Shown in pieces: positions 1 to 63,972 of a stretch of 63,972 nucleotides of DNA. The position numbers were made by a program, and so were the translations under genes. Source of the stretch: Alphaproteobacteria bacterium (lineage in GTDB: Bacteria > Pseudomonadota > Alphaproteobacteria > UBA9219); contig JARLJD010000021.1 in the NCBI GenBank assembly GCA_031291395.1, forward strand, positions 1 to 63,972, read 5' to 3'. Position 1 is the first letter of the stretch, and each line of letters begins with the position of its first letter. The notes beneath the pieces are model-generated. The model was not told the origin of the DNA. It saw nothing but the letters and a program-made list of their open reading frames with translations, and did no database searches.

Positions 1-159
1 CCTCCATGGTTTGCGAAAAATCTTTGCTACGGCCAATCTTGACCGGCTATTCGCTTTTCTCCACCAGCTTTTTTCTCCACGCTTGCCTTTGAAACCCCTG
101 CTAAATATGGGGCTTTAAATGCGAGTCGAGTACTATGATTCAGGAGTTAAAAAAATCTC

Positions 160-1548
160 TTAAACCATCTCCTCCGGCCTGACCAGCCTGTCGAAATCTT
201 CCGCCGTCAACAGGCCTAGCGCGACGGCGGCTTCTTTCAACGTCACCCCTTCGCTTTGGGCTTTCTTGGCGATCTTGGCGGCGTTGTCGTAACCGACATG
301 GGGATTAAGCGCCGTCACCAGCATCAAGGATTCGCCCAGCAGTTTTTTGATGCGTTTTTTGTTCGCCTCGATACCGACGACGCAATTGTCGGTAAAGCTG
401 TTCGCGGCGTCGCCCAAAAGGCGGATCGATTGCAAAACGTTGTGGATGATGACGGGCTTGAACACGTTCAGCTCAAAATGGCCGTTCGATCCGGCGATCG
501 TCACCGCGACGTGGTTGCCCATCACCTGCGCCGCGACCATTGTCATCGCCTCGGATTGCGTGGGATTGACTTTGCCCGGCATGATCGAAGAGCCGGGTTC
601 GTTTTCCGGCAACATAATCTCGCCAAAGCCGCAGCGCGGGCCACAGCCGAGTAAGCGAATATCATTGGCGATCTTCATAAAACTTGCCGCCAACGTATTC
701 AGCATGCCCGACGTTTCCACCATCGCGTCGTGGCATGCCAGCGCTTCGAATTTATTCGGCGCGGTGACGAAAGGTTTTCCGGTGATCGCGGCGACCTCTG
801 CGGCAAAAGCCTCGGCAAAGCCTTTCGGTGCGTTCAGACCCGTGCCGACCGCCGTCCCGCCTTGCGCCAACGGATACAAACGCGGTAACACGCTTTGCGC
901 TCTTTCGATACCGAGGCGCAGTTGTTCGGCATAGCCGGAAAATTTCTGCCCCAAAGTCAAAGGCACGGCGTCCTGCAAATGCGTGCGGCCGATTTTGACG
1001 ATGTCTTTGAAAGCATCGGCTTTGGCCGCCAGCGCCGCGCGGAAATGTTCCAGCGCGGGGATCAGAAAATCCTCGATCTCCAGCGCCGCCGCGATATGCA
1101 TCGCGGTCGGAAAACAATCGTTCGAGCTTTGCGCCAGATTGACGTGATCGTTGGGATGAACCGGTTTCTTGCTGCCCTTGACGCCGCCCAGAATTTCAAT
1201 CGCGCGGTTCGAAATAACCTCGTTCGCGTTCATGTTGGTTTGCGTGCCGGAGCCGGTTTGCCACACGACCAGCGGAAATTCCTCATCCCATTTACCCGCG
1301 GCGACTTCGTCGGCGGCTTGCGTAATCGCTTTGCCCAACTTTGCATCCAACGCGCCGATCTTCACATTCACCTGCGCCGCCGCTTTCTTCACGACGCCCA
1401 AAGCGCGGATCATCGGCACCGGCATTTTCTGCCCGCCGATTTTGAAGTTTTGCAAACTGCGCTCCGTCTGCGCGCCCCAGTAATGCGCGGCAGGAACGTC
1501 GATCGGGCCGAAGGAGTCAGTTTCAGTGCGAAGGGAAACTTTGATCAT
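160..1548 (-). CDS. fumC: Fumarate hydratase, class II
   Basis: 462-aa ORF with the fumarase/aspartase signature [16 protein letters not shown] and an N-terminal [12 protein letters not shown]...YWGAQTERS pattern typical of FumC. Confidence 0.95.
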
Positions 1549-1719
1549 GCGGAGGCATTCCTTTCAAAAACACGAATCTTCACCGAAAATTAACGCTGAA
1601 TCCCCCTAAAACCGCAAGGATTAACGGAATGGTAGCCTTTTTGTTGTATGCTTCAAGTTCAAAGAAGCTGCGTCCTGCAAGGTTCTCACTTCGCATCATT
1701 TATGCGAGAAGAGGTTGCC

Positions 1720-2136
1720 ATGGTTCAAGAAATTCGCAAAATCATATTTTCAAACGACGAGCTGTTTTCAGCCTTCAATGCCTATGCTCGAACATCCCCC
1801 AGTTTTTTGCCGCCCGGCAAGCTATGCTCCTGCGCACCAGTAGATCAGGACAGCGGGGGAAGCGCCGTCAAGGTTGAAACGAGTGAACAGAACGTCGTCG
1901 TTCGGGGCGCGGACGTTTTGCGTCCGCTTATTCTTTTCTGTCTGGAAAACAACATCATGTTACCGCGTGAAGGCCGCAAGACGTTTTCAATCGCCAATAC
2001 CAAAGCCGTTCTGACGGTCGAACTTAACCTCGAATATAATCTGGACTCGACCGAAGCGCCGATGACAAGCGAATATGCGCGCCAGATCAAAATCGACGGC
2101 TTCGGCAGCACGCAGGGAGTTGGCGGCAACGCCTGA
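1720..2136 (+). CDS. Hypothetical protein (138 aa from the internal ATG)
   Basis: ORF 1648..2136. The ATG at 1720 is preceded by a purine-rich GAGAAGAGG stretch. I recognise no motif. It is divergent from fumC. Confidence 0.4.
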   Translation: MVQEIRKIIFSNDELFSAFNAYARTSPSFLPPGKLCSCAPVDQDSGGSAVKVETSEQNVVVRGADVLRPLILFCLENNIMLPREGRKTFSIANTKAVLTVELNLEYNLDSTEAPMTSEYARQIKIDGFGSTQGVGGNA

Positions 2137-2156
2137 TCGCAAAAAAGAAGAGAAAA

Positions 2157-2233
2157 TGGGGCGGTCGACGGGACTTGAACCCGCGACAACTCGGACCACA
2201 ACCGAGGGCTCTACCAACTGAGCTACGACCGCC
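2157..2233 (-). tRNA. tRNA-His (anticodon GUG), CCA encoded
   Basis: The reverse complement reads GGCGGTCG-TA-GCTC-AGTTGGTA-GAGC..CTCGG-TTGTGGT-CCGAG..GCGGG-TTCAAGT-CCCGT-CGACCGC-C-CCA. The extra 5' G (G-1) facing C73 is the tRNA-His hallmark. Confidence 0.9.
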
Positions 2234-2441
2234 ATAGGAAAAACAAAACCGCCAGCCCTATAGACCATAAGGCAGGCGGTTGGCAACGCTTGTCTACGTT
2301 TGAACAGGCGATGTTTGCTTAACTCAGCAAAACGCCGCCGACACAACGCCATCCCCCCCCTATAAACCCAAACCCGTCAAATTTGTCAAGCTGTTAGAGA
2401 TGTGCAAGGATTTTTCTAAGGCGATTCAAGTTAAAAATCGG

Positions 2442-2516
2442 CGTCATCCCCGCGAAAGCGGGGATCCGTCTTGGCCGCAAGAAAGAAAGCTGGATCCCCG
2501 CATCGCGGGGATGACG
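2442..2516. repeat. Family A palindromic repeat, copy A1 (inverted pair of GTCATCCCCGCG-loop-GCGGGGATCC hairpins)
   Basis: Left arm CGTCATCCCCGCGAAAGCGGGGATCC, a 24-nt spacer, then right arm GGATCCCCGCATCGCGGGGATGACG. The arms are reverse complements and each arm is itself a hairpin. Confidence 0.85.
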
Positions 2517-2579
2517 ATAGGTGGAAATAATTCGGAGACACTGCAAGACTTTTAACCCCTCAAACAAAGGACTCTCTCT

Positions 2580-3989
2580 ATGCCCAAAACCAACATGATT
2601 TTCGAACTCATCAAAAAGCACGGCGCCCAGTACGTCGATCTGCGCTTTACCGACCCCCGCGGGAAACTTCAGCATGTGACGCAACACGCCGACACGATCG
2701 ACGAGGCGGCCATTGAAAACGGATTGATGTTCGACGGCTCCTCTATCGCAGGATGGAAATCGATCAACGAATCCGACATGATCCTGATGCTCGACACGAA
2801 CACCGCCGTCATGGACCCCTTCTATGCCGAACCGACGCTGGCGGTTTATTGCGACATTTACGAACCCTCGACGGGCGAACCTTATGCCCGCTGCCCGCGT
2901 TCGATCGCCAAGAAAGCCGAGAAATATCTGGTGTCGTCCGGCATCGGATCGCAAGCCTTCTTCGGGCCGGAAGTCGAATTTTTCGTATTCGACAGCGCGC
3001 GCTATTCGACCGATCCTACCCATACCTTCTATCATCTGGACTCCTACGAAAATCCGTCGAACAGCGGCCATGATTATCCCGAAGGCAATCTTGGCCACCG
3101 CCCACGCACCAAAGGCGGCTATTTCCCCGTCAACCCCGTCGACAGCGCGCAGGATCTGCGCACCGAGATGCTGTCGATCATCAAGCAAATGGGCGTCGCC
3201 GTTGAAAAGCATCACCACGAAGTGGCTGCCGCACAGCACGAAATGGGCATCAAATTCGCCCCGCTTTTGAAAAGCGCCGACAACACCCAGATCCTGAAAT
3301 ACGCCGTGCATAACGTCGCGGCAATGTACGGTAAAACGGCGACCTTCATGCCCAAGCCCATCTTCGGCGATAACGGCTCTGGCATGCATGTTCACCAGTC
3401 GATCTGGAAAGGCAATACGCCAGCGTTTGCGGGCAAGGAATATGCAGGGCTTTCGCAAACCGCTTTGCATTACATCGGCGGCATCATCAAACACGCCAAA
3501 GCGTTGAACGCGATCACCAACCCGACCACCAACAGCTACAAGCGTCTGGTGCCGGGCTACGAAGCGCCGGTATTGCTAGCCTATTCGGCGCGCAACCGCT
3601 CGGCGTCGTGCCGCATTCCCTTCGCGAGCAGCCCCAAAGGTAAACGCGTCGAAGTCCGTTTCCCCGACGCGCTTTCCAACCCCTATCTCGCTTTCGCGGC
3701 GATGCTTATGGCGGGTTTGGACGGCATCAAGAACAAGATCGATCCGGGCGAAGCCGCCAGCAAGGATTTGTACCACCTGCCGCCCAAGGAACTGGCCAAA
3801 ATCCCGACCGTCTGCGGTTCGCTGGAAGAGGCAATTAAGGCGCTGGAAAAGGATCACGACTTCCTTTTGCAAGGCGGCGTCTTCTCGGCGGATATGATCG
3901 AAGCCTATCTCGACCTGAAACGCGAAGAATGGGATCGCTTCCGCATGGCTCCGCATCCGGTCGAATTCGATATGTATTATTCGGCGTAA
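2580..3989 (+). CDS. glnA: Glutamine synthetase, type I
   Basis: 469-aa ORF. It begins VDLRFTD..G, contains GSGMHVHQS and [17 protein letters not shown], and ends EFDMYYS, which matches GlnA throughout. Confidence 0.95.
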
Positions 3990-4014
3990 GAGGATCGGGA
4001 TGGCTTGACGAAAA

Positions 4015-4050
4015 GCGCGGGACAGTTTCGCCTGTCCCGCGCTTATTTAT
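4015..4050 (+). terminator. Rho-independent terminator candidate downstream of glnA
   Basis: Stem GCGCGGGACAG / CTGTCCCGCGC with loop TTTCGC, followed by TTATTTAT. It lies 26 nt after the glnA stop. Confidence 0.6.
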
Positions 4051-4065
4051 GCCACAAATCACGCT

Positions 4066-4140
4066 TTTTCGTAGAAGCTGTCCCGTCGCGACCCCTTGTT
4101 TTTACGTCAACAGTCGCGGCTGGAAGCCGCTCCTACGAAA
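4066..4140. repeat. Family B REPIN-like repeat, copy B1 (left arm degenerate, inverted orientation)
   Basis: Right arm GTCGCGGCTGGAAGCCGCTCCTACG is intact. The left arm CGTAGAAGCTGTCCCGTCGCGAC is decayed. The spacer is the reverse complement of the B3/B4/B6 spacer. Confidence 0.7.
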
Positions 4141-4180
4141 GCGTAAATTTAGGCTGGTCGAAGTATCTACGTTCCTTCGC

Positions 4181-6070
4181 CTAATCGCTCCCCTGCTCCC
4201 GCAATTGTTCCAACAAAGCGGCGTCGGTTTTAACCGGAAAAATAGTGCGCAGATATTCCAGATACTGATCCAGTAATTCATTGCCTTCGGATTTCTTAAT
4301 CTCGCCCGCGATTCTGTTCTTGCGCGGATCGGCTTTGACGGCGTCGACATTAACAATGCCGGCAAGACGCGCCACAATTTGCTTGTCGCCCTCCGTCGCC
4401 GTTGCCACCTCGCCTTTTTTGATTTTGAAAACCTGCGCCCTAAGATCCTGCGGCAATCCCGCATCAGTATCGTCCAGCTGCGACAAAGGCGCCGACGTTC
4501 GCGACGTCACGCCTTCGTCGCTGTCAAAAGCCGAAGCCGCTTTGCCATCCCGTAAAGCCTTGGCGATCTTCCCTGCCTCGGCTTCGGCCTTTAGCGCCTG
4601 TTCATGCGCCTTCCATGCCGCAACAACGCGATCCTTCGCCGCCTCGAAAGGCCGAACGCCCGAAGGCGTAATGTTGTCGGTACTCACAATATAATAATTC
4701 CCCTTTTTGTCGTCCTCGACCGGACTGGTATCGCCCACATTCTGGGCAAAAGCATCTTTAAGAATAACGCTTCCGTCCGGCAATTCCTCTGGCTCCTTGC
4801 CGTTTTGCAAGAGTCCCTTGGCGTCGATCCCTGAAATTTTGACAAGATGAAGTTTAAGCTCATTCGCGATATCGTCCAGCGAACGCCCCGCAGCCAGTTG
4901 GTCGTCCAGGCGATTGACGATGCGCGTCGCCTCGTCAATCGCCTGATCGCGGCGCATATCCGCGCGCAATTTCTCCTTGATCGTGTCAAAGCTCGGCACG
5001 CCCGCAGGCGTTATCTTTTTAAGCGCGATCACATGCCAGCCCAGCTGCGTCTTGACGGGCGCGCTTATCTCGCCCTCATGCATCGCGAAAACGACTTTGG
5101 ACAAGTCCGGCATCAGGCTATTTTGTTCTAGCCCGTCAAGCGGAACGGCGCTTTCCTTTTCCTCTTTTGCGGCTCCGGCCAAATCGCCTTGCGCGCGCGC
5201 CTGTTCGGCCAGATGTTTGGCCTTGTCTTCGTTCTCCACAACCACCTGAACGATATCGCGACGTTCAGGTTGCGCCAGTTGGTCGTGCCGGGAATCATAT
5301 TCCTTTTTCAACTGATCGTCGGTGATCGAAACGTCTTTCGCCAAGTCGTCCGTCGAAAGCGACGCCACCGTAAGGCTGCGGTATTCCGGCGCCATAAAAA
5401 GCGCAGGATTGCCGTCATAAAAGGCATGCAACGCCTTGTCATCGGGCGCCGCTATACCGCCGATCTTGCTCGCATCAACCGTCACCACATCAAGAATCCG
5501 CTTTTGCGCTCTGGCCTCGTAGAGCGCATCGACGGCGGTTTGCGACGCGGCGGGTATGCCCTCCAGCGCAGTCAACAAGATCCGGCGGGACAATTCCTGC
5601 CGCTCCTGCGCGATAAAGCCTTGTTCGCTTAATCTTCCGTGCTCCAGAATCTGTTCGAACAGTTGCCGGTTGAAGCTTCCGTCCTTATTGCGAAGCTGCG
5701 GCTGGCTAGCCAGCATTTTCAGTACCGCTTTCTGGCTGGCGTCGATTCCTAAACGCCGAATATCCATATCGATCAATTCGCGCTTGATCTCTTTATCCAA
5801 CGTCTTGTCCAAAAGCCCTATCTGCCGCGCCTGCTGCGCTGTCAGATCCGGGGCGATTTTCTGCCGCGCCTGCGCTAGGGTTTCGTCAAACAAATGATTC
5901 AACTGCTGAACGGAAATGCTTGAATTTCCTACAGTCGCCACAGTCCTTTGCTGCAACGGCTTGCCCCGAAAGATATCGCCAATGCCCCAAATGCTGAAGC
6001 TGATGGTCAAGAACAGCATAAGCCCCTTAACGAGCCACGAATTCATCAGTCGGTGCATCCATTGAAGCAT
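4181..6070 (-). CDS. ppiD: Periplasmic chaperone / parvulin-type peptidyl-prolyl isomerase (PpiD-like)
   Basis: 629 aa with an N-terminal membrane anchor (WLVKGLMLFLTISFSIWGIGDIF), a SurA-N-like region and a parvulin-like segment (EISAPVKTQLGWHVIAL). Confidence 0.75.
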   Translation of the reverse strand: MLQWMHRLMNSWLVKGLMLFLTISFSIWGIGDIFRGKPLQQRTVATVGNSSISVQQLNHLFDETLAQARQKIAPDLTAQQARQIGLLDKTLDKEIKRELIDMDIRRLGIDASQKAVLKMLASQPQLRNKDGSFNRQLFEQILEHGRLSEQGFIAQERQELSRRILLTALEGIPAASQTAVDALYEARAQKRILDVVTVDASKIGGIAAPDDKALHAFYDGNPALFMAPEYRSLTVASLSTDDLAKDVSITDDQLKKEYDSRHDQLAQPERRDIVQVVVENEDKAKHLAEQARAQGDLAGAAKEEKESAVPLDGLEQNSLMPDLSKVVFAMHEGEISAPVKTQLGWHVIALKKITPAGVPSFDTIKEKLRADMRRDQAIDEATRIVNRLDDQLAAGRSLDDIANELKLHLVKISGIDAKGLLQNGKEPEELPDGSVILKDAFAQNVGDTSPVEDDKKGNYYIVSTDNITPSGVRPFEAAKDRVVAAWKAHEQALKAEAEAGKIAKALRDGKAASAFDSDEGVTSRTSAPLSQLDDTDAGLPQDLRAQVFKIKKGEVATATEGDKQIVARLAGIVNVDAVKADPRKNRIAGEIKKSEGNELLDQYLEYLRTIFPVKTDAALLEQLREQGSD

Positions 6071-6315
6071 AACAAACCTTTCAGGCGAACAGAGGGATTC
6101 AGAAAAAACCGATAGAACTTATTTTCTAGCAAGAAACAATATCATATTCCGCAAAAATCGAACATTGGGTGGGAGCGCATGACCGCAAGACGCTCGCCCT
6201 GCCGAAAACCCAAAATTTTAGCGCTTCATCTCGTGACTGGTCGGTGTCCAGATTCGTCAAAAACGTGCGTTAAAAACATGTGTACAAAACAAGAACATTG
6301 ATGTAGTCTCCCCCC

Positions 6316-7716
6316 ATGTCTAAACTTTCTTCTCACTTCGTTTGTCAATCCTGCGGCGCATCGTTCCCTAAATGGGCGGGGAAGTGCGAGGCTTGCGGGG
6401 GGTGGAATTGTTTGGTGGAGGAGGCGGCGAGTTCGGGGCCGCCCAAGGGGCTGAACGACGCCAAGAACCGCGCCAAATCCAATCGCATCGAGTTTGTGCC
6501 TTTGAAAAGCGAGTCCGAACGGGAGATTCCGCGGCGATTGTCGCATATAGGGGAGTTTGACCGCGTGGTGGGCGGGGGGTTGGTTTCTGGGTCTGCGACT
6601 TTGGTCGGGGGCGATCCGGGGATCGGGAAATCGACGTTGCTGCTTCAGGTCGTATGCCGGTTGGCGGCTTTGCATAAGGTCGCTTATATATCGGGCGAGG
6701 AGGCGATTGATCAGGTGCGGCTGCGCGCGGCGCGGTTGGGGTTGGCCGATGCGCCGTGTTCGCTCGCCAGCGAGACGTCGGTGCGGGATATCGTCGCTTC
6801 CGTGGATACGAAGGACGCGCCCGATATTCTGATTATCGATTCCATTCAGACGATGTATGTCGATACGCTCGACAGCGCGCCGGGAACCGTGGCGCAGGTG
6901 CGCACTTCGGCGCAGGAATTGATCCGCATCGCCAAGAAACGCGATATTTCGCTGATTATCGTCGGGCATGTCACGAAAGACGGCACGATCGCGGGGCCGC
7001 GCGTTTTGGAACATATGGTCGACACGGTTTTGTATCTGGAGGGCGACCGCGGGCATCAATTCCGCGTGTTGCGGGGAGTCAAAAACCGTTTCGGTCCGAC
7101 GGACGAAATCGGCGTTTTTGAAATGACCGACAAGGGGTTGCTTGAAGTGCAAAATCCCTCGGCCTTGTTTCTCGCCGACCGGCGCGACGATATGTCGGGC
7201 GCGGCGGTGTTTGCGGGGCTTGAAGGCACGCGACCGGTTCTGGTTGAAATTCAGGCTTTGGTCGCGCCTGCGTCTTATGGCACGCCGCGCCGCGCGGTGG
7301 TGGGGTGGGATAATGGGCGCTTGGCAATGATCCTCGCGGTTTTAGAGGCGCGGTGCGGCGTCGGGTTTGGCAATAACGATGTTTATCTGAATGTTGCGGG
7401 AGGTTTGCGCATCACAGAACCGGCTGCGGATTTGGCCGTGGCGGCTGCCCTTTTGTCTTCCTTGACGGGAGAGCCGGTTCCGGCTTCCTGCGTCGCGTTC
7501 GGCGAAATAGGATTGTCCGGCGAAGTCCGCCGCGTCAGCCAGCCGGAATTGCGTTTGAAAGAAGCCGTCAAACTCGGTTTCACCCAATCGATCATGCCTT
7601 CCAGCGACAAAGCCCGAAACGCCTCCCCCACGCCGATGCTGCGGACGACAGAAATCCGGCAATTAAGCGAACTTCTGCCGCTGTTTCAGGCGGAGGCGCA
7701 GGTGAGACGCGCGTGA
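6316..7716 (+). CDS. radA: DNA repair protein RadA/Sms
   Basis: N-terminal zinc ribbon CQSCGASFPKWAGKCEACGGWN, Walker A GDPGIGKST, the KNRFG motif and a Lon-like C-terminal domain. Confidence 0.95.
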   Translation: MSKLSSHFVCQSCGASFPKWAGKCEACGGWNCLVEEAASSGPPKGLNDAKNRAKSNRIEFVPLKSESEREIPRRLSHIGEFDRVVGGGLVSGSATLVGGDPGIGKSTLLLQVVCRLAALHKVAYISGEEAIDQVRLRAARLGLADAPCSLASETSVRDIVASVDTKDAPDILIIDSIQTMYVDTLDSAPGTVAQVRTSAQELIRIAKKRDISLIIVGHVTKDGTIAGPRVLEHMVDTVLYLEGDRGHQFRVLRGVKNRFGPTDEIGVFEMTDKGLLEVQNPSALFLADRRDDMSGAAVFAGLEGTRPVLVEIQALVAPASYGTPRRAVVGWDNGRLAMILAVLEARCGVGFGNNDVYLNVAGGLRITEPAADLAVAAALLSSLTGEPVPASCVAFGEIGLSGEVRRVSQPELRLKEAVKLGFTQSIMPSSDKARNASPTPMLRTTEIRQLSELLPLFQAEAQVRRA

Positions 7717-7779
7717 AAGCGGAGGAATTTGCCTTGTGCTTATGATCTTTTGGATGTTTTGTCGCGGCGCGTTGTGATA

Positions 7780-7947
7780 TATACTCCGTTTCCTTGAGAA
7801 ACCGAAAAAGGAAGAAAGAAAACAAATGGGATTCCGGATAAATTTTGCGCCCTAAAGGCCGGTTTTTACCTACAGAGTCGGTTGGGGCGCAAAATTTTCC
7901 GGAATGACGGTGTCTCTTTTTTTGTGTTTTCAAGGAGACGGAGTATA
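7780..7947. repeat. Long-range imperfect palindrome (about 170 nt, nested stems) between radA and lolC
   Basis: Outer stem TATACTCCGTTTCCTTG (7780-7796) pairs with CAAGGAGACGGAGTATA (7931-7947). Inner stem ATTCCGGATAAATTTTGCGCCC (7831-7852) pairs with GGGGCGCAAAATTTTCCGGAAT (7884-7905). An A-rich tract faces a T-rich tract in between. Confidence 0.55.
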
Positions 7948-7980
7948 CAAGTTCACTCTTTATTATTCAGAGTCATACCC

Positions 7981-9234
7981 ATGATCTTCTCTCCCTTTGA
8001 ACGCCTTGTCGCTATGCGCTATCTTCGCGCGCGGCGGCAGGAAGGCTTTATTTCGGTTATCACGTGGTTTTCGCTGATCGGAATCGCGCTGGGCGTGGCG
8101 ACGCTCATCGTCGTTATGTCGGTTATGAACGGATTTCGTCAGGAATTATTCCAGCGCGTGATCGGGTTGAACGGGCATATGAATTTGTATGCGATGCAAG
8201 GACCGCTTGACGATTATCAGGCCGTGCTCGACCGCATCAAGAAATTGCCCGACGTCGTCAGCGTCTCGCCCACGGTCGAAGCGCAAGCATTAATTACGCA
8301 CGAAGGCGCCGCGTCGGGCGCCTATGTGCGCGGCGTAACGGCGGAGGCGATTCGCGACCGCCCCACGATCGCTGCGCACATCGCTTCCGGCTCGCTGAAC
8401 GATTTCGGCGATAATGAAATCGCGATCGGCGTGCGAATGGCGCAAAGGCTCGATCTGCGCATCGGGGACACTCTGACTCTCATTTCTCCCGTTAGCAAAA
8501 GCACGGTTTTCGGCTCAGTGCCGCGTTTGCGCGGCTATAAAATCGCGGCGATTTTCGATGTCGGCATGTTTGAGTACGACAACAGTTTTATCTTCATGCC
8601 GTTGCAAGCGGCGCAGGCGTTTTTTAGCACCGGCAGCGGCGTGACCTCTTTGGAAATGTTCGTGCGCGATCCCCAGAATTTGCAGCAAGTCCGCAGCGAC
8701 ATCGTCGCCGCGATAGGCCCCAGCCAGCAGCCTTTTCGCTTGCTCGATTGGCAGCAGAATAATTCCAGCTTCTTCACCGCGCTGCAAGTCGAACGCAACG
8801 TGATGTTCTTGATTTTGACGATGATTATTCTGGTCGCCGCTTTCAATATCATCTCCAGCCTCATCATGCTGGTCAAGGACAAGGGGCGCGACATCGCCAT
8901 TATGCGCACAATGGGCGCGACGCGCGGCATGATTATGCGGATTTTCTTTTTGAACGGCTCGTTCATCGGCGTGGCCGGAACCTCGACGGGGTTGGTTTTG
9001 GGACTGTTCATCGCCCGCCATATCGAAGGCTTGCGCCAAATCGTTCAGGCCGTGACGCATACTGATCCGTTCGCGCCTTCCGTTTATTTCCTGACCCACA
9101 TGCCCTCGGTCGTCGATTGGCACGATGTTACGCATGTGGTGATTATGGCGCTCACGCTTTCGTTCCTCGCGACCTTGTATCCGGCGTGGCGCGCCGCGAA
9201 ACTCGATCCGGTGGAGGCGTTGCGTTATGAGTGA
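7981..9234 (+). CDS. lolC: Lipoprotein-releasing system permease (LolC/LolE family)
   Basis: The start MIFSPFERLVAMRYLRARRQEGF is the typical LolC/E N-terminus. It has MacB-like periplasmic and FtsX-like C-terminal regions. The track ORF begins at 7882 but the upstream part lies in the palindromic region. Confidence 0.85.
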   Translation: MIFSPFERLVAMRYLRARRQEGFISVITWFSLIGIALGVATLIVVMSVMNGFRQELFQRVIGLNGHMNLYAMQGPLDDYQAVLDRIKKLPDVVSVSPTVEAQALITHEGAASGAYVRGVTAEAIRDRPTIAAHIASGSLNDFGDNEIAIGVRMAQRLDLRIGDTLTLISPVSKSTVFGSVPRLRGYKIAAIFDVGMFEYDNSFIFMPLQAAQAFFSTGSGVTSLEMFVRDPQNLQQVRSDIVAAIGPSQQPFRLLDWQQNNSSFFTALQVERNVMFLILTMIILVAAFNIISSLIMLVKDKGRDIAIMRTMGATRGMIMRIFFLNGSFIGVAGTSTGLVLGLFIARHIEGLRQIVQAVTHTDPFAPSVYFLTHMPSVVDWHDVTHVVIMALTLSFLATLYPAWRAAKLDPVEALRYE

Positions 9235-9919
9235 GAGGGAAGGGCAAGCGGTTTTGCAGCTTTGCGGGATCACGCGCGCGTTCGAACAGGCGGGCGAGCC
9301 GTTGCAGGTGTTGCGCGGATGTTCTTTGGCCATTCATGCTGGAGAAACCGTGGCGCTGATCGGCCCTTCCGGTTCCGGCAAGTCGACCTTGTTGCACAGC
9401 GCGGGGCTTTTGGAAAAACCCGACGCGGGGCAGATTATCATCGGCGGGCAGGATGCGATGAAGCTGGACGACGGCGGGCGCACGGCGCTGCGCCGCCGCA
9501 CGATCGGTTTTGTTTATCAATTTCACCATCTGTTGCCGGAATTCTCGGCGCTGGAGAACATCGTTCTGCCCCAAATGATCGCGGGCGCGACGCGCAAAGC
9601 CGCCGAACGCCGCGCGCGCGATTTGCTGGACATGACAGGGCTGACGCCCCGCGCCAATAACCGCCCGGGCAAACTATCCGGCGGCGAACAACAACGCGTG
9701 GCGATCGCCCGCGCTTTGGCGAATAACCCGCAGTTACTGATAGCCGACGAGCCAACCGGCAACCTCGACCCCGCCACGGCTGAGCGCGTATTTGAAATTC
9801 TGCAGAACTTAGTTCAGTCCCAACACCTGTCCCTTCTGATGGCCACCCACAACCACGACCTCGCCCGTAAGATGGGGCGCGTGGTGGAAATCAGGGATGG
9901 CCATTTGTCGGAAATCTAA
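9227..9919 (+). CDS. lolD: Lipoprotein-releasing system ATP-binding protein
   Basis: ABC ATPase with Walker [10 protein letters not shown], signature [15 protein letters not shown] and Walker B LLIADEPT. It overlaps the lolC stop by 8 nt. Confidence 0.9.
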
Positions 9920-9988
9920 AGCGATCGTCACACCGGACACGTTTTATGACCCTACTCATGAACCCGAATCCTAACATCGAAAAACAAA

Positions 9989-10522
9989 ATGCTTCTTTTC
10001 TACGCAACCCGCGACGGGCAATCGAGGCGCATTGCTGAGCGGATTGCGGCTAGACTTGCAGAGGCGGGGATCGGCGCAACGGCGTTGGATTTGGCGGAGA
10101 AACTGCCTGCGGCGGGAGATTTGGCTCGCGCTTGCTTGCTTGTGGTCATTGCCTCGGTTCGCTACGGCTATCCTTTGCCGGAGTCGGAGCGGTTGATTTC
10201 GCTTTACAACGCCCTGCCCGACCCGCCGCGGCTGGCGCTTGCCTCGGTGAATCTGACGGCGCGCAAGCCGAACAAGAACACGGCGCAGACCAATCCTTAT
10301 TTGCGCAAATGGATCAAGCGCCGCAAGCTTAATCCGGCGCTGGCGACGGCTTTTGCCGGATGTCTTGATTATCCGCATTATCGTTGGATCGACAGGCAGA
10401 TCATCCGGCTTATCATGACGATGACCGGCGGCGAAACAGATCCCAAAGCGCAGATTGAATATACAAACTGGGGCGCGGTGGACGCGTTCGCGGCACAGAT
10501 TATCGCGTTGATTGCAGGGTAG
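9989..10522 (+). CDS. hemG: Protoporphyrinogen IX dehydrogenase, menaquinone-dependent (flavodoxin-like HemG)
   Basis: 177 aa. It begins LLFYATRDGQSRRIAE and contains VIASVRYG, SVNLTARKPNKNTAQTNPYLRKW, YPHYRWIDRQIIRLIMTMTGGETD. From memory this is collinear with E. coli HemG. Confidence 0.85.
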   Translation: MLLFYATRDGQSRRIAERIAARLAEAGIGATALDLAEKLPAAGDLARACLLVVIASVRYGYPLPESERLISLYNALPDPPRLALASVNLTARKPNKNTAQTNPYLRKWIKRRKLNPALATAFAGCLDYPHYRWIDRQIIRLIMTMTGGETDPKAQIEYTNWGAVDAFAAQIIALIAG

Positions 10523-10542
10523 CGCCTCTTTCATCATTATAT

Positions 10543-10583
10543 CAGCGTCATCCCCGCGCATGCGGGGATGACGCTGGTTTTTT
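10543..10583 (+). terminator. Family A single-hairpin copy (A2) plus T-run; terminator candidate for hemG
   Basis: Perfect 15-bp stem CAGCGTCATCCCCGC / GCGGGGATGACGCTG with loop GCAT, followed by GTTTTTTG. It lies between convergent hemG and the pyrD-like gene. Confidence 0.65.
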
Positions 10584-10599
10584 GTCGGAATCTCAACAC

Positions 10600-11673
10600 T
10601 CACCCACGCCGCTCTGCCAACGCCTGCATGATTTCTTTGACCAGCGCGGGGCCTTTGTAGACAAGGCCGGTGTAGAGTTGGATCGCGTTCGCGCCTGCGT
10701 CAAGAAGGCGCAGCGCGTCCGCGCCGCTTTGCACGCCGCCGACGCCAATGATCGGCATATCCTTGCCGACAAGCGCGCGGATTTCCTTGACCATAAAGCA
10801 GGCGATGGGCAGAAGACCGGGGCCGCTGTAGCCGCCGATCGGGTTACCGCCGTGTTTGGGCCAATCAATGTCAAGGCCTTGCACCAAGCTGCGATCGGCA
10901 TGCGCAAGCGTATTGGTCGCCATAAAACCGTCAACGCCCGCCTCTGTCGCCGCGCCGACCATACGGCTTAGAACGGCTTGATCCATAGTGGGGCCGAGTT
11001 TGAGGAGGACGGGTTTGCCTTGCGCCGCGTCCTTGCAAGCCTTGATTTGCTCGGCTGCCGTCTGTTCAGGCGCGTCTTTGTAGCAGTCGTGTTCGAGATT
11101 AGGGCAAGAGGCGTTCAGCGTCAGGTAATCGACCAGAGGACTGCAGGCTTTGGCAAGCTGCGCGAATTCCTCTAGCTTGCCCTCGACCGACCCGATGTTT
11201 GCGCCGAGCATGAGATTTTTCCGTTCAGGCTTGTCCTGAAACGACCGCAGATTATCAAGAACCGGCTCCATGCCTTCGCTCGGCCAGCCCATCCAGTTGA
11301 TAAGCCCCTGCTCCGGCTTAAGCCGCCACAAACGCGGCTTGGGATTGCCCGGACGCCGATCGACCGTCACCGTTCCGGCTTCGACCATGCCAAAGCCCAT
11401 ACGCGACCAGCCCGCCAGCGCTTCGGCTTTTTTATCCGCGCCGCCTGCAACGCCGATGGGATTGCGCAATCTTTTGCCGAATAGGGAAAGGCTGAGGTCT
11501 GTTTTCTCCCGCGCCCGCGGCCCCGCTCCGTATTTCAGAGCCATAATCGTCACATGATGGGCATCCTCGCACGGAAGAAGGCGCAGCAATCGCATCAGCA
11601 TGTCGGTACCTTTCAGGAAAGCGCAATGTATGCAGCAAAACCCAACGGCCTTGAATCGCGAGAAACCCGTCAT
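10600..11673 (-). CDS. Dihydroorotate dehydrogenase-like flavoenzyme (class 2-like N-terminus, Cys at the catalytic-base position)
   Basis: Contains GFGMVEAGTVT, RRPGNPKPRLWRL and GLINWMGW (class 2 style), then LNASCPN, IIGVGGV and QLYTGLVYKGP. The start could instead be the internal MLMRLL. Confidence 0.7.
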   Translation of the reverse strand: MTGFSRFKAVGFCCIHCAFLKGTDMLMRLLRLLPCEDAHHVTIMALKYGAGPRAREKTDLSLSLFGKRLRNPIGVAGGADKKAEALAGWSRMGFGMVEAGTVTVDRRPGNPKPRLWRLKPEQGLINWMGWPSEGMEPVLDNLRSFQDKPERKNLMLGANIGSVEGKLEEFAQLAKACSPLVDYLTLNASCPNLEHDCYKDAPEQTAAEQIKACKDAAQGKPVLLKLGPTMDQAVLSRMVGAATEAGVDGFMATNTLAHADRSLVQGLDIDWPKHGGNPIGGYSGPGLLPIACFMVKEIRALVGKDMPIIGVGGVQSGADALRLLDAGANAIQLYTGLVYKGPALVKEIMQALAERRG

Positions 11674-11730
11674 TTCCTACTTTACCAAAAGGTGCGACAC
11701 TGCAGCCTTCGAAAATGACGTGGTTTAATT

Positions 11731-13029
11731 CTACCGGATATAAACGTGAACCTCTGGCGTCTGCGCTGTGTCGGCTTGCGTGTTGGCCAACGTGATGCGC
11801 GAGGGCGAGAGGCCGAGTTGAATGAGCGAACGTTTAACATCGTCGGCGTCGTTTTTCGCCGTTTGCTGTTGTTCGGCCAAGGCCGCCGGATCGCCGCTGG
11901 CGGGCGACACGGCAACAATCGAAAATTCCGCATTCGGGCGGCGTTCAATCGCAGCGCCGACGGCTTGCGACAATTGCTGCTCATAATCCACATGCGGTTG
12001 GTTATAGCGAATGAGAACCAGCAGGCGTCCAACAGAAGGCGCAACGCCAACATTAGGGTTGCTGGTGGCGATGCTGGAGGCGACGGGCATCGCCCGCTCG
12101 CCGCTTTCCTGCATCAAATCGCGTGGCGACATAGGCGCCGGCCCCAGCGAGCTTTGGGTAACCGGCACCGCCGGTGCTGCCCGCGGCGCATAGGACGAAT
12201 TGACAGGAGGAAGCGAGACCACAGGGGCGGAGTTCACGATCACCGGACGGTTCGCCAGACTGTTGCCCAGCAATTCGCCGCGGCTGATGGCAAAAGCCAA
12301 AGCCTGAAGGTTGCCACGTTCCGTCGTCAGATAAGTGGACTGGCGCTCAATGTCAGCCGTCGTCTGGTTGCGCAGATAGTCGAGCTGAACCACCAGGCGG
12401 CTGACTTCGTCATGCAACAGCTTTAATTGGTCATGATCTTCATCGACCGCGCCCGACAAATCGAAGGCAGCCTGTACCGAATCGAGCAGATACGAAGCGA
12501 CTGAAGCGTCGGCATCGACCGAAACCTGAAGCGAGTTCAGCTTGTTAAGCGATGAGGTGACTTCGCCTAGGCTGGCGTCCGCTTCTTCCCATTGGCGAAG
12601 CAGAATGGGGTTGCCTTTGGTGGTGCCGTTTTGCAAACGCGCGGTGATCGCGGCGACTGTGCTGTGATACTGAACCGCACCGGCCGCGCCGCTTGTGCGC
12701 AAAATGGCGAATTCATTGGAATTCAGGTTGACGGAAGAGCGCAAGCGTAAAACTTCGTCGCGCAAAGCCGCCGCGCGGTTGCCGACGACCGTGCCGCTGG
12801 AAGGGCCGAAATTAGCGAGGCTGTCCGTGCCATCGCTTGAGGAGGCCATGGCCAGCGAGGGATCGATCGAGGTGGGTGCTGCCGGAGGGGGAGCTTCGCT
12901 GACGGTTTGCGTCAGGCTGTCGTCAGGCGTGGCGCTGTTGGCGGCGAAAGCCGGAGCCAATGCCAGCAGCAGCGCCATTGAAGCGGCAAGAAGGCTGGAT
13001 TTGGTTATTTTCATGCCTTGGATCGACAT
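11731..13029 (-). CDS. Exported protein of unknown function (signal peptide, coiled-coil-like centre, conserved C-terminal domain)
   Basis: N-terminal signal sequence LLAASMALLLALAPAFAANS. A GAGGG RBS-like motif lies about 9 nt upstream of the ATG at 13029. The C-terminus reads LIRYNQPHVDYEQQL...EVHVYIR. Confidence 0.6.
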   Translation of the reverse strand: MSIQGMKITKSSLLAASMALLLALAPAFAANSATPDDSLTQTVSEAPPPAAPTSIDPSLAMASSSDGTDSLANFGPSSGTVVGNRAAALRDEVLRLRSSVNLNSNEFAILRTSGAAGAVQYHSTVAAITARLQNGTTKGNPILLRQWEEADASLGEVTSSLNKLNSLQVSVDADASVASYLLDSVQAAFDLSGAVDEDHDQLKLLHDEVSRLVVQLDYLRNQTTADIERQSTYLTTERGNLQALAFAISRGELLGNSLANRPVIVNSAPVVSLPPVNSSYAPRAAPAVPVTQSSLGPAPMSPRDLMQESGERAMPVASSIATSNPNVGVAPSVGRLLVLIRYNQPHVDYEQQLSQAVGAAIERRPNAEFSIVAVSPASGDPAALAEQQQTAKNDADDVKRSLIQLGLSPSRITLANTQADTAQTPEVHVYIR

Positions 13030-13207
13030 TGTGGATCACCCTCGTTGAGAAGCTGCTTCGCGTCGTAGAAACCGCGCAGCGGTAAATTATAGCCCGAATC
13101 TGTATCTGTCTAACGGATAGTTGGCAAGAATCCAAGCCCTTACGTAAAAAGGAGGAAGTAATGCGAAAAGGTGTAGCATTTTCGACGCTTGTCCGGCCCT
13201 TACTCCT

Positions 13208-13277
13208 CGTAGGAGCGGCTTCCAGCCGCGACCTTCTGTTTTTATAAACGCGGTCGCGGCTGGAAGCCGCTCCTACG
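13208..13277. repeat. Family B REPIN-like repeat, copy B2
   Basis: CGTAGGAGCGGCTTCCAGCCGCGAC, a 20-nt spacer, then GTCGCGGCTGGAAGCCGCTCCTACG. It ends 1 nt from the rnr stop codon. Confidence 0.9.
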
Positions 13278-13278
13278 A

Positions 13279-15153
13279 TCATCGTGATCGTTGCCGCCGA
13301 TTCGGCTTTCGGGCTTTCGCGGGTGACGACGACGCCGTTCCTTCCTCCTCAATAATCTCCAACGCCATACTTCCGGTCAAACGGTCGGCTTGGGTCAGTT
13401 TGACGGTGACCGGCTGCGCCAATTGATACACCTTCTTCGTTCTCCGTCCGACCAAAGCCTGACGCTTTTCGTCGTGGAAATAATAATCGTCGGGCAGCGA
13501 GTTCAGGGGAATAATGCCGTCTGCCCCCGTCTCATCCATACGCGCGAACAACCCAAATCGCGCGACGCCGCTGATCCGTGCGGAAAAGGTCGCGCCGACG
13601 CGGTCGGCCATAAACAAAGTAATGAATCGATCAACGGCGTCGCGCTCGGCTGCGGCAGAGCGGCGCTCAGTCGTGGAGATATGCGCGGCGATGTCTTCCA
13701 GCTTTTCGATCTCGCGTTCCGTCAAACCGTCCTCACCCAATTTGCAAGCGCGAATCAAGCCGCGATGCACGACCAGATCGGCGTAACGGCGGATGGGCGA
13801 GGTGAAATGCGCGTATTTGGCCAAGGCCAAACCGAAATGCCCGATGTTTTCGGGGCTATAAACGGCCTGCGATTGGCTGCGCAGCATCATTTCGTTGACG
13901 ACTTGCGCGTGGGGCCCTCCGGCTGCGTTTTCCAGAATTTGCGTTAGGAAACGCGGGTGCAACTGCTTTTCCGGCACCAAAGAAATTCCCAGCGTGTCCA
14001 GAAAATCGCGCAAGCCTTCCAGTTTCATTTCGGTTGGCTTGTCATGAACGCGATACAGGCACACCCCGCCTTTGCCCTCCAACTGCGCCGCCGCGGCGAC
14101 ATTGGCCGTAATCATAAACTCTTCGATCAACCGGTGGCTGTCGAGCCGTTCGCGGATTTTGATCGCTTTGACTTTGCCATCTTCGATCTCGACCTTGCGT
14201 TCGGGCAGATCAAGCTCCAGCGTGCCACGCTTGCCGCGCGCATGAAGCAGACAGCGAAAGGCGCCGTAAAGCGGTTTTAAAACCGTTTCCACCAAAGGCC
14301 GCGCGACGACATCCGCCTTGCCGTCGATCGCGGCCTGCGCCTGTTCATAAGTCAGCCGCGCGTGGGATCGCATAACGCCGCGCACGAATTGCCAGCGCGT
14401 CAACTCCCCCGCTTTATCCAGCCATAAATGCGCCGCCAAGCAAGCGCGGTCGACATGGGGTTTCAGCGAACACAGCTCGTTGCTCAAAGCCTCCGGCAAC
14501 ATCGGCACGACGCGATCGGGGAAATAGGTCGAATTGCCCCGCTCAAAAGCTGTTTTGTCGAGCGCGCTGTTCGGCCTGACATAATGCGCTACATCGGCGA
14601 TCGCGACGATCAAATGCCAACCGTCCCCGTCGCTCTCGGCAAAAACCGCGTCGTCGAAATCCCGCGCATCCGCGCCGTCGATGGTGACAAGCGGGATTTG
14701 GCGGAGGTCCGTGCGGTTTCCCAGCGCAACTGGCTGCGCGGCATCGGCTTCGGCAATCGCTTCTTTGGGAAATTCGTCCGGAATATCATGCGTGGCGATG
14801 GCGATCAAACTGACGGCGCGGGGGGAATTGATGTCGCCCAAAACCTCGATCAGTTTGGCCTCGCGCGCGCGCCAACGCTGGCTATGGGTTTTCTCTGCGA
14901 CGGCGATTAAGCCTTCTTCCAGATGAAATTTTGGCTTGACGTGCAGCGTATAATCCCCGCGTTCGCGCCGGTTGGTCGATTGCAAACGCCAGCCGGTTCC
15001 CGCGCGGGCGATAACGCCCACAACGCGGGAGGATTCCTCACGTTCCCGCACTCCGCCGCCACGGTCGGCTTTCGCGCCGCGCTTAGGTTTAAGATTAGGC
15101 TTGCGTCCGGACTTGACGGGTTTGGAGCGCTTGGAACGCGAGGAAGTTTTCAT
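13279..15153 (-). CDS. rnr: Ribonuclease R (RNB family 3'-5' exoribonuclease)
   Basis: RNB core (DGADARDFDDAV, HYVRPNS, YFPDRVVPMLP, HFGLA...YAHFTSPIRRYADLVVHR), a C-terminal S1-like region and a basic tail. Confidence 0.85.
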   Translation of the reverse strand: MKTSSRSKRSKPVKSGRKPNLKPKRGAKADRGGGVREREESSRVVGVIARAGTGWRLQSTNRRERGDYTLHVKPKFHLEEGLIAVAEKTHSQRWRAREAKLIEVLGDINSPRAVSLIAIATHDIPDEFPKEAIAEADAAQPVALGNRTDLRQIPLVTIDGADARDFDDAVFAESDGDGWHLIVAIADVAHYVRPNSALDKTAFERGNSTYFPDRVVPMLPEALSNELCSLKPHVDRACLAAHLWLDKAGELTRWQFVRGVMRSHARLTYEQAQAAIDGKADVVARPLVETVLKPLYGAFRCLLHARGKRGTLELDLPERKVEIEDGKVKAIKIRERLDSHRLIEEFMITANVAAAAQLEGKGGVCLYRVHDKPTEMKLEGLRDFLDTLGISLVPEKQLHPRFLTQILENAAGGPHAQVVNEMMLRSQSQAVYSPENIGHFGLALAKYAHFTSPIRRYADLVVHRGLIRACKLGEDGLTEREIEKLEDIAAHISTTERRSAAAERDAVDRFITLFMADRVGATFSARISGVARFGLFARMDETGADGIIPLNSLPDDYYFHDEKRQALVGRRTKKVYQLAQPVTVKLTQADRLTGSMALEIIEEEGTASSSPAKARKPNRRQRSR

Positions 15154-15291
15154 TTTTATTCTTACAACCGGTCAAGTTTCAATCATTCATAAGCAAGGAT
15201 TGGCCTTCTGGCAAGGGATTGTGAGGCTGCGTGTCCGGGGGAGAATTTTTCAGATACAGGCCGGATACATGACTACAACTCTTGTGCCGCG

Positions 15292-18087
15292 TTAATTCCA
15301 CCCAAACTTCTTGATGAACCAAACCTTCACGACATGCGTCAACGCAAGATAGGCGCCGATAATTGCGGCGACGACCGGCCAGAACGTCCAAGGCAGAGCG
15401 ACAAAGCCAAGGCTGTGGGCAACATAGGAGAAAGGCAGGGCGATGCCGATCGTGCAGATCGTGATCGTCGTCAGGATTAAAGGCCAGCTGGCGCGGCTTT
15501 GGATGAAGGGAATTTTGTTGGTGCGGATGATGTGGATGATGAGCGTTTGGGTTAAAATCGATTCCACGAACCATGCCGTCTGGAACAAAGGCGCGGAAGC
15601 AAGGCTGTTCGCGCCGAAGCCGAACCACATGACGGCATAAGTCACATAATCGAAGATCGAGCTGATCGGCCCCAGAAAGATCATGAATTTGGCGATATGG
15701 GCGATGTCCCAGCGGCGCGGCTCGGTCAGATATTCCTCATCGACATTGTCGGTCGGGATCGTCGTTTGCGAAAAATCGTAAAGCAGATTGTTGGCCAGAA
15801 CCTGTATCGGCAGCATCGGCAAGAACGGCAACAAAGCGCTTGCGCCCAGCACGCTGAACATGTTGCCGAAATTCGAGCTTGCGCCCATTTTGATGTATTT
15901 GGTGATGTTGCTGAAAACCTTGCGCCCTTCTAAAACGCCCTCTTCCAAAACCATCAGGCTCTTTTCCAGCAAAATAATATCGGCGGATTCCTTGGCGATG
16001 TCGGCGGCCGTGTCGACCGAGATTCCGACGTCTGCCGCTTTCAACGCAGGGCCGTCATTGATGCCGTCGCCGAGGAATCCGACGACATGATCGCCCCGAT
16101 GCAAGGACGCGATAACGCGCGCTTTTTGCGCGGGCGAGAGTTTGGCGAACAGGGTCGTGTGTTCGACTTTCATATCCAACGCTTCGTCCGTCATATTGGT
16201 CAGATCGCTGCCCAACAAGACGCCTTCAACGGTCAGGTTCACGTCCTTGCAAATGCGCAGGGCGACGATGTCGTTGTCGCCGGTCAGAATTTTGACCTTG
16301 ATGCCGTGGCCTTCCAAGGCGGCGATTGCGGGCGCCGCGCTTTCCTTGGGCGGATCGAGAAACGCGATAAAGCCGATTAGTGTCATATCGCATTCGTCGG
16401 CGACGCCGTAGGTCGCCTGTTCCGGCGGCATGTCTTTGTGGGCAACGGCTATGACGCGGAATCCGTCCTCGTTCAAATCCTGCGCCATGCGCAGCGTATC
16501 GGCATGATGCGCGGAAGTCATAGTGAAAGTCTGTCCGTTTACCTCGCCTTTGCTGCAGGCGTGCAGAATTTCCTCGACCGCGCCTTTGCAAATCAGGATA
16601 TGCTGCTTGGTGGCGTTGTTGGAAACGACCACCGACATGCGGCGGCGCACGAAATCGAAGGGAATTTCGTCGATTTTGGCGTAAGCTTGCTCGTCGATAT
16701 GCAGGTCTTTGCGCAAATCGGCCTCGGCCAAAACCGCGACGTCGAGCAGATTTTTCAAGCCCGATTGATAGAAGCTGTTCAAAAAGGCGTAGTTCAAAAC
16801 CGTGTCGTTTTCTTCGCCTTGAAGATCGACGCTCTTTTTCATAATGACTTTGTCTTGCGTCAGCGTGCCGGTTTTGTCGGTGCATAAAACGTCCATCGCG
16901 CCGAAATTCTGGATCGAGTTTAGGCGCTTGACGATGACCTTCTTGCGCGACATCGCGAGCGCGCCTTTGCTGAGGTTCACGGTCACGATCATCGGCAGCA
17001 TTTCCGGCGTCAGCCCGACGGCGACCGACATCGCGAAGATGAAAGCCTCCATCCAGTTATGCTTGGTATAGCCGTTGATCAGAAACACCAAAGGCACCAT
17101 GACCAGCATGAAACGGATCATCAGCCAGGTGAAGCGGTTGACGCCTTTTTCAAAACTGGTCAAAGTGCGCCGCCCAACGATGGAGCGCGCGAGAGAACCA
17201 AAATAAGTTTGCGCGCCTGTCGCCACGACGACGGCCTTGGCCGTGCCGCTGGTGACGTGGCTTCCCATGAAGGCGATGTTGGTCAGTTCAAGGAAATTCG
17301 TGACTTCCGAACAGGCGGGATTCCCTCTCCCCCCAAGGGGTGGGAGAGGGGCTTCGGTGGGAAATTTTTCGATCGGCATCGACTCGCCGGTCAGGGCCGA
17401 CTGATTCAGGAACAAGTCTCGCGCCGACAGAATGCGCACATCGGCGGGGATAATGTCGCCTGCCGACAGCCACACGATATCGCCCGGAACAAGATCGACA
17501 ATCGGCAATTCCAGCCGCAGCGATTTGCGCAAATCCCGCCCCGTGGGAGGCGGCTCGGCGACGGCCGGTTCGTCTTTCGCTTCTTCCGTCGGCGTTTCCT
17601 GACGCAAAACCGAGGCCGTTGTGCTGACCATAGCGCGCAATTTTTCTGCCGCATTATTGGATCTGTTTTCCTGAACGAAAGACAAGGTGACGCTAATGAT
17701 GACCATCAGCGATACAACGCCGCCGGATTCAAAATCGCCCAGAAACACGAAATTGATAATCGCCAACACCAGCAACATGATGTTGAGCGGATTCAAGACC
17801 AGACGAATGATCTGCTCGATAATGCTTTTGCGATCCTCGCGCGCGACCTGATTCTTGCCGTGAATCTCGCCGCGCTTTTCCGCTTCCTCCTCGGTCAGGC
17901 CGTCGGGATTGGTTTCGAGTTTGGCAAGCGCGTCATCGGGGGAAAGCTTGGCGATTTCGCCGAATAGATCGGAAATTTTCGCGCTTTGTCCCGCGGCGGC
18001 TTTTCTGGAAACAAAGAGTTCCTTAACCGCGCCGATTGCGCGGTCGGCGAAGGAGAGATTGCCGGACATTTGGTCGGGGGTCATCAT
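15292..18087 (-). CDS. mgtA: Magnesium-translocating P-type ATPase
   Basis: 931 aa with TGES, the phosphorylation motif CTDKTGTLT, the hinge GDGINDGPALKAADVGISV and an MgtA-like C-terminal membrane domain. Confidence 0.9.
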   Translation of the reverse strand: MMTPDQMSGNLSFADRAIGAVKELFVSRKAAAGQSAKISDLFGEIAKLSPDDALAKLETNPDGLTEEEAEKRGEIHGKNQVAREDRKSIIEQIIRLVLNPLNIMLLVLAIINFVFLGDFESGGVVSLMVIISVTLSFVQENRSNNAAEKLRAMVSTTASVLRQETPTEEAKDEPAVAEPPPTGRDLRKSLRLELPIVDLVPGDIVWLSAGDIIPADVRILSARDLFLNQSALTGESMPIEKFPTEAPLPPLGGRGNPACSEVTNFLELTNIAFMGSHVTSGTAKAVVVATGAQTYFGSLARSIVGRRTLTSFEKGVNRFTWLMIRFMLVMVPLVFLINGYTKHNWMEAFIFAMSVAVGLTPEMLPMIVTVNLSKGALAMSRKKVIVKRLNSIQNFGAMDVLCTDKTGTLTQDKVIMKKSVDLQGEENDTVLNYAFLNSFYQSGLKNLLDVAVLAEADLRKDLHIDEQAYAKIDEIPFDFVRRRMSVVVSNNATKQHILICKGAVEEILHACSKGEVNGQTFTMTSAHHADTLRMAQDLNEDGFRVIAVAHKDMPPEQATYGVADECDMTLIGFIAFLDPPKESAAPAIAALEGHGIKVKILTGDNDIVALRICKDVNLTVEGVLLGSDLTNMTDEALDMKVEHTTLFAKLSPAQKARVIASLHRGDHVVGFLGDGINDGPALKAADVGISVDTAADIAKESADIILLEKSLMVLEEGVLEGRKVFSNITKYIKMGASSNFGNMFSVLGASALLPFLPMLPIQVLANNLLYDFSQTTIPTDNVDEEYLTEPRRWDIAHIAKFMIFLGPISSIFDYVTYAVMWFGFGANSLASAPLFQTAWFVESILTQTLIIHIIRTNKIPFIQSRASWPLILTTITICTIGIALPFSYVAHSLGFVALPWTFWPVVAAIIGAYLALTHVVKVWFIKKFGWN
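17317..17352. repeat. Family C short palindrome (C1) embedded in frame within mgtA
   Basis: GGGATTCCCTCTCCCCCCAAGGGGTGGGAGAGGGGC is 36 nt and codon-aligned on the minus strand. It encodes APLPPLGGRGNP (residues 246-257) shortly after the TGES motif. Confidence 0.7.
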
Positions 18088-18102
18088 GGGAAGACTCCAA
18101 TT

Positions 18103-18426
18103 CTAAACGCTGAGAGCAGGAAACCACTCCAAGATATGAAAAAGATTTTGGCTGAGCGGGCGAAGCAATCCTATCGGCGGAATCTGCTCCTCATAAATAC
18201 GCAGCTTCTCTGTAACATCACGCGACGCCGTCGACGTAACATCCCAGCATACGCACCAGTTGTTTCCGATCTGGCGCACTGTCGTCAGAACGGCGCGTGT
18301 CAAAGTGCGCGACGCATTCGCCATCTTGTTGCCGATAAGAGCAATGCCAGCCTGAATAAATTTCAGGAGGGTGATCTTTTCGCCAGCATTTTGGCTTTCC
18401 TGTTTGAAGTATCCGATTGTTTCCAT
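18103..18426 (-). CDS. Hypothetical protein (107 aa) immediately upstream of mgtA
   Basis: The ORF stop lies 15 nt upstream of the mgtA ATG. Codon pattern looks plausible but I recognise no motif, so this could be non-coding leader. Confidence 0.3.
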   Translation of the reverse strand: METIGYFKQESQNAGEKITLLKFIQAGIALIGNKMANASRTLTRAVLTTVRQIGNNWCVCWDVTSTASRDVTEKLRIYEEQIPPIGLLRPLSQNLFHILEWFPALSV

Positions 18427-18830
18427 AGCGAACCTCTTTCATGTCTCATGCGCAAAAACTGTCAAAAATGCGGTCAAGACGGAGGTTTGTCGGATTTTTC
18501 TGCAAAAACGTGCTCCCATAGGGACAAGACGGGGCGCGCGTAAACCACGCACAGCCGCTTATGAATCGCGATGTTTGTCGTCGTCATGTTTCACCTTCCA
18601 TGCAGTCCTGCTGCCGGAAAGGTGAGCCGCCTTACGCGGAAACCTTCCTGCGGGGAGCAGGATCACTGGAGACATTGTCTGTGCGACCGTTTCTTATCGA
18701 AGGGTCGCCGCTACTGTCGCCGTCCATTGTTCTCTCTTTGGTTAATCCCGCGCTGGACTCAAACGCCCAGCGCTTGGCGCGGGATGTACACCTCTAGTGC
18801 GGGAGGAGTCAATAAAAAGGAATAGTTGCG

Positions 18831-19118
18831 TCACTTTTTATCCGTCGACACAGGCCGGATCAGCTCGCAGAGGGACTCCTCGCAGCCGATCAGAACGGCG
18901 TCGGGGCCGCTGGCTTTGTCTGCGCTCACGGTTTTGGGTAAATCGCAGGTGACCAGATAGACGGTTTCACCCTCGCTGCCCAGCAGGTTCTGGGAAACTT
19001 CTATCTTTTTGGGCGAGCAGTTGTTAAGCCGCGCCACTTCCCGCGCCTCTGGCTGATCCGCATGGGCGGGCGGGGCGAGAAGAAGAGTAAGGCAAAGGAT
19101 GAGAAAGAAGCGCGACAT
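18831..19118 (-). CDS. Small exported protein (95 aa), unknown function
   Basis: Signal peptide MSRFFLILCLTLLLAPPAHA followed by a Cys-containing mature part. Confidence 0.5.
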   Translation of the reverse strand: MSRFFLILCLTLLLAPPAHADQPEAREVARLNNCSPKKIEVSQNLLGSEGETVYLVTCDLPKTVSADKASGPDAVLIGCEESLCELIRPVSTDKK

Positions 19119-19166
19119 AGCGCAATGATAATAGAGAATTTGTTAACGGGATGTTACGATCGACCT

Positions 19167-19907
19167 ATGAACGAAATTTTGACCACATTGGACGGGCTTT
19201 TGAACCGTCGCGTGATTCTGGAACAACCTGCGGCGGGCTATCGCGTGGCGGTGGATACGGTCTTGCTGGCAGCCGCCGTTCCGGCTGCGGCGGGGGATAA
19301 AGCGCTGGATTTAGGGTGCGGTGTCGGCGGGGCGATGCTGTGCCTTGCCTGCCGCGTGGCGGGGATGACGGGAGTCGGGATCGACATTCAGCATGAGCTG
19401 GTCGAGCTTTGCCACCGCAATATCGCCCGCAACGCGTTCGCGGCGGGGTTTGAGGCGCAGCAGGAAGATGTCGCGCATTTGCCGCCCGATTTATGTGGCG
19501 CGTTCGATCATGTTTTCATGAACCCGCCTTATCATGAAGAGAACCGTCACGATGCCTCGCCGCATGCGATGAAACGCGCCGCCAATACGGAAAAAATGGG
19601 AGATTTGGCTTTGTGGATCGGCTCTGCGGCGGCGGCTTTGAAACCCTTTGGCACGCTGACGATGATTCACCGTGCCGACCGGCGGGAGGAAATACTGTCT
19701 TGTTTGCGAAATTCTTTTGGCGAAATCGAGATTTTGCCTCTTTTGCCTAAACAAGGAGTTGAACCTAAGCGTGTTATTTTCCGCGCGCGCAAGAATGCCG
19801 CTTTTTCGGTGAGAGAATGCCCGCATTTGACGCTGCATGAGGAAGGTGGGGGGTATACTGACGAGGCCGAGAGGGTTTTGCGGCATTGCGGGAGTTTGTT
19901 CATCTAG
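19167..19907 (+). CDS. SAM-dependent N6-adenine methyltransferase (TrmN6/YfiC-like)
   Basis: SAM motif LDLGCGVGG and catalytic NPPY (FMNPPYH), preceded by GYRVAVDTVLLAA. I prefer the ATG at 19167; ATG 19125 is also possible. Confidence 0.7.
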   Translation: MNEILTTLDGLLNRRVILEQPAAGYRVAVDTVLLAAAVPAAAGDKALDLGCGVGGAMLCLACRVAGMTGVGIDIQHELVELCHRNIARNAFAAGFEAQQEDVAHLPPDLCGAFDHVFMNPPYHEENRHDASPHAMKRAANTEKMGDLALWIGSAAAALKPFGTLTMIHRADRREEILSCLRNSFGEIEILPLLPKQGVEPKRVIFRARKNAAFSVRECPHLTLHEEGGGYTDEAERVLRHCGSLFI

Positions 19908-20664
19908 GAACGCTTTTCCAATCCCCCGCAACTGCCTGCCAACACGCCAATGCCGCAATCGCGGCGGTATCCGCGCGAAGGATGCGCGGGCCGAGGCGAA
20001 TGAAGAAGGCGTTGGGGGTATTGCGTAACAGACCCAATTCTTCCGCTGCGAGACCGCCTTCGGGGCCGGTGAGGATGGCGGCTTTGGGGAAATTTTGCAG
20101 GGCGGGGGAAAGTAGAACTTTATGGACGGGATCAGCTTCGCCCCATTCCGCGCAAACGATCAACGCGCGGTCTTTGGGGAAAACATCGATCATATCCTGC
20201 AGCGAAACCGGATTGCCTACGGCCGGAACGCTGAGCCGTTCCGATTGTTCGGACGCTTCGCGGCACAGGCTATAGACGCGGTCGGCATTGATCTCGCGGA
20301 TTTGAGTGCGGTGGGTCAAAATCGGCTGAATTTCGCTGACGCCAAGCTCGGTCGCTTTTTCGAGCATCGTGTCGAAATGCGCTTTCTTGATGGGCGCGCA
20401 GCACAGCCATAAATCCGGCTCGGCCAGTTGCGGGCGGATTTGCTCGTGCAGCGTTATTTCAACCGACTTTTTGTCCGCGCCCGCGACACCCCCCCGATAT
20501 TCCCCGTCGCGCCCGTTGAATAGGCGCAAAACATCGCCCTGTTTCAGGCGCAGGACGTGCAATAGGTGGTGCGTCTGGTCTGGATTTGCGGATAGGGTTT
20601 CCCCCTGCGCCAGAGGATTCGGCACAAAAATTCGGTGAGTGTGGCGGAGGTTTTCCGATCCCAT
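19900..20664 (-). CDS. rsmE: 16S rRNA (uracil1498-N3)-methyltransferase
   Basis: N-terminal RIFVPNPL...HHLLHVLRLKQGD..LFNGRDGEY and C-terminal TGPEGG...LGPRILRADTAAIAAL are typical RsmE (SPOUT family). Confidence 0.85.
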   Translation of the reverse strand: MGSENLRHTHRIFVPNPLAQGETLSANPDQTHHLLHVLRLKQGDVLRLFNGRDGEYRGGVAGADKKSVEITLHEQIRPQLAEPDLWLCCAPIKKAHFDTMLEKATELGVSEIQPILTHRTQIREINADRVYSLCREASEQSERLSVPAVGNPVSLQDMIDVFPKDRALIVCAEWGEADPVHKVLLSPALQNFPKAAILTGPEGGLAAEELGLLRNTPNAFFIRLGPRILRADTAAIAALACWQAVAGDWKSVPR

Positions 20665-20730
20665 GAGGAACTACCATTGCAAAAAGGCAAACCAGCCTTA
20701 TAGTTCTTTTCTAGTGCAGCAAGTTGGTGA

Positions 20731-20849
20731 GGATTCCCTCTCCCCCCTTCTTGGGGGGAGAGGGTTAGGGTGAGGGGGGCTTGGGGATTATATCCTCCCC
20801 CCCCCTCACCCCGACCCTCTCCCCCCCAAGAGGGGGGAGAGGGAGTTCC
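20731..20849. repeat. Family C compound repeat, copy C2 (inverted pair of CCCTCTCCCC-loop-GGGGAGAGGG hairpins with GGGTTAGGGTGAGGGG modules)
   Basis: The left half reads GGATTCCCTCTCCCCCCTTCTTGGGGGGAGAGGGTTAGGGTGAGGGG. The right half, ending GAGGGAGTTCC, is its approximate reverse complement. Confidence 0.8.
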
Positions 20850-20903
20850 CCCGCAGCTTGGAAGGCACATCTCCGCCAAAATTTCTCGCACACCAAAGCC
20901 CCC

Positions 20904-22343
20904 ATGTCATCCGATTTTTCCGTCCCCTCTTCCCTGCCCGCCAAACCCGCTCTGCGGCGGAATTATTTGGCTTTTCCTGAGGTCATCGCGCAGGCCGTCG
21001 GCGGCACGGCGCCTTCGGCTGTTCCGGCCATAAATGTATCCATTATTTTTGCCGTGGCCGGCAACGGAACTTGGGCGACTTTTGCTTTTGCCGCCATAGC
21101 CATGCTTTTCCTCGTGGCGCAAATGAACGTTTTCAGCAGACGCGGCGCGACGTCCGGCGGGCTTTACGTTTATGCCGCCAAGGGGCTGGGGCCGCTTATG
21201 GGAGTCGTTGCCGGATGGTCATTTCTGATCGCTTATCTTTTTGGCGAAGCTTTCGTTTTCTTATGCATGATCCATATCAGCTCTGCGCTCATCCATCAAA
21301 TGACCGGCATGAGTAACAGCTTTATGAGCGGCGCGGCATTGGGCGTTCTGGGGCTTGCTTTGTCGTGGGGGATCGCCTATCGCGACATTAAATTGTCGAC
21401 GCGCGTGACCTTGGCGATTGAGTTCGCGACCATGTCGGCGATTCTTTTTCTCATCGGTTTTTATTTTGTCCATAAAGGCGCGGTTATCGATTCGGCGCAG
21501 CTGCGCCTTGAGGGCGTAGGCGCAAGCCGGTTTCGTTTGGGGCTTGTTTTCGCCTTTTTGAGTTTCGTCGGATTTGAAAGCGCCAGTACGCTCGGCGCCG
21601 AGGCGCGAGAGCCGCTTAAGACCATTCCGCGCGCGCTTGTTTCCTGCATTCTGATTTTCTCCTTCTTTTTCTGCATAAGCGGATACGGGCTTGTCGATGC
21701 TTTTCATGCCGCGATGCCGGGCTTGGATAAAATCGACTCCCCTTTTATGGCGCTGGCTCAGTCGCTGGGAATCGGCGCGTTTGGAACTTTGGTTACGGTC
21801 GGCGTGCTGACAAGTTTCTTTGCATGCAGCATGGCCATTATCAACGCAGGATCTCGCGTGCTTTATGTCTTTGCGCATCACGGATTGATTCATTCCGGTG
21901 GCGGCAAGGTTCACAAAGACAACGCCACGCCCCATATCGCCATTACGCTGTTCGCGGCGCTGGCGTTTTTGCTGGCATTTGGCCTTGTGGCGAGCGGCGT
22001 TTCCGTGACGGACGCGATGGATTATCTGGGGACGGTTTCGTCCTTTGGTTTTCTCAGCTGTTATATTCTGGTCGCCGTCGGCGCGCCGCTTTATCTTAAG
22101 CGCCGCGGGGAATTGCGCGCGGGACATGTAGCGTCGGCTGTCATAGCTGTGGCGATGCTGGCGATCCCTTTGTTCGGAAGCCTTTATCCAGTTCCGGAAT
22201 GGCCGCTGAATATCCTGCCCTATGTTTTTCTGACCTTGATCGCTCTGTGCGTCGCGCATCTCTTCTATATGAAACGCGCCAATCCGGGTTTGTTGTCGGC
22301 GATTGAGGAAGAGTTGCTGGGGGATTCGGCGGAGGAGGATTGA
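20904..22343 (+). CDS. Amino acid permease (APC superfamily)
   Basis: About 12 hydrophobic segments and APC-like motifs. The start is set at MSSDFSV (20904) because the track ORF start at 20781 reads through repeat C2. Confidence 0.8.
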   Translation: MSSDFSVPSSLPAKPALRRNYLAFPEVIAQAVGGTAPSAVPAINVSIIFAVAGNGTWATFAFAAIAMLFLVAQMNVFSRRGATSGGLYVYAAKGLGPLMGVVAGWSFLIAYLFGEAFVFLCMIHISSALIHQMTGMSNSFMSGAALGVLGLALSWGIAYRDIKLSTRVTLAIEFATMSAILFLIGFYFVHKGAVIDSAQLRLEGVGASRFRLGLVFAFLSFVGFESASTLGAEAREPLKTIPRALVSCILIFSFFFCISGYGLVDAFHAAMPGLDKIDSPFMALAQSLGIGAFGTLVTVGVLTSFFACSMAIINAGSRVLYVFAHHGLIHSGGGKVHKDNATPHIAITLFAALAFLLAFGLVASGVSVTDAMDYLGTVSSFGFLSCYILVAVGAPLYLKRRGELRAGHVASAVIAVAMLAIPLFGSLYPVPEWPLNILPYVFLTLIALCVAHLFYMKRANPGLLSAIEEELLGDSAEED

Positions 22344-22359
22344 GGCGAGGCCAATACAA

Positions 22360-23235
22360 TCACCCCGTCATTGCCTTCATCATCGCCGCGCCCAGCGCAG
22401 CCGGACTGTCGGGAACCAAAAACCCTGCCGCGCGTAGCGCTTCGATTTTGTCGGGGGCGTTGCCTTTACCGCCGGAAATGATCGCGCCCGCATGTCCCAT
22501 GCGGCGGCCTGCCGGAGCCGTAACTCCGGCGACAAACCCGACGACAGGTTTTTTGCGCCGCGCAGCTTTATAGAACGCCGCCGCTTCTTCCTCGGCGCTG
22601 CCGCCGATCTCGCCGATCAACATAATGCCCTGGGTTTCGTCGTCGCTTAAAAACATGTCGAGGCAATCAATGAAACTTGTGCCGCAGATAGGATCGCCGC
22701 CGATGCCGATGCAGGTGGACTGGCCTAATCCGGCGGCTGTCGTTTGCGCGACGGCTTCATAGGTCAAGGTGCTGGAGCGCGACACAATCCCGATCTTGCC
22801 GCGCTTGTAAATGTGGCCGGGCATGATGCCGATTTTGCATTCATCGGGCGTGAGGATGCCCGGACAATTCGGCCCGATCAGGCGAGTTTTGCCTCCGGCC
22901 AAAGCGCGTTTGACCTTGACCATATCGAGCGTCGGAATGCCCTCTGTAATGCAAACCACCAGCGGGATTTCCGCGTCCGCCGCTTCCAAAATCGCGTCCG
23001 CCGCGAACGGCGGCGGCACATAGATAACCGAGGCGTTGCATCCGGTTTTGTCTTTCGCTTCTTGCACCGTATCGAAAACCGGCAAATCGAGATGCTTCCT
23101 GCCGCCCTTGCCCGGCGTCACCCCGCCGACCATTTTCGTACCGTAAGCGATAGCCTGCTGCGAGTGAAAAGTCCCCTGCGAGCCGGTAAAACCTTGGCAG
23201 ATGAGTTTGGTGTTTTTGTTGACGAGGATGGGCAT
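22360..23235 (-). CDS. sucD: Succinate--CoA ligase (ADP-forming) subunit alpha
   Basis: [24 protein letters not shown]..., the phosphohistidine loop GHAGAII and GEIGG. Confidence 0.95.
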
Positions 23236-23310
23236 GGGGGTGTCCTTAACCTAAGGCGGCGTAAGCAAACAGGCAGCTTTGTTTGACGATTGGGAATAAC
23301 AGTGAAACAG

Positions 23311-23361
23311 AAGCGGCATGATTCCCTCCCCCCTCTCATGGGGGAGGGAATCCTACCGCTT
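23311..23361. repeat. Family C short hairpin, copy C3 (between sucC and sucD)
   Basis: AAGCGGCATGATTCCCTCCCCCCTCTCATGGGGGAGGGAATCCTACCGCTT is a long imperfect hairpin. Confidence 0.8.
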
Positions 23362-23390
23362 TTGCGGCGCCATTTGTTTCTCTAATTTCC

Positions 23391-24575
23391 CTACGCTGCC
23401 TTACTCTGCACGGCTCTGACAATCTTTTTCGCCCCATCCGCCAGATTATCCCCCGTCAAAATCGGCAGGCCGCTTGCGGTCAGGATTTTTTTACCCAGAT
23501 CGACATTGGCGCCTTCCAGTCGCACGACCAAGGGAACCTGCAATTTCGCTTCGCGCGCCGCCGCGACGATGCCTTCGGCGACGATGTCGCAGCGCATGAT
23601 GCCGCCGAAGATATTGATGAAAACGCCTTTGACGTTTTTGTTCGACAGAATGATTCCAAGCGCCGCCGTGACACGTTCCCGCGTCGCGCCGCCCCCCACA
23701 TCCAGAAAATTCGCCGGTTCGCCTCCATAAAGCTTGATGATGTCCATCGTCGCCAGTGCAAGACCGGCTCCTTTGACAATACAGCCGATATTGCCGTCAA
23801 GCTTGATGTAATCGAGGCCGCTTTTCTTCGCGATGCTTTCTGCCGGGTCTTCTTCGGCTTCATCGCGCATCGCTGCAATATCCGCGTGGCGAAATAACGC
23901 ATTATCGTCGAACGACATTTTACAATCGAGCGCAATCATCTCGTCTGCGCCGGTGACGGCAAGCGGATTGATTTCCACGGCCTCGCAATCAAGCTCGATA
24001 AAAGCGGCGTATAGCGCTTGCAGGAAACTGACGCATTTGCCGACCTGCGCATTCTTCAGCCCAAGAGAAAACGCGATTTGGCGCGCGTGCCTAGGCTGCA
24101 ATCCCGTCATGGGATCGATCGAAACTTTGATGATCTTTTCCGGATTTCTTGTGGCGACTTCCTCAATTTCTGCACCGCCTTCGGTCGAGCCCATAATCGT
24201 CACGCAGCCTGCGGCAGGATCGATTGAAAGCCCAAGATAAAGCTCGCGCCTGATGTCGCAGACTTCCTCGACAAAGATTTTCTGAACTTTCTGACCCCTC
24301 AGCCCCGTTTGAGGCGTGACCAAAGTCATGCCGATCATGCGTTTGGCCTCGGCTTCGACGGCCTCTAGAGATTTTACGACACGGATGCCGCCGCCCTTGC
24401 CTCTGCCGCCTGCGTGGATTTGCGCTTTCAAGACCCAACCTGTTGTTTTGACTTCAGCGGCCAAAGTTTTGGCAACGTCAACTGCTTCGGTCGGAGTCAA
24501 CGCCACCCTGCCCCGCTGAACGGCGACGCCATACTTCTTCAGAAGGCTTTTCGCCTGATATTCATGGATATTCAT
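23391..24575 (-). CDS. sucC: Succinate--CoA ligase (ADP-forming) subunit beta
   Basis: Starts [17 protein letters not shown] (ATG at 24575). It has an ATP-grasp region and GGIMRCD. The track ORF extends 21 codons further upstream. Confidence 0.95.
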
Positions 24576-24665
24576 AAGAAAAGGCTTGTGAGGGCGGGCA
24601 GCGCGTCTCGGTTTAGCTGGATTTAAGCGGTGGAGCAAGCCGTGATAATATGGATTAGGGCAGAA

Positions 24666-24902
24666 TCATAAATCGTTAACATGGGAAAGGGCGAGGAAGG
24701 TGTTGTTTAAGCAAGATTTTTTGCGTTTGGATTTAATGGAGAGCTTTGACGGGATGCGCTTGAGCATCTTCAAGGCGGCATGTTTCAAAACGAAAAATTT
24801 GAGCGCGAGGTTTCTGTCGCGGACGCGAGACAAATCATCGTAGAAGGTAACATCCATCACCCGGTGGGGATTATTTTCGATACTCCAGTGGCTGCGCTGG
24901 CG
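24666..24902 (-). pseudogene. C-terminal remnant of an ISAs1-family (IS4-like DDE) transposase
   Basis: The open frame after an in-frame TGA reads RQRSHWSIENNPHRVMDVTFYDDLSRVRDRNLALKFFVLKHAALKMLKR...KSKRKK. From memory this matches the HWxIEN..LHW.LDVTF.ED.SR.R C-terminus of ISAs1 transposases. No N-terminal part or inverted repeats are seen. Confidence 0.6.
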
Positions 24903-24971
24903 TCAAGAATGATGGTAGGATTTGTGGGCAGAGAGTTGATATATACTTCGCAACGTCCCAAATTATCTTTT

Positions 24972-25042
24972 CGTAGGAGCGGCTTCCAGCCGCGACTTTT
25001 GACGTAAGAACAAGGGGGTCGCGGCTAGAAGCCGCTCCTACG
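24972..25042. repeat. Family B REPIN-like repeat, copy B3
   Basis: CGTAGGAGCGGCTTCCAGCCGCGAC, a spacer, then GTCGCGGCTAGAAGCCGCTCCTACG. Flanks conserved with B4 and B6 extend beyond the core. Confidence 0.9.
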
Positions 25043-25139
25043 AAAAATCACAGTTTTTGGCGTGGCGCAGTATAGTTGTGATTTTCCTTGTTTCTGTGCT
25101 AATTCTTCTCTTGCCAAACCTCGCAACACGGCGCGTCCC

Positions 25140-25688
25140 ATGTTTCAATCCATCGCCAATAAACTGACCGTCTCGCGGATCGTTATTATTCCGGTCATTC
25201 TTGCGCTTTTGGTCGTTCCGCGCGCGTGGGCAGCGTGGGTGGCGCTGGTGTTGTTCATAGCGGCGGGCGCGACCGATTATCTCGATGGCTATGTGGCGCG
25301 GCGCGATAACAACGTCACCAAGGTCGGCCAGTTCCTCGATCCCATCGCCGATAAACTTCTGGTTTCCGCCGTTATTTTGATTCTGGTTTACAACAGGCAA
25401 ATCAGCGGTTTCAGCGTGTTGCCTGCCGTTATTATCCTGATGCGCGAAGTCGCGGTTTCCGGCTTGCGGGAATTTCTGGCGGGACTACGCGTCAGCGTTC
25501 CCGTCAGCCGCCTCGCCAAATGGAAGACAATGATCCAAATGGTCGCGCTTGGCTTTCTGGTCATTGGCCGCTATGCCCCCGATTTTATCCCCGCCACGAC
25601 CATCGGCAATATCGGCATCTGGATCGCGGGAGGGTTTACGCTGATCACGGCGTGGGATTATTGGCGCGCGAGTTTGAAGCATTTTTAA
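25140..25688 (+). CDS. pgsA: CDP-diacylglycerol--glycerol-3-phosphate 3-phosphatidyltransferase
   Basis: CDP-alcohol phosphatidyltransferase motif DYLDGYVARR...G.FLDPIADKL. The start is set at MFQSIANKLTVSRI. Confidence 0.85.
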   Translation: MFQSIANKLTVSRIVIIPVILALLVVPRAWAAWVALVLFIAAGATDYLDGYVARRDNNVTKVGQFLDPIADKLLVSAVILILVYNRQISGFSVLPAVIILMREVAVSGLREFLAGLRVSVPVSRLAKWKTMIQMVALGFLVIGRYAPDFIPATTIGNIGIWIAGGFTLITAWDYWRASLKHF

Positions 25689-25702
25689 TGTCGTAACAGG
25701 TC

Positions 25703-26884
25703 ATGTCGGTTGAAAAGAATCTGAAACTGATCGGTTTGTTCTCCTTCCTTACGGGATGCCTTTTCCTCATCCCCGTTTTGCTGCCCTACTATAAAGATCA
25801 TGTCGGGATCGGGTATGAAGGGCTTTTGTTGGGCGAGGCCGCCTTTTCCGCTTCCTGCATCCTGTTCGATGTGCCGACCAGCTGGATATCGGACGTATGG
25901 AGGCGCAAACAATCCCTTGCCCTTGGGTCTGGCTTTATTTGTCTGGGGCTTTGCATCATTCTGTTTGCCAAGAACATTTGGCATGTCATCCTCGCGCAAA
26001 TCGTTTGGGGCGTCGGCTTTAGCCTTTTGAACGGCACGCACACGGCGATGATTTACGATTCCCTGCTTGTTCTTCATCGCGAAAATGAATACCGAAGATG
26101 GGAAGGCAGGCGGCAGGCTTTCTCGCTCTACGGCATCGCATTAGCCGGAACGATCGGCGGGTTCACCTATGCCGCCAATAGTTTTCTGCCGATTTATCTG
26201 TCTATGGCCGCCCAGCTTGGCGGATTTTTGACCGTCCTTTTGATGCGCGAGCCGGAACGGCACAAACAGCTTGGCGCGAAACATCCCGTTTCGGACATCG
26301 TGGAAACGATCAAATTCGTCACGCGCGGCCACGCGGAACTCGGCATCGTCATAGTGTCGGCCGCGATTCTTTTCAGCGCCACAAAAATCGTCATGTGGTC
26401 GCAACAACCGTATTTTCTCGCGCTTCATTTGCCGGAACAATATTACGGCGTTCTGATGGCGGTCGGGTGGCTTCTGGGCGGCCTGTCGAGCCACGGGGCG
26501 CATCTGTTGGACGGTAGAATCAAAATCTTCCCCACTTTAACGCTCGCCTTCGGCGCGGCAATTATCGCCAGCGCCGGAGCCGCCGCGTATCTCGGTTTTT
26601 CAGGAGTCGCCGTATTGATGATTGGCGGTTCCTGCATCTTTGGTATGACCGCGCCGCGTGTGAACGAGGCCATTAACCGCAGCGTCGGTTCAGAAAGACG
26701 CGCGACCGCGCTTTCGACCCTGTCTCTTTTTCAAGCCTCCCTGTTCATCCCCCTCAGCTCCATCATCGGCTGGATCTCCGACCGCGAAACGATTCAAACG
26801 GCTCTGTTCGCGCTCGCCCTTTGGCTGGTTGTGGCGGGAGCGGGGCTGCTTTCGCTTAAAGCCATGCGCGTTAAAGCGAGGTAG
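25703..26884 (+). CDS. MFS-type transporter
   Basis: 393 aa with about 12 predicted hydrophobic helices and an MFS-like loop D..RRK between TM2 and TM3. Confidence 0.65.
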   Translation: MSVEKNLKLIGLFSFLTGCLFLIPVLLPYYKDHVGIGYEGLLLGEAAFSASCILFDVPTSWISDVWRRKQSLALGSGFICLGLCIILFAKNIWHVILAQIVWGVGFSLLNGTHTAMIYDSLLVLHRENEYRRWEGRRQAFSLYGIALAGTIGGFTYAANSFLPIYLSMAAQLGGFLTVLLMREPERHKQLGAKHPVSDIVETIKFVTRGHAELGIVIVSAAILFSATKIVMWSQQPYFLALHLPEQYYGVLMAVGWLLGGLSSHGAHLLDGRIKIFPTLTLAFGAAIIASAGAAAYLGFSGVAVLMIGGSCIFGMTAPRVNEAINRSVGSERRATALSTLSLFQASLFIPLSSIIGWISDRETIQTALFALALWLVVAGAGLLSLKAMRVKAR

Positions 26885-26994
26885 ATTCTTTGGCCGCAAA
26901 ATCCAAACCGGACATTATTGCCCAAGCCCCATAATCCTGCCATATTTCAGACGCATCTAGAGTCGGCGTGAGGAAATAATCGCTTCAAAATGAG

Positions 26995-27075
26995 CGTCAT
27001 CCCCGCGAATGCGGGGATCCATTTACAGGCGATCGTTGCGCGGCCAAGATGGATCCCCGCATCGCGGGGATGACG
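26995..27075. repeat. Family A palindromic repeat, copy A3
   Basis: CGTCATCCCCGCGAATGCGGGGATCC, a 30-nt spacer ending GGCCAAGAT, then GGATCCCCGCATCGCGGGGATGACG. Confidence 0.85.
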
Positions 27076-27142
27076 CACTGGGTTGATTCACCTATTTCCT
27101 CACACCGACAGAATGCGTAAAATTCAACGATCGGGCGCCCCT

Positions 27143-27952
27143 ATGCGTAAAATTTCCTCGCTGCTTTTGGCAACAACCCTCTGCGTTTCCACGGCGACTT
27201 TTCCCGCATTTGCGCAGGACTGGCACGATCATGACCGGCACGGGCATCATGGCGAATGGCACGGTGATCGGGGCGGCAGGGATTGGCGCTGGCACGGCGA
27301 CATTCATCATTTTCACGATTATGATTTCGACTATTGGCGCGCAGGGCGTTGGATCAACGGCTATCACGAAGGCCGCGCGGGCTGGTGGTGGGTGACGGGC
27401 GGTTTCTGGTATTATTATCCCGCGCCGATTTATCCCTATCCCGATCCCTTTACGCCGCCAGGCGTTGTCGTCGCAGCCGTTCCGGGCGCAACAGCCTCCT
27501 ATTTTTACTGCGCCAACCCGGCAGGATATTACCCTTATGTACCGCAATGCGCCGTGCAATGGCAGCATGTGGTGACCGCGACCGCGCCTGCGCAAGTCGT
27601 CGTTCCGCCGCAAGTTGCATCGCCCCCCGCTCCTGTTGCGGCGCCTGCGCCGCCTCCTGCCCCTGTGGCGACAAGCCAGCGCGATGCCGATTATGCGCAG
27701 CTCAACGCCTATGCCGCAGAGCTTCAGCACATAGACGCCAGCAACCCCCACGTCGCCCTCGTCAAGCTGAAGAAATTGGGAAAGAAAGTCGAGGCGTTCC
27801 GCAAGAATCTGACCAAGCGGGAATATAATCCGATCGACATATTGAAAAGCGCGAACGATCTGAAAATCCGCATCGCGGCGCAGAAAAAATCGCTCGTTTC
27901 TCCAGCAGCCCCGCTGCCGCCGGGATCAACCGTCGTTTTCCCGTCCCACTAA
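27143..27952 (+). CDS. Exported His/Trp/Tyr-rich protein with a conserved Cys pair
   Basis: Signal peptide MRKISSLLLATTLCVSTATFPAFA, His-rich HDHDRHGHHGEWHGD, then YFYCANPAGYYPYVPQCAVQWQ and a Pro/Ala-rich linker. Confidence 0.55.
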   Translation: MRKISSLLLATTLCVSTATFPAFAQDWHDHDRHGHHGEWHGDRGGRDWRWHGDIHHFHDYDFDYWRAGRWINGYHEGRAGWWWVTGGFWYYYPAPIYPYPDPFTPPGVVVAAVPGATASYFYCANPAGYYPYVPQCAVQWQHVVTATAPAQVVVPPQVASPPAPVAAPAPPPAPVATSQRDADYAQLNAYAAELQHIDASNPHVALVKLKKLGKKVEAFRKNLTKREYNPIDILKSANDLKIRIAAQKKSLVSPAAPLPPGSTVVFPSH

Positions 27953-28008
27953 CAGGCGCAGAATTCAGGCTTTGGGTTTATGCGTCGCAACGTCACAAAT
28001 TATCTTTT

Positions 28009-28078
28009 CGTAGGAGCGGCTTCCAGCCGCGACTGTTGACGCAAACACAGAAGGTCGCGGCTGGAAGCCGCTCCTACG
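28009..28078. repeat. Family B REPIN-like repeat, copy B4
   Basis: Perfect 25-nt inverted arms around a 20-nt spacer. CACAAATTAT occurs directly repeated on both sides. Confidence 0.9.
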
Positions 28079-28100
28079 GAAAATCACAAATTATGGCGCA

Positions 28101-28811
28101 TCACAGCTTAAAGCAAGAAGCGACGAAGTCAGGAACAACCTCCCCTGCCCTGCCCGTCAGCCGTTCGTGGAAGGTTGGGGAGCGTTCCGTTTCCGCTGCG
28201 TTGATTTCGACCGTATACGCGCCTGCCTGATTGGCCAGATCAACAAAACCTGCGGCGGGATAAACCGCGCCCGAAGTTCCGATCGCGACGAAAAGATCGC
28301 ATGCGCTAAGCGCCATGAAAACCTCCTCCATCCGCATCGGCATTTCGCCGAACAAAACCACATCGGGACGCAAACCTCCCGCGCGGCCACAAACGGGGCA
28401 TAGCGTTTGCGCCAAAGCGTCGGCAAAGAAAGGTGCGCTTTCGCCGCACGAATCGCAGCGGATGCGCTGCAACTCGCCATGCATATGGATCAGATTGTGG
28501 CTTCCCGCCCGTTCATGCAGCGGGTCGATATTCTGCGTTACGAGCAAAAAATCATCCCCGCAGGCTTGTTCCCATTCGACCAAAGCCCGATGCGCGGAAT
28601 TGGGCGCGACTTTTTCGACTTCGCGGCGGCGTTTGTTGAAAAAATCGTTCACGACAGGCCGATTGAAAGCGACCGCCTCTGCCGTCGCCACGTCTTCGAC
28701 CCGATGCCCCTGCCACAAACCGTCCGCGCCGCGAAAAACGGGGATTCCGGATTCGGCGGAAATGCCAGCGCCGGTTAAAACAACGATGCGGGAGATACGT
28801 TCTTTTGGCAT
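28101..28811 (-). CDS. cobB: NAD-dependent protein deacylase (sirtuin, CobB type)
   Basis: GAGISAESGIPVFRGADGLW, QNIDPLHERAG, catalytic HG, and a zinc ribbon CDSCG...CPVCG. Confidence 0.9.
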   Translation of the reverse strand: MPKERISRIVVLTGAGISAESGIPVFRGADGLWQGHRVEDVATAEAVAFNRPVVNDFFNKRRREVEKVAPNSAHRALVEWEQACGDDFLLVTQNIDPLHERAGSHNLIHMHGELQRIRCDSCGESAPFFADALAQTLCPVCGRAGGLRPDVVLFGEMPMRMEEVFMALSACDLFVAIGTSGAVYPAAGFVDLANQAGAYTVEINAAETERSPTFHERLTGRAGEVVPDFVASCFKL

Positions 28812-28837
28812 TTATGCAACCCCAAAAGCGGCGTTCA

Positions 28838-29036
28838 TAACCCCTCTCCGCCCGCCCTTGCGGGGGGAGAGGGGAGGAACAGAACGTCGAACATTCGCCG
28901 TAGAATGAAAGGGGTGAGGTGGGTGGCGAAGATTATTTTACGCCCTCGACCGCCCACCTCACCCCCTCCTACCTTTTGCTCTTGCTCAAATTTCTGTATC
29001 CCCCCTCTCCCCCCGCAAGGGCGGGCGGAGAGGGGC
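28838..29036. repeat. Family C ~200-nt nested-palindrome element, copy C4
   Basis: The terminal hairpins read AACCCCTCTCCGCCCGCCCTTGCGGGGGGAGAGGGG at one end and CCCCTCTCCCCCCGCAAGGGCGGGCGGAGAGGGG at the other. The inner inverted repeat reads AAAGGGGTGAGGTGGGTGG on one side and CCGCCCACCTCACCCC on the other. It is near-identical to C8 in the opposite orientation. Confidence 0.85.
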
Positions 29037-29072
29037 AATGACCACCGCTTTTTGTGTCAAAGAAATTTCTGG

Positions 29073-31514
<2,442 letters not shown>

Positions 31515-31533
31515 TTATTTAATCGCCAAGTTT

Positions 31534-31670
31534 CGTCATTCCCGCGAAAGCGGGAATCCATCGCCGCGCGTCTGCGCGGCAAGAGTCCGGCGGCGATTCA
31601 ATCTGAACCGCATCTGGATTTATAGGTGCGCAATCTCTCGCGATGGATTCCCGCTTTCGCGGGAATGACG
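31534..31670. repeat. Family A palindromic repeat, long variant A4 (GGGAATCC subtype)
   Basis: CGTCATTCCCGCGAAAGCGGGAATCC, an 85-nt spacer, then GGATTCCCGCTTTCGCGGGAATGACG. Confidence 0.85.
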
Positions 31671-31814
31671 ATTCTGGCATCAGCGAATACTGAAGCAAGC
31701 CTACTCGACATGAAGCGAAAACACTACTGATTTTGATCAAAAAACCGATGGATGCAGCTCTCTTTTAGTAGTATCTTATGGCATATAATACTACCGTCAA
31801 ACGGGCAAAATAGC

Positions 31815-32069
31815 ATGCAAACCGCCGAAAAACTTTCCATCACCCTTCCCGCCGAAATGGTTCGCGTTATCCGCGAGAAAGTCGGCACGGGCGCTTACGG
31901 CTCGAACAGCGAGGTCATCCGCGAAGCGTTGCGCGGCTGGATGGATCGCGAACGCCGCCTTGCCACGCTGGACGCCTCGATCACGCGCGGCATAGCCGAC
32001 TCCAAAGCCGGACGAACGCAGGAAATCGGGGCTGTTCGAAAGGAATTACGAAAGCGATTCAAGTCGTGA
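31815..32069 (+). CDS. parD: ParD-type antitoxin (ribbon-helix-helix, COG3609-like)
   Basis: 84 aa. MQTAEKLSITLPAEMVRVIREKVGTGAYGSNSEVIREALRGWMDRE resembles ParD/CopG-type antitoxins. Confidence 0.65.
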   Translation: MQTAEKLSITLPAEMVRVIREKVGTGAYGSNSEVIREALRGWMDRERRLATLDASITRGIADSKAGRTQEIGAVRKELRKRFKS

Positions 32070-32104
32070 GGATCGTTATCACGGATGAAGCCAAAGCCAA
32101 ATGA
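32066..32104 (+). pseudogene. 12-codon stub of a ParE/RelE-type toxin gene
   Basis: The GTG overlaps the parD stop (GTGA coupling). It reads VRIVITDEAKAK then stop, resembling the start of ParE toxins. Repeat B5 follows 32 nt later. Confidence 0.4.
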
Positions 32105-32135
32105 GTACACTGTAAAACGTCATAAGTTATCTTTT

Positions 32136-32204
32136 CGTAGGGGCGGCTTCCAGCCGCGACTGTTGGTGTTAGAAATGTGGTCGCGGCTGGAAGCCGCTCC
32201 TACG
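32136..32204. repeat. Family B REPIN-like repeat, copy B5
   Basis: CGTAGGGGCGGCTTCCAGCCGCGAC, a spacer, then GTCGCGGCTGGAAGCCGCTCCTACG. Confidence 0.9.
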
Positions 32205-32242
32205 AAAAAGCGCACCTTGTACCGACCAAGAGAATAAATCCC

Positions 32243-32710
32243 CTACCCCCGTCCCCGATAAGGCACAACGCCCGTATCCGGCACCACAACTCCTGCCGGA
32301 ATCTTCCCTTTTTGAAAAAACACATCAATCGGCATCCCGCCGCGCGGGTACCAATACCCACACACGCGCAGCCATTTCGGCTTGATCGTTTTGATCAGCC
32401 GGTCGCCGATGCCCACCGTGCAGGCTTCGTGGAAATCGCCGTGGTTGCGGAAGGACTGGAAGAACAGCTTCAACGATTTACTCTCGACCAGCCATTTGCC
32501 GGGCACATAATCCACAACGATATGCGCGAAATCCGGCTGTCCCGTCAGGGGGCACAGGCTAGTGAATTCCGGACATACGAAACGCACGACATAATCATGT
32601 TCGGGATAAGGCCGCGGCACTTTCTCGATCACGGCTCGATCGGGCGAAACGGGAACAGGCGTTTTGCGCCCCAGCTGCGTCAAAGAATGATAAGGCGTTT
32701 TCGGCATCAC
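32243..32710 (-). CDS. queF: NADPH-dependent 7-cyano-7-deazaguanine (preQ0) reductase
   Basis: [23 protein letters not shown]...[20 protein letters not shown] is the unimodular QueF signature. Confidence 0.9.
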
Positions 32711-33552
32711 ATGAAATGATAGCTAAGCCCGGCGCGCAAAGCTGTATCGCTCGTGCGGCTGGAGGGTTCCATAATATACGCGCCTAATGCGTAATCTGCC
32801 ACCCATGGGCTTGCGACATAGTGGAAATGATCATAGTCAAGAGCGGTAAAAATCTCCCAGCGGCGCGTTAAGTCGAAGCCGATCTTGCCGCCGACCTTAT
32901 ACATGCCCGCGGAATCCAGATCGCAGGTGGTGTGATCGGTTTCCATCTTCCCAGCGAAAGTGGTTCCGGCTGACGCATAAGCCGAGAGAATCAACCTCCT
33001 GAAGGGCGACCATTGCCCCATAAGGCCAGCCAGAAAATCAAAATTGCTATAATCCTCCACCTGACCACCGCCGAGATTACGATCCCAATAACGGTAACCA
33101 ATCTCGGCATAAGGCGTTAGCATCACGCTTCTGCCCAGCACATAGCCGCGACCAATTTTTCCATCGACAGTCGTTATGGTTTCGTGGCTTGTAAACTGCG
33201 TCGGCGTTTCGCTGCCGTCGCTGTAAAGAATCGCGCCTGTGTATGTGTCGTCGCCAAAAGACCTCGCTCCCTCAAACGCGAAATACCAATTGCCGCCGGT
33301 CATATAATTTAGTCCCGCGGCAACCGAGGGGAGCGAACCGTGCTGGCTGTCAGGAATAGGCGACACGGCCTCCTTATAGCCAAGCGTCGACTCTCCGGCA
33401 GAAACCCAAATAGAGCTATTTGAATCGTGAATCGTCTGAACGCCGGACTCGCTTCCCGACAGAGAGTTCGCGCTGGCTGGCGAGTGAAATAAAACAGACG
33501 CACAAAAAACCACACCCACGGCGCAAATGCCGGATCGAAAGACCCAATGCAT
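32707..33552 (-). CDS. Outer-membrane beta-barrel protein (putative)
   Basis: Signal peptide [28 protein letters not shown], alternating aromatic/Gly-rich strands and C-terminal GLSYHFM. It overlaps the queF start by 4 nt. Confidence 0.5.
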
Positions 33553-33574
33553 GATTTCACCTTGATTAATCCAC

Positions 33575-33997
33575 TTACCTGCCCGTTGTACGCCAGGATC
33601 CGTCTGGTTGCAAGCATGCGGTGCCACTAACCGGCGCGCCGTCGATCACCGATTGGAAGTCGCGGCAGGTGCGTCCCGCGCTGTCGATAAAGGTCTGCGA
33701 CGTCGGCGTAACCGATACGGGTTGAGCGATAGTTACGGTTTGCGGCGCGACATACACAGGAGCCGGCGTTTGATAAACGACGGTGGGCGGCGAGACATAA
33801 TAAGTCGGGTAATCGTAATCGGGCGCATAATAGGAGTAATAACCGCCGCCGCAACACACAGAACCAAGACCAATCCCCAAAGCCAAGCCCGTTCCAAGTC
33901 CCCAGCCCCATCCGCCGCCGCCACGCCAAGCATAAGCCGGCATCGCGGCAGTAAGGCCAAGAGCAAGAACGATAACGGCAAGAAGAGCACGACGCAT
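33575..33997 (-). CDS. Glycine-rich surface-antigen-like exported protein
   Basis: Signal peptide, a Gly/Trp zipper GGGGWGWGLGTGLALGIGLG, and C-terminal RTCRDFQ...GTACLQPDGSW. This resembles the 17-kDa-antigen/COG4520-type motif from memory. Confidence 0.5.
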   Translation of the reverse strand: MRRALLAVIVLALGLTAAMPAYAWRGGGGWGWGLGTGLALGIGLGSVCCGGGYYSYYAPDYDYPTYYVSPPTVVYQTPAPVYVAPQTVTIAQPVSVTPTSQTFIDSAGRTCRDFQSVIDGAPVSGTACLQPDGSWRTTGR

Positions 33998-34171
33998 GGC
34001 AGCCTCCTCCTTTGAAAGGAACAGTCTAACAGTCTAATTGATACACAAGTCTATGTCAAAATCGAGGCGCCGACAAACCAGAACGCTAACCAATTTACTG
34101 GACACACGAAAGGGGCGTTTGTTATACAAACCTGCGGTTTCTAGGCACCCTCTATTTTAAGGAGCAATTCA

Positions 34172-34813
34172 ATGAGCGAAACATCTGACAATCAAACCCC
34201 CACAGTATCTCAAGAATTTGATGTGGCAAAAGCCATAGCTGCCCTACCCGCAGAAGGTCAGGTCGCGTTGTTTCAAGACTCCGTCCAGCAGAGGAAGCCT
34301 TCGGCTCTGAAGCTTATCCTAGCTTCTGCGTCTATTGATCCTGAGCAGTTAGCGACTGCATTTCTCCCTGCGGTTAGGCATGGCCATCTCGACATAGTAA
34401 GCGCGATGCTTCCTTATGTCGATGTGAATTTTCACGACAAGCTTAATGGCTATACTCCGCTGATGTCGGCGGCGATGCAACCCCAGACGGAGTGTGTGGA
34501 CTTGCTTTTGGCGAGTCCGAATATTGACATAAATGCCACAACCACACCCGACAGCCACATTACTGTGGCAATACTGCTTGAGCCATATAGAGATTCTGAA
34601 CATCCGGCATTGAAAGAACTTTCAGACATTGCAGACAAGATATTTAAGGATCCTCGTTTTGATGCAACGGCACATGACGCGCACAATAAGGCATTGAAAG
34701 AAATTGAATCGCAAAAGAATGAGAGATGGAAGCAGGTTACGGCTAGAGATGAAGAGAGACGTAAAGTGGTTCAAGATCTCGTAGCGCCCGTAAAAAGCGC
34801 GCTCGGGTTGTGA
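34172..34813 (+). CDS. Ankyrin-repeat protein in a compositionally AT-richer segment
   Basis: At least two ANK-like units (AVRHGHLDIVSAMLPYVDVNFHD; NGYTPLMSAAMQPQTECVDLLLASPNIDINA). A strong SD (TAAGGAG) lies 7 nt upstream of the ATG. Codons are biased to A/T endings, unlike the neighbours. Confidence 0.65.
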   Translation: MSETSDNQTPTVSQEFDVAKAIAALPAEGQVALFQDSVQQRKPSALKLILASASIDPEQLATAFLPAVRHGHLDIVSAMLPYVDVNFHDKLNGYTPLMSAAMQPQTECVDLLLASPNIDINATTTPDSHITVAILLEPYRDSEHPALKELSDIADKIFKDPRFDATAHDAHNKALKEIESQKNERWKQVTARDEERRKVVQDLVAPVKSALGL

Positions 34814-34852
34814 CGTTTTACTTGGGGCGACTAAGAAATCGTGGACATTTTA

Positions 34853-36403
34853 TTAAGGGAAAATCATCCGGAAAAACTGCCCCATAATATCCCCCGCGCC
34901 GTCCGTCGAATGGCTGTTTTCTAGGCTTTTGGCCATTTGTTTGCCAAGTTCGACCCCCGGCTGGTCGAAAGCGTTGATGTCCCAGATGACGCTCTGGACG
35001 AAGGTTTTGTGTTCATATAAAGCCAGCAGCATCCCTAGACGGTACGGGTCGAGCTTGTCGAGCAGGATCAAGTTCGAGGGGCGGCCTCCGGCGTAAACAT
35101 CCTGCGGCTTTGCCGCCTGCTTGCGCCCCAAAGCAAGCGCCCCCATTTGCGCCGCCATATTCGACAGCAAGGCGCGGTGATGATCGGGCTGGTTCAGGTC
35201 GTCTGTGGCCACGCCGATGAAATCGGCGGGGATGATGTCGGTGCCTTGATGCAGGCATTGATGGAAACTGTGCTGGCTGATCGTGCCGCAATCGCCGAAG
35301 AGAACCGGCGCGGTCGCGTAACCTGTGGCCTCGCCGCCGCGCGTGACGGACTTGCCGTTGCTTTCCATCTCTAGCTGCTGCAAATAGCGCGGCAGATCGC
35401 GCAATCTTTCGCAGTAGGGCAAAATCGCCAAAGCCGACGCGCCCAAAAAATTTCGGTTCCAGATGCCGAGCAAAGCCAAAACAACCGGCATGTTGGAGAC
35501 CAGCGGCGCGGTTTGGAAATGCGCGTCCATAGAAGCTGCGCCCGCCAGCAGGGCGCGAAAATTGTCGTTGCCTATGGCCAAACCCACGCTTAGCCCGACG
35601 GCGGACCAGAGGCTATAGCGTCCTCCCACCCAGTCCCACATCGGGAACATGTTCTCGGCGTGAATGCCAAAGGCTTCGACCGCGTCGCGGTTGACGGAAA
35701 CGGCGACGAAGTGCCGCTCGACCGCGCCTTCGCCCAATTTTTCCACCAGCCAGCGCCGCGCGGAATGGGCGTTGAGCAGCGTCTCTTGCGTCGTGAAGGT
35801 TTTGGAAACGACGACGAACAAAGTCTGCGCCGGATCGACTTTCCTCAGAACGTCCGCAATGTCGAAAGCGTCGGCGTTGGCGACAAAATGCGTTTCAAAG
35901 CCTGACGCGTAAGGCTGCAGCGCCTTGGCCGCCAGACGCGGGCCCAGATCAGAGCCGCCGATTCCGATATTGACGATTGCGCGAAAAGGCTTGCCGGTCG
36001 CTCCTGTCCATTTTCCCGTGCGCACATCGTCGACAAAAGCCGAGATGCGGTTTTGCGCGGCGCGCACTTCCGGCATGACATCAATCGCGTCGAGAAAAAC
36101 CGGCGCGTCGTCAAGGCGGCGCAGAGCGGTATGCAAGGCGGCGCGGTTTTCGGTCGCGTTGATTTTGTCGCCCTTGAACATGCGCGCGCGCCAGTCGGGG
36201 ACTTGTTGCTGCGCGGCCAAGGCGACGAGAAGCGGCAAAGTCTCGGCGCTCACGTTCTGAAACGCGTAGTTCAGGCGCAAGCCGTCGAAAGCGATGTCGA
36301 AAGTCTTGAGTCGCGCAACATCGTCGAACGCGACTCTTGTTTGGCGTAGGGAATCGCGATGCCGAAGCAAGGCTTGCCAAGCGGGGGAGGAAGTCAGCGT
36401 CAT
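34853..36403 (-). CDS. pgi: Glucose-6-phosphate isomerase
   Basis: 516 aa with IGIGGSDLGP, VSKTFTTQETL, the GGRYSLWSAVG signature and QHSFHQ. Confidence 0.93.
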   Translation of the reverse strand: MTLTSSPAWQALLRHRDSLRQTRVAFDDVARLKTFDIAFDGLRLNYAFQNVSAETLPLLVALAAQQQVPDWRARMFKGDKINATENRAALHTALRRLDDAPVFLDAIDVMPEVRAAQNRISAFVDDVRTGKWTGATGKPFRAIVNIGIGGSDLGPRLAAKALQPYASGFETHFVANADAFDIADVLRKVDPAQTLFVVVSKTFTTQETLLNAHSARRWLVEKLGEGAVERHFVAVSVNRDAVEAFGIHAENMFPMWDWVGGRYSLWSAVGLSVGLAIGNDNFRALLAGAASMDAHFQTAPLVSNMPVVLALLGIWNRNFLGASALAILPYCERLRDLPRYLQQLEMESNGKSVTRGGEATGYATAPVLFGDCGTISQHSFHQCLHQGTDIIPADFIGVATDDLNQPDHHRALLSNMAAQMGALALGRKQAAKPQDVYAGGRPSNLILLDKLDPYRLGMLLALYEHKTFVQSVIWDINAFDQPGVELGKQMAKSLENSHSTDGAGDIMGQFFRMIFP

Positions 36404-36459
36404 GAGTCCTCGCGTAGAAAGGCGGCATTTTGACGGTTAGAAATAACAGTGCCGTGGAA

Positions 36460-36504
36460 ACGGCTGGCTTCCCTCCCCCTCTATGGGGGAGGGGATTCCA
36501 CCGT
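36460..36504. repeat. Family C short hairpin, copy C5
   Basis: ACGGCTGGCTTCCCTCCCCCTCTATGGGGGAGGGGATTCCACCGT. It ends 3 nt from the infA stop. Confidence 0.8.
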
Positions 36505-36507
36505 CCA

Positions 36508-36726
36508 TCACTTATGTCGGAACGTAATGCGTCCTTTAGAGAGATCGTAGGGCGTCATTTCGACATTGACTTTGTCGCCAGCCAAAACGCGGATGCGGTT
36601 TTTGCGCATCTTGCCGGACGTGTGAGCCAGAACTTCGTGCCCGTTGTCCAAAATCACGCGAAACATCGCGTTGGGAAGAATTTCGGAAACGACGCCTTCA
36701 AATTCAAGAGGATCTTCTTTTGCCAT
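36508..36726 (-). CDS. infA: Translation initiation factor IF-1
   Basis: [70 protein letters not shown] is near-canonical IF-1. The start is set at the internal ATG. Confidence 0.93.
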
Positions 36727-36839
36727 TATCGGGCTTTCGGATGCAGGTTTCAATTTTCAGGCAAGGGGTAACAGGAATCCGCGCGAAGGTAAAGGGCAGT
36801 GAAAACAGGCATTTTCGCTCTACCGGCACTTTTCAATGG

Positions 36840-37412
36840 TTAACCCCACCGCCTTACCGGCCCCACATCCAGATGCACAAATTGGGATTTGGGGTAATAG
36901 CCGACGCCGCCGCGGCGCATTGTAAGCGCGGTTTGGTGCAGTGAAGGTAAAGGGGTGCCGTCCAAACGAACATCGATCGCCATGCCGCGCATGTGATAGC
37001 TGTTTCGGGCGACGCCGCCGCTGGCCTCGCGCAAATGCCGGTTCGTGGCAGGGCAGCGATAGCCGGAAATAACTTCTATCGCGCGATCGCTGCGCAGATT
37101 GGTTTGCAGATCGTGGAGCAAATCCATCAGCCCCAGACTCATAATATGCGTTTCGCCGGAATAATGGTCGCGCAGAATGTGGTTGATTTGCGCCCACGCG
37201 CCACGGTCATACACGCCGTCTTTCCAATAGGCCGTGCGCAACCTTTCATCAGTATGGAGATTATGAAACGAGAGAACCCGCGCGCCCTGCGCTTTCGGCC
37301 GCGGCGGCACAGCAGCCCACTTGGCAAAGGCGGGCGCGGAAACGCCGCAGGAAAGCGCCAAAAGCCCCCAACCCAAAAAACCGCGTCGCGTACTGTTGAA
37401 AAAACGATCCAT
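36840..37412 (-). CDS. DUF882 / peptidase M15A family murein endopeptidase (YcbK/MepK-like), Tat-type signal
   Basis: Twin-arginine TRRGFLGWGLLAL, then ISGYRCPATN, SYHMRGMAIDV and FVHLDVGPVRRW. Confidence 0.8.
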   Translation of the reverse strand: MDRFFNSTRRGFLGWGLLALSCGVSAPAFAKWAAVPPRPKAQGARVLSFHNLHTDERLRTAYWKDGVYDRGAWAQINHILRDHYSGETHIMSLGLMDLLHDLQTNLRSDRAIEVISGYRCPATNRHLREASGGVARNSYHMRGMAIDVRLDGTPLPSLHQTALTMRRGGVGYYPKSQFVHLDVGPVRRWG

Positions 37413-37515
37413 GCGCAAAAGGTTCCCACAAACGATCTGCGCTGAATCTAGATTTATCGGCGCGGAGATGCAAGCAAGAACACGGGGGGAATTACTTTCG
37501 GTCGGCAAACAGGCT

Positions 37516-39153
37516 TCAATTTTTAACCTTATTCATTAACGATGAATCGTAACCATATATATCTTTTCGGAAATTTATTTTCCCGTCGCTGTCGAAAAAG
37601 ACGCTCCAATAAAGGAAATAAACCGAAATCGGGCTGGCGAGGGTGACGGTGCGGGTGTTTCCGGCGTCGATTGCGTCCGAGATTCTTTGTTGATCCCAAC
37701 CACCGTTTTCCTTGTTGTCTTCCAGCAAAATTTCCCCGACGCGCGTCGGCTCGGCCAGACGCACGCAGCCGGAGCTGAAATCGCGCGTGGCTTTTCCGAA
37801 CAATTCCTGATGCGGCGTGCCGTGCATGTAAACACCGAAGGGGCTGTAGAAATTAAATTTCAACTGTCCGAGGCTGTTCATATCGCCCGGATCCTGCCGC
37901 AGTCGATAGGTGAATCCCTTGGGCGAAACATCTTTCCAGTCGATCGTCGTGCCCGCGGGATCGTCGTCGCGGCCAACAATCACCGCCCCCAGTTTTTCCA
38001 GATAATACGGGTTTTTGCGCAGTTTAGGCAGAATATCCTTGCGCGCGATCGACAGCGGCACATGCCAAGCGGGATTGATGACCATATTCAGGATCCGGCT
38101 ATCGACAAAAGGCGTGGGACGATCGGTACGGCCATCAACGACGCGGCCTGTATAAACCTCGACGCCGTTTTCGCGGATGGTCACGGTGAAATCGGGAATA
38201 TTGACCATAACGTAACGATCGGGCGGAAATTCCTCCGTCATATGCCGCCAGCGTTCCATATTGGCGCGGATTTGCAGAATGCGCTGCGCGACGGGAACAT
38301 TCACCGCGGCCAGCGTTTCCGCTCCGGCGTGGCCGTCGGGCAACAAGCCGTTATGATTTTGATAGTCGATCAAGGCTTCTTCCAAAGCGTCGTCAAAGAA
38401 ATCGCCCTGCCCTTCCGCGGGCACCGCGACATAACCTTCCGCCGCCAAACGCGCGCGCAGCTGCGCGACGCGAACACCGCGATCCTGCGGCAGCAACGTC
38501 GCGCCCGACGCCACGGTCGGCCAGCCACTTTTGGCCTCTATTTCGCTATAGCGCTGTAAGGCGGCGGCAAGCGCTCGGTAGGCGGTTTGCTGCGGCGCGA
38601 TTTGCTGGAAGAAGTCGTTCATCGTTCCGCTTGTGATCGCGGCATTCAGCAAGGCCGGAATATCCGCGGCTTTACGATGAAAATCCCATCCGGGATAGAG
38701 GGCATCGAGATTAAGATCGTCGCCGTGCAGATCGTGCGCTAGATGCAACAGGCTGGCCGTGATCATGAATTCCAGCTTTTGCTTGTCCGGCTGCGCCGTG
38801 CTTGCCAAAAGGCCGCGCATGTCATCCAACCGGTAAACCTCTTTGTCCAGCCCGTGCCATGTGGCGAGTTGGTCGAGAGAGTCTATGAAACCCCCTGCCT
38901 TTTTCAGCGTTTCCTCATCGGACAAGTCCCACACCGGATGAAAATCGCGCAGGGCGTAAAACCGGCTCAACTCCTCTTTCGTTTGGGGAGCAACGCCAGA
39001 AATAGATTCGATATTCACCGTGAGCGATTGAGCAGGCGCGACCGGAAGGGCGCAAGCTGCGCCGGGCCAAAACAAAAACGCGACAAGGGCAAGAACGATC
39101 AACATTGCGGGGAAGCTTTTCCAAAAAACGCTCACAGCGCTATTCTGCCTCAA
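37516..39153 (-). CDS. L,D-transpeptidase (YcbB/LdtD-like, YkuD catalytic domain)
   Basis: Signal/anchor, a PG-binding-like region (ALIDYQNHNGLLPDGHAG) and a YkuD motif ending HGTPH...SSGCVRL. It is adjacent to the YcbK-like gene, as in the conserved ycbB-ycbK pairing. Confidence 0.8.
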   Translation of the reverse strand: MRQNSAVSVFWKSFPAMLIVLALVAFLFWPGAACALPVAPAQSLTVNIESISGVAPQTKEELSRFYALRDFHPVWDLSDEETLKKAGGFIDSLDQLATWHGLDKEVYRLDDMRGLLASTAQPDKQKLEFMITASLLHLAHDLHGDDLNLDALYPGWDFHRKAADIPALLNAAITSGTMNDFFQQIAPQQTAYRALAAALQRYSEIEAKSGWPTVASGATLLPQDRGVRVAQLRARLAAEGYVAVPAEGQGDFFDDALEEALIDYQNHNGLLPDGHAGAETLAAVNVPVAQRILQIRANMERWRHMTEEFPPDRYVMVNIPDFTVTIRENGVEVYTGRVVDGRTDRPTPFVDSRILNMVINPAWHVPLSIARKDILPKLRKNPYYLEKLGAVIVGRDDDPAGTTIDWKDVSPKGFTYRLRQDPGDMNSLGQLKFNFYSPFGVYMHGTPHQELFGKATRDFSSGCVRLAEPTRVGEILLEDNKENGGWDQQRISDAIDAGNTRTVTLASPISVYFLYWSVFFDSDGKINFRKDIYGYDSSLMNKVKN

Positions 39154-39364
39154 ACAGGTAGGAAAAGGCTTAAAAATAAGTTTGCGAAAGGTTTACGCGG
39201 CGTGGTTTTTTTGGAAAAATGCTTACGGCGTCAAGTTTGCTGCATCAAACTTCGGAAAAGCGATTCAGCGAAATCCAATTTTTCACACATAACGAAGATT
39301 CTTAATTTGTTCGCGCAGTTCACCAAACAAGCTTGCTTTACCAGAATGAAGTTAAGCGCCGCAC

Positions 39365-39874
39365 TTACCCCCCCTTTCTCGCCACCACGCTCCTCCCCTC
39401 CCTGCACAGCGGGACATAAGACACACCGGCTGTATCCATCACCCGCACCTGCTGATCGACCTCATCAACCGGCGCAGAGGCTAATTGCCATACTTTGTCG
39501 CGATAGGCCGCGCAGAAATTCGGAGCCGTCATATCGGCGACTTTTTGCCCAAATTCGTTGCCGAGCCGCGTACGCAAATGATCAAGACGCGCCACGGGAT
39601 TGCCCTTCCCCGTCTTTTTGTACCAGGCGATCATCGTCTGTTCGGCGTTATGCAAAACGCCGATGTTGTTTTGGGTGAACCGCCCATAAGCCGTGGGCAA
39701 ATCCTGCCCTCCCGACCCCTGACCGCACGTCAGCGTGATAACCATAAGCTCGGAATGCAGCCGCAGCCATTGCTCCGCCTCCATTTGCGTCGGCGCATAG
39801 CACGCGCCCTTGGCAAAAGCAGACGGGGAAAACACGGCCAAAACCAGAGCCAAAAGACAACAAGCATATCTCAT
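39365..39874 (-). CDS. Exported protein of unknown function
   Basis: Start set at MRYACCLLALVLAVFSPSAFA (signal peptide). I recognise no motif. Confidence 0.45.
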   Translation of the reverse strand: MRYACCLLALVLAVFSPSAFAKGACYAPTQMEAEQWLRLHSELMVITLTCGQGSGGQDLPTAYGRFTQNNIGVLHNAEQTMIAWYKKTGKGNPVARLDHLRTRLGNEFGQKVADMTAPNFCAAYRDKVWQLASAPVDEVDQQVRVMDTAGVSYVPLCREGRSVVARKGG

Positions 39875-40240
39875 CTCAGTTCCCTCTTCATTCGTCGGAA
39901 AGTCCGGCAGGCTAGCACATCTAAAAAAAGATGCGATCCTTGAAAAAACATCTTGCATTTTTCCCATATTTAGGATATGACTGTTCCTGCATCCTCAAAA
40001 AAAAGGATGTGTGACCAGTGAAGCGACCTCGCCAAGCCATGGATTGCGAGATCAACGCCAGCCGGTCATGACGGAAGCGAGCGGACGGATTGACACCCGT
40101 CCCCCCGGGGATACGTCACTCATTTGAAAAAGGATCGCGGCAATGGGCTAAAACGGATAGAACAGGTAAAAAAGATCGGCAAGGAAAGAATAGGACGCAA
40201 ACTCGATTTCTCTGTTTTCCGACGCTTGTCCAAAAAAAAC

Positions 40241-40261
40241 GAACAAGAACAAAAAAAGAAC
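40241..40261 (+). promoter_or_regulatory. Candidate alphaproteobacterial LexA (SOS) box upstream of recA
   Basis: GAACAAGAACAAAAAAAGAAC contains GAAC-N7-GAAC (40247-40261) plus a third GAAC, about 100 nt upstream of the recA ATG. Confidence 0.5.
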
Positions 40262-40357
40262 TTGCGCACACAGGAAAAGGCGTATAAAAGAACAAAACAG
40301 AAACAGCGATACCCCATTCCTCCTCCCTCCCTTTCCTGCTAACCAAAGGAGCCTCCC

Positions 40358-41458
40358 ATGAGCGCCGCGCGCAACACCAACCTTCATATCGTCGAAAAAG
40401 AAAGCACCCCCATGAATCCCGAACGTCAAAAAGCCCTCGACGCCGCCCTCAGCCAGATCGAACGCGCCTTCGGCAAAGGCTCGGTGATGAAGCTTGGCGC
40501 GCAAGAAGCCGCGACCGAAATCGAAACCATTTCGACCGGCTCGCTCGGTCTCGACATCGCGCTTGGCATCGGCGGATTGCCGCGCGGACGCATCGTCGAA
40601 ATCTATGGGCCGGAAAGCTCAGGCAAAACCACGCTCGCGCTGCATGTCATCGCGCAAGCGCAAAAAACCGGCGGCACCTGCGCCTTTGTCGACGCCGAAC
40701 ACGCCCTCGACCCCATTTACGCCCGCAAATTAGGAGTAAAAATCGATGAACTTCTCATATCCCAGCCCGACGCCGGCGAACAGGCGCTTGAAATCGCGGA
40801 CACTCTCGTACGTTCCGGGGCCATTGACGTTCTGGTGGTCGATTCGGTCGCGGCTCTCGTACCGCGCGCCGAGCTGGAAGGCGAGATGGGCGACAGTCAT
40901 ATGGGGCTGCAAGCGCGCCTAATGAGCCAAGCGCTGCGCAAGCTAACCGGATCGATTTCCAAATCGCGCTGCATGGTGATCTTCATCAACCAGATTCGCA
41001 TGAAAATCGGCGTGATGTTCGGCAATCCCGAAACCACGACGGGCGGCAACGCGCTGAAATTCTACGCCTCCGTCCGCCTCGACATCCGCCGCATCGGCGC
41101 AATCAAGGATCGCGAAGCGATCGTGGGCAACCAGACCCGCGTCAAGGTCGTGAAGAACAAACTCGCGCCGCCCTTCCGCACCGTGGAATTTGATATTATG
41201 TACGGCGAAGGCATTTCCAAAATTGGCGAGTTGATCGATCTCGGCGCGCAAGCGGGCGTGGTCGAAAAATCCGGCGCTTGGTTTTCCTATGACGGCCAGC
41301 GCATCGGCCAAGGCCGCGAAAACGCCAAGCAATTCATGCGCGACAACCCCGATATGGCAAAAGCCATCGAACAAAAAGTCCGCGCGAACGCAGGCCTTGT
41401 CGCCGACGCGATGATGGGCGCGCCGGTAAGCGAGGACGATGCGGAAGGGGCGGCGTAA
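40358..41458 (+). CDS. recA: Recombinase A
   Basis: [22 protein letters not shown], Walker [10 protein letters not shown], and [38 protein letters not shown]. Confidence 0.97.
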
Positions 41459-41527
41459 AGCCCTCCCCTTGAACGATTAGGACAAGCATGATTCTTTTTG
41501 TGAGTCAGAAACAAAAACGCGGCGGTA

Positions 41528-41576
41528 GCGGCAGGATTCTCTCCCCCTCTGGGGGTGGGAATTCCCGCCGTTTTTT
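41528..41576 (+). terminator. Family C short hairpin (C6) followed by a T6 run; terminator candidate for recA
   Basis: GCGGCAGGATTCTCTCCCCCTCTGGGGGTGGGAATTCCCGCCG followed by TTTTTT, about 70 nt after the recA stop. Confidence 0.6.
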
Positions 41577-41617
41577 GTGACGGATCGTGTTAGAAATTGC
41601 TTTATGACGCAATAAGA

Positions 41618-42646
41618 TTAGGCCGCCAGACGGATTGTCTTTGGTAATGCCCTCAAGATGCCGATGAGCTTGTCGACGCGTTGTTCCCAAGTGATGCAGG
41701 CATAAGGCTTGGCAGCGGCGTCGGCGTCTTTCAGCGCATGCGCGCACTCTTCCGCGCTGTCGATAAGGGTCAGGCTTTTTTGCATCAGAAGGGCTTGGGG
41801 AATAGCCGTTGTGATCACTTTCAGCCCTGCATTAAGACAATGATAATAACGCAAAGGGTCGATGTAACGCGTCAGCTCGATGCCCGTGTGGTAGGGAGCA
41901 AAAGTGACGGCATAGCGACCAAGGATGCAGGGCAGATCGTCCGACGTGTAGGCTCCATGATACTGAATATTCCCATGGTTCGCCGTCAGCGCCTCGACCT
42001 GCGCAAGCGTGGCGGAATGGGCGTCATAGACTTGCCCGTGGATATGAAAAATGTTCGCAGGGCAAGCTTCCGCCACCTGTTCCATCAAATCGAAGTCGAA
42101 GCGGTCGTCGAGGCTGGCGAGGATCAGCACCGCGCTCCGGTCAATTCCTTCATGCGACATGGGGCTGATATGCGAGGCATTGCCCAAATGCTGCGAGGCA
42201 GGAAACAATTCCTGCAAAGTCGGCGCGGCATGGACGATAAGGTCGGAAAACCATTGCATGACGCGAATGCCTATGACGGTGCGCAAACGCGCGAGTCCCG
42301 TATAATGATAACGCAGATCGTCATGCATATCGAGGCACCAGATCCCCCGCGGCGCTATCAGGCGCAAAAACGCGGTAATGAATGGGAACGAGGTGTTGGT
42401 CGTATTGAAGAAGACGTTAATCTTGCCGTCAGGCTTGAATCTGCGCAGGAAAGACAGCAACTCGACGAACGAGATGAGCGCTGTGTGGCCATCGGGATAC
42501 GTGAGCACAGGCTGCCGTTTGAGCCAGATATAATAGGTTTCGTAATCGCGGCGCAGCGCCGTGACGAGGGGAAGCCGGAAGTCGGTCGCGCTGTCGCGGC
42601 ACGTCAGAACGAAGAAACGGAAAGGTTTTTCAGGAGAGTCAAGCAC
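41618..42646 (-). CDS. Hypothetical protein of the polysaccharide locus (possible glycosyltransferase-like fold)
   Basis: 342 aa with no clear motif. It overlaps the flippase gene stop by 8 nt, so it is probably co-transcribed. Confidence 0.4.
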   Translation of the reverse strand: MLDSPEKPFRFFVLTCRDSATDFRLPLVTALRRDYETYYIWLKRQPVLTYPDGHTALISFVELLSFLRRFKPDGKINVFFNTTNTSFPFITAFLRLIAPRGIWCLDMHDDLRYHYTGLARLRTVIGIRVMQWFSDLIVHAAPTLQELFPASQHLGNASHISPMSHEGIDRSAVLILASLDDRFDFDLMEQVAEACPANIFHIHGQVYDAHSATLAQVEALTANHGNIQYHGAYTSDDLPCILGRYAVTFAPYHTGIELTRYIDPLRYYHCLNAGLKVITTAIPQALLMQKSLTLIDSAEECAHALKDADAAAKPYACITWEQRVDKLIGILRALPKTIRLAA

Positions 42647-44099
42647 GCGCCGTCCCTCCCCGAAGCATCGTAAAATAATATTTAAGCTGGCGCAGCGATG
42701 CTGGCCACAAGAGGCCGAGGAAAGGCACTACTGCTGTCCATAAGCCTAATTGTTGCCAGAAAAGCCCAATAGTCGCGGCCGCCCACCAAATGCCGGACAC
42801 CTTATAATCGGGCGATCCGGTCAGCCGCGCCATAGACAAGTGAATGACGACATAGCTTGCCAGAGCGCCAACCTCAGCCCAGCCATAGCCGATGACGCCG
42901 AATTTTTCGATAGCAAACCACGCCGTGACTGCGAACAAGGTCACATGGGCGATATGGAACAGGGCAACGTCCCAATTCTTGCGCAGCACATAAAGAACCG
43001 AGGAATGCGTATTGAACTGCGCATTGGTCAGGTAACTGAGGGCAAGGAACGGATAGATTTCCATAACAGGATCCCACCGCGGCCCGAAGATGAGCGGAAG
43101 AATGATTTTTCCGAACCAGCCGAAACCAAGAAGAATGGGCCCCAGCGCCAGCATTTGCATCTGCATGCCGTGGGTGACGGCTCCCACCAGTTTTTTCGGC
43201 TCATTCTGCACCTTGGCAAGCGCGGCAATAGACAGCCGCCATGTGATGGTTTTGACGAAAGAGAGCATCTCCAGCAAACGAATGCCAAGGCCGACCTGCC
43301 CAACGGCCTCGGCGCCCAGAAAATGCCCGACGATCAAGGGATTCACAAGGCTGCGCAGTTGCCACAGCCAATTAGCAGCCGTAAAGCCGAGCGTATAGCC
43401 GAGCATGCGGCGAACAATCGCCAGATTCCATGCGAGACGCGGCATATAGCCAGCCGCGATATGCGAGGCGATGCACAAAAAAGCCTGCTGTGCGCACCAG
43501 CCTGCCACCAGCGACCACGCGCCGAAATGCATGAACACCATCGGAATGGCGATCAGATAATAAAGGATTTGCCCGCTCATCTCTATCATGGCGATGCGGC
43601 GGAAATCCAGCGCGCGCTCAAGCTGGGCGGTTGCGCCGACGGCGACCGTCTGGAAAATCAGCGCGCCGCCCAGCACTGCCAAAAACGGCTTAAAGCCCTC
43701 CACATGAACCCACCTGCCGATAAGATCCAGCGAAATTTCTGTCCCGGCCAACATAAGAAGAGCGCCCGCCAGCAGTAAAGTCGTGGCAATATGATAATCG
43801 TGTTTTGTGATCTGCGGCGCGCGCACCAGATAAACGCCGATTCCCGCCTGTCCCAAATTCTGGATGTACTGATAAATCCCCAGCGCAGCGGCATAGGCTC
43901 CGTAGCGTTCGGGGCCGATGATGCGGGTGATCATCAGCACGCCAATCAGGCTCAGCCCCATGGAAATGATTTCGCGGCCAACAAGGAAAACGCCGCCTTT
44001 CAGGACGCGTTCTTTCAGCCCTTGTTCCCTCGCGATAACGGGCGCAGCTTCCTCCAGCGAAGGGGCGGTTTCAGGCGCTTGTGATTGATCGCCGATCAT
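42639..44099 (-). CDS. Polysaccharide/oligosaccharide flippase (Wzx-like, MOP superfamily)
   Basis: 486 aa with about 12-14 hydrophobic segments, in a polysaccharide gene context. Confidence 0.65.
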   Translation of the reverse strand: MIGDQSQAPETAPSLEEAAPVIAREQGLKERVLKGGVFLVGREIISMGLSLIGVLMITRIIGPERYGAYAAALGIYQYIQNLGQAGIGVYLVRAPQITKHDYHIATTLLLAGALLMLAGTEISLDLIGRWVHVEGFKPFLAVLGGALIFQTVAVGATAQLERALDFRRIAMIEMSGQILYYLIAIPMVFMHFGAWSLVAGWCAQQAFLCIASHIAAGYMPRLAWNLAIVRRMLGYTLGFTAANWLWQLRSLVNPLIVGHFLGAEAVGQVGLGIRLLEMLSFVKTITWRLSIAALAKVQNEPKKLVGAVTHGMQMQMLALGPILLGFGWFGKIILPLIFGPRWDPVMEIYPFLALSYLTNAQFNTHSSVLYVLRKNWDVALFHIAHVTLFAVTAWFAIEKFGVIGYGWAEVGALASYVVIHLSMARLTGSPDYKVSGIWWAAATIGLFWQQLGLWTAVVPFLGLLWPASLRQLKYYFTMLRGGTARA

Positions 44100-44104
44100 G
44101 ATTT

Positions 44105-45433
44105 TCAGGAACGTTCCGGCAGGGTAGCCAGAACCTTCAAGCCTAACATGCGCTCGACGCTCTCGGCCGAGATAAGCGTCTGGCGAAACACCAGCGCATA
44201 AACAAGGATTGCCCCCGAACCCAGCGTTCCCAAAATCATGCCCACCAGCGCATACAGCAAACGGCGCGGCTTGGTTGGAATGGTCGAGGCGTTGGGTTTC
44301 TCGAACACGTCGACGCTGACAAACTTCTGGCGATCCAGTTGTTCATTGGTCATGGCTTGCTCATAGCTTGCGCGGCTGGTGCGCACGAGACCATCGAGCG
44401 TATCATGCTCGCGTTCCAGCGACTCTAGTGTGCGGGCTACCTCTTCCATCGATTTCTGGCGGGCATCCATATTGTCGAGCGTTGCTTTTTGCAAAGCGAT
44501 TTGCTGGTCGAGAGCCGAGGCATCGGCCTGAGCCGTCTGCAACTTCAAAACGGCATCGTCGTAAACAGGGTCGACATAGGCCGGATCCTGCTTCTTCCAG
44601 TCATGAACGGTCGCCACGCTCAGCTTCTTTTCGCCTGTGCCGCTTTCTTCCTTAATCGAAAAAGGACTGAGTTCCTTGAGCCGTTGCGTATAGAAATCCT
44701 CACGACCATGCTGATCCAGCGCGCGGGTTTCAAGGGAACGCAAGGTCTCTGCCACAACAGAACGATCCTGAATTAACTGCGCGCGTTGCGCGGCGACGTC
44801 GTAAATCTTCTGCGACTGGCGCAACGCGGTAATCCTCTTCGTCACAGCGTCCAATTGATCCTGATAATCCTTGGTTTTCTGCTCAAGAAATTCGGGACGG
44901 TTGTCGCTGTACAAAGTTGTGTGTTTTTCCTGATAGATTTGCAGCAGGTCATTCAGCGCTTCGATCGCCACGTCGCGGTTTTGATTCAAAAAGCTTACTG
45001 TGATCACTTCCGACATCATAGCGGTATCTGTTTTCAGCGCCTTTTTGAACTGTTGAATGGCCTCGTCGATCGGGCGCGGGCCGGATGCGCCTTGATTGGC
45101 GAGCGCGGGGTAAAGCTTGTTCAAACCAACGCGACCGATGGTCTCCTCGATTAGGTCGTTGCTGGACAGGATTTCCAGTTCCGAATTCATGATTTCCTGT
45201 TTGGTGAGGTACGGCTCGACCGCAGCGGATTGGCCGGGGTCGGGACGGCTTTGGAATTCGCGGCCGCTTTTAATCAAAAGCTCGGCATTCGCTTCATATT
45301 TCGGCGGCGACAGGAAAGACAGCCCCAGCACAAGCGCAAACAAACCAAAAAAGGTAATGAGCACAATGCGATGCTCTTTGAAAACAATACTCAAAAATTC
45401 ACGCTTCTTAAGTGGGGATGTGTACATAGCCAA
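44105..45433 (-). CDS. Polysaccharide chain-length determinant (Wzz/PCP family, no kinase domain)
   Basis: N-terminal Wzz motif (TM then PKYEANAELLIK), a long coiled-coil periplasmic region and a C-terminal TM (LLYALVGMILGTLGSGAILVYALVF). Confidence 0.75.
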   Translation of the reverse strand: MAMYTSPLKKREFLSIVFKEHRIVLITFFGLFALVLGLSFLSPPKYEANAELLIKSGREFQSRPDPGQSAAVEPYLTKQEIMNSELEILSSNDLIEETIGRVGLNKLYPALANQGASGPRPIDEAIQQFKKALKTDTAMMSEVITVSFLNQNRDVAIEALNDLLQIYQEKHTTLYSDNRPEFLEQKTKDYQDQLDAVTKRITALRQSQKIYDVAAQRAQLIQDRSVVAETLRSLETRALDQHGREDFYTQRLKELSPFSIKEESGTGEKKLSVATVHDWKKQDPAYVDPVYDDAVLKLQTAQADASALDQQIALQKATLDNMDARQKSMEEVARTLESLEREHDTLDGLVRTSRASYEQAMTNEQLDRQKFVSVDVFEKPNASTIPTKPRRLLYALVGMILGTLGSGAILVYALVFRQTLISAESVERMLGLKVLATLPERS

Positions 45434-45498
45434 AGTCCAAATTATTAAATGTCAACGAATTACGCAATAAAACCATAATTTACCGCCTAGTGCCAGCA

Positions 45499-45524
45499 AA
45501 ATAAATACTTGCAAGTATTTATTT
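45499..45524. promoter_or_regulatory. Perfect 26-bp palindrome in the divergent promoter region of the polysaccharide locus
   Basis: AAATAAATACTTG|CAAGTATTTATTT lies in the AT-rich gap between the Wzz-like (-) and WecB/TagA-like (+) genes. Confidence 0.4.
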
Positions 45525-45637
45525 CCATAGCTTGTACGCGCCATACGCTGGTATTGTAATAACGGTCGCTTTTATATTCATATGAGCTTCTGTCCGGTGG
45601 CTATATCCTGATTATAACAGGGGAATTTTTATAAAAT

Positions 45638-46384
45638 ATGAGCCTTGATAAAAAGATCATCTTAGGAATCCCGACTCTCTCGGTGACGACTGGCGAAGGC
45701 ATCCGTCTGCTTAACCAGAAAGTGCAGGAAGGCCAAAAAACTATGGTCGGTTTCCTGAATGCGCACACGGCGTTCATTGCGGCTAAAAGCAAAGATGTTT
45801 CCTCTGTTTTACAAAGATTCACCATCTTCAATGATGGCCTTGGCATCGATATCGCAAGTTGGTTGAAATACGGCACCGCCTTTTCCGATAATTTGAACGG
45901 CACGGATTTCACGCCGCTTTACCTTGCCAAATCAACCAACCGCTTCCGTATTTTTTTGTTGGGAGCCCGCGCCGAAGTGGTCGAGAAAGCCGCGCAATAT
46001 CTGACCGAAACCTATCCGCAGCATCGAGTGGTCGGTTTTTGCGATGGTTATTCGCATTGCGACGAAACGCTGCCGGAGCGTATCCGCCATACGGAAGCCG
46101 ACCTTATTCTCGTCGCTATGGGCAATCCTCTGCAGGAATTATGGGTGGCAGAAAATTTTGAGAAAACCGACGCCGTCATGGCGATGTGTGTCGGCGCCTT
46201 GTTCGATTTCTTTGCCGGACGCATGCCGCGCGCGCCGCGGTTGCTGCAAAGGCTGCGGTGCGAATGGCTGTTCCGCCTGTGTTGCGAGCCGCGGCGTTTG
46301 TGGGGACGCTACACCGCCGAGAGTCTGCTCTTTCTTCTCTATGCGCTTTGGGACGGCGTCAAATACCGGCTTTTGCACCGCTGA
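45638..46384 (+). CDS. WecB/TagA/CpsF-family glycosyltransferase
   Basis: NAHT, NDGLGID, IFLLGA, LILVAMGNPLQELW, VGALFDFFAG..PRAP and WLFRL..EPRRLW are the family motifs. Confidence 0.85.
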   Translation: MSLDKKIILGIPTLSVTTGEGIRLLNQKVQEGQKTMVGFLNAHTAFIAAKSKDVSSVLQRFTIFNDGLGIDIASWLKYGTAFSDNLNGTDFTPLYLAKSTNRFRIFLLGARAEVVEKAAQYLTETYPQHRVVGFCDGYSHCDETLPERIRHTEADLILVAMGNPLQELWVAENFEKTDAVMAMCVGALFDFFAGRMPRAPRLLQRLRCEWLFRLCCEPRRLWGRYTAESLLFLLYALWDGVKYRLLHR

Positions 46385-46407
46385 CTATTATTTGAGTCCG
46401 GCCCCCA

Positions 46408-47508
46408 CTAAATGCCGATCGATCGATAGGCTTTCGCGACGCCTGCCGCCATTATGTAATCAGAATAGAAATCGCGTTGGCGCGCATGGCAGCGCTCTGC
46501 CCATGCGCGCATATCAATGTTGCCCGTGATGACGGTGGCGAGCGCATGAGTTAGCGCAGGGATATCGCCTGCCGGGACGACGGCTTCGGCAGCGACAGGC
46601 TCCAGAACTTCTGGAATGCCCTCAACCCTTGTGCCGATAACCGGCAGGCCGGACGCCATCGCCTCAATCATGACCATCGGCAGTCCTTCGCCACACAGGC
46701 TTGGCACCACCAGCATATCCATTGCCGCAAATTCTGCCTTCATGTCGCTCGCGAAGCCAGTCCAGTCGATGGCTTCGTTCAGCCCCAACCGATCGGCCTG
46801 CGTTTTGACCTGATGTTCATAGACGGGGTCTTCGAATTTTCCGACTGCGCGCAACCGTGTCCCCAAGCCTTGATGGCGCAGATTGGCGAGCGCTTGCAGA
46901 AGGATTTCGATGCCTTTACGCGGACGGAACAGGGCGGCAATTCCTAACGTCCAAATGCCTCGCGGCGGTTGCCATGTGCAGACGTCGCTGACGACAGGAA
47001 CGCCGTTCGGAACCAAAGCAACCTTGTGTTCGGGATGCCCCGACTCCAGCAATTTGTTTTGCAGGCTTTGCGATACGGCAATCAGTTTCTGGGCACGCTT
47101 AACGCAGGAATGCTCGACCTGAGCATTGACGATATTGCGTATGATGCCGGAGGTATCCTGAGATGCCGGGCTGTGGATGTGACAGATGACAGGGCGCTTG
47201 GTCAGTCGCGCCGCCAAACGCCCTGCCAGCGCCGATCGCGGCGTATGCGTATGGATGGCGTCATATCGTCCGGCCTCGATTAAGGCGGCAAGACGTCTGC
47301 CGATGCTTATGTCCATGCGCGATCCCATCGGCACGATCTCCAGCGGCGTTGCGCGGTTGTGGCGCTTTGCGGAAAAAGCCCCCTCCTTCAGGCAGGCGAA
47401 ACCGAGATCGTAGCCGAGTTCAGGCAATCGTGCGGCGAGCAAATCCTGCACACGCTCGGCTCCGGCGTAGAATTCTCCGTTGATAATATGCAGAATCTTT
47501 GCGGCCAT
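46408..47508 (-). CDS. Glycosyltransferase family 4 (GT-B)
   Basis: N-terminal AAKILHIINGEFYAGAERV and the C-terminal EX7E region VVPSLCGEGLPMVMIEAMASGLPVIGT. Confidence 0.85.
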   Translation of the reverse strand: MAAKILHIINGEFYAGAERVQDLLAARLPELGYDLGFACLKEGAFSAKRHNRATPLEIVPMGSRMDISIGRRLAALIEAGRYDAIHTHTPRSALAGRLAARLTKRPVICHIHSPASQDTSGIIRNIVNAQVEHSCVKRAQKLIAVSQSLQNKLLESGHPEHKVALVPNGVPVVSDVCTWQPPRGIWTLGIAALFRPRKGIEILLQALANLRHQGLGTRLRAVGKFEDPVYEHQVKTQADRLGLNEAIDWTGFASDMKAEFAAMDMLVVPSLCGEGLPMVMIEAMASGLPVIGTRVEGIPEVLEPVAAEAVVPAGDIPALTHALATVITGNIDMRAWAERCHARQRDFYSDYIMAAGVAKAYRSIGI

Positions 47509-47526
47509 GCTATACGGTGCCTTCTG

Positions 47527-49113
47527 CTAGAATGCGTGTTCGCGTTTTAAAAGCGTCGGCACCGTTTTAAGCATGATGACGATGTCTAGCCACAGGCTCC
47601 AATTGCGCGCGTACCACGCTTCGAGATTGACGCGTTCCTTAAACGTCAGATGATTGCGTCCGCTGACCTGCCACGGGCCGGTGATGCCGGGACGCACGGA
47701 TTCATAGAAGCTGAAATCATCGGCATAAAGACTTTCCTGTCCCGGCATGCAGGGGCGCGGGCCGACGAGGCTCATATCGCCTTTCAGTACGTTGATCAGC
47801 TGCGGCAATTCGTCGATGCTCGTGCGGCGGATAAAGTGGCCAAACGGCGTCACGCGCACATCGTTTTTCAGCTTCTGATACTTATTCCATTCTTCGGCCG
47901 CGTCAGGATTTTCTTGCAGATAGCGATCTAGAACCTGCTCGGCGTCGGCGCGCATCGAACGGAATTTATAGCATTTAAAGAAGCGTCCGTTCTGCCCGAC
48001 CCGCTCTTGATTGAAGAAAGCCGTGCCGCCGTCGCGGCGAACGGCAAGGGCAACGATGACAAAAAGCGGCGACAGAACAAGCAGCGCCATGCCCGCCAGA
48101 ACGATATCGACCAAACGCTTGATGAAGCGCGGCAAAGGAAGTTTTAACCTGTTGGTGTCGTGCAACATCATGACGTCCTGCATCATAAAGTGATGCGGCG
48201 TGAGCGTGCTGGAGGGCAGTCCCTGCCACGGCGGAATAATTGAGCACGGAACGCGCGCGCGCGGGAGGGATTTCAGCGCGGCCTGATAGCGTTCGATCTC
48301 ACTGCCTTCGAGCGCCAGAAAAATATAATGCGCATCCTGCAGCATCAAAACCTGTTTCCATGCGCTGGTTTTCGTCATGTCCGACAGGACAGTCGGCGGC
48401 AAAATATCGACGATTGCAAAGCCGACGTGACGGTCGCGCGACAAGGCTCTCAGTGCGGCTTCAGCTGTCGGCCCTTCGCCGATAATGATGGCGGGAATGC
48501 GCCACGCCCCAGTTCTTTCCAATCGAGAGCGAACGAAGCTGCGTCCCGCCAAGGAGAAGAAGGCGAAAAGCATCCAGCCGAAAGCGACCCACAGGCGCGA
48601 ACTATTGCTGCGCGCCGCAAATTCAATAAATCCGCTGGCAACAAAACCGACGCTTGCGACGCCAAGGATATTGCCCACCGATTCCCAATAAGGCAGACGC
48701 TGGCGGTAATGACCGCGGCTATCGAGCCACAAAATCGCGGAAAGGCTAATCGTCCAGAAAACAAAGTCTTGTTGCAGCGTAACAAAGCTGAATAAATCCT
48801 GAGAGGGGCCAGCATCCATTAACTCATGCCACGCCCATACAAAGGCCGCTCCGCCGAAAAAAGAAAGAACCAAAGCAAAAACATCCGCGGTCAGAAGCCA
48901 AAGACCCGTCGCGCGCATGCGGCTGGCAAAATCCGGAAAGCTCTGAGGCGCTGTCGATACGCCGCTTCGTAACCCCGCGCGTTTTTTATAAGCGGGTTGA
49001 ATTCTGGCGGCAACAGAAGCCGTGTCAGCATAAATTTGAAGCATAAAATTACAAAATGCAGGTTTAAAATATTTGCCGAAAACGGATGAGGGTACCCATT
49101 CGTTTGTGTACAA
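47527..49113 (-). CDS. Undecaprenyl-phosphate sugar phosphotransferase (WbaP/ExoY-like priming transferase)
   Basis: N-terminal TM block and C-terminal bacterial sugar transferase domain ([42 protein letters not shown]). The exact start is uncertain. Confidence 0.85.
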
Positions 49114-49248
49114 GAGTATAGTTTATTATGGCGAAACTAAATATCTTATTTTAACGGCGCGCAACTTCAAATTTTCGCCGCTTCGATTAATGAAAACAAA
49201 CACCGAATAACTAATTGATAAACATACAAATAATGCAATGCCTGTCAG

Positions 49249-50208
49249 CTATTTGCTTGCCGGAGGGCTGAAAAAATCCATTGTTCGTAACAGCCTTCGC
49301 ATGGCCTTATCCAAAACCATTGTCGGGGAAAACATCATGCGTTTGCCGTCAACAAGGCATTTGTCGCCCCATGCCGACAGGTGGTGGAAGCCGTGAGGGT
49401 TCTTTCCATGCGCGGGTTGTATTTGGGTTGCCTCTTCTTCCCGGAAGGATTCAATCGAGCACTCTGTGATGCGCATAATGCGAAGCGCGCCGCCGTAGCG
49501 TTTGGTGCAATCCTGCGCGGGGCGATAAAGTTTCCCATCCTTACGAAAGGGCGTTCCCCCGCAACGTGAGTGCTGAAGCCCGCGTATGACGGGATTGGCT
49601 GCGTGCGGACGCCACGACCCTGTAAGGCTTGAGGCATAAATCAAATTAAGGTTATCCCAAGCGCCAAGGTTCGCATCGGTATAGGCGATCCAGAAATATC
49701 CGCCTTCTTCAAAAATAACGCTGTCTGCCGCGGCAACGCCTGATAAAGGCGTGGCAATCTTTTTCCAGCGCTGCTCTGTCTCTTTCCAACAGAAAATGGA
49801 AAGTTCCTGTGCGGCGGCGGATTCCGGCATGGCGTAGACTTCGCCTTCATGCATAAACAGGAAAGGAAAGGAAAGGTGACAGGAAAATGAGAAATTTTGC
49901 TCAGCTTCAGAGATAATGCGCCCGTTTTTAATCCCGAGCCTGTGGATGGAGCCAACAGAGGTGGCAAAGTCATAATTTTCACACAAGATAATATCGGAGC
50001 GCCCGGGCCAAGGAAAGGGATCGGCCAGATACCGCACTTTGAATCTCGAAGACAACCACCGGACAGGAGGGCACACCGTCCAATCAAGCGCATTGGCAAT
50101 CGGCTGATCGACGATGCCGATCATCCAGTTTTCGTGTAGAAAGATCGCAACGAGTTTAAGCCATAGCTGTTTGATGAAGATTTTCACACGAAGCCCCTTA
50201 GGGAACAA
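49249..50208 (-). CDS. Hypothetical protein at the edge of the polysaccharide locus
   Basis: 319 aa containing YLADPFPW and a beta-propeller-like repetitive aromatic pattern. Assignment is not secure. Confidence 0.4.
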   Translation of the reverse strand: MFPKGLRVKIFIKQLWLKLVAIFLHENWMIGIVDQPIANALDWTVCPPVRWLSSRFKVRYLADPFPWPGRSDIILCENYDFATSVGSIHRLGIKNGRIISEAEQNFSFSCHLSFPFLFMHEGEVYAMPESAAAQELSIFCWKETEQRWKKIATPLSGVAAADSVIFEEGGYFWIAYTDANLGAWDNLNLIYASSLTGSWRPHAANPVIRGLQHSRCGGTPFRKDGKLYRPAQDCTKRYGGALRIMRITECSIESFREEEATQIQPAHGKNPHGFHHLSAWGDKCLVDGKRMMFSPTMVLDKAMRRLLRTMDFFSPPASK

Positions 50209-50510
50209 AAAACGACGCAGTAAGCAATTTTATGGCTACACCATTTTCCGCGGTTATTCAATTTAGCTGCTTTATTTGCAAAACGATTCTGTAAAAACGG
50301 CTACATTGATTTTCCTTCCTCCCTCCCCCTAAACCGCAAGATAAATGGTTGGGGACACCAAACAAAACACGATCTTCTTCCAACTTGTTTTTCCTATACG
50401 GCCTGACAAATGCCGATTGAAGTGGATTCCGTGATTATTTTCTGTGTAAAGTCGATCCTTGATCCTATGCTTGTGTCCCCTGCCCCCAAGTCTTCCCAAG
50501 GAGATTCCCC

Positions 50511-51587
50511 ATGAGCGACCATCCCCAGCGCCGTTTGTCTATCGGAGATCGGCTTCCGCCTTATCTCGGTTTTACGGACAAGGGTTCGCTTTACACTTCC
50601 GAGGATCAGACCGGACGAACGGTCGTATTGATTCTGGCGAAGAATATGGGCTCGGCGGAACTCACGCCGCTGCTGGCCGCTTTCTCGGCGCATGTCGATG
50701 CTTTTGCGGCGCTGGGAGCCGATGTGGCGGCCTTGATCGGCGACACGGCGGAAAATGTTTTTGAATTCAGTATGGCGCATCCCGGGCGCGTTCCGTTGGT
50801 CGGCTCTTTGAACCATTTCAATTTTCCGGAACATGTCAGCTTCGACAGCGAAACGCCGGTAGTTTTCGTAGCCGACCGCAACATGCGCCTTGCCGGACGT
50901 TTCGACTCAGGCGAGCCGGAGCAAATCGTCGGCGCGGCTTTGGCTGCGATCAAAAACCTGCCGAATGAGCCTGCGCGCGACGTGATCCTTCCTGCGCCCG
51001 TTCTGGTTCTGCCCAACCTGATCGACCGCGACATGTGCCGCGAGTTGATCGCCCTTCATACAACAGGCCCCACCGCGGAAAGCTCTACCGTCATCCTCGG
51101 CGGCGACGGCAAGACGCGCATCAAGGTCAAGCCCGAAGCCAAGATACGTCAGGATTTTCTTATCAAGCGCGACCATCCCATGCATTCGCGGATCATGGAA
51201 ATCCTGAGGCAGCGTTGCTTTCCTGAAATCAAACGCGCGTTTCAGGCCGAGATGACGCATACCGATATTTTCCTTGTCGCCTGCTATCCGGGCGGCGGCG
51301 GGCATTTCAGTCGGCACCGCGACAATCGCCCTAAAGCCGTCGCCTTCCGCCGCTTCGCGCTGTCGATCAACCTGACCGTGGCCGAGGAAGGCTACGAGGG
51401 CGGCTTTTTGATGCTTCCCGAATTCAGCCAAAACCATTACCGCATCCCGACCGGCGGCGGCATCATCTTCTCCGTCGCCCTGATGCACGAAATCACGCCG
51501 GTTCTCAAAGGCAACCGCTACGTCCTCGTCACGCATTTGTTCGACGCGCAGGGAGAAATTGAACGAAGAGCGGTCGAGGGGGAGTGA
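50511..51587 (+). CDS. Two-domain protein: redoxin-like N-terminus without obvious Cys, plus 2OG-Fe(II) oxygenase C-terminus
   Basis: The C-terminal half carries an H-x-D...H pattern (FSRHRDN ... ALMHEITPV..G.RY). The N-terminal about 150 aa resembles an AhpC/TSA-type fold (LPPYLGFTDKGSLYTSEDQTGRTVVLIL). Confidence 0.65.
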   Translation: MSDHPQRRLSIGDRLPPYLGFTDKGSLYTSEDQTGRTVVLILAKNMGSAELTPLLAAFSAHVDAFAALGADVAALIGDTAENVFEFSMAHPGRVPLVGSLNHFNFPEHVSFDSETPVVFVADRNMRLAGRFDSGEPEQIVGAALAAIKNLPNEPARDVILPAPVLVLPNLIDRDMCRELIALHTTGPTAESSTVILGGDGKTRIKVKPEAKIRQDFLIKRDHPMHSRIMEILRQRCFPEIKRAFQAEMTHTDIFLVACYPGGGGHFSRHRDNRPKAVAFRRFALSINLTVAEEGYEGGFLMLPEFSQNHYRIPTGGGIIFSVALMHEITPVLKGNRYVLVTHLFDAQGEIERRAVEGE

Positions 51588-51642
51588 GAGACAAAGCCGC
51601 ACATTTCTTGGTTATATTGTGGGTCAGCAGGATTATGCTTTT

Positions 51643-51712
51643 CGTAGGAGCGGCTTCCAGCCGCGACTGTTGACATAATAACAAGAGGTCGCGGCTGGAA
51701 GCCGCTCCTACG
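51643..51712. repeat. Family B REPIN-like repeat, copy B6
   Basis: Perfect 25-nt inverted arms with spacer TGTTGACATAATAACAAGAG. The right flank is conserved with B3. Confidence 0.9.
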
Positions 51713-51755
51713 AGAAAGCGCAATTTTCGGTGTGTCGCAGTATAGAAGCACAGTC

Positions 51756-52274
51756 CTAAATCACCGGCGGTTTATCGTCATGCTCCAGCACATTCATCAA
51801 GGCGTGCTGGAACGCTTGAGGATTTGAAACAACATCGAAGGGCGAAATATCGCCCCCTGCGCCGTGCACGAGAATCGTGCCATAGCCAAGGATGCGCCCC
51901 GTGATTGTCTGATCGAAATTGACGCCGGTGACGCGGTTGATCATGATCTCGAACGTCGAGCGCGAGATGAAGCCGTATTTGGCGATCAGCCTTCGGTTGG
52001 TAATGGCAAGCTCCGTCGCGGATTGGCGTATGATCGCGCCGATTAAAAGTCCAAGCCCCAGCAGAGCGACGATAAAACCAGCCCCCGCGACAACCCGCCC
52101 CCCCAAAGGAACGGCGACCGCGCCCAACGCAAGGCCGACGACACGATAACTTAAAAATCCGACAAGCCCGCCGACGACGGTCATGATCATCCCGGGAATA
52201 AAAATGATCCAATGCAGCGTCGCGATATGAACAAGCCGTTCATCGGGAAGCAGCAGTTTATTCAGATAGGACAT
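51756..52274 (-). CDS. Membrane protein with a bacterial PH (bPH_2/YdbT-like) domain
   Basis: LLLPDERLVHIATLHW, two TM helices, then an ELAITNRRLIAKYGFISRSTFEI-type bPH motif. Confidence 0.6.
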   Translation of the reverse strand: MSYLNKLLLPDERLVHIATLHWIIFIPGMIMTVVGGLVGFLSYRVVGLALGAVAVPLGGRVVAGAGFIVALLGLGLLIGAIIRQSATELAITNRRLIAKYGFISRSTFEIMINRVTGVNFDQTITGRILGYGTILVHGAGGDISPFDVVSNPQAFQHALMNVLEHDDKPPVI

Positions 52275-52356
52275 AAGAGAGTTTCCGCGTTGGGGTTGAT
52301 AGGGTAGCGCAAGCAAGCAAATTTGTTTGACGGTTAAAACTCACAGCGAAGAAGGA

Positions 52357-52536
52357 GCGGCAGAATCCCCCCCCCCCCCCCTCGCGGGGAGGGTTAGGAA
52401 GGGGGGAGTTCTGCAAGAGATCACGTTTGGGATTATAAACAATTGCGCCACATGACGGTTCCTAATCCCCAACCGCCTTTCCCAGTCGCTCTCCCCCCTC
52501 CCTAACCCTCCCCGCGAGGGGGAGGGAATCCTGCCG
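52357..52536. repeat. Family C compound repeat, copy C7 (about 180 nt, contains a C15 homopolymer)
   Basis: The left end is GCGGCAGAATC, then C15, then TCGCGGGGAGGGTTAGGAAGGGGGGAG. The right end is CTCCCCCCTCCCTAACCCTCCCCGCGAGGGGGAGGGAATCCTGCCG. The interior matches C9 in reverse orientation. Confidence 0.85.
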
Positions 52537-52595
52537 TTATCGCTTCACTGTTATTCTCAACTGTCAAACAGTGGCATTTATTTTCTCACGCCGCC

Positions 52596-53552
52596 TTACT
52601 GCGCAAGATTCTCCTCGCTCAAAAATCTCTCCGCCTCCAGCGCCGCCATGCATCCCATACCTGCGGCTGTCACAGCCTGACGATACACTTTATCCTTAAC
52701 GTCGCCCGCGGCAAAGACTCCTGCAACATCCGTCGCTGTGCTGTCGGGTTTGGTGATCAGATAACCTTCGGCGTCCATCTTCAATTTGCCCTGAAAAATT
52801 TTCGTCGCTGGCGTATGCCCTATCGCGATGAACAATCCCGAAGCCGGTATCACCCGCTCCAAACCGGTTTTCACATTGCGCACGCGCACGCCGGTGACGG
52901 CGAGCACGGGCTTTTCCTCGCCGATAACCTCTTCGATCACGCTGTCCCATTCCACGGCGATTTTCGGATGCGCCAGCACGCGCTCTTGCATGATCTTCTC
53001 GCCGCGGAACGCGTCGCGGCGATGGATCAACGTGACTTTGCTGGCGAGATTGGCAAGATACAACGCTTCCTCCAGCGCGGTATTGCCGCCGCCGACGATG
53101 CAGACTTCCTTGCCGCGGAAGAAAAACCCGTCGCAGGTCGCGCAGCCGGAAACGCCAAAGCCCTGGAATTTTTTCTCGCTGGGAATGCCCAGCCAGCGCG
53201 CTTGAGCGCCCGTGGCGATGATGACGGTGTCGGCGACGAAAACATCGCCCGAATCCGCCTTGCATACAAACGGGCGGCGAGTGAAATCGACCTCGGTGAT
53301 CACATCGAAAACAATCTCCGTCCCCACGCGCGCCGCTTGCGCCGCCATTTGTTCCATCAGCCACGGCCCCTGCACGGCATCGGCAAAGCCCGGGTAATTT
53401 TCGACGTCCGAGGTAATCGTAAGCTGCCCCCCGGGCTGCATCCCCTGAACCAGAACCGGCTTCAAATTAGCCCGCGCCGCATAAATCCCCGCCGTATACC
53501 CCGCAGGGCCAGCGCCGATAATCAGAGTTTTAGTGGTATGGGTGGTTGGCAT
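52596..53552 (-). CDS. trxB: Thioredoxin-disulfide reductase
   Basis: GAGPAGYTAGIYAARA, the redox-active CATCDG, GGGNTALEEALYL and AAGD. Confidence 0.95.
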   Translation of the reverse strand: MPTTHTTKTLIIGAGPAGYTAGIYAARANLKPVLVQGMQPGGQLTITSDVENYPGFADAVQGPWLMEQMAAQAARVGTEIVFDVITEVDFTRRPFVCKADSGDVFVADTVIIATGAQARWLGIPSEKKFQGFGVSGCATCDGFFFRGKEVCIVGGGNTALEEALYLANLASKVTLIHRRDAFRGEKIMQERVLAHPKIAVEWDSVIEEVIGEEKPVLAVTGVRVRNVKTGLERVIPASGLFIAIGHTPATKIFQGKLKMDAEGYLITKPDSTATDVAGVFAAGDVKDKVYRQAVTAAGMGCMAALEAERFLSEENLAQ

Positions 53553-53785
53553 TCAAAGAATCCTCAAGCTGATGATTCCGTAATATAGAAGCGATTGTGG
53601 GGAGAAGATAGAGGGCGAGGCGCTCTTCCGGCATTAATCAACCAAAACGGGTGCAAGGATCGGGTTAATCAGATTTCCAATAGACAGAGGGGCGATTCCC
53701 CCGCCACTCTGGAAATAATCCAGAAAAAGCTTGGCAGAAATAAACTTGCCGCGCTATTCTGCGCGCGCTGTCGGTTCAGCGCCTC

Positions 53786-53859
53786 GCGGGTGTAGCTCAA
53801 TGGTAGAGCAGAAGCTTCCCAAGCTTACGACGAGGGTTCGATTCCCTTCACCCGCTCCA
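53786..53859 (+). tRNA. tRNA-Gly (anticodon CCC), CCA encoded
   Basis: GCGGGTG-TA-GCTC-AATGGTA-GAGC-A-GAAGC-TTCCCAA-GCTTA-CGAC-GAGGG-TTCGATT-CCCTT-CACCCGC-T-CCA folds as a cloverleaf. Confidence 0.9.
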
Positions 53860-53926
53860 TTTAGTGATTTTAGAACGTCCCCCAAAATCCTGAAACTTAT
53901 AGAAAACGGCGTAAATAAAGGCTATT

Positions 53927-54223
53927 ATGGCTCTGCGTTGTCCGAAAGCGTTTTCCTGCTCCCTGCCCGACTGGGGGCAGAAGGGGAAAGACGCAGAAAA
54001 TCCGCCCTCAGCGTTTTGCAAACGCCGTCTGCAAAAACGCAAAAAAGAACTGCGCCGCCAAGGATGTCGCCAGATTTGCGTCGCTACGGAATCTTTCCAA
54101 GCGCCGGATTTTTATCGCAAATCGGGCTACCGCCTTGCCGCCACAATGCCTCAATATAATAATGGACATGAGCAGCTTATATTCCGCAAGCTTCTGCGGC
54201 AAGAAACGGAAACGACAGCATGA
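53927..54223 (+). pseudogene. Probable 5'-truncated GNAT-family acetyltransferase remnant
   Basis: The C-terminal part GCRQICVATESFQAPDFYRKSGYRLAATMPQYNNGHEQLIFRKLL resembles the end of GNAT enzymes. The expected N-terminal roughly 50-60 aa are absent. It lies 67 nt after tRNA-Gly. Confidence 0.4.
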
Positions 54224-55449
54224 CTTCCCTCCCTTTCCCCGTCGAACGTTATCGCGAGGATTTTCCTATCCTCGCGCAGCAAATCCACGGGCATCCCTTG
54301 GCCTATCTCGACACCGGCGCGAGCGCGCAGAAACCGCGCGCTGTGATCGAGGCGATGACGCGCTTCATGGAAAACGACTATGCCAACATCCACCGCGGCG
54401 TGCATGAATTGAGCCAGCGCGCCACGGACAAATACGAAGCCGTGCGCTCGGTCGTTCAAAACTTCATCAAGGCGGAACATGACGACGAAATCGTCTTTAC
54501 GCACGGCGCGACCGATGCCATAAATCTCGTCGCGCAAACATGGGGGCGCACATTTCTGAAAGCGGGCGACGAGATCGTCATCACGGCTTTGGAACACCAC
54601 GCCAATATCGTCCCGTGGCAAATGCTGCGCGAGGCGTTCGGCATCGATCTGCGCGTCGTCCCCATCACGCCCGAAGGCGAAGTGCGGGTAGAAGACGTCA
54701 AAGCAGCCCTGTCGCCAAAAACGAAATTGGTCGCCTTCGCGCATGTGTCGAATGTGCTGGGAACCGTTTTACCGGCGAAGGAAATCGTCGCGCTGGCGCA
54801 TGAGGCGGGCGCATTGGCGCTTGTCGACGGCTGCCAATCCATAAGCCACATGCCGGTCGATGTGCGCGACATGGATGCGGATTTTTTCGTTTTCTCCGGC
54901 CACAAACTCTATGGCCCCACCGGCATCGGCGTTTTGTACGGCAAGCGCGAGATTCTGTCCCGCATGCCGCCTTGGCAAGGCGGCGGCGACATGATCGCCA
55001 GCGTTACCTTCGCCGAAACGACCTATAAAGAACCGCCGCACCGCTTCGAAGCCGGAACGCCGCCTATCACCGAAGTCATCGGTTTGGGCGCGGCGATTGA
55101 TTATGTCTCGGCGATCGGCATGAACAACATCGCGCAACACGAAAAAGACATCCTCGCCTATGCCACGGAAAAACTTTCGCGCGTCGACGGCATGCGCATC
55201 GTTGGCCAAGCCAAAAACAAATCCGGCATTATTTCTTTCATCATGGAACAAGCGCATCCGCATGACATCGGCACCATTCTGGATCGCCACGGCGTCGCGA
55301 TCCGCGCAGGGCATCATTGCGCCCAGCCTTTGATGGAACATTTGGGATTGGTGGCCACGGCCCGCGCCTCCTTCGGCCTCTACACCTCGCGCGAGGATAT
55401 AGACGCTTTGGTCGCGGCGGTAGAAAAGGTGGAGGAGATATTCGGATGA
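54220..55449 (+). CDS. sufS: Cysteine desulfurase, SufS type
   Basis: 409 aa with the PLP-lysine context FSGHKLYGPTGIGVLYG and the active-site loop RAGHHCAQP. Confidence 0.92.
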   Translation: MTSLPFPVERYREDFPILAQQIHGHPLAYLDTGASAQKPRAVIEAMTRFMENDYANIHRGVHELSQRATDKYEAVRSVVQNFIKAEHDDEIVFTHGATDAINLVAQTWGRTFLKAGDEIVITALEHHANIVPWQMLREAFGIDLRVVPITPEGEVRVEDVKAALSPKTKLVAFAHVSNVLGTVLPAKEIVALAHEAGALALVDGCQSISHMPVDVRDMDADFFVFSGHKLYGPTGIGVLYGKREILSRMPPWQGGGDMIASVTFAETTYKEPPHRFEAGTPPITEVIGLGAAIDYVSAIGMNNIAQHEKDILAYATEKLSRVDGMRIVGQAKNKSGIISFIMEQAHPHDIGTILDRHGVAIRAGHHCAQPLMEHLGLVATARASFGLYTSREDIDALVAAVEKVEEIFG

Positions 55450-56012
55450 ACGAGAACGCCCTGACGCTTGAAGGCGTACGCGCAGCTTTTCACGATAACA
55501 TACCTCGCTATACGCACATTGCGGGCGTTGTCGGACTAGCTGAAAACATAGAGAAGAATTACGGAAAATTTGACGGCAAACTCATCCGCGCGGCGATCTA
55601 TCACGATATTGGTTATGCTGAACCATACCGCGTCACGAACTTTCATTCCGTCGATGGGGCGCTTGCCGCGCGCAAACATGGGATCGGCGAAGATATTGCG
55701 GAAGCCGTTTTATATCACACGGGGTCATGGATAGACATGCGCCTTTTGCGTCTCGATCTTAAAGATTATTACGATGCCGAGTGCCGCATGATGAAAACGC
55801 CATTGAATCGCGCCGTTAGTTTTTGCGATCTCCACACAGGGCCGCTGGGACAAAGATTTTCGCTCGATGAAAGGTTAGCTGATATTGTGAATCGCTATGG
55901 CCCCAAATCTAATATTCTTGAGGCCTTCAAGGTGTATGATAAACGCTTTCACGAAATAGACTCAGAGTGGTCGCCTTATCTCGACCCCTTACAAGGTTCT
56001 TCTAATGGATAA
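55446..56012 (+). CDS. HD-domain protein (188 aa) inserted between sufS and sufU
   Basis: H...HD pattern (YTHIAGV ... AAIYHDIGY, FHSVDGA). Its ATG overlaps the sufS stop (ATGA) and its stop overlaps the sufU start by 8 nt. Confidence 0.65.
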   Translation: MNENALTLEGVRAAFHDNIPRYTHIAGVVGLAENIEKNYGKFDGKLIRAAIYHDIGYAEPYRVTNFHSVDGALAARKHGIGEDIAEAVLYHTGSWIDMRLLRLDLKDYYDAECRMMKTPLNRAVSFCDLHTGPLGQRFSLDERLADIVNRYGPKSNILEAFKVYDKRFHEIDSEWSPYLDPLQGSSNG

Positions 56013-56466
56013 CGACCTTCGCGACCTCTATCAAGACCTCATCCTCGACCACGGCAAGCATCCGCGTAATTTTCATGCTTTGCCGAACGCCAACCACGAG
56101 GCTTTGGGGCATAATCCTTTGTGCGGCGACAAGATCAATTTGTACGTCACGGTTGACGCCCAAAACGTCATTCAGGATGTCGCCTTTCAAGGCAGCGGCT
56201 GCGCGATTTCAATGGCCTCGGCGTCGATGATGACCGAAATGCTGAAAGGCAAAACCGCCGAGGAAGCCGCGCGGCTGTTCGCGTATTTGCATGATGCCTG
56301 CACAGGGAAATCCGCGGACAAAGCCGGATTGGATGAAGACGCTGTTGATCGTATCAACGCCCTGTCCGGCGTCCGCGACTATCCCATCCGCGTCAAATGC
56401 GCGACTCTGGCGTGGCACACGTTGCAAGCGGCGTTGAAGAACGATAAGAAGGTTTCGACGGAATGA
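56005..56466 (+). CDS. sufU: SUF-system NifU-family Fe-S assembly / sulfur-acceptor protein (SufU-like)
   Basis: DHGKHPRN, NPLCGD, QGSGCAIS and RVKCATLAW are the three-Cys SufU/IscU-like pattern. Confidence 0.85.
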   Translation: MDNDLRDLYQDLILDHGKHPRNFHALPNANHEALGHNPLCGDKINLYVTVDAQNVIQDVAFQGSGCAISMASASMMTEMLKGKTAEEAARLFAYLHDACTGKSADKAGLDEDAVDRINALSGVRDYPIRVKCATLAWHTLQAALKNDKKVSTE

Positions 56467-56498
56467 GAAACGCCCCGACCTGCTGACAAACAACCGAC

Positions 56499-56708
56499 GC
56501 CGATAACCCCTCTCCGCCCGCCCTTGCGGGGGGAGAGGGGGGATACCGAAATTCCCGCAAGAGCAAAACGTGGAAAGGGGTGAGGTGGGTGGTGAAGATT
56601 ATTCACGCCTTCAACCGCCCACCTCACCCCTTTCGTTCTACGGCTTAAGTTCGACGTTCTGTCCCTCCCCTCTCCCCCCGCAAGGGCGGGCGGAGAGGGG
56701 TTATCGGC
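56499..56708. repeat. Family C ~200-nt nested-palindrome element, copy C8 (between sufU and sufT)
   Basis: The element runs from GCCGATAACCCCTCTCCGCCCGCCCTTGCGGGGGGAGAGGGG at its left end to CCCCTCTCCCCCCGCAAGGGCGGGCGGAGAGGGGTTATCGGC at its right end. The interior is the reverse complement of the C4 interior. Confidence 0.85.
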
Positions 56709-56743
56709 GCCGTTGCTTGTGTCAAAAAGTTTGGAAATCAGGA

Positions 56744-57106
56744 ATGACCGACATACCCGCAACATCCCCCGAATCCTTGGCCGAATCCGTCGCCATCTTT
56801 GGCGAACGCGTGATTGCGCGGCTTAAAACCGTCTTTGACCCTGAAATTCCCGTCAACATCTTCGACCTCGGGCTGATCTATAAAGTCGATATCGACCCCA
56901 AAGACGGCGAGCGCTTCAACGTCACGATCGACATGACCCTGACCACCCCCAACTGCCCCATCGCCGATCAAATCCCCCTTATGGTAAGACAGGCCGTCGG
57001 CAGCGCCGAAGGCGTGGACGACATTGCCGTCAATCTCGTCTGGGACCCGCCGTGGGACAAATCTATGATGTCGGACGAGGCGCGTATGCAGTTGGATTTG
57101 TTTTAG
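56744..57106 (+). CDS. sufT: Fe-S cluster assembly protein, DUF59/MIP18 family (SufT-like)
   Basis: VFDPEIPVNIFDLGLIY...TLTTPNCPIADQI...VNLVWDPPW. The start is set at MTDIPATS; the track ORF start at 56570 reads through repeat C8. Confidence 0.8.
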   Translation: MTDIPATSPESLAESVAIFGERVIARLKTVFDPEIPVNIFDLGLIYKVDIDPKDGERFNVTIDMTLTTPNCPIADQIPLMVRQAVGSAEGVDDIAVNLVWDPPWDKSMMSDEARMQLDLF

Positions 57107-57141
57107 CAATGGAATTTTAAGACATTTTCTGTAACAAAGAG

Positions 57142-57221
57142 CGTCATCCCCGCGCATGCGGGGATCCATCTTCCTTGCTTTCTTGTGACCAAGATGGATC
57201 CCCGCTTTCGCGGGGATGACG
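57142..57221. repeat. Family A palindromic repeat, copy A5
   Basis: CGTCATCCCCGCGCATGCGGGGATCC, a spacer ending GACCAAGAT, then GGATCCCCGCTTTCGCGGGGATGACG. Confidence 0.85.
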
Positions 57222-57255
57222 TCCGGTTTAAAACCTCTAACCCCCTGTATTCCCC

Positions 57256-59850
57256 ATGCCCGCCAAAGAAATCCTTCTCTCCGATTACGAAGTTCCCGCT
57301 TTTCTGGTCAAAAAAGTCGATCTCGACATTGATATTCAGCCCGATCACGCCATGGTTTCCTCGCGCCTTGTCGTCGCGCGTAATCCAAAATCCAAAGATA
57401 AAAAAGCGCCTTTGTTCCTGAACGGCGAGGCGCAAAAACTGGTTAGTGTTTCCGTCGACGGGCGCGTTTTGAAAAAAAGCGAATATAAATTGACGCCGCA
57501 GGGTTTGACTCTGAAAACGCCCGACAGAGCCACGGTCGAGATCGTCAGCACGAACGATCCTTATCATAATACCGAACTTTTCGGCCTTTATGCTTCCGGC
57601 CCGATGCTGTCCACGCAATGCGAGTCCGAGGGTTTTCGCCGCATCGCCTATTATCCCGACCGCCCCGACGTGATGGCGAAATTCCGCGTCACGATCCACG
57701 CCGACAAGAAAAAATATCCCATTTTGCTGGCGAACGGCAATCTGATCGCAAACGGAGATGAAGGAAAATCGCGCCATTTCGCGACTTGGGAAGACCCGTT
57801 TTTCAAACCCTGCTATCTGTTCGCGATGGTCGCTGGCAAGCTCGACCGGCGCGCGGACAGTTTCAAAACCAAATCAGGGCGCAAGGTTTTGATCGAGATT
57901 TTTGTCGAACCCGGCAAGCTTAAGGAAACCGATTTCGCGCTGACCGCGATCAAGAAGGCGATGAAGTGGGACGAACAACGCTTCGGCCTCGAATATGATC
58001 TCGACCGCTTCATGATGGTCGCGACGCCGTTTTTCAATATGGGCGCGATGGAAAACAAGGGGCTTAATATTTTCAACGACTCGTGCGTCCTTGGCCGCCC
58101 TGAAACGGCGACGGATGCGACGATCGCCTTTATCGAACGCGTCGTGGCGCATGAATATTTCCACAACTGGACGGGCGACCGCATCACCTGCCGCGACTGG
58201 TTCCAGATCAGCCTTAAGGAAGGGCTGACCGTTTTCCGTGAGCAGGAATATTGCGGCGCCGCCAATTCGGTTCCGGTCGAGCGTCTGGACAATGTGCGCA
58301 ATTTGCGCAGCGGCCAGTTCGCCGAGGACGCGAGCGCTATGGCTCACGCCATTCGTCCCGACCGTTATCAGGCGATCGACAATTTCTATACACGGACGGT
58401 TTACAACAAAGGCGCGGAAGTAGTGCGCATGATTCAGACCCTTGTCGGCCGCGAAGGTTTTGACAAGGGCATGGCCCTGTACGTCAAGCGGCACGACGGC
58501 CAAGCCGTCACCTGCGACGATTTTGTCAAGGCGATAAGCGACGCGAATAAGCTAGACCCGACGCAGTTCATGCGCTGGTACAATCAGGCTGGCACGCCGG
58601 TGCTGGATGTTTCAAGCCGCTATGACGCGAATGCAAAAACGCTTTCGCTGACAATCCGGCAATCCTGCAAACCGACGCCCGGGCAGCCGAAGAAACTGCC
58701 TTTGCATATTCCATTTGCGGTTGGTTTGCTGGATCACAACGGCAAGGACATCATCGGCACGAAGGTGCTGTCTTTGAAAAAACCGCGTGAGGTTTTTACA
58801 TTCGACAACATCAAGGAAAAGCCGGTTCTGTCCCTGCTGCGCGATTTCTCGGCGCCGGTGAGGCTGAATTATCCGTACACAAACGAAGAACTCCTGTTCC
58901 TCCTCGCCCACGACAGCGATCCGTTCAGCCGATGGGAAGCGGGATTCAAACTGGCGACGCAATGTTTGCTGGATGAGGACGGCGCGCGGAATGAGAAAGC
59001 CTTTATCGCGGCACTTGGCAACGTCCTGCGCGACAAAAAACTCGATCCCGCCTTCAAGTCAATGGTCTTGTCCCTGCCCGCGGAAAGCGAGTTGGGGCTG
59101 GCCTTGCAAGCGCAAAGGAAATTAATCGACGTCGACGCCCTCTATGCCGCGCGTAAAGCCTTAGTCAAGCGCATCGCCGTCTTGTTGCAAGACGATTTCG
59201 CGGCGGAACATGCGCGTCTGGCCAAAAGCGTCAAGGACAGCGCCGCCGACGGCGCGGCCAGAGGACAGCGCGGATTAAAAAATCTGTGCCTGTCCTATCT
59301 GGCGGCGACGGGAGACGCGAAAACCCTGAAGCAGGTTTTCCATCAGGCGACGAAATCGAAAAACATGACCGACCAAATCGCCGCGCTGAATATCCTGTCG
59401 GAAACGAAATCCCCTCTGCGCGACAGAGCCTTTGCCGCGTTTGAGAAGAAATGGAAAAAAGTCCCGACAATTATGGACAAATGGCTGGCCGTGCAAGCCA
59501 ACGCGCGGCGTGGCGACGTTCTGAAAACCGTGCGCAAGCTGATGCGGCATCCCGCTTTCACGCTGAACAATCCGAACCGCGTGGGGGCTTTGATCGGCGT
59601 TTTCGCGAGCAACGGCCTCGGCTTCCACGCCAAAGACGGCTCCGGATATCGCTTCATCGCCGACATGATCTTGCAAATCGACCCGATCAACGCGCACCGC
59701 GCCGGAGGCATCGCCAAAGCCTTTACCCGCTGGCGCGATTACGACCCCGCGCGGCAAAAACTGATGTTGGCCGAACTAAAACGCCTATCGAAACAGAAAA
59801 ATCTTTCCGCGAACACGGCGGAGGTTGTCGAGAAAAGTTTGAAGGGGTAG
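57256..59850 (+). CDS. pepN: Aminopeptidase N
   Basis: 864 aa with GAMENKGLNIF, the zinc motif HEYFHNWTGDR...LKEGLTVF and a PepN C-terminal domain. Confidence 0.95.
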   Translation: MPAKEILLSDYEVPAFLVKKVDLDIDIQPDHAMVSSRLVVARNPKSKDKKAPLFLNGEAQKLVSVSVDGRVLKKSEYKLTPQGLTLKTPDRATVEIVSTNDPYHNTELFGLYASGPMLSTQCESEGFRRIAYYPDRPDVMAKFRVTIHADKKKYPILLANGNLIANGDEGKSRHFATWEDPFFKPCYLFAMVAGKLDRRADSFKTKSGRKVLIEIFVEPGKLKETDFALTAIKKAMKWDEQRFGLEYDLDRFMMVATPFFNMGAMENKGLNIFNDSCVLGRPETATDATIAFIERVVAHEYFHNWTGDRITCRDWFQISLKEGLTVFREQEYCGAANSVPVERLDNVRNLRSGQFAEDASAMAHAIRPDRYQAIDNFYTRTVYNKGAEVVRMIQTLVGREGFDKGMALYVKRHDGQAVTCDDFVKAISDANKLDPTQFMRWYNQAGTPVLDVSSRYDANAKTLSLTIRQSCKPTPGQPKKLPLHIPFAVGLLDHNGKDIIGTKVLSLKKPREVFTFDNIKEKPVLSLLRDFSAPVRLNYPYTNEELLFLLAHDSDPFSRWEAGFKLATQCLLDEDGARNEKAFIAALGNVLRDKKLDPAFKSMVLSLPAESELGLALQAQRKLIDVDALYAARKALVKRIAVLLQDDFAAEHARLAKSVKDSAADGAARGQRGLKNLCLSYLAATGDAKTLKQVFHQATKSKNMTDQIAALNILSETKSPLRDRAFAAFEKKWKKVPTIMDKWLAVQANARRGDVLKTVRKLMRHPAFTLNNPNRVGALIGVFASNGLGFHAKDGSGYRFIADMILQIDPINAHRAGGIAKAFTRWRDYDPARQKLMLAELKRLSKQKNLSANTAEVVEKSLKG

Positions 59851-59893
59851 GATACGCAAAATTTTGCGCGTTTAGAGCCGTGGCGAAGCAAAA

Positions 59894-60070
59894 GCGGCGG
59901 AATCCCCTCCCCCTCGCGGGGAGGGTTAGGGAGGGGGGAGAGAGGCTTGGAAAGGCGATTGGGGGTTATAAATAACATTGCGACAAGGTTTGTTTACAAC
60001 CCTGAACTTGGTCTTTTGCGTCACTCCCCCCTCCCTAACCCTCCCCGCGAGGGGGAGAGGATTCTATCGC
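59894..60070. repeat. Family C compound repeat, copy C9 (about 180 nt)
   Basis: The left end is GCGGCGGAATCCCCTCCCCCTCGCGGGGAGGGTTAGGGAGGGGGGAG. The right end is CTCCCCCCTCCCTAACCCTCCCCGCGAGGGGGAGAGGATTCTATCGC. Confidence 0.85.
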
Positions 60071-60175
60071 TTTTGCGGCACTGCTGTTTTTGACTCGCAA
60101 AAACGTGTTCTCTTTCCTTTACGCCAACCTCCCCTTCCTTTTGTCTACAATCCCTTTATACGAAAAAGGGCAAAC

Positions 60176-60538
60176 ATGCGGCTCGATACTCACGACAACA
60201 CTTCTCAAGACTATCGTCGCGCGCGCGAGATGAGGAACATCGCATCGCCTGTGGAAAATAAACTTTGGGTTGTTTTAAGAGAAGCGGCGAAAGCATCGGG
60301 ACTAAAATTCAGAAGGCAACAAGCCGTTCATCCCTTCATCGCCGCTTTTGCATGCATGAAGGCAAGATTGCTCGTGGAACAGGACGGAGATTCCCATGCG
60401 AACAGCGAAAGTTACGATCGATCGCGAGATAAAAAATTGAAGGAAATGGGATTTGTCGTTCTAAGATTTGCTAATGACGATGTTGTGCAAAACGCCGAGG
60501 GCGTAGCAATGGAAATCGTTCATCAAGCTGGCCGTTTG
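60176..60538 (+). CDS. DUF559 (Vsr-like endonuclease fold) domain, with no stop codon before the next domain
   Basis: ARxxR...ENKLWVVLR....GLKFRRQQAVHPFIAAFAC.....LLVEQDGDSH......DR.RD..L...GFVVLRFANDDV matches the DUF559 pattern from memory. The frame continues uninterrupted into the PagL-like part. Confidence 0.55.
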
Positions 60539-61132
60539 GTGAAGGAAAACAAACGGAAATTATTACCGAAAGCTCTCCTTGCTCTCGCCCTTTTCGGCGT
60601 CCTATCCCCCCTGCCCGCCGCCGCCGCGGCCACGCCCGATTATCTCTCCTTTGGCCTCGGCGCGTATGATTTCGACAAGGGCGACGCGGACAGAAAATCC
60701 GTCGATTACCGGCTTGAATACGAAAGCGGCGTTTCGCTGCTGCCGTTGATCACGAAAAGTTTCAACAGCGTCGAACCGTTCCTTCAGGCGCATCCGACGC
60801 TCGGCTTTGAAGGCAATACGCATGGGGCGATCTATGCCAACGGTGGGATTAATTTCGATATCCCCTTCCTTCGCCACGGCATTTTTACTTGGGGCGAAGC
60901 GGCGGGCGCGTTCGCGCGCGGGAACGATGCGCGATCCGTGGGATCAGTTCTGGAATTTCGCTCGCAACTTGAATTGGGCTGGCGTTTCGATAACGACTTG
61001 CGCATGACCGGCTTTATCAGCCATATCTCGAACGCGCATCTGGTCGATAACAATCCGGGCGCGGAAATTGCCGGAATTTATCTGCATGTCCCCTTAACTT
61101 TGCTGGCGCAAAAAAATGAGTCCTCTCCCTAA
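60539..61132 (+). CDS. Lipid A 3-O-deacylase / acyloxyacyl hydrolase family protein (PagL-like)
   Basis: A possible GTG start is followed by a signal-peptide-like KRKLLPKALLALALFGVLSPLPAAAA. The C-terminal GFISHISNAHL..NPG motif is typical of the PagL family. It is in the same frame as the DUF559 part. Confidence 0.55.
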   Translation: MKENKRKLLPKALLALALFGVLSPLPAAAAATPDYLSFGLGAYDFDKGDADRKSVDYRLEYESGVSLLPLITKSFNSVEPFLQAHPTLGFEGNTHGAIYANGGINFDIPFLRHGIFTWGEAAGAFARGNDARSVGSVLEFRSQLELGWRFDNDLRMTGFISHISNAHLVDNNPGAEIAGIYLHVPLTLLAQKNESSP

Positions 61133-61934
61133 ACTCGGCATCATCGCAGGCGGCGGAGCGGCACCGACGCGCGTGATCGAAGCTTGCCGCGCGCAAGGCC
61201 GCGCGTTTTTCGTCGTTTGCCTTGAAGGTCAGGCGGATCAGGCCACGGCATGTGATGTGCCGCACGCGTGGCTGTCCTTGGGCGCGTTCGGCAAATTGCG
61301 CGATCTGGCGAAAGCCGAGAATATCGTCGAGATCGTCATGATCGGCCGTGTGCGGCGTCCTTCCCTGCGCGAGCTGAAGCCCGACTGGCTGGCGGTGAAG
61401 GCCTTGGCCAAAATCGGCATGCATCTGCTCGGCGACGACGCCCTTTTGCGCGCCGTGGGGCAAGCGATCGAGCAGGAATGCGGCGTGCGCGTGATCGCAG
61501 CGCAGGATATTCTGGGCGGCGTCTTGATGCGCGAGGGCATTCTCGGCGCTGTTTCTCCCGACGCGCAGGCGCGGCAGGACATCGCGCGAGGCGTCAAAGT
61601 CGCTAGACTGTTGGGAGAAGCCGATGTCGGCCAATCGGTCATCGTGCAACAAGGCCTCGTTCTGGGCGTCGAAGCGATCGAAGGAACGGACGCCCTGATC
61701 GCCCGATGCAAGGATTTACGGCGCGACGGCGCGGGCGGCGTTTTGGTCAAACTGGCCAAGCCGCAGCAAGACGACCGTTACGATCTGCCCACGATCGGCC
61801 CCGACACCCTAACTGCAGCGGCGCAAGCGGGGCTGCGCGGGATAGCCGCCGAAACCGACCGCAGCCTGTTGATCGACCGCGACCGCGTCCGGCAGTTGGC
61901 GGATGAAAAAGGGATTTTTGTTATCGGAATCTAA
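61116..61934 (+). CDS. lpxI: UDP-2,3-diacylglucosamine pyrophosphatase LpxI (DUF1009)
   Basis: LGIIAGGG..P, VMIGRVRRP, DVGQSVIVQQGLVLGVEAIEGTDALI, KPQQDDRYDLPTIGPDT. Confidence 0.85.
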   Translation: MSPLPKLGIIAGGGAAPTRVIEACRAQGRAFFVVCLEGQADQATACDVPHAWLSLGAFGKLRDLAKAENIVEIVMIGRVRRPSLRELKPDWLAVKALAKIGMHLLGDDALLRAVGQAIEQECGVRVIAAQDILGGVLMREGILGAVSPDAQARQDIARGVKVARLLGEADVGQSVIVQQGLVLGVEAIEGTDALIARCKDLRRDGAGGVLVKLAKPQQDDRYDLPTIGPDTLTAAAQAGLRGIAAETDRSLLIDRDRVRQLADEKGIFVIGI

Positions 61935-62031
61935 AAAATGGACGAAAGTATATTAACACCTCTTTGGGGTTGAATTTTGCCTATAGTATTGTATGAAGAC
62001 TAAAGAGGTTAACATTTTAAGGAGACACATT

Positions 62032-62391
62032 GTGTCCAAACTTTTGAATAGGCAGTCGGGAGGAATTCCAGCCGATATGCCAACGGAATTTATCGTGGAC
62101 TTATTAGGGAAAGCCATTAAGGAGTGGGGAAATCGTGATGCTCTTGCGTATATTACCCAACAACTAACTCCACTGGTAACAGAACATCCTGTAATTGCTC
62201 AACCCTTGAGAGCTATGGCAGAGGAGGTGGCTGGTACTGCCCTTTGTACTGCTTGGAATGCAGGATTCGCTGCCGCCAAAACGCTAGCTAGTAATACGGA
62301 GTACTACACCGCTGGTGCTTTGGCTAATCCCCAGAAACCTTTAGAGCGGGCAGTGGCGGCATTTTTGCAAAAACACCAACCTTCAGCGTAA
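62032..62391 (+). CDS. Hypothetical small protein in an AT-richer junction upstream of dotL/icmO
   Basis: The track ORF starts at 61993 (ATG). The in-frame GTG at 62032 has a strong SD (AAGGAG) 7 nt upstream. Codon usage is A/T-ending, unlike the flanking genes. I recognise no motif and no TM segment. Confidence 0.45.
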   Translation: MSKLLNRQSGGIPADMPTEFIVDLLGKAIKEWGNRDALAYITQQLTPLVTEHPVIAQPLRAMAEEVAGTALCTAWNAGFAAAKTLASNTEYYTAGALANPQKPLERAVAAFLQKHQPSA

Positions 62392-62696
62392 TCGAAAATC
62401 CGGGCAGCCGTATACATCCCCGCGTAATGGTTATCTAGAAAATAGGGAATACGTCTGCGCCATAGAGGCGCAGCGCAATTCTCTCAATCAAGAAGATTTA
62501 CCTTGATTCCCGATTTTATTGCCACAAAATTAACCAAAAACTAACGTTAAACGGTCATGACTTATTGATTACTTTCGGGTAGACTTCGCTTCGCGATTAC
62601 TGTGGGCTGCACCTTATCTGATTTCCCTTTAAGGCGCAGGGGACACCGGACGAACCCGATTAATCCGGATCGATAGAAAAACTAGGGCGAACGACG

Positions 62697-63972
62697 ATGC
62701 CTATTATTCTACCTAAACATCAAGCGACGCAGCGCGACATCTTGCGCGATGTGCGCCCCGTGTCCGTGCGCCTCGCCGCCTATATGTCGACCGGCACCAT
62801 TATCACGGCAATGGCATTCGGCTCGATCGCCTTTCTGTTTGCGGGGCCACCGACGCTTCGCGCTTTGGCCGACATTATAGCAGTGCCTTTGTATTTCTAT
62901 TTCCGCTGGGCTTTGCGCACACCCTTCTCGTTGCCTTTCAAGCTTCCGCGCTACGCCAATATGAAGGATCCCCATAATCCTCCGCCCGGCAAAGGCGGCA
63001 GCGGCAAATCCGACGGCATTTTGTATTTGGGCAACGTGTCAGACAAGGACGACGATAACTTTGGCCGCGAGGTTTGGCTGACCAATATCGACGCGCGCAC
63101 GCATATCCTTTATCTCGGCACCACGGGTTCGGGGAAAACCGAAGGGCTGAAATCTTTGGTAACCAATGCCTTGGCGTGGGGTTCCGGCTTTTCCTACACC
63201 GACGGCAAGGCCGACACCGATTTGTGGGCTTCGCTTTATTCGGTCACACGCCGGTTCGGGCGTGACGACGATATTCTGGTTTTGAACTACATGACCGGAA
63301 ACTCCGACGACGGATCGACGTCCAATTCGATGAATCCGTTCTCGAACGGTTCGGCCTCGTATCTCGCCAACCTCGTCGTCAATTTGATGCCGGATGCGGG
63401 CGGCGACAACGCGATGTGGAAAGAACGCGCCGTCGCCTTGATGTTCGCTTTGATGCCTGCGCTGACTTACAAGCGCGACAAGCAGGGCATGCTGCTCGAC
63501 GTCGGCGTCGTGCGCGATCATTTGGAGTTGCAGCCTATCATTCGCCTGTCGCGCGACCAGACGTTGCCCGCGCGGATCGTGCATGGGCTTGAAGGTTATT
63601 TGAACACGCTGCCGGGCTTTGTCGCCGCGGCGTTCGACGACGACGGCAACGAACGTCCGCCCTCGCCCGACCAGCCGATGTATGATTTGCAAGTCGCGCG
63701 TCAACAGCACGGCTATCTGTCGATGCAGTTCACGCGTTCGATGCAGTCTTTGGCCGACGAATACGGCTATATCTTCAAGGCGCAATTGGCCGACATCGAC
63801 GTGCTGGACGTGGTGCTGAACCGCCGCATTCTGGTGGTGCTGATTCCGGCTTTGGAAAAGTCCGGCGACGAGGCGGCGAACTTGGGTAAAATCGTGGCCT
63901 CGTGCCTGAAGGGCATGATGGGCGCGACGTTGGGCAATACCGTCGAAGGCGGTTGGGAGAACGCGGTCGGCA
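62697..63972 (+). CDS. icmO: Type IVB secretion coupling protein DotL/IcmO (5' partial; runs off the window)
   Basis: This frame is open from ATG 62697 (in-frame TAA at 62661) to the window end and is absent from the ORF track because it has no stop. My own translation gives N-terminal TM segments, GILYLGN, EVWLTN, Walker A ILYLGTTGSGKTE, ALAWGSGFSYTDGKAD, DDILVLNYMTG, NSMNPFS and AMWKERA. From memory this is collinear with Legionella IcmO. Confidence 0.85.
   Translation, partial: MPIILPKHQATQRDILRDVRPVSVRLAAYMSTGTIITAMAFGSIAFLFAGPPTLRALADIIAVPLYFYFRWALRTPFSLPFKLPRYANMKDPHNPPPGKGGSGKSDGILYLGNVSDKDDDNFGREVWLTNIDARTHILYLGTTGSGKTEGLKSLVTNALAWGSGFSYTDGKADTDLWASLYSVTRRFGRDDDILVLNYMTGNSDDGSTSNSMNPFSNGSASYLANLVVNLMPDAGGDNAMWKERAVALMFALMPALTYKRDKQGMLLDVGVVRDHLELQPIIRLSRDQTLPARIVHGLEGYLNTLPGFVAAAFDDDGNERPPSPDQPMYDLQVARQQHGYLSMQFTRSMQSLADEYGYIFKAQLADIDVLDVVLNRRILVVLIPALEKSGDEAANLGKIVASCLKGMMGATLGNTVEGGWENAVG

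Follow-up and report, generated by a model that had tools for sequence, protein, structure and literature searches.

The window, which is the whole 63,972-nt stretch of DNA analysed here, closes with the 5' part of icmO (62697..63972, + strand), which reads without a stop for 425 codons, starting at an ATG and running up to the final base, and encodes the N-terminal portion of a type IVB coupling protein (T4CP) of the DotL/IcmO family that is cut by the window end. The ATGCC start is invariant in the alignment of 13 orthologous loci. When the fragment was searched against all PDB chains with phmmer, the sole match was IcmO (DotL) of Legionella pneumophila (6sz9_A, E = 2.8e-86), in a single collinear stretch pairing query residues 7–422 with chain residues 8–420, which bears out a preliminary description of the last 1.3 kb as collinear with IcmO (DotL). 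All of the motif blocks that this description had quoted are present, including the Walker A P-loop LGTTGSGKTE (63114..63143, +; residues 140–149), paired with FGSTGSGKTE of DotL, followed by WGSGF at residue 161, DGKAD at 169, VLNYMTG at 195, MNPF at 212, and AMWKERA at 239. Toward the N-terminus, a predicted membrane-anchor region (62784..62921, +; residues ~30–75) aligns with the N-terminal TM region of DotL, with a strongly hydrophobic segment starting at residues 30–35 (Kyte-Doolittle, 19-residue windows, score >1.5) and a weaker second segment at ~56–74 picked out by eye from the sequence.

Among curated families, the top match of the fragment was NCBIfam NF041447 (TrbC_conju, E = 1.7e-80), a model built on IncI-type TrbC, the conjugative homologue of DotL, and the score of 271 bits against a cut-off of 800 is that of a half-protein query; Pfam returned weak matches only, to TrwB_AAD_bind and T4SS-DNA_transf. 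Full-length orthologs measure about 785–820 aa, and in one of 816 aa (L003) residues 7–599 align with DotL residues 8–592 (E = 9e-132), Walker B included, adding to the profile support for DotL/IcmO homology. The Walker B motif, FDEVGYY, belongs to a region past the window end and is found both in L003 and in protein P0087, which is 98% identical to the window IcmO in the overlap and is the probable C-terminal half of the window protein. The C-terminal tail of ~215 residues (L003) is lineage-specific and has no similarity to the adaptor-binding tail of DotL. Based on these matches the window gene is a genuine DotL/IcmO-family coupling protein, although it is not specifically Legionella-like: since identity to DotL (39.5%) is no closer than that to the coupling protein of a Bosea replicon (46%), 'DotL/TrbC (MPF_I) family' would be a safer label than 'Legionella-type'.

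Upstream of icmO, the two lipid A genes named in the preliminary description were recovered with profile matches, namely lpxI (61116–61934; PF06230, 7e-46; PF17930, 2e-31) and an ORF with a PagL domain (59978–61132). The latter ORF also carries a DUF559 domain, absent from that description. Between lpxI and icmO lies a small ORF (61993–62391; 132 aa) with no family match and a GC3 of 0.40, in line with its depiction as foreign-looking, set in a window of GC 0.555 beside icmO (GC 0.58, GC3 0.75), lpxI (GC3 0.73), and pepN (GC3 0.69). The lpxI–icmO gap is 110–270 bp in relatives, 563 bp in one, and 762 bp in the window, where the 132-aa ORF accounts for the additional length; none of the related loci has a counterpart of this ORF. 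The gene order around icmO recurs on three independently assembled short contigs. Farther upstream of icmO are pepN, suf genes, and trxB, and the gene content of the window is that of an ordinary chromosome, including fumC, glnA, radA, RNase R, sucC, pgi, gyrB, recA, and a polysaccharide cluster. Judged from its sequence relationships, the host is an uncultured alphaproteobacterium related to Micavibrio, which agrees with the alphaproteobacterial backbone described previously.

No further component of a secretion system accompanies icmO in the window. Directly upstream are lpxI and the 132-aa ORF in place of icmP/dotM, DotM has no HMM match anywhere in the window, and HMMs for 17 neighbour families (15 from the operon-type loci, see below) detected no Dot/Icm genes at E ≤ 1 in the 64-kb window. 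A scan of 30 window ORFs turned up neither a relaxase nor an integrase, and no integration-site marks (flanking tRNA, repeats) were seen at the icmO junction. A tRNA- or repeat-bounded island at this junction was considered and rejected, the closest tRNA (Gly) being 8.8 kb upstream.

Distribution and gene contexts of icmO

In a search of 5.8 billion proteins the relatives number in the hundreds, and almost all come from uncultured Alphaproteobacteria, 'Rhodospirillaceae' or Micavibrio. The source databases often label these proteins IcmO already, names given by automated annotation. When GTDB was scanned with a single genome for each species, 333 stretches were found to encode a relative, and the best 80 of the 333 all belong to this group, save for one Patescibacteria-labelled bin (L079) and a few labelled just 'proteobacterium'. 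The clade comprises at least 80 species-level genomes, mostly of uncultured Alphaproteobacteria, and includes Micavibrio aeruginosavorus, with an IcmO relative of 61% identity on the complete chromosome of strain HCB189; the closest match to the window IcmO among representative genomes is 88% identical. Metagenome-assembled genomes labelled 'Bdellovibrionales' reflect the placement of Micavibrio in that order by NCBI.

To survey gene contexts, ORFs were called on all loci and clustered, and the conserved neighbour families were annotated. In the operon-type relatives, which have an IcmO 59–76% identical to that of the window, the usual gene order is dotG (with a TrbI-like C-terminus)-dotF-two traQ-like genes-dotN-dotO-dotM-F2-icmO. 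Profiles support the assignment of DotM/IcmP (NF033890, 2e-48; PF23127, 2e-43) and IcmJ/DotN (NF038221, 2e-26), the match for IcmG/DotF is weak, the TraQ-like pair are membrane proteins, and F2 is a ~180-aa protein of unknown family between dotM and icmO. DotO in these loci is a ~1000-aa Walker-A protein, named IcmB by NCBI and JGI, that had no matches in PDB, Pfam or NCBIfam; its putative identity as DotO/IcmB rests on the source names, size, Walker A motif, and operon position. Several of the loci continue with a GT4 glycosyltransferase, Wzy_C, unknown genes, an SLT-like and a thioredoxin-like gene, DotD (PF16816, 3e-20), and DotC (PF16932, 3e-74). In M. aeruginosavorus (L064), dotM-F2-icmO adjoins argS and gyrB.

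The window belongs to a subclade of about 20 species-level genomes, with 78–88% identical IcmO, that shares a different synteny: suf genes, pepN, (pagL), lpxI, icmO, and then a SIMPL-like gene and/or secF, with galE and clpS farther on in several loci. Across the ~20 orthologous loci, the 10 kb to each side of icmO contain no Dot/Icm genes. The neighbourhood previously called non-canonical is lpxI-adjacent as described, and is better regarded as a conserved derived state of the whole subclade (see below) than as a peculiarity of one genome. Among the neighbour families and the flank genes scanned in relatives (pheST, flgKL, addA, yifB, gyrB, argS), there was no relaxase or integrase, and none of the conserved neighbour families that were scanned could be recognised as an adaptor of the IcmS/IcmW/LvgA type.

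Descent of icmO and location of partner genes

A neighbour-joining (NJ) tree of the N-terminal region (60 bootstraps) was built with L. pneumophila DotL, IncI1 and IncL/M TrbC, and the Bosea, Xanthomonas, Acinetobacter, and P. syringae plasmid coupling proteins included. The alphaproteobacterial sequences group in a single clade (bootstrap 100), and the conjugative TrbC of IncI1 and IncL/M fall outside of it; the window protein does not group with either. The subclade with the lpxI/secF context (bootstrap 100) is nested among dotM-linked lineages and its solitary lpxI–icmO position is therefore a derived relocation. Support is poor for the branching order among DotL, Bosea, and the alphaproteobacterial clade (bootstrap 43–58 at Bosea/DotL). 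Identity to the window IcmO is 46% for the Bosea pBSY19_1 protein, 43% for that of a Xanthomonas plasmid, 39.5% for DotL, and ~29–37% for IncI1/IncL-M TrbC.

The divergence of IcmO is in step with that of GyrB, with identities to the window of 63% for GyrB and 62% for IcmO in M. aeruginosavorus, and 76% and 71%, respectively, in locus L039. Within the subclade, IcmO (82–88%) is more conserved than PepN (70–81%), LpxI (64–83%), and SufS (71–85%). For 16 orthologs, dN/dS (Nei-Gojobori) is 0.07–0.15, values that are approximate because dS is ~1 and near saturation, and icmO is under purifying selection in the subclade to this approximation. As judged from the divergence and the native composition, icmO is vertically inherited, which upholds the earlier view that it was not recently acquired.

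The preliminary description had placed the rest of the system, if present, beyond the window. None of it is in the window, as that account held, but it probably does not lie just past the end either: secF directly follows icmO in L097, the closest strain, whose DNA is 88% identical in the overlap. Near-identical C-terminal fragments extend over 0.85–3.5 kb of downstream sequence, with secF (L097) or other genes, among them a class II aminoacyl-tRNA synthetase (L098), and no Dot/Icm genes within this range. A query with DotO of the nearest operon-type relative identified an icmB (P0157) on a 321-kb contig (JAMFSS010000009.1, GCA_026225415.1) that also carries a subclade icmO (L009). This icmB is intact (997 aa), 77% identical to icmB of the operon-type relatives L001 and L020, and solitary, ~63 kb from icmO between a phaR-like gene and lysS. 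With secF following icmO in the closest strain and icmB solitary at such a distance, the rest of the machine is probably dispersed and not just past the window edge. Its presence in the window organism is likewise probable, with support from one related genome (icmB). An IcmP search of the JAMFSS01 contig gave no match for DotM, and in the subclade genomes DotM, DotB, DotA, DotH, and IcmS/IcmW were not located; the partner demonstrated is IcmB alone. Look-ups aimed at DotM of the subclade gave operon-type loci and two loci (L090 and L092) that keep dotG...dotO-dotM-F2 without icmO after it, and these two were considered as the DotM loci of the subclade. They were not assignable: a comparison of DotO was possible for L090 alone, and its DotO is not especially close to that of the subclade.

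The region upstream of the relocated icmO has conserved features of its own. Alignment of 13 orthologous upstream regions identified a 24-mer, ATTAACCAAAAACTAACGTTAAAC (62529..62552, +), as a candidate regulator site; it contains TTAAC/TAAC half-sites spaced 11 bp apart and precedes the icmO start by ~145 bp. With up to four mismatches allowed, 17 of 17 matches in 1.34 Mb of loci are upstream of subclade icmO genes, and the window contains one match where 0.01 were expected. Conserved columns of the 13-region alignment place a -35/-10-like pair after ATTAACCAAAAACTAACGTTAAAC, ATGACT and TAGACT separated by 17 nt (62557..62585, +), for which the subclade consensus is AAGACT ... TAAACT; this pair may be a sigma-70-like promoter, and it was not flagged by a consensus promoter scan (8 of 12 positions match). 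The 24-mer would mark the promoter region of the relocated icmO itself. Co-regulation through a motif shared by icmO and icmB was also considered and is unsupported, because ATTAACCAAAAACTAACGTTAAAC is confined to the upstream regions of orthologous icmO genes and is absent upstream of the solitary icmB.

Proposed role of the system and alternative explanations

The likely explanation is that the fragment at the window end is the 5' half of the T4CP gene of a Dot/Icm-like type IVB secretion system (T4BSS) that is chromosomal and inherited vertically, and that this gene has been relocated and has its partners elsewhere. By homology, IcmO would be an inner-membrane-anchored hexameric ATPase that, together with DotM and DotN, docks on a channel energised by DotO/DotB, selects substrates, and passes them into the channel. 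In the subclade, icmO has left the ancestral dotO-dotM-F2-icmO operon for a site between lpxI and secF, where it appears to be under its own conserved promoter region, and the partner genes would occupy other places on the chromosome, at least some of them solitary as well. The homology, the derived relocation, the purifying selection, and the icmB of a same-subclade genome are demonstrated; that the system moves proteins rather than DNA, and what its targets would be, is inferred.

A possible but doubtful reading of those targets is that the system is a Legionella-style injector of effectors into eukaryotic hosts (protists), the bacteria being intracellular or protist-associated and not predators of bacteria. 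This concerns the target and not the identity of the gene, and overlaps with the explanation given above. All characterised non-conjugative T4BSS act on eukaryotic cells (PMC8896642, PMC11338181), Needham et al. read the pT4SSi as a marker of host association (PMC9418006), and most genomes of the clade are from uncultured organisms. However, the sole cultured member, M. aeruginosavorus, is an obligate epibiotic bacterial predator and carries dotM-F2-icmO, and the adaptors of the IcmS/IcmW type were not recognised among the neighbour families scanned.

Unlikely, in turn, is a bolder proposal in which the T4BSS would be an ancestral, vertically inherited organelle through which Micavibrio-related predators inject effectors into bacterial prey, with its genes scattered in the subclade. 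The scattering of single genes among housekeeping genes would, on this proposal, be an arrangement that a mobile element could not tolerate. If true, this would be the first T4BSS that targets bacteria, and the statement of the 2011 Micavibrio genome paper that no type IV secretion system was present would have hidden a central part of the predation mechanism.

Improbable is the possibility that icmO is an orphan coupling ATPase that outlasted a secretion system now lost and is either in decay or recruited to some other, unrelated membrane function. The absence of partner genes from the 62.7 kb upstream and from the flanks of the ~20 orthologous loci would be expected in such a case, as would the finding of just icmB in a same-subclade genome. 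Against it, the low dN/dS and a cross-species identity above that of the neighbouring housekeeping proteins are joined by orthologs that are full length with Walker A and B intact, by a promoter-like region that is conserved, and by the retention of an intact icmB in the same subclade.

Least probable is that icmO serves as the coupling protein of a chromosomally integrated IncI-like ICE or plasmid that moves DNA between bacteria: the IncI-type TrbC model is its best curated match, the weak Pfam matches point the same way, of the 4031 plasmid records that contain a homolog 3363 are classed as conjugative, and the Micavibrio genome paper describes ICE-like islands with mobA/L, but the protein is not a conjugative IncI-type TrbC given the low identity to, and position in the tree outside of, IncI1/IncL-M TrbC and the lack of a relaxase or integrase in the ORFs scanned (window and flanks of relatives), the junction shows no flanking tRNA or repeat, the GC3 is native with divergence in step with GyrB, and icmO, which in about 20 species stands alone with lpxI on one side and secF on the other, is not part of a contiguous mobile element.

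Comparison with known systems

In reviews, non-conjugative T4BSS are assigned to Legionellales and allied Gammaproteobacteria (PMC8896642, PMC11338181), and such systems are usually regarded as a distinguishing trait of these and related intracellular Gammaproteobacteria, whereas here one appears as a chromosomal and vertically inherited system in at least 80 species-level alphaproteobacterial genomes, that of the cultured predator M. aeruginosavorus among them. The genome paper of M. aeruginosavorus (2011) reported no type IV secretion system. Using MacSyFinder, Needham et al. (2022) detected pT4SSi in seven marine Micavibrionales (PMC9418006), Dot/Icm-like and without a relaxase in the same broad lineage, which are very likely the same system, and full-text searches found nothing beyond that paper on a Dot/Icm-like system in the Micavibrio lineage. 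The account is one survey sentence, without gene order, an analysis of the coupling protein, the solitary lpxI-icmO-secF arrangement or the dispersal of icmB. The presence of the system in Micavibrionales is already in print and the proteins have already been named by annotation; for the window alone, the result is the correct annotation of a known protein family. Beyond the window, the clade raises the question of whether a Dot/Icm-like machine is used by an epibiotic predator on its prey, and the solitary icmO and icmB indicate that detectors based on clustering can overlook systems of this kind or rate them incomplete.

Should the Micavibrio-lineage system target bacterial prey, a possible functional analogue would be the VirB/D4-type (T4A) systems with which Xanthomonas, Lysobacter, and Stenotrophomonas kill bacteria, in which toxic effectors chosen by a VirD4-family coupling protein are delivered in a contact-dependent manner. 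Those systems are of class IVA with XVIPCD-type effectors, whereas the system here is of class IVB, and the analogy is a hypothetical one.

The TrbC of IncI1 (R64-type) and IncL/M plasmids (MPF_I) is of the same family and has the same domain order. In the IncI arrangement, trbC is plasmid-borne and adjoins the NikB relaxase gene in the order trbA-trbB-trbC-nikB, whereas the window and the ~20 orthologous loci have a single chromosomal icmO with housekeeping genes on both sides and no relaxase among the ORFs scanned. Among plasmid records, the closest relative outside of the clade is WP_069052540.1 (933 aa; 46% identity over 433 residues) from the 709-kb replicon pBSY19_1 of Bosea sp. RAC05, which is alphaproteobacterial too and likewise without an adjacent recognisable relaxase, and whose gene, on this secondary replicon, has hypothetical genes and one with a toprim domain as its surroundings.

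With L. pneumophila DotL (PDB 6sz9, 7ovb), the alphaproteobacterial proteins share a collinear TM region and nucleotide-binding domain with Walker A and B matched, and most relatives have, as in Legionella, icmO beside dotM and near dotN and dotO. They differ in the ~215-residue tail, which is unlike the DotN/IcmSW/LvgA-binding tail of DotL, and in the presence of the ~180-aa F2 between dotM and icmO. In the subclade of the window, icmO is further set apart from its Legionella counterpart by being unlinked from dotM, in a host that belongs to the Alphaproteobacteria and not to the Legionellales.

Coupling-protein operons and their neighbours

In alphaproteobacterial loci where icmO, the DotL/IcmO-family coupling protein gene, lies in the order dotO-dotM-F2-icmO, the dotM-icmO interval is invariably occupied by a gene of the conserved F2 family (~180 aa; variant F58), as at 9287–9859 of L020, 448–1002 of L066 and in ~40 further loci. 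Proteins of this family carry a hydrophobic segment at their C-terminal end, match nothing in Pfam or NCBIfam, and are a candidate lineage-specific subunit of the coupling complex. A cultured predator is among the carriers, with the dotM-F2-icmO genes of Micavibrio aeruginosavorus HCB189 (L064; chromosome NZ_CP195303.1, 729–21958) adjoining argS and gyrB; the 2011 genome paper for ARL-13 reported a type IV secretion system to be absent.

Many of these operon-type loci possess genes for a GT4 glycosyltransferase and an O-antigen-ligase-like Wzy_C protein immediately 3' of icmO (12458–14688 in L020; also L001, L002, L036 and L048). Where the locus reaches far enough, in L001 and L020, the two genes fall between icmO and the downstream SLT...dotD block, which in L020 includes dotD-dotC. 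The window has a homologue of the GT4 gene (46408–47508, minus strand) within a polysaccharide cluster 15 kb upstream. The association of icmO with envelope-glycan genes, and likewise with lpxI and pagL in the window, is recurrent but unexplained.

Composition and unusual frames in the window

Three 1-kb bins have a GC content of 0.47–0.48 vs. a window mean of 0.555 (34001–35000, 45001–46000 and 49001–50000), the latter two within the polysaccharide-biosynthesis cluster (Wzz, WecG, sugar transferase and GINT1-like). Closer to icmO, a single open frame at 59978–61132 (plus strand) joins a DUF559 domain of Vsr-like endonuclease fold (residues 80–182) to a PagL lipid A deacylase domain (residues 304–371), and gene prediction made independently on a Logan contig likewise yielded a 318-aa product with DUF559 and PagL. 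The pagL gene of the relatives encodes ~185–240 aa with the PagL domain only, and the window's frame may have arisen by fusion or represent an in-frame remnant.

The lpxI-icmO spacer spans 762 bp in the window vs. 110–270 bp in most relatives, and most of it is taken up by a 132-aa ORF (61993–62391, plus strand) with a GC3 of 0.40, neighbouring genes being at ~0.7. The ORF had no match in Pfam or NCBIfam and no counterpart in any of ~90 related loci; three short, independent contigs, assembled from runs SRR23300977, SRR23300978 and SRR23300986, also carry it, one copy being 119 aa. These features give it the look of a recent insertion specific to the lineage.

Paralogous, plasmid-borne and solitary genes

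Two MAGs each possess two icmO paralogs (L028/L033 in JAYRGC01 and L035/L042 in CAIPYM01), all four in non-operon contexts and sisters in the tree within each MAG (bootstrap 93 and 100, respectively), which suggests that solitary coupling-protein genes were duplicated within these lineages, though the pairs are possibly the result of bin redundancy. Among plasmid-borne relatives the closest, at 46%, comes from Bosea sp. RAC05 (L083; pBSY19_1, 306063–308864): a coupling protein of 933 aa, encoded on a 709-kb 'non-mobilizable' replicon whose record holds three matching places. Around its gene lie hypothetical genes and those for a prepilin peptidase and a toprim-domain protein; the locus may represent another uncharacterised alphaproteobacterial T4BSS.

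Solitary occurrence extends to icmB/dotO, the VirB4-family ATPase gene, which in one genome of the window's subclade is flanked by a phaR-like gene and lysS (L089, 10001–12994; JAMFSS010000009.1 at ~150.5–153.5 kb). Whereas the Dot/Icm genes of Legionella occur in two or three blocks, those of this genome are probably dispersed individually.
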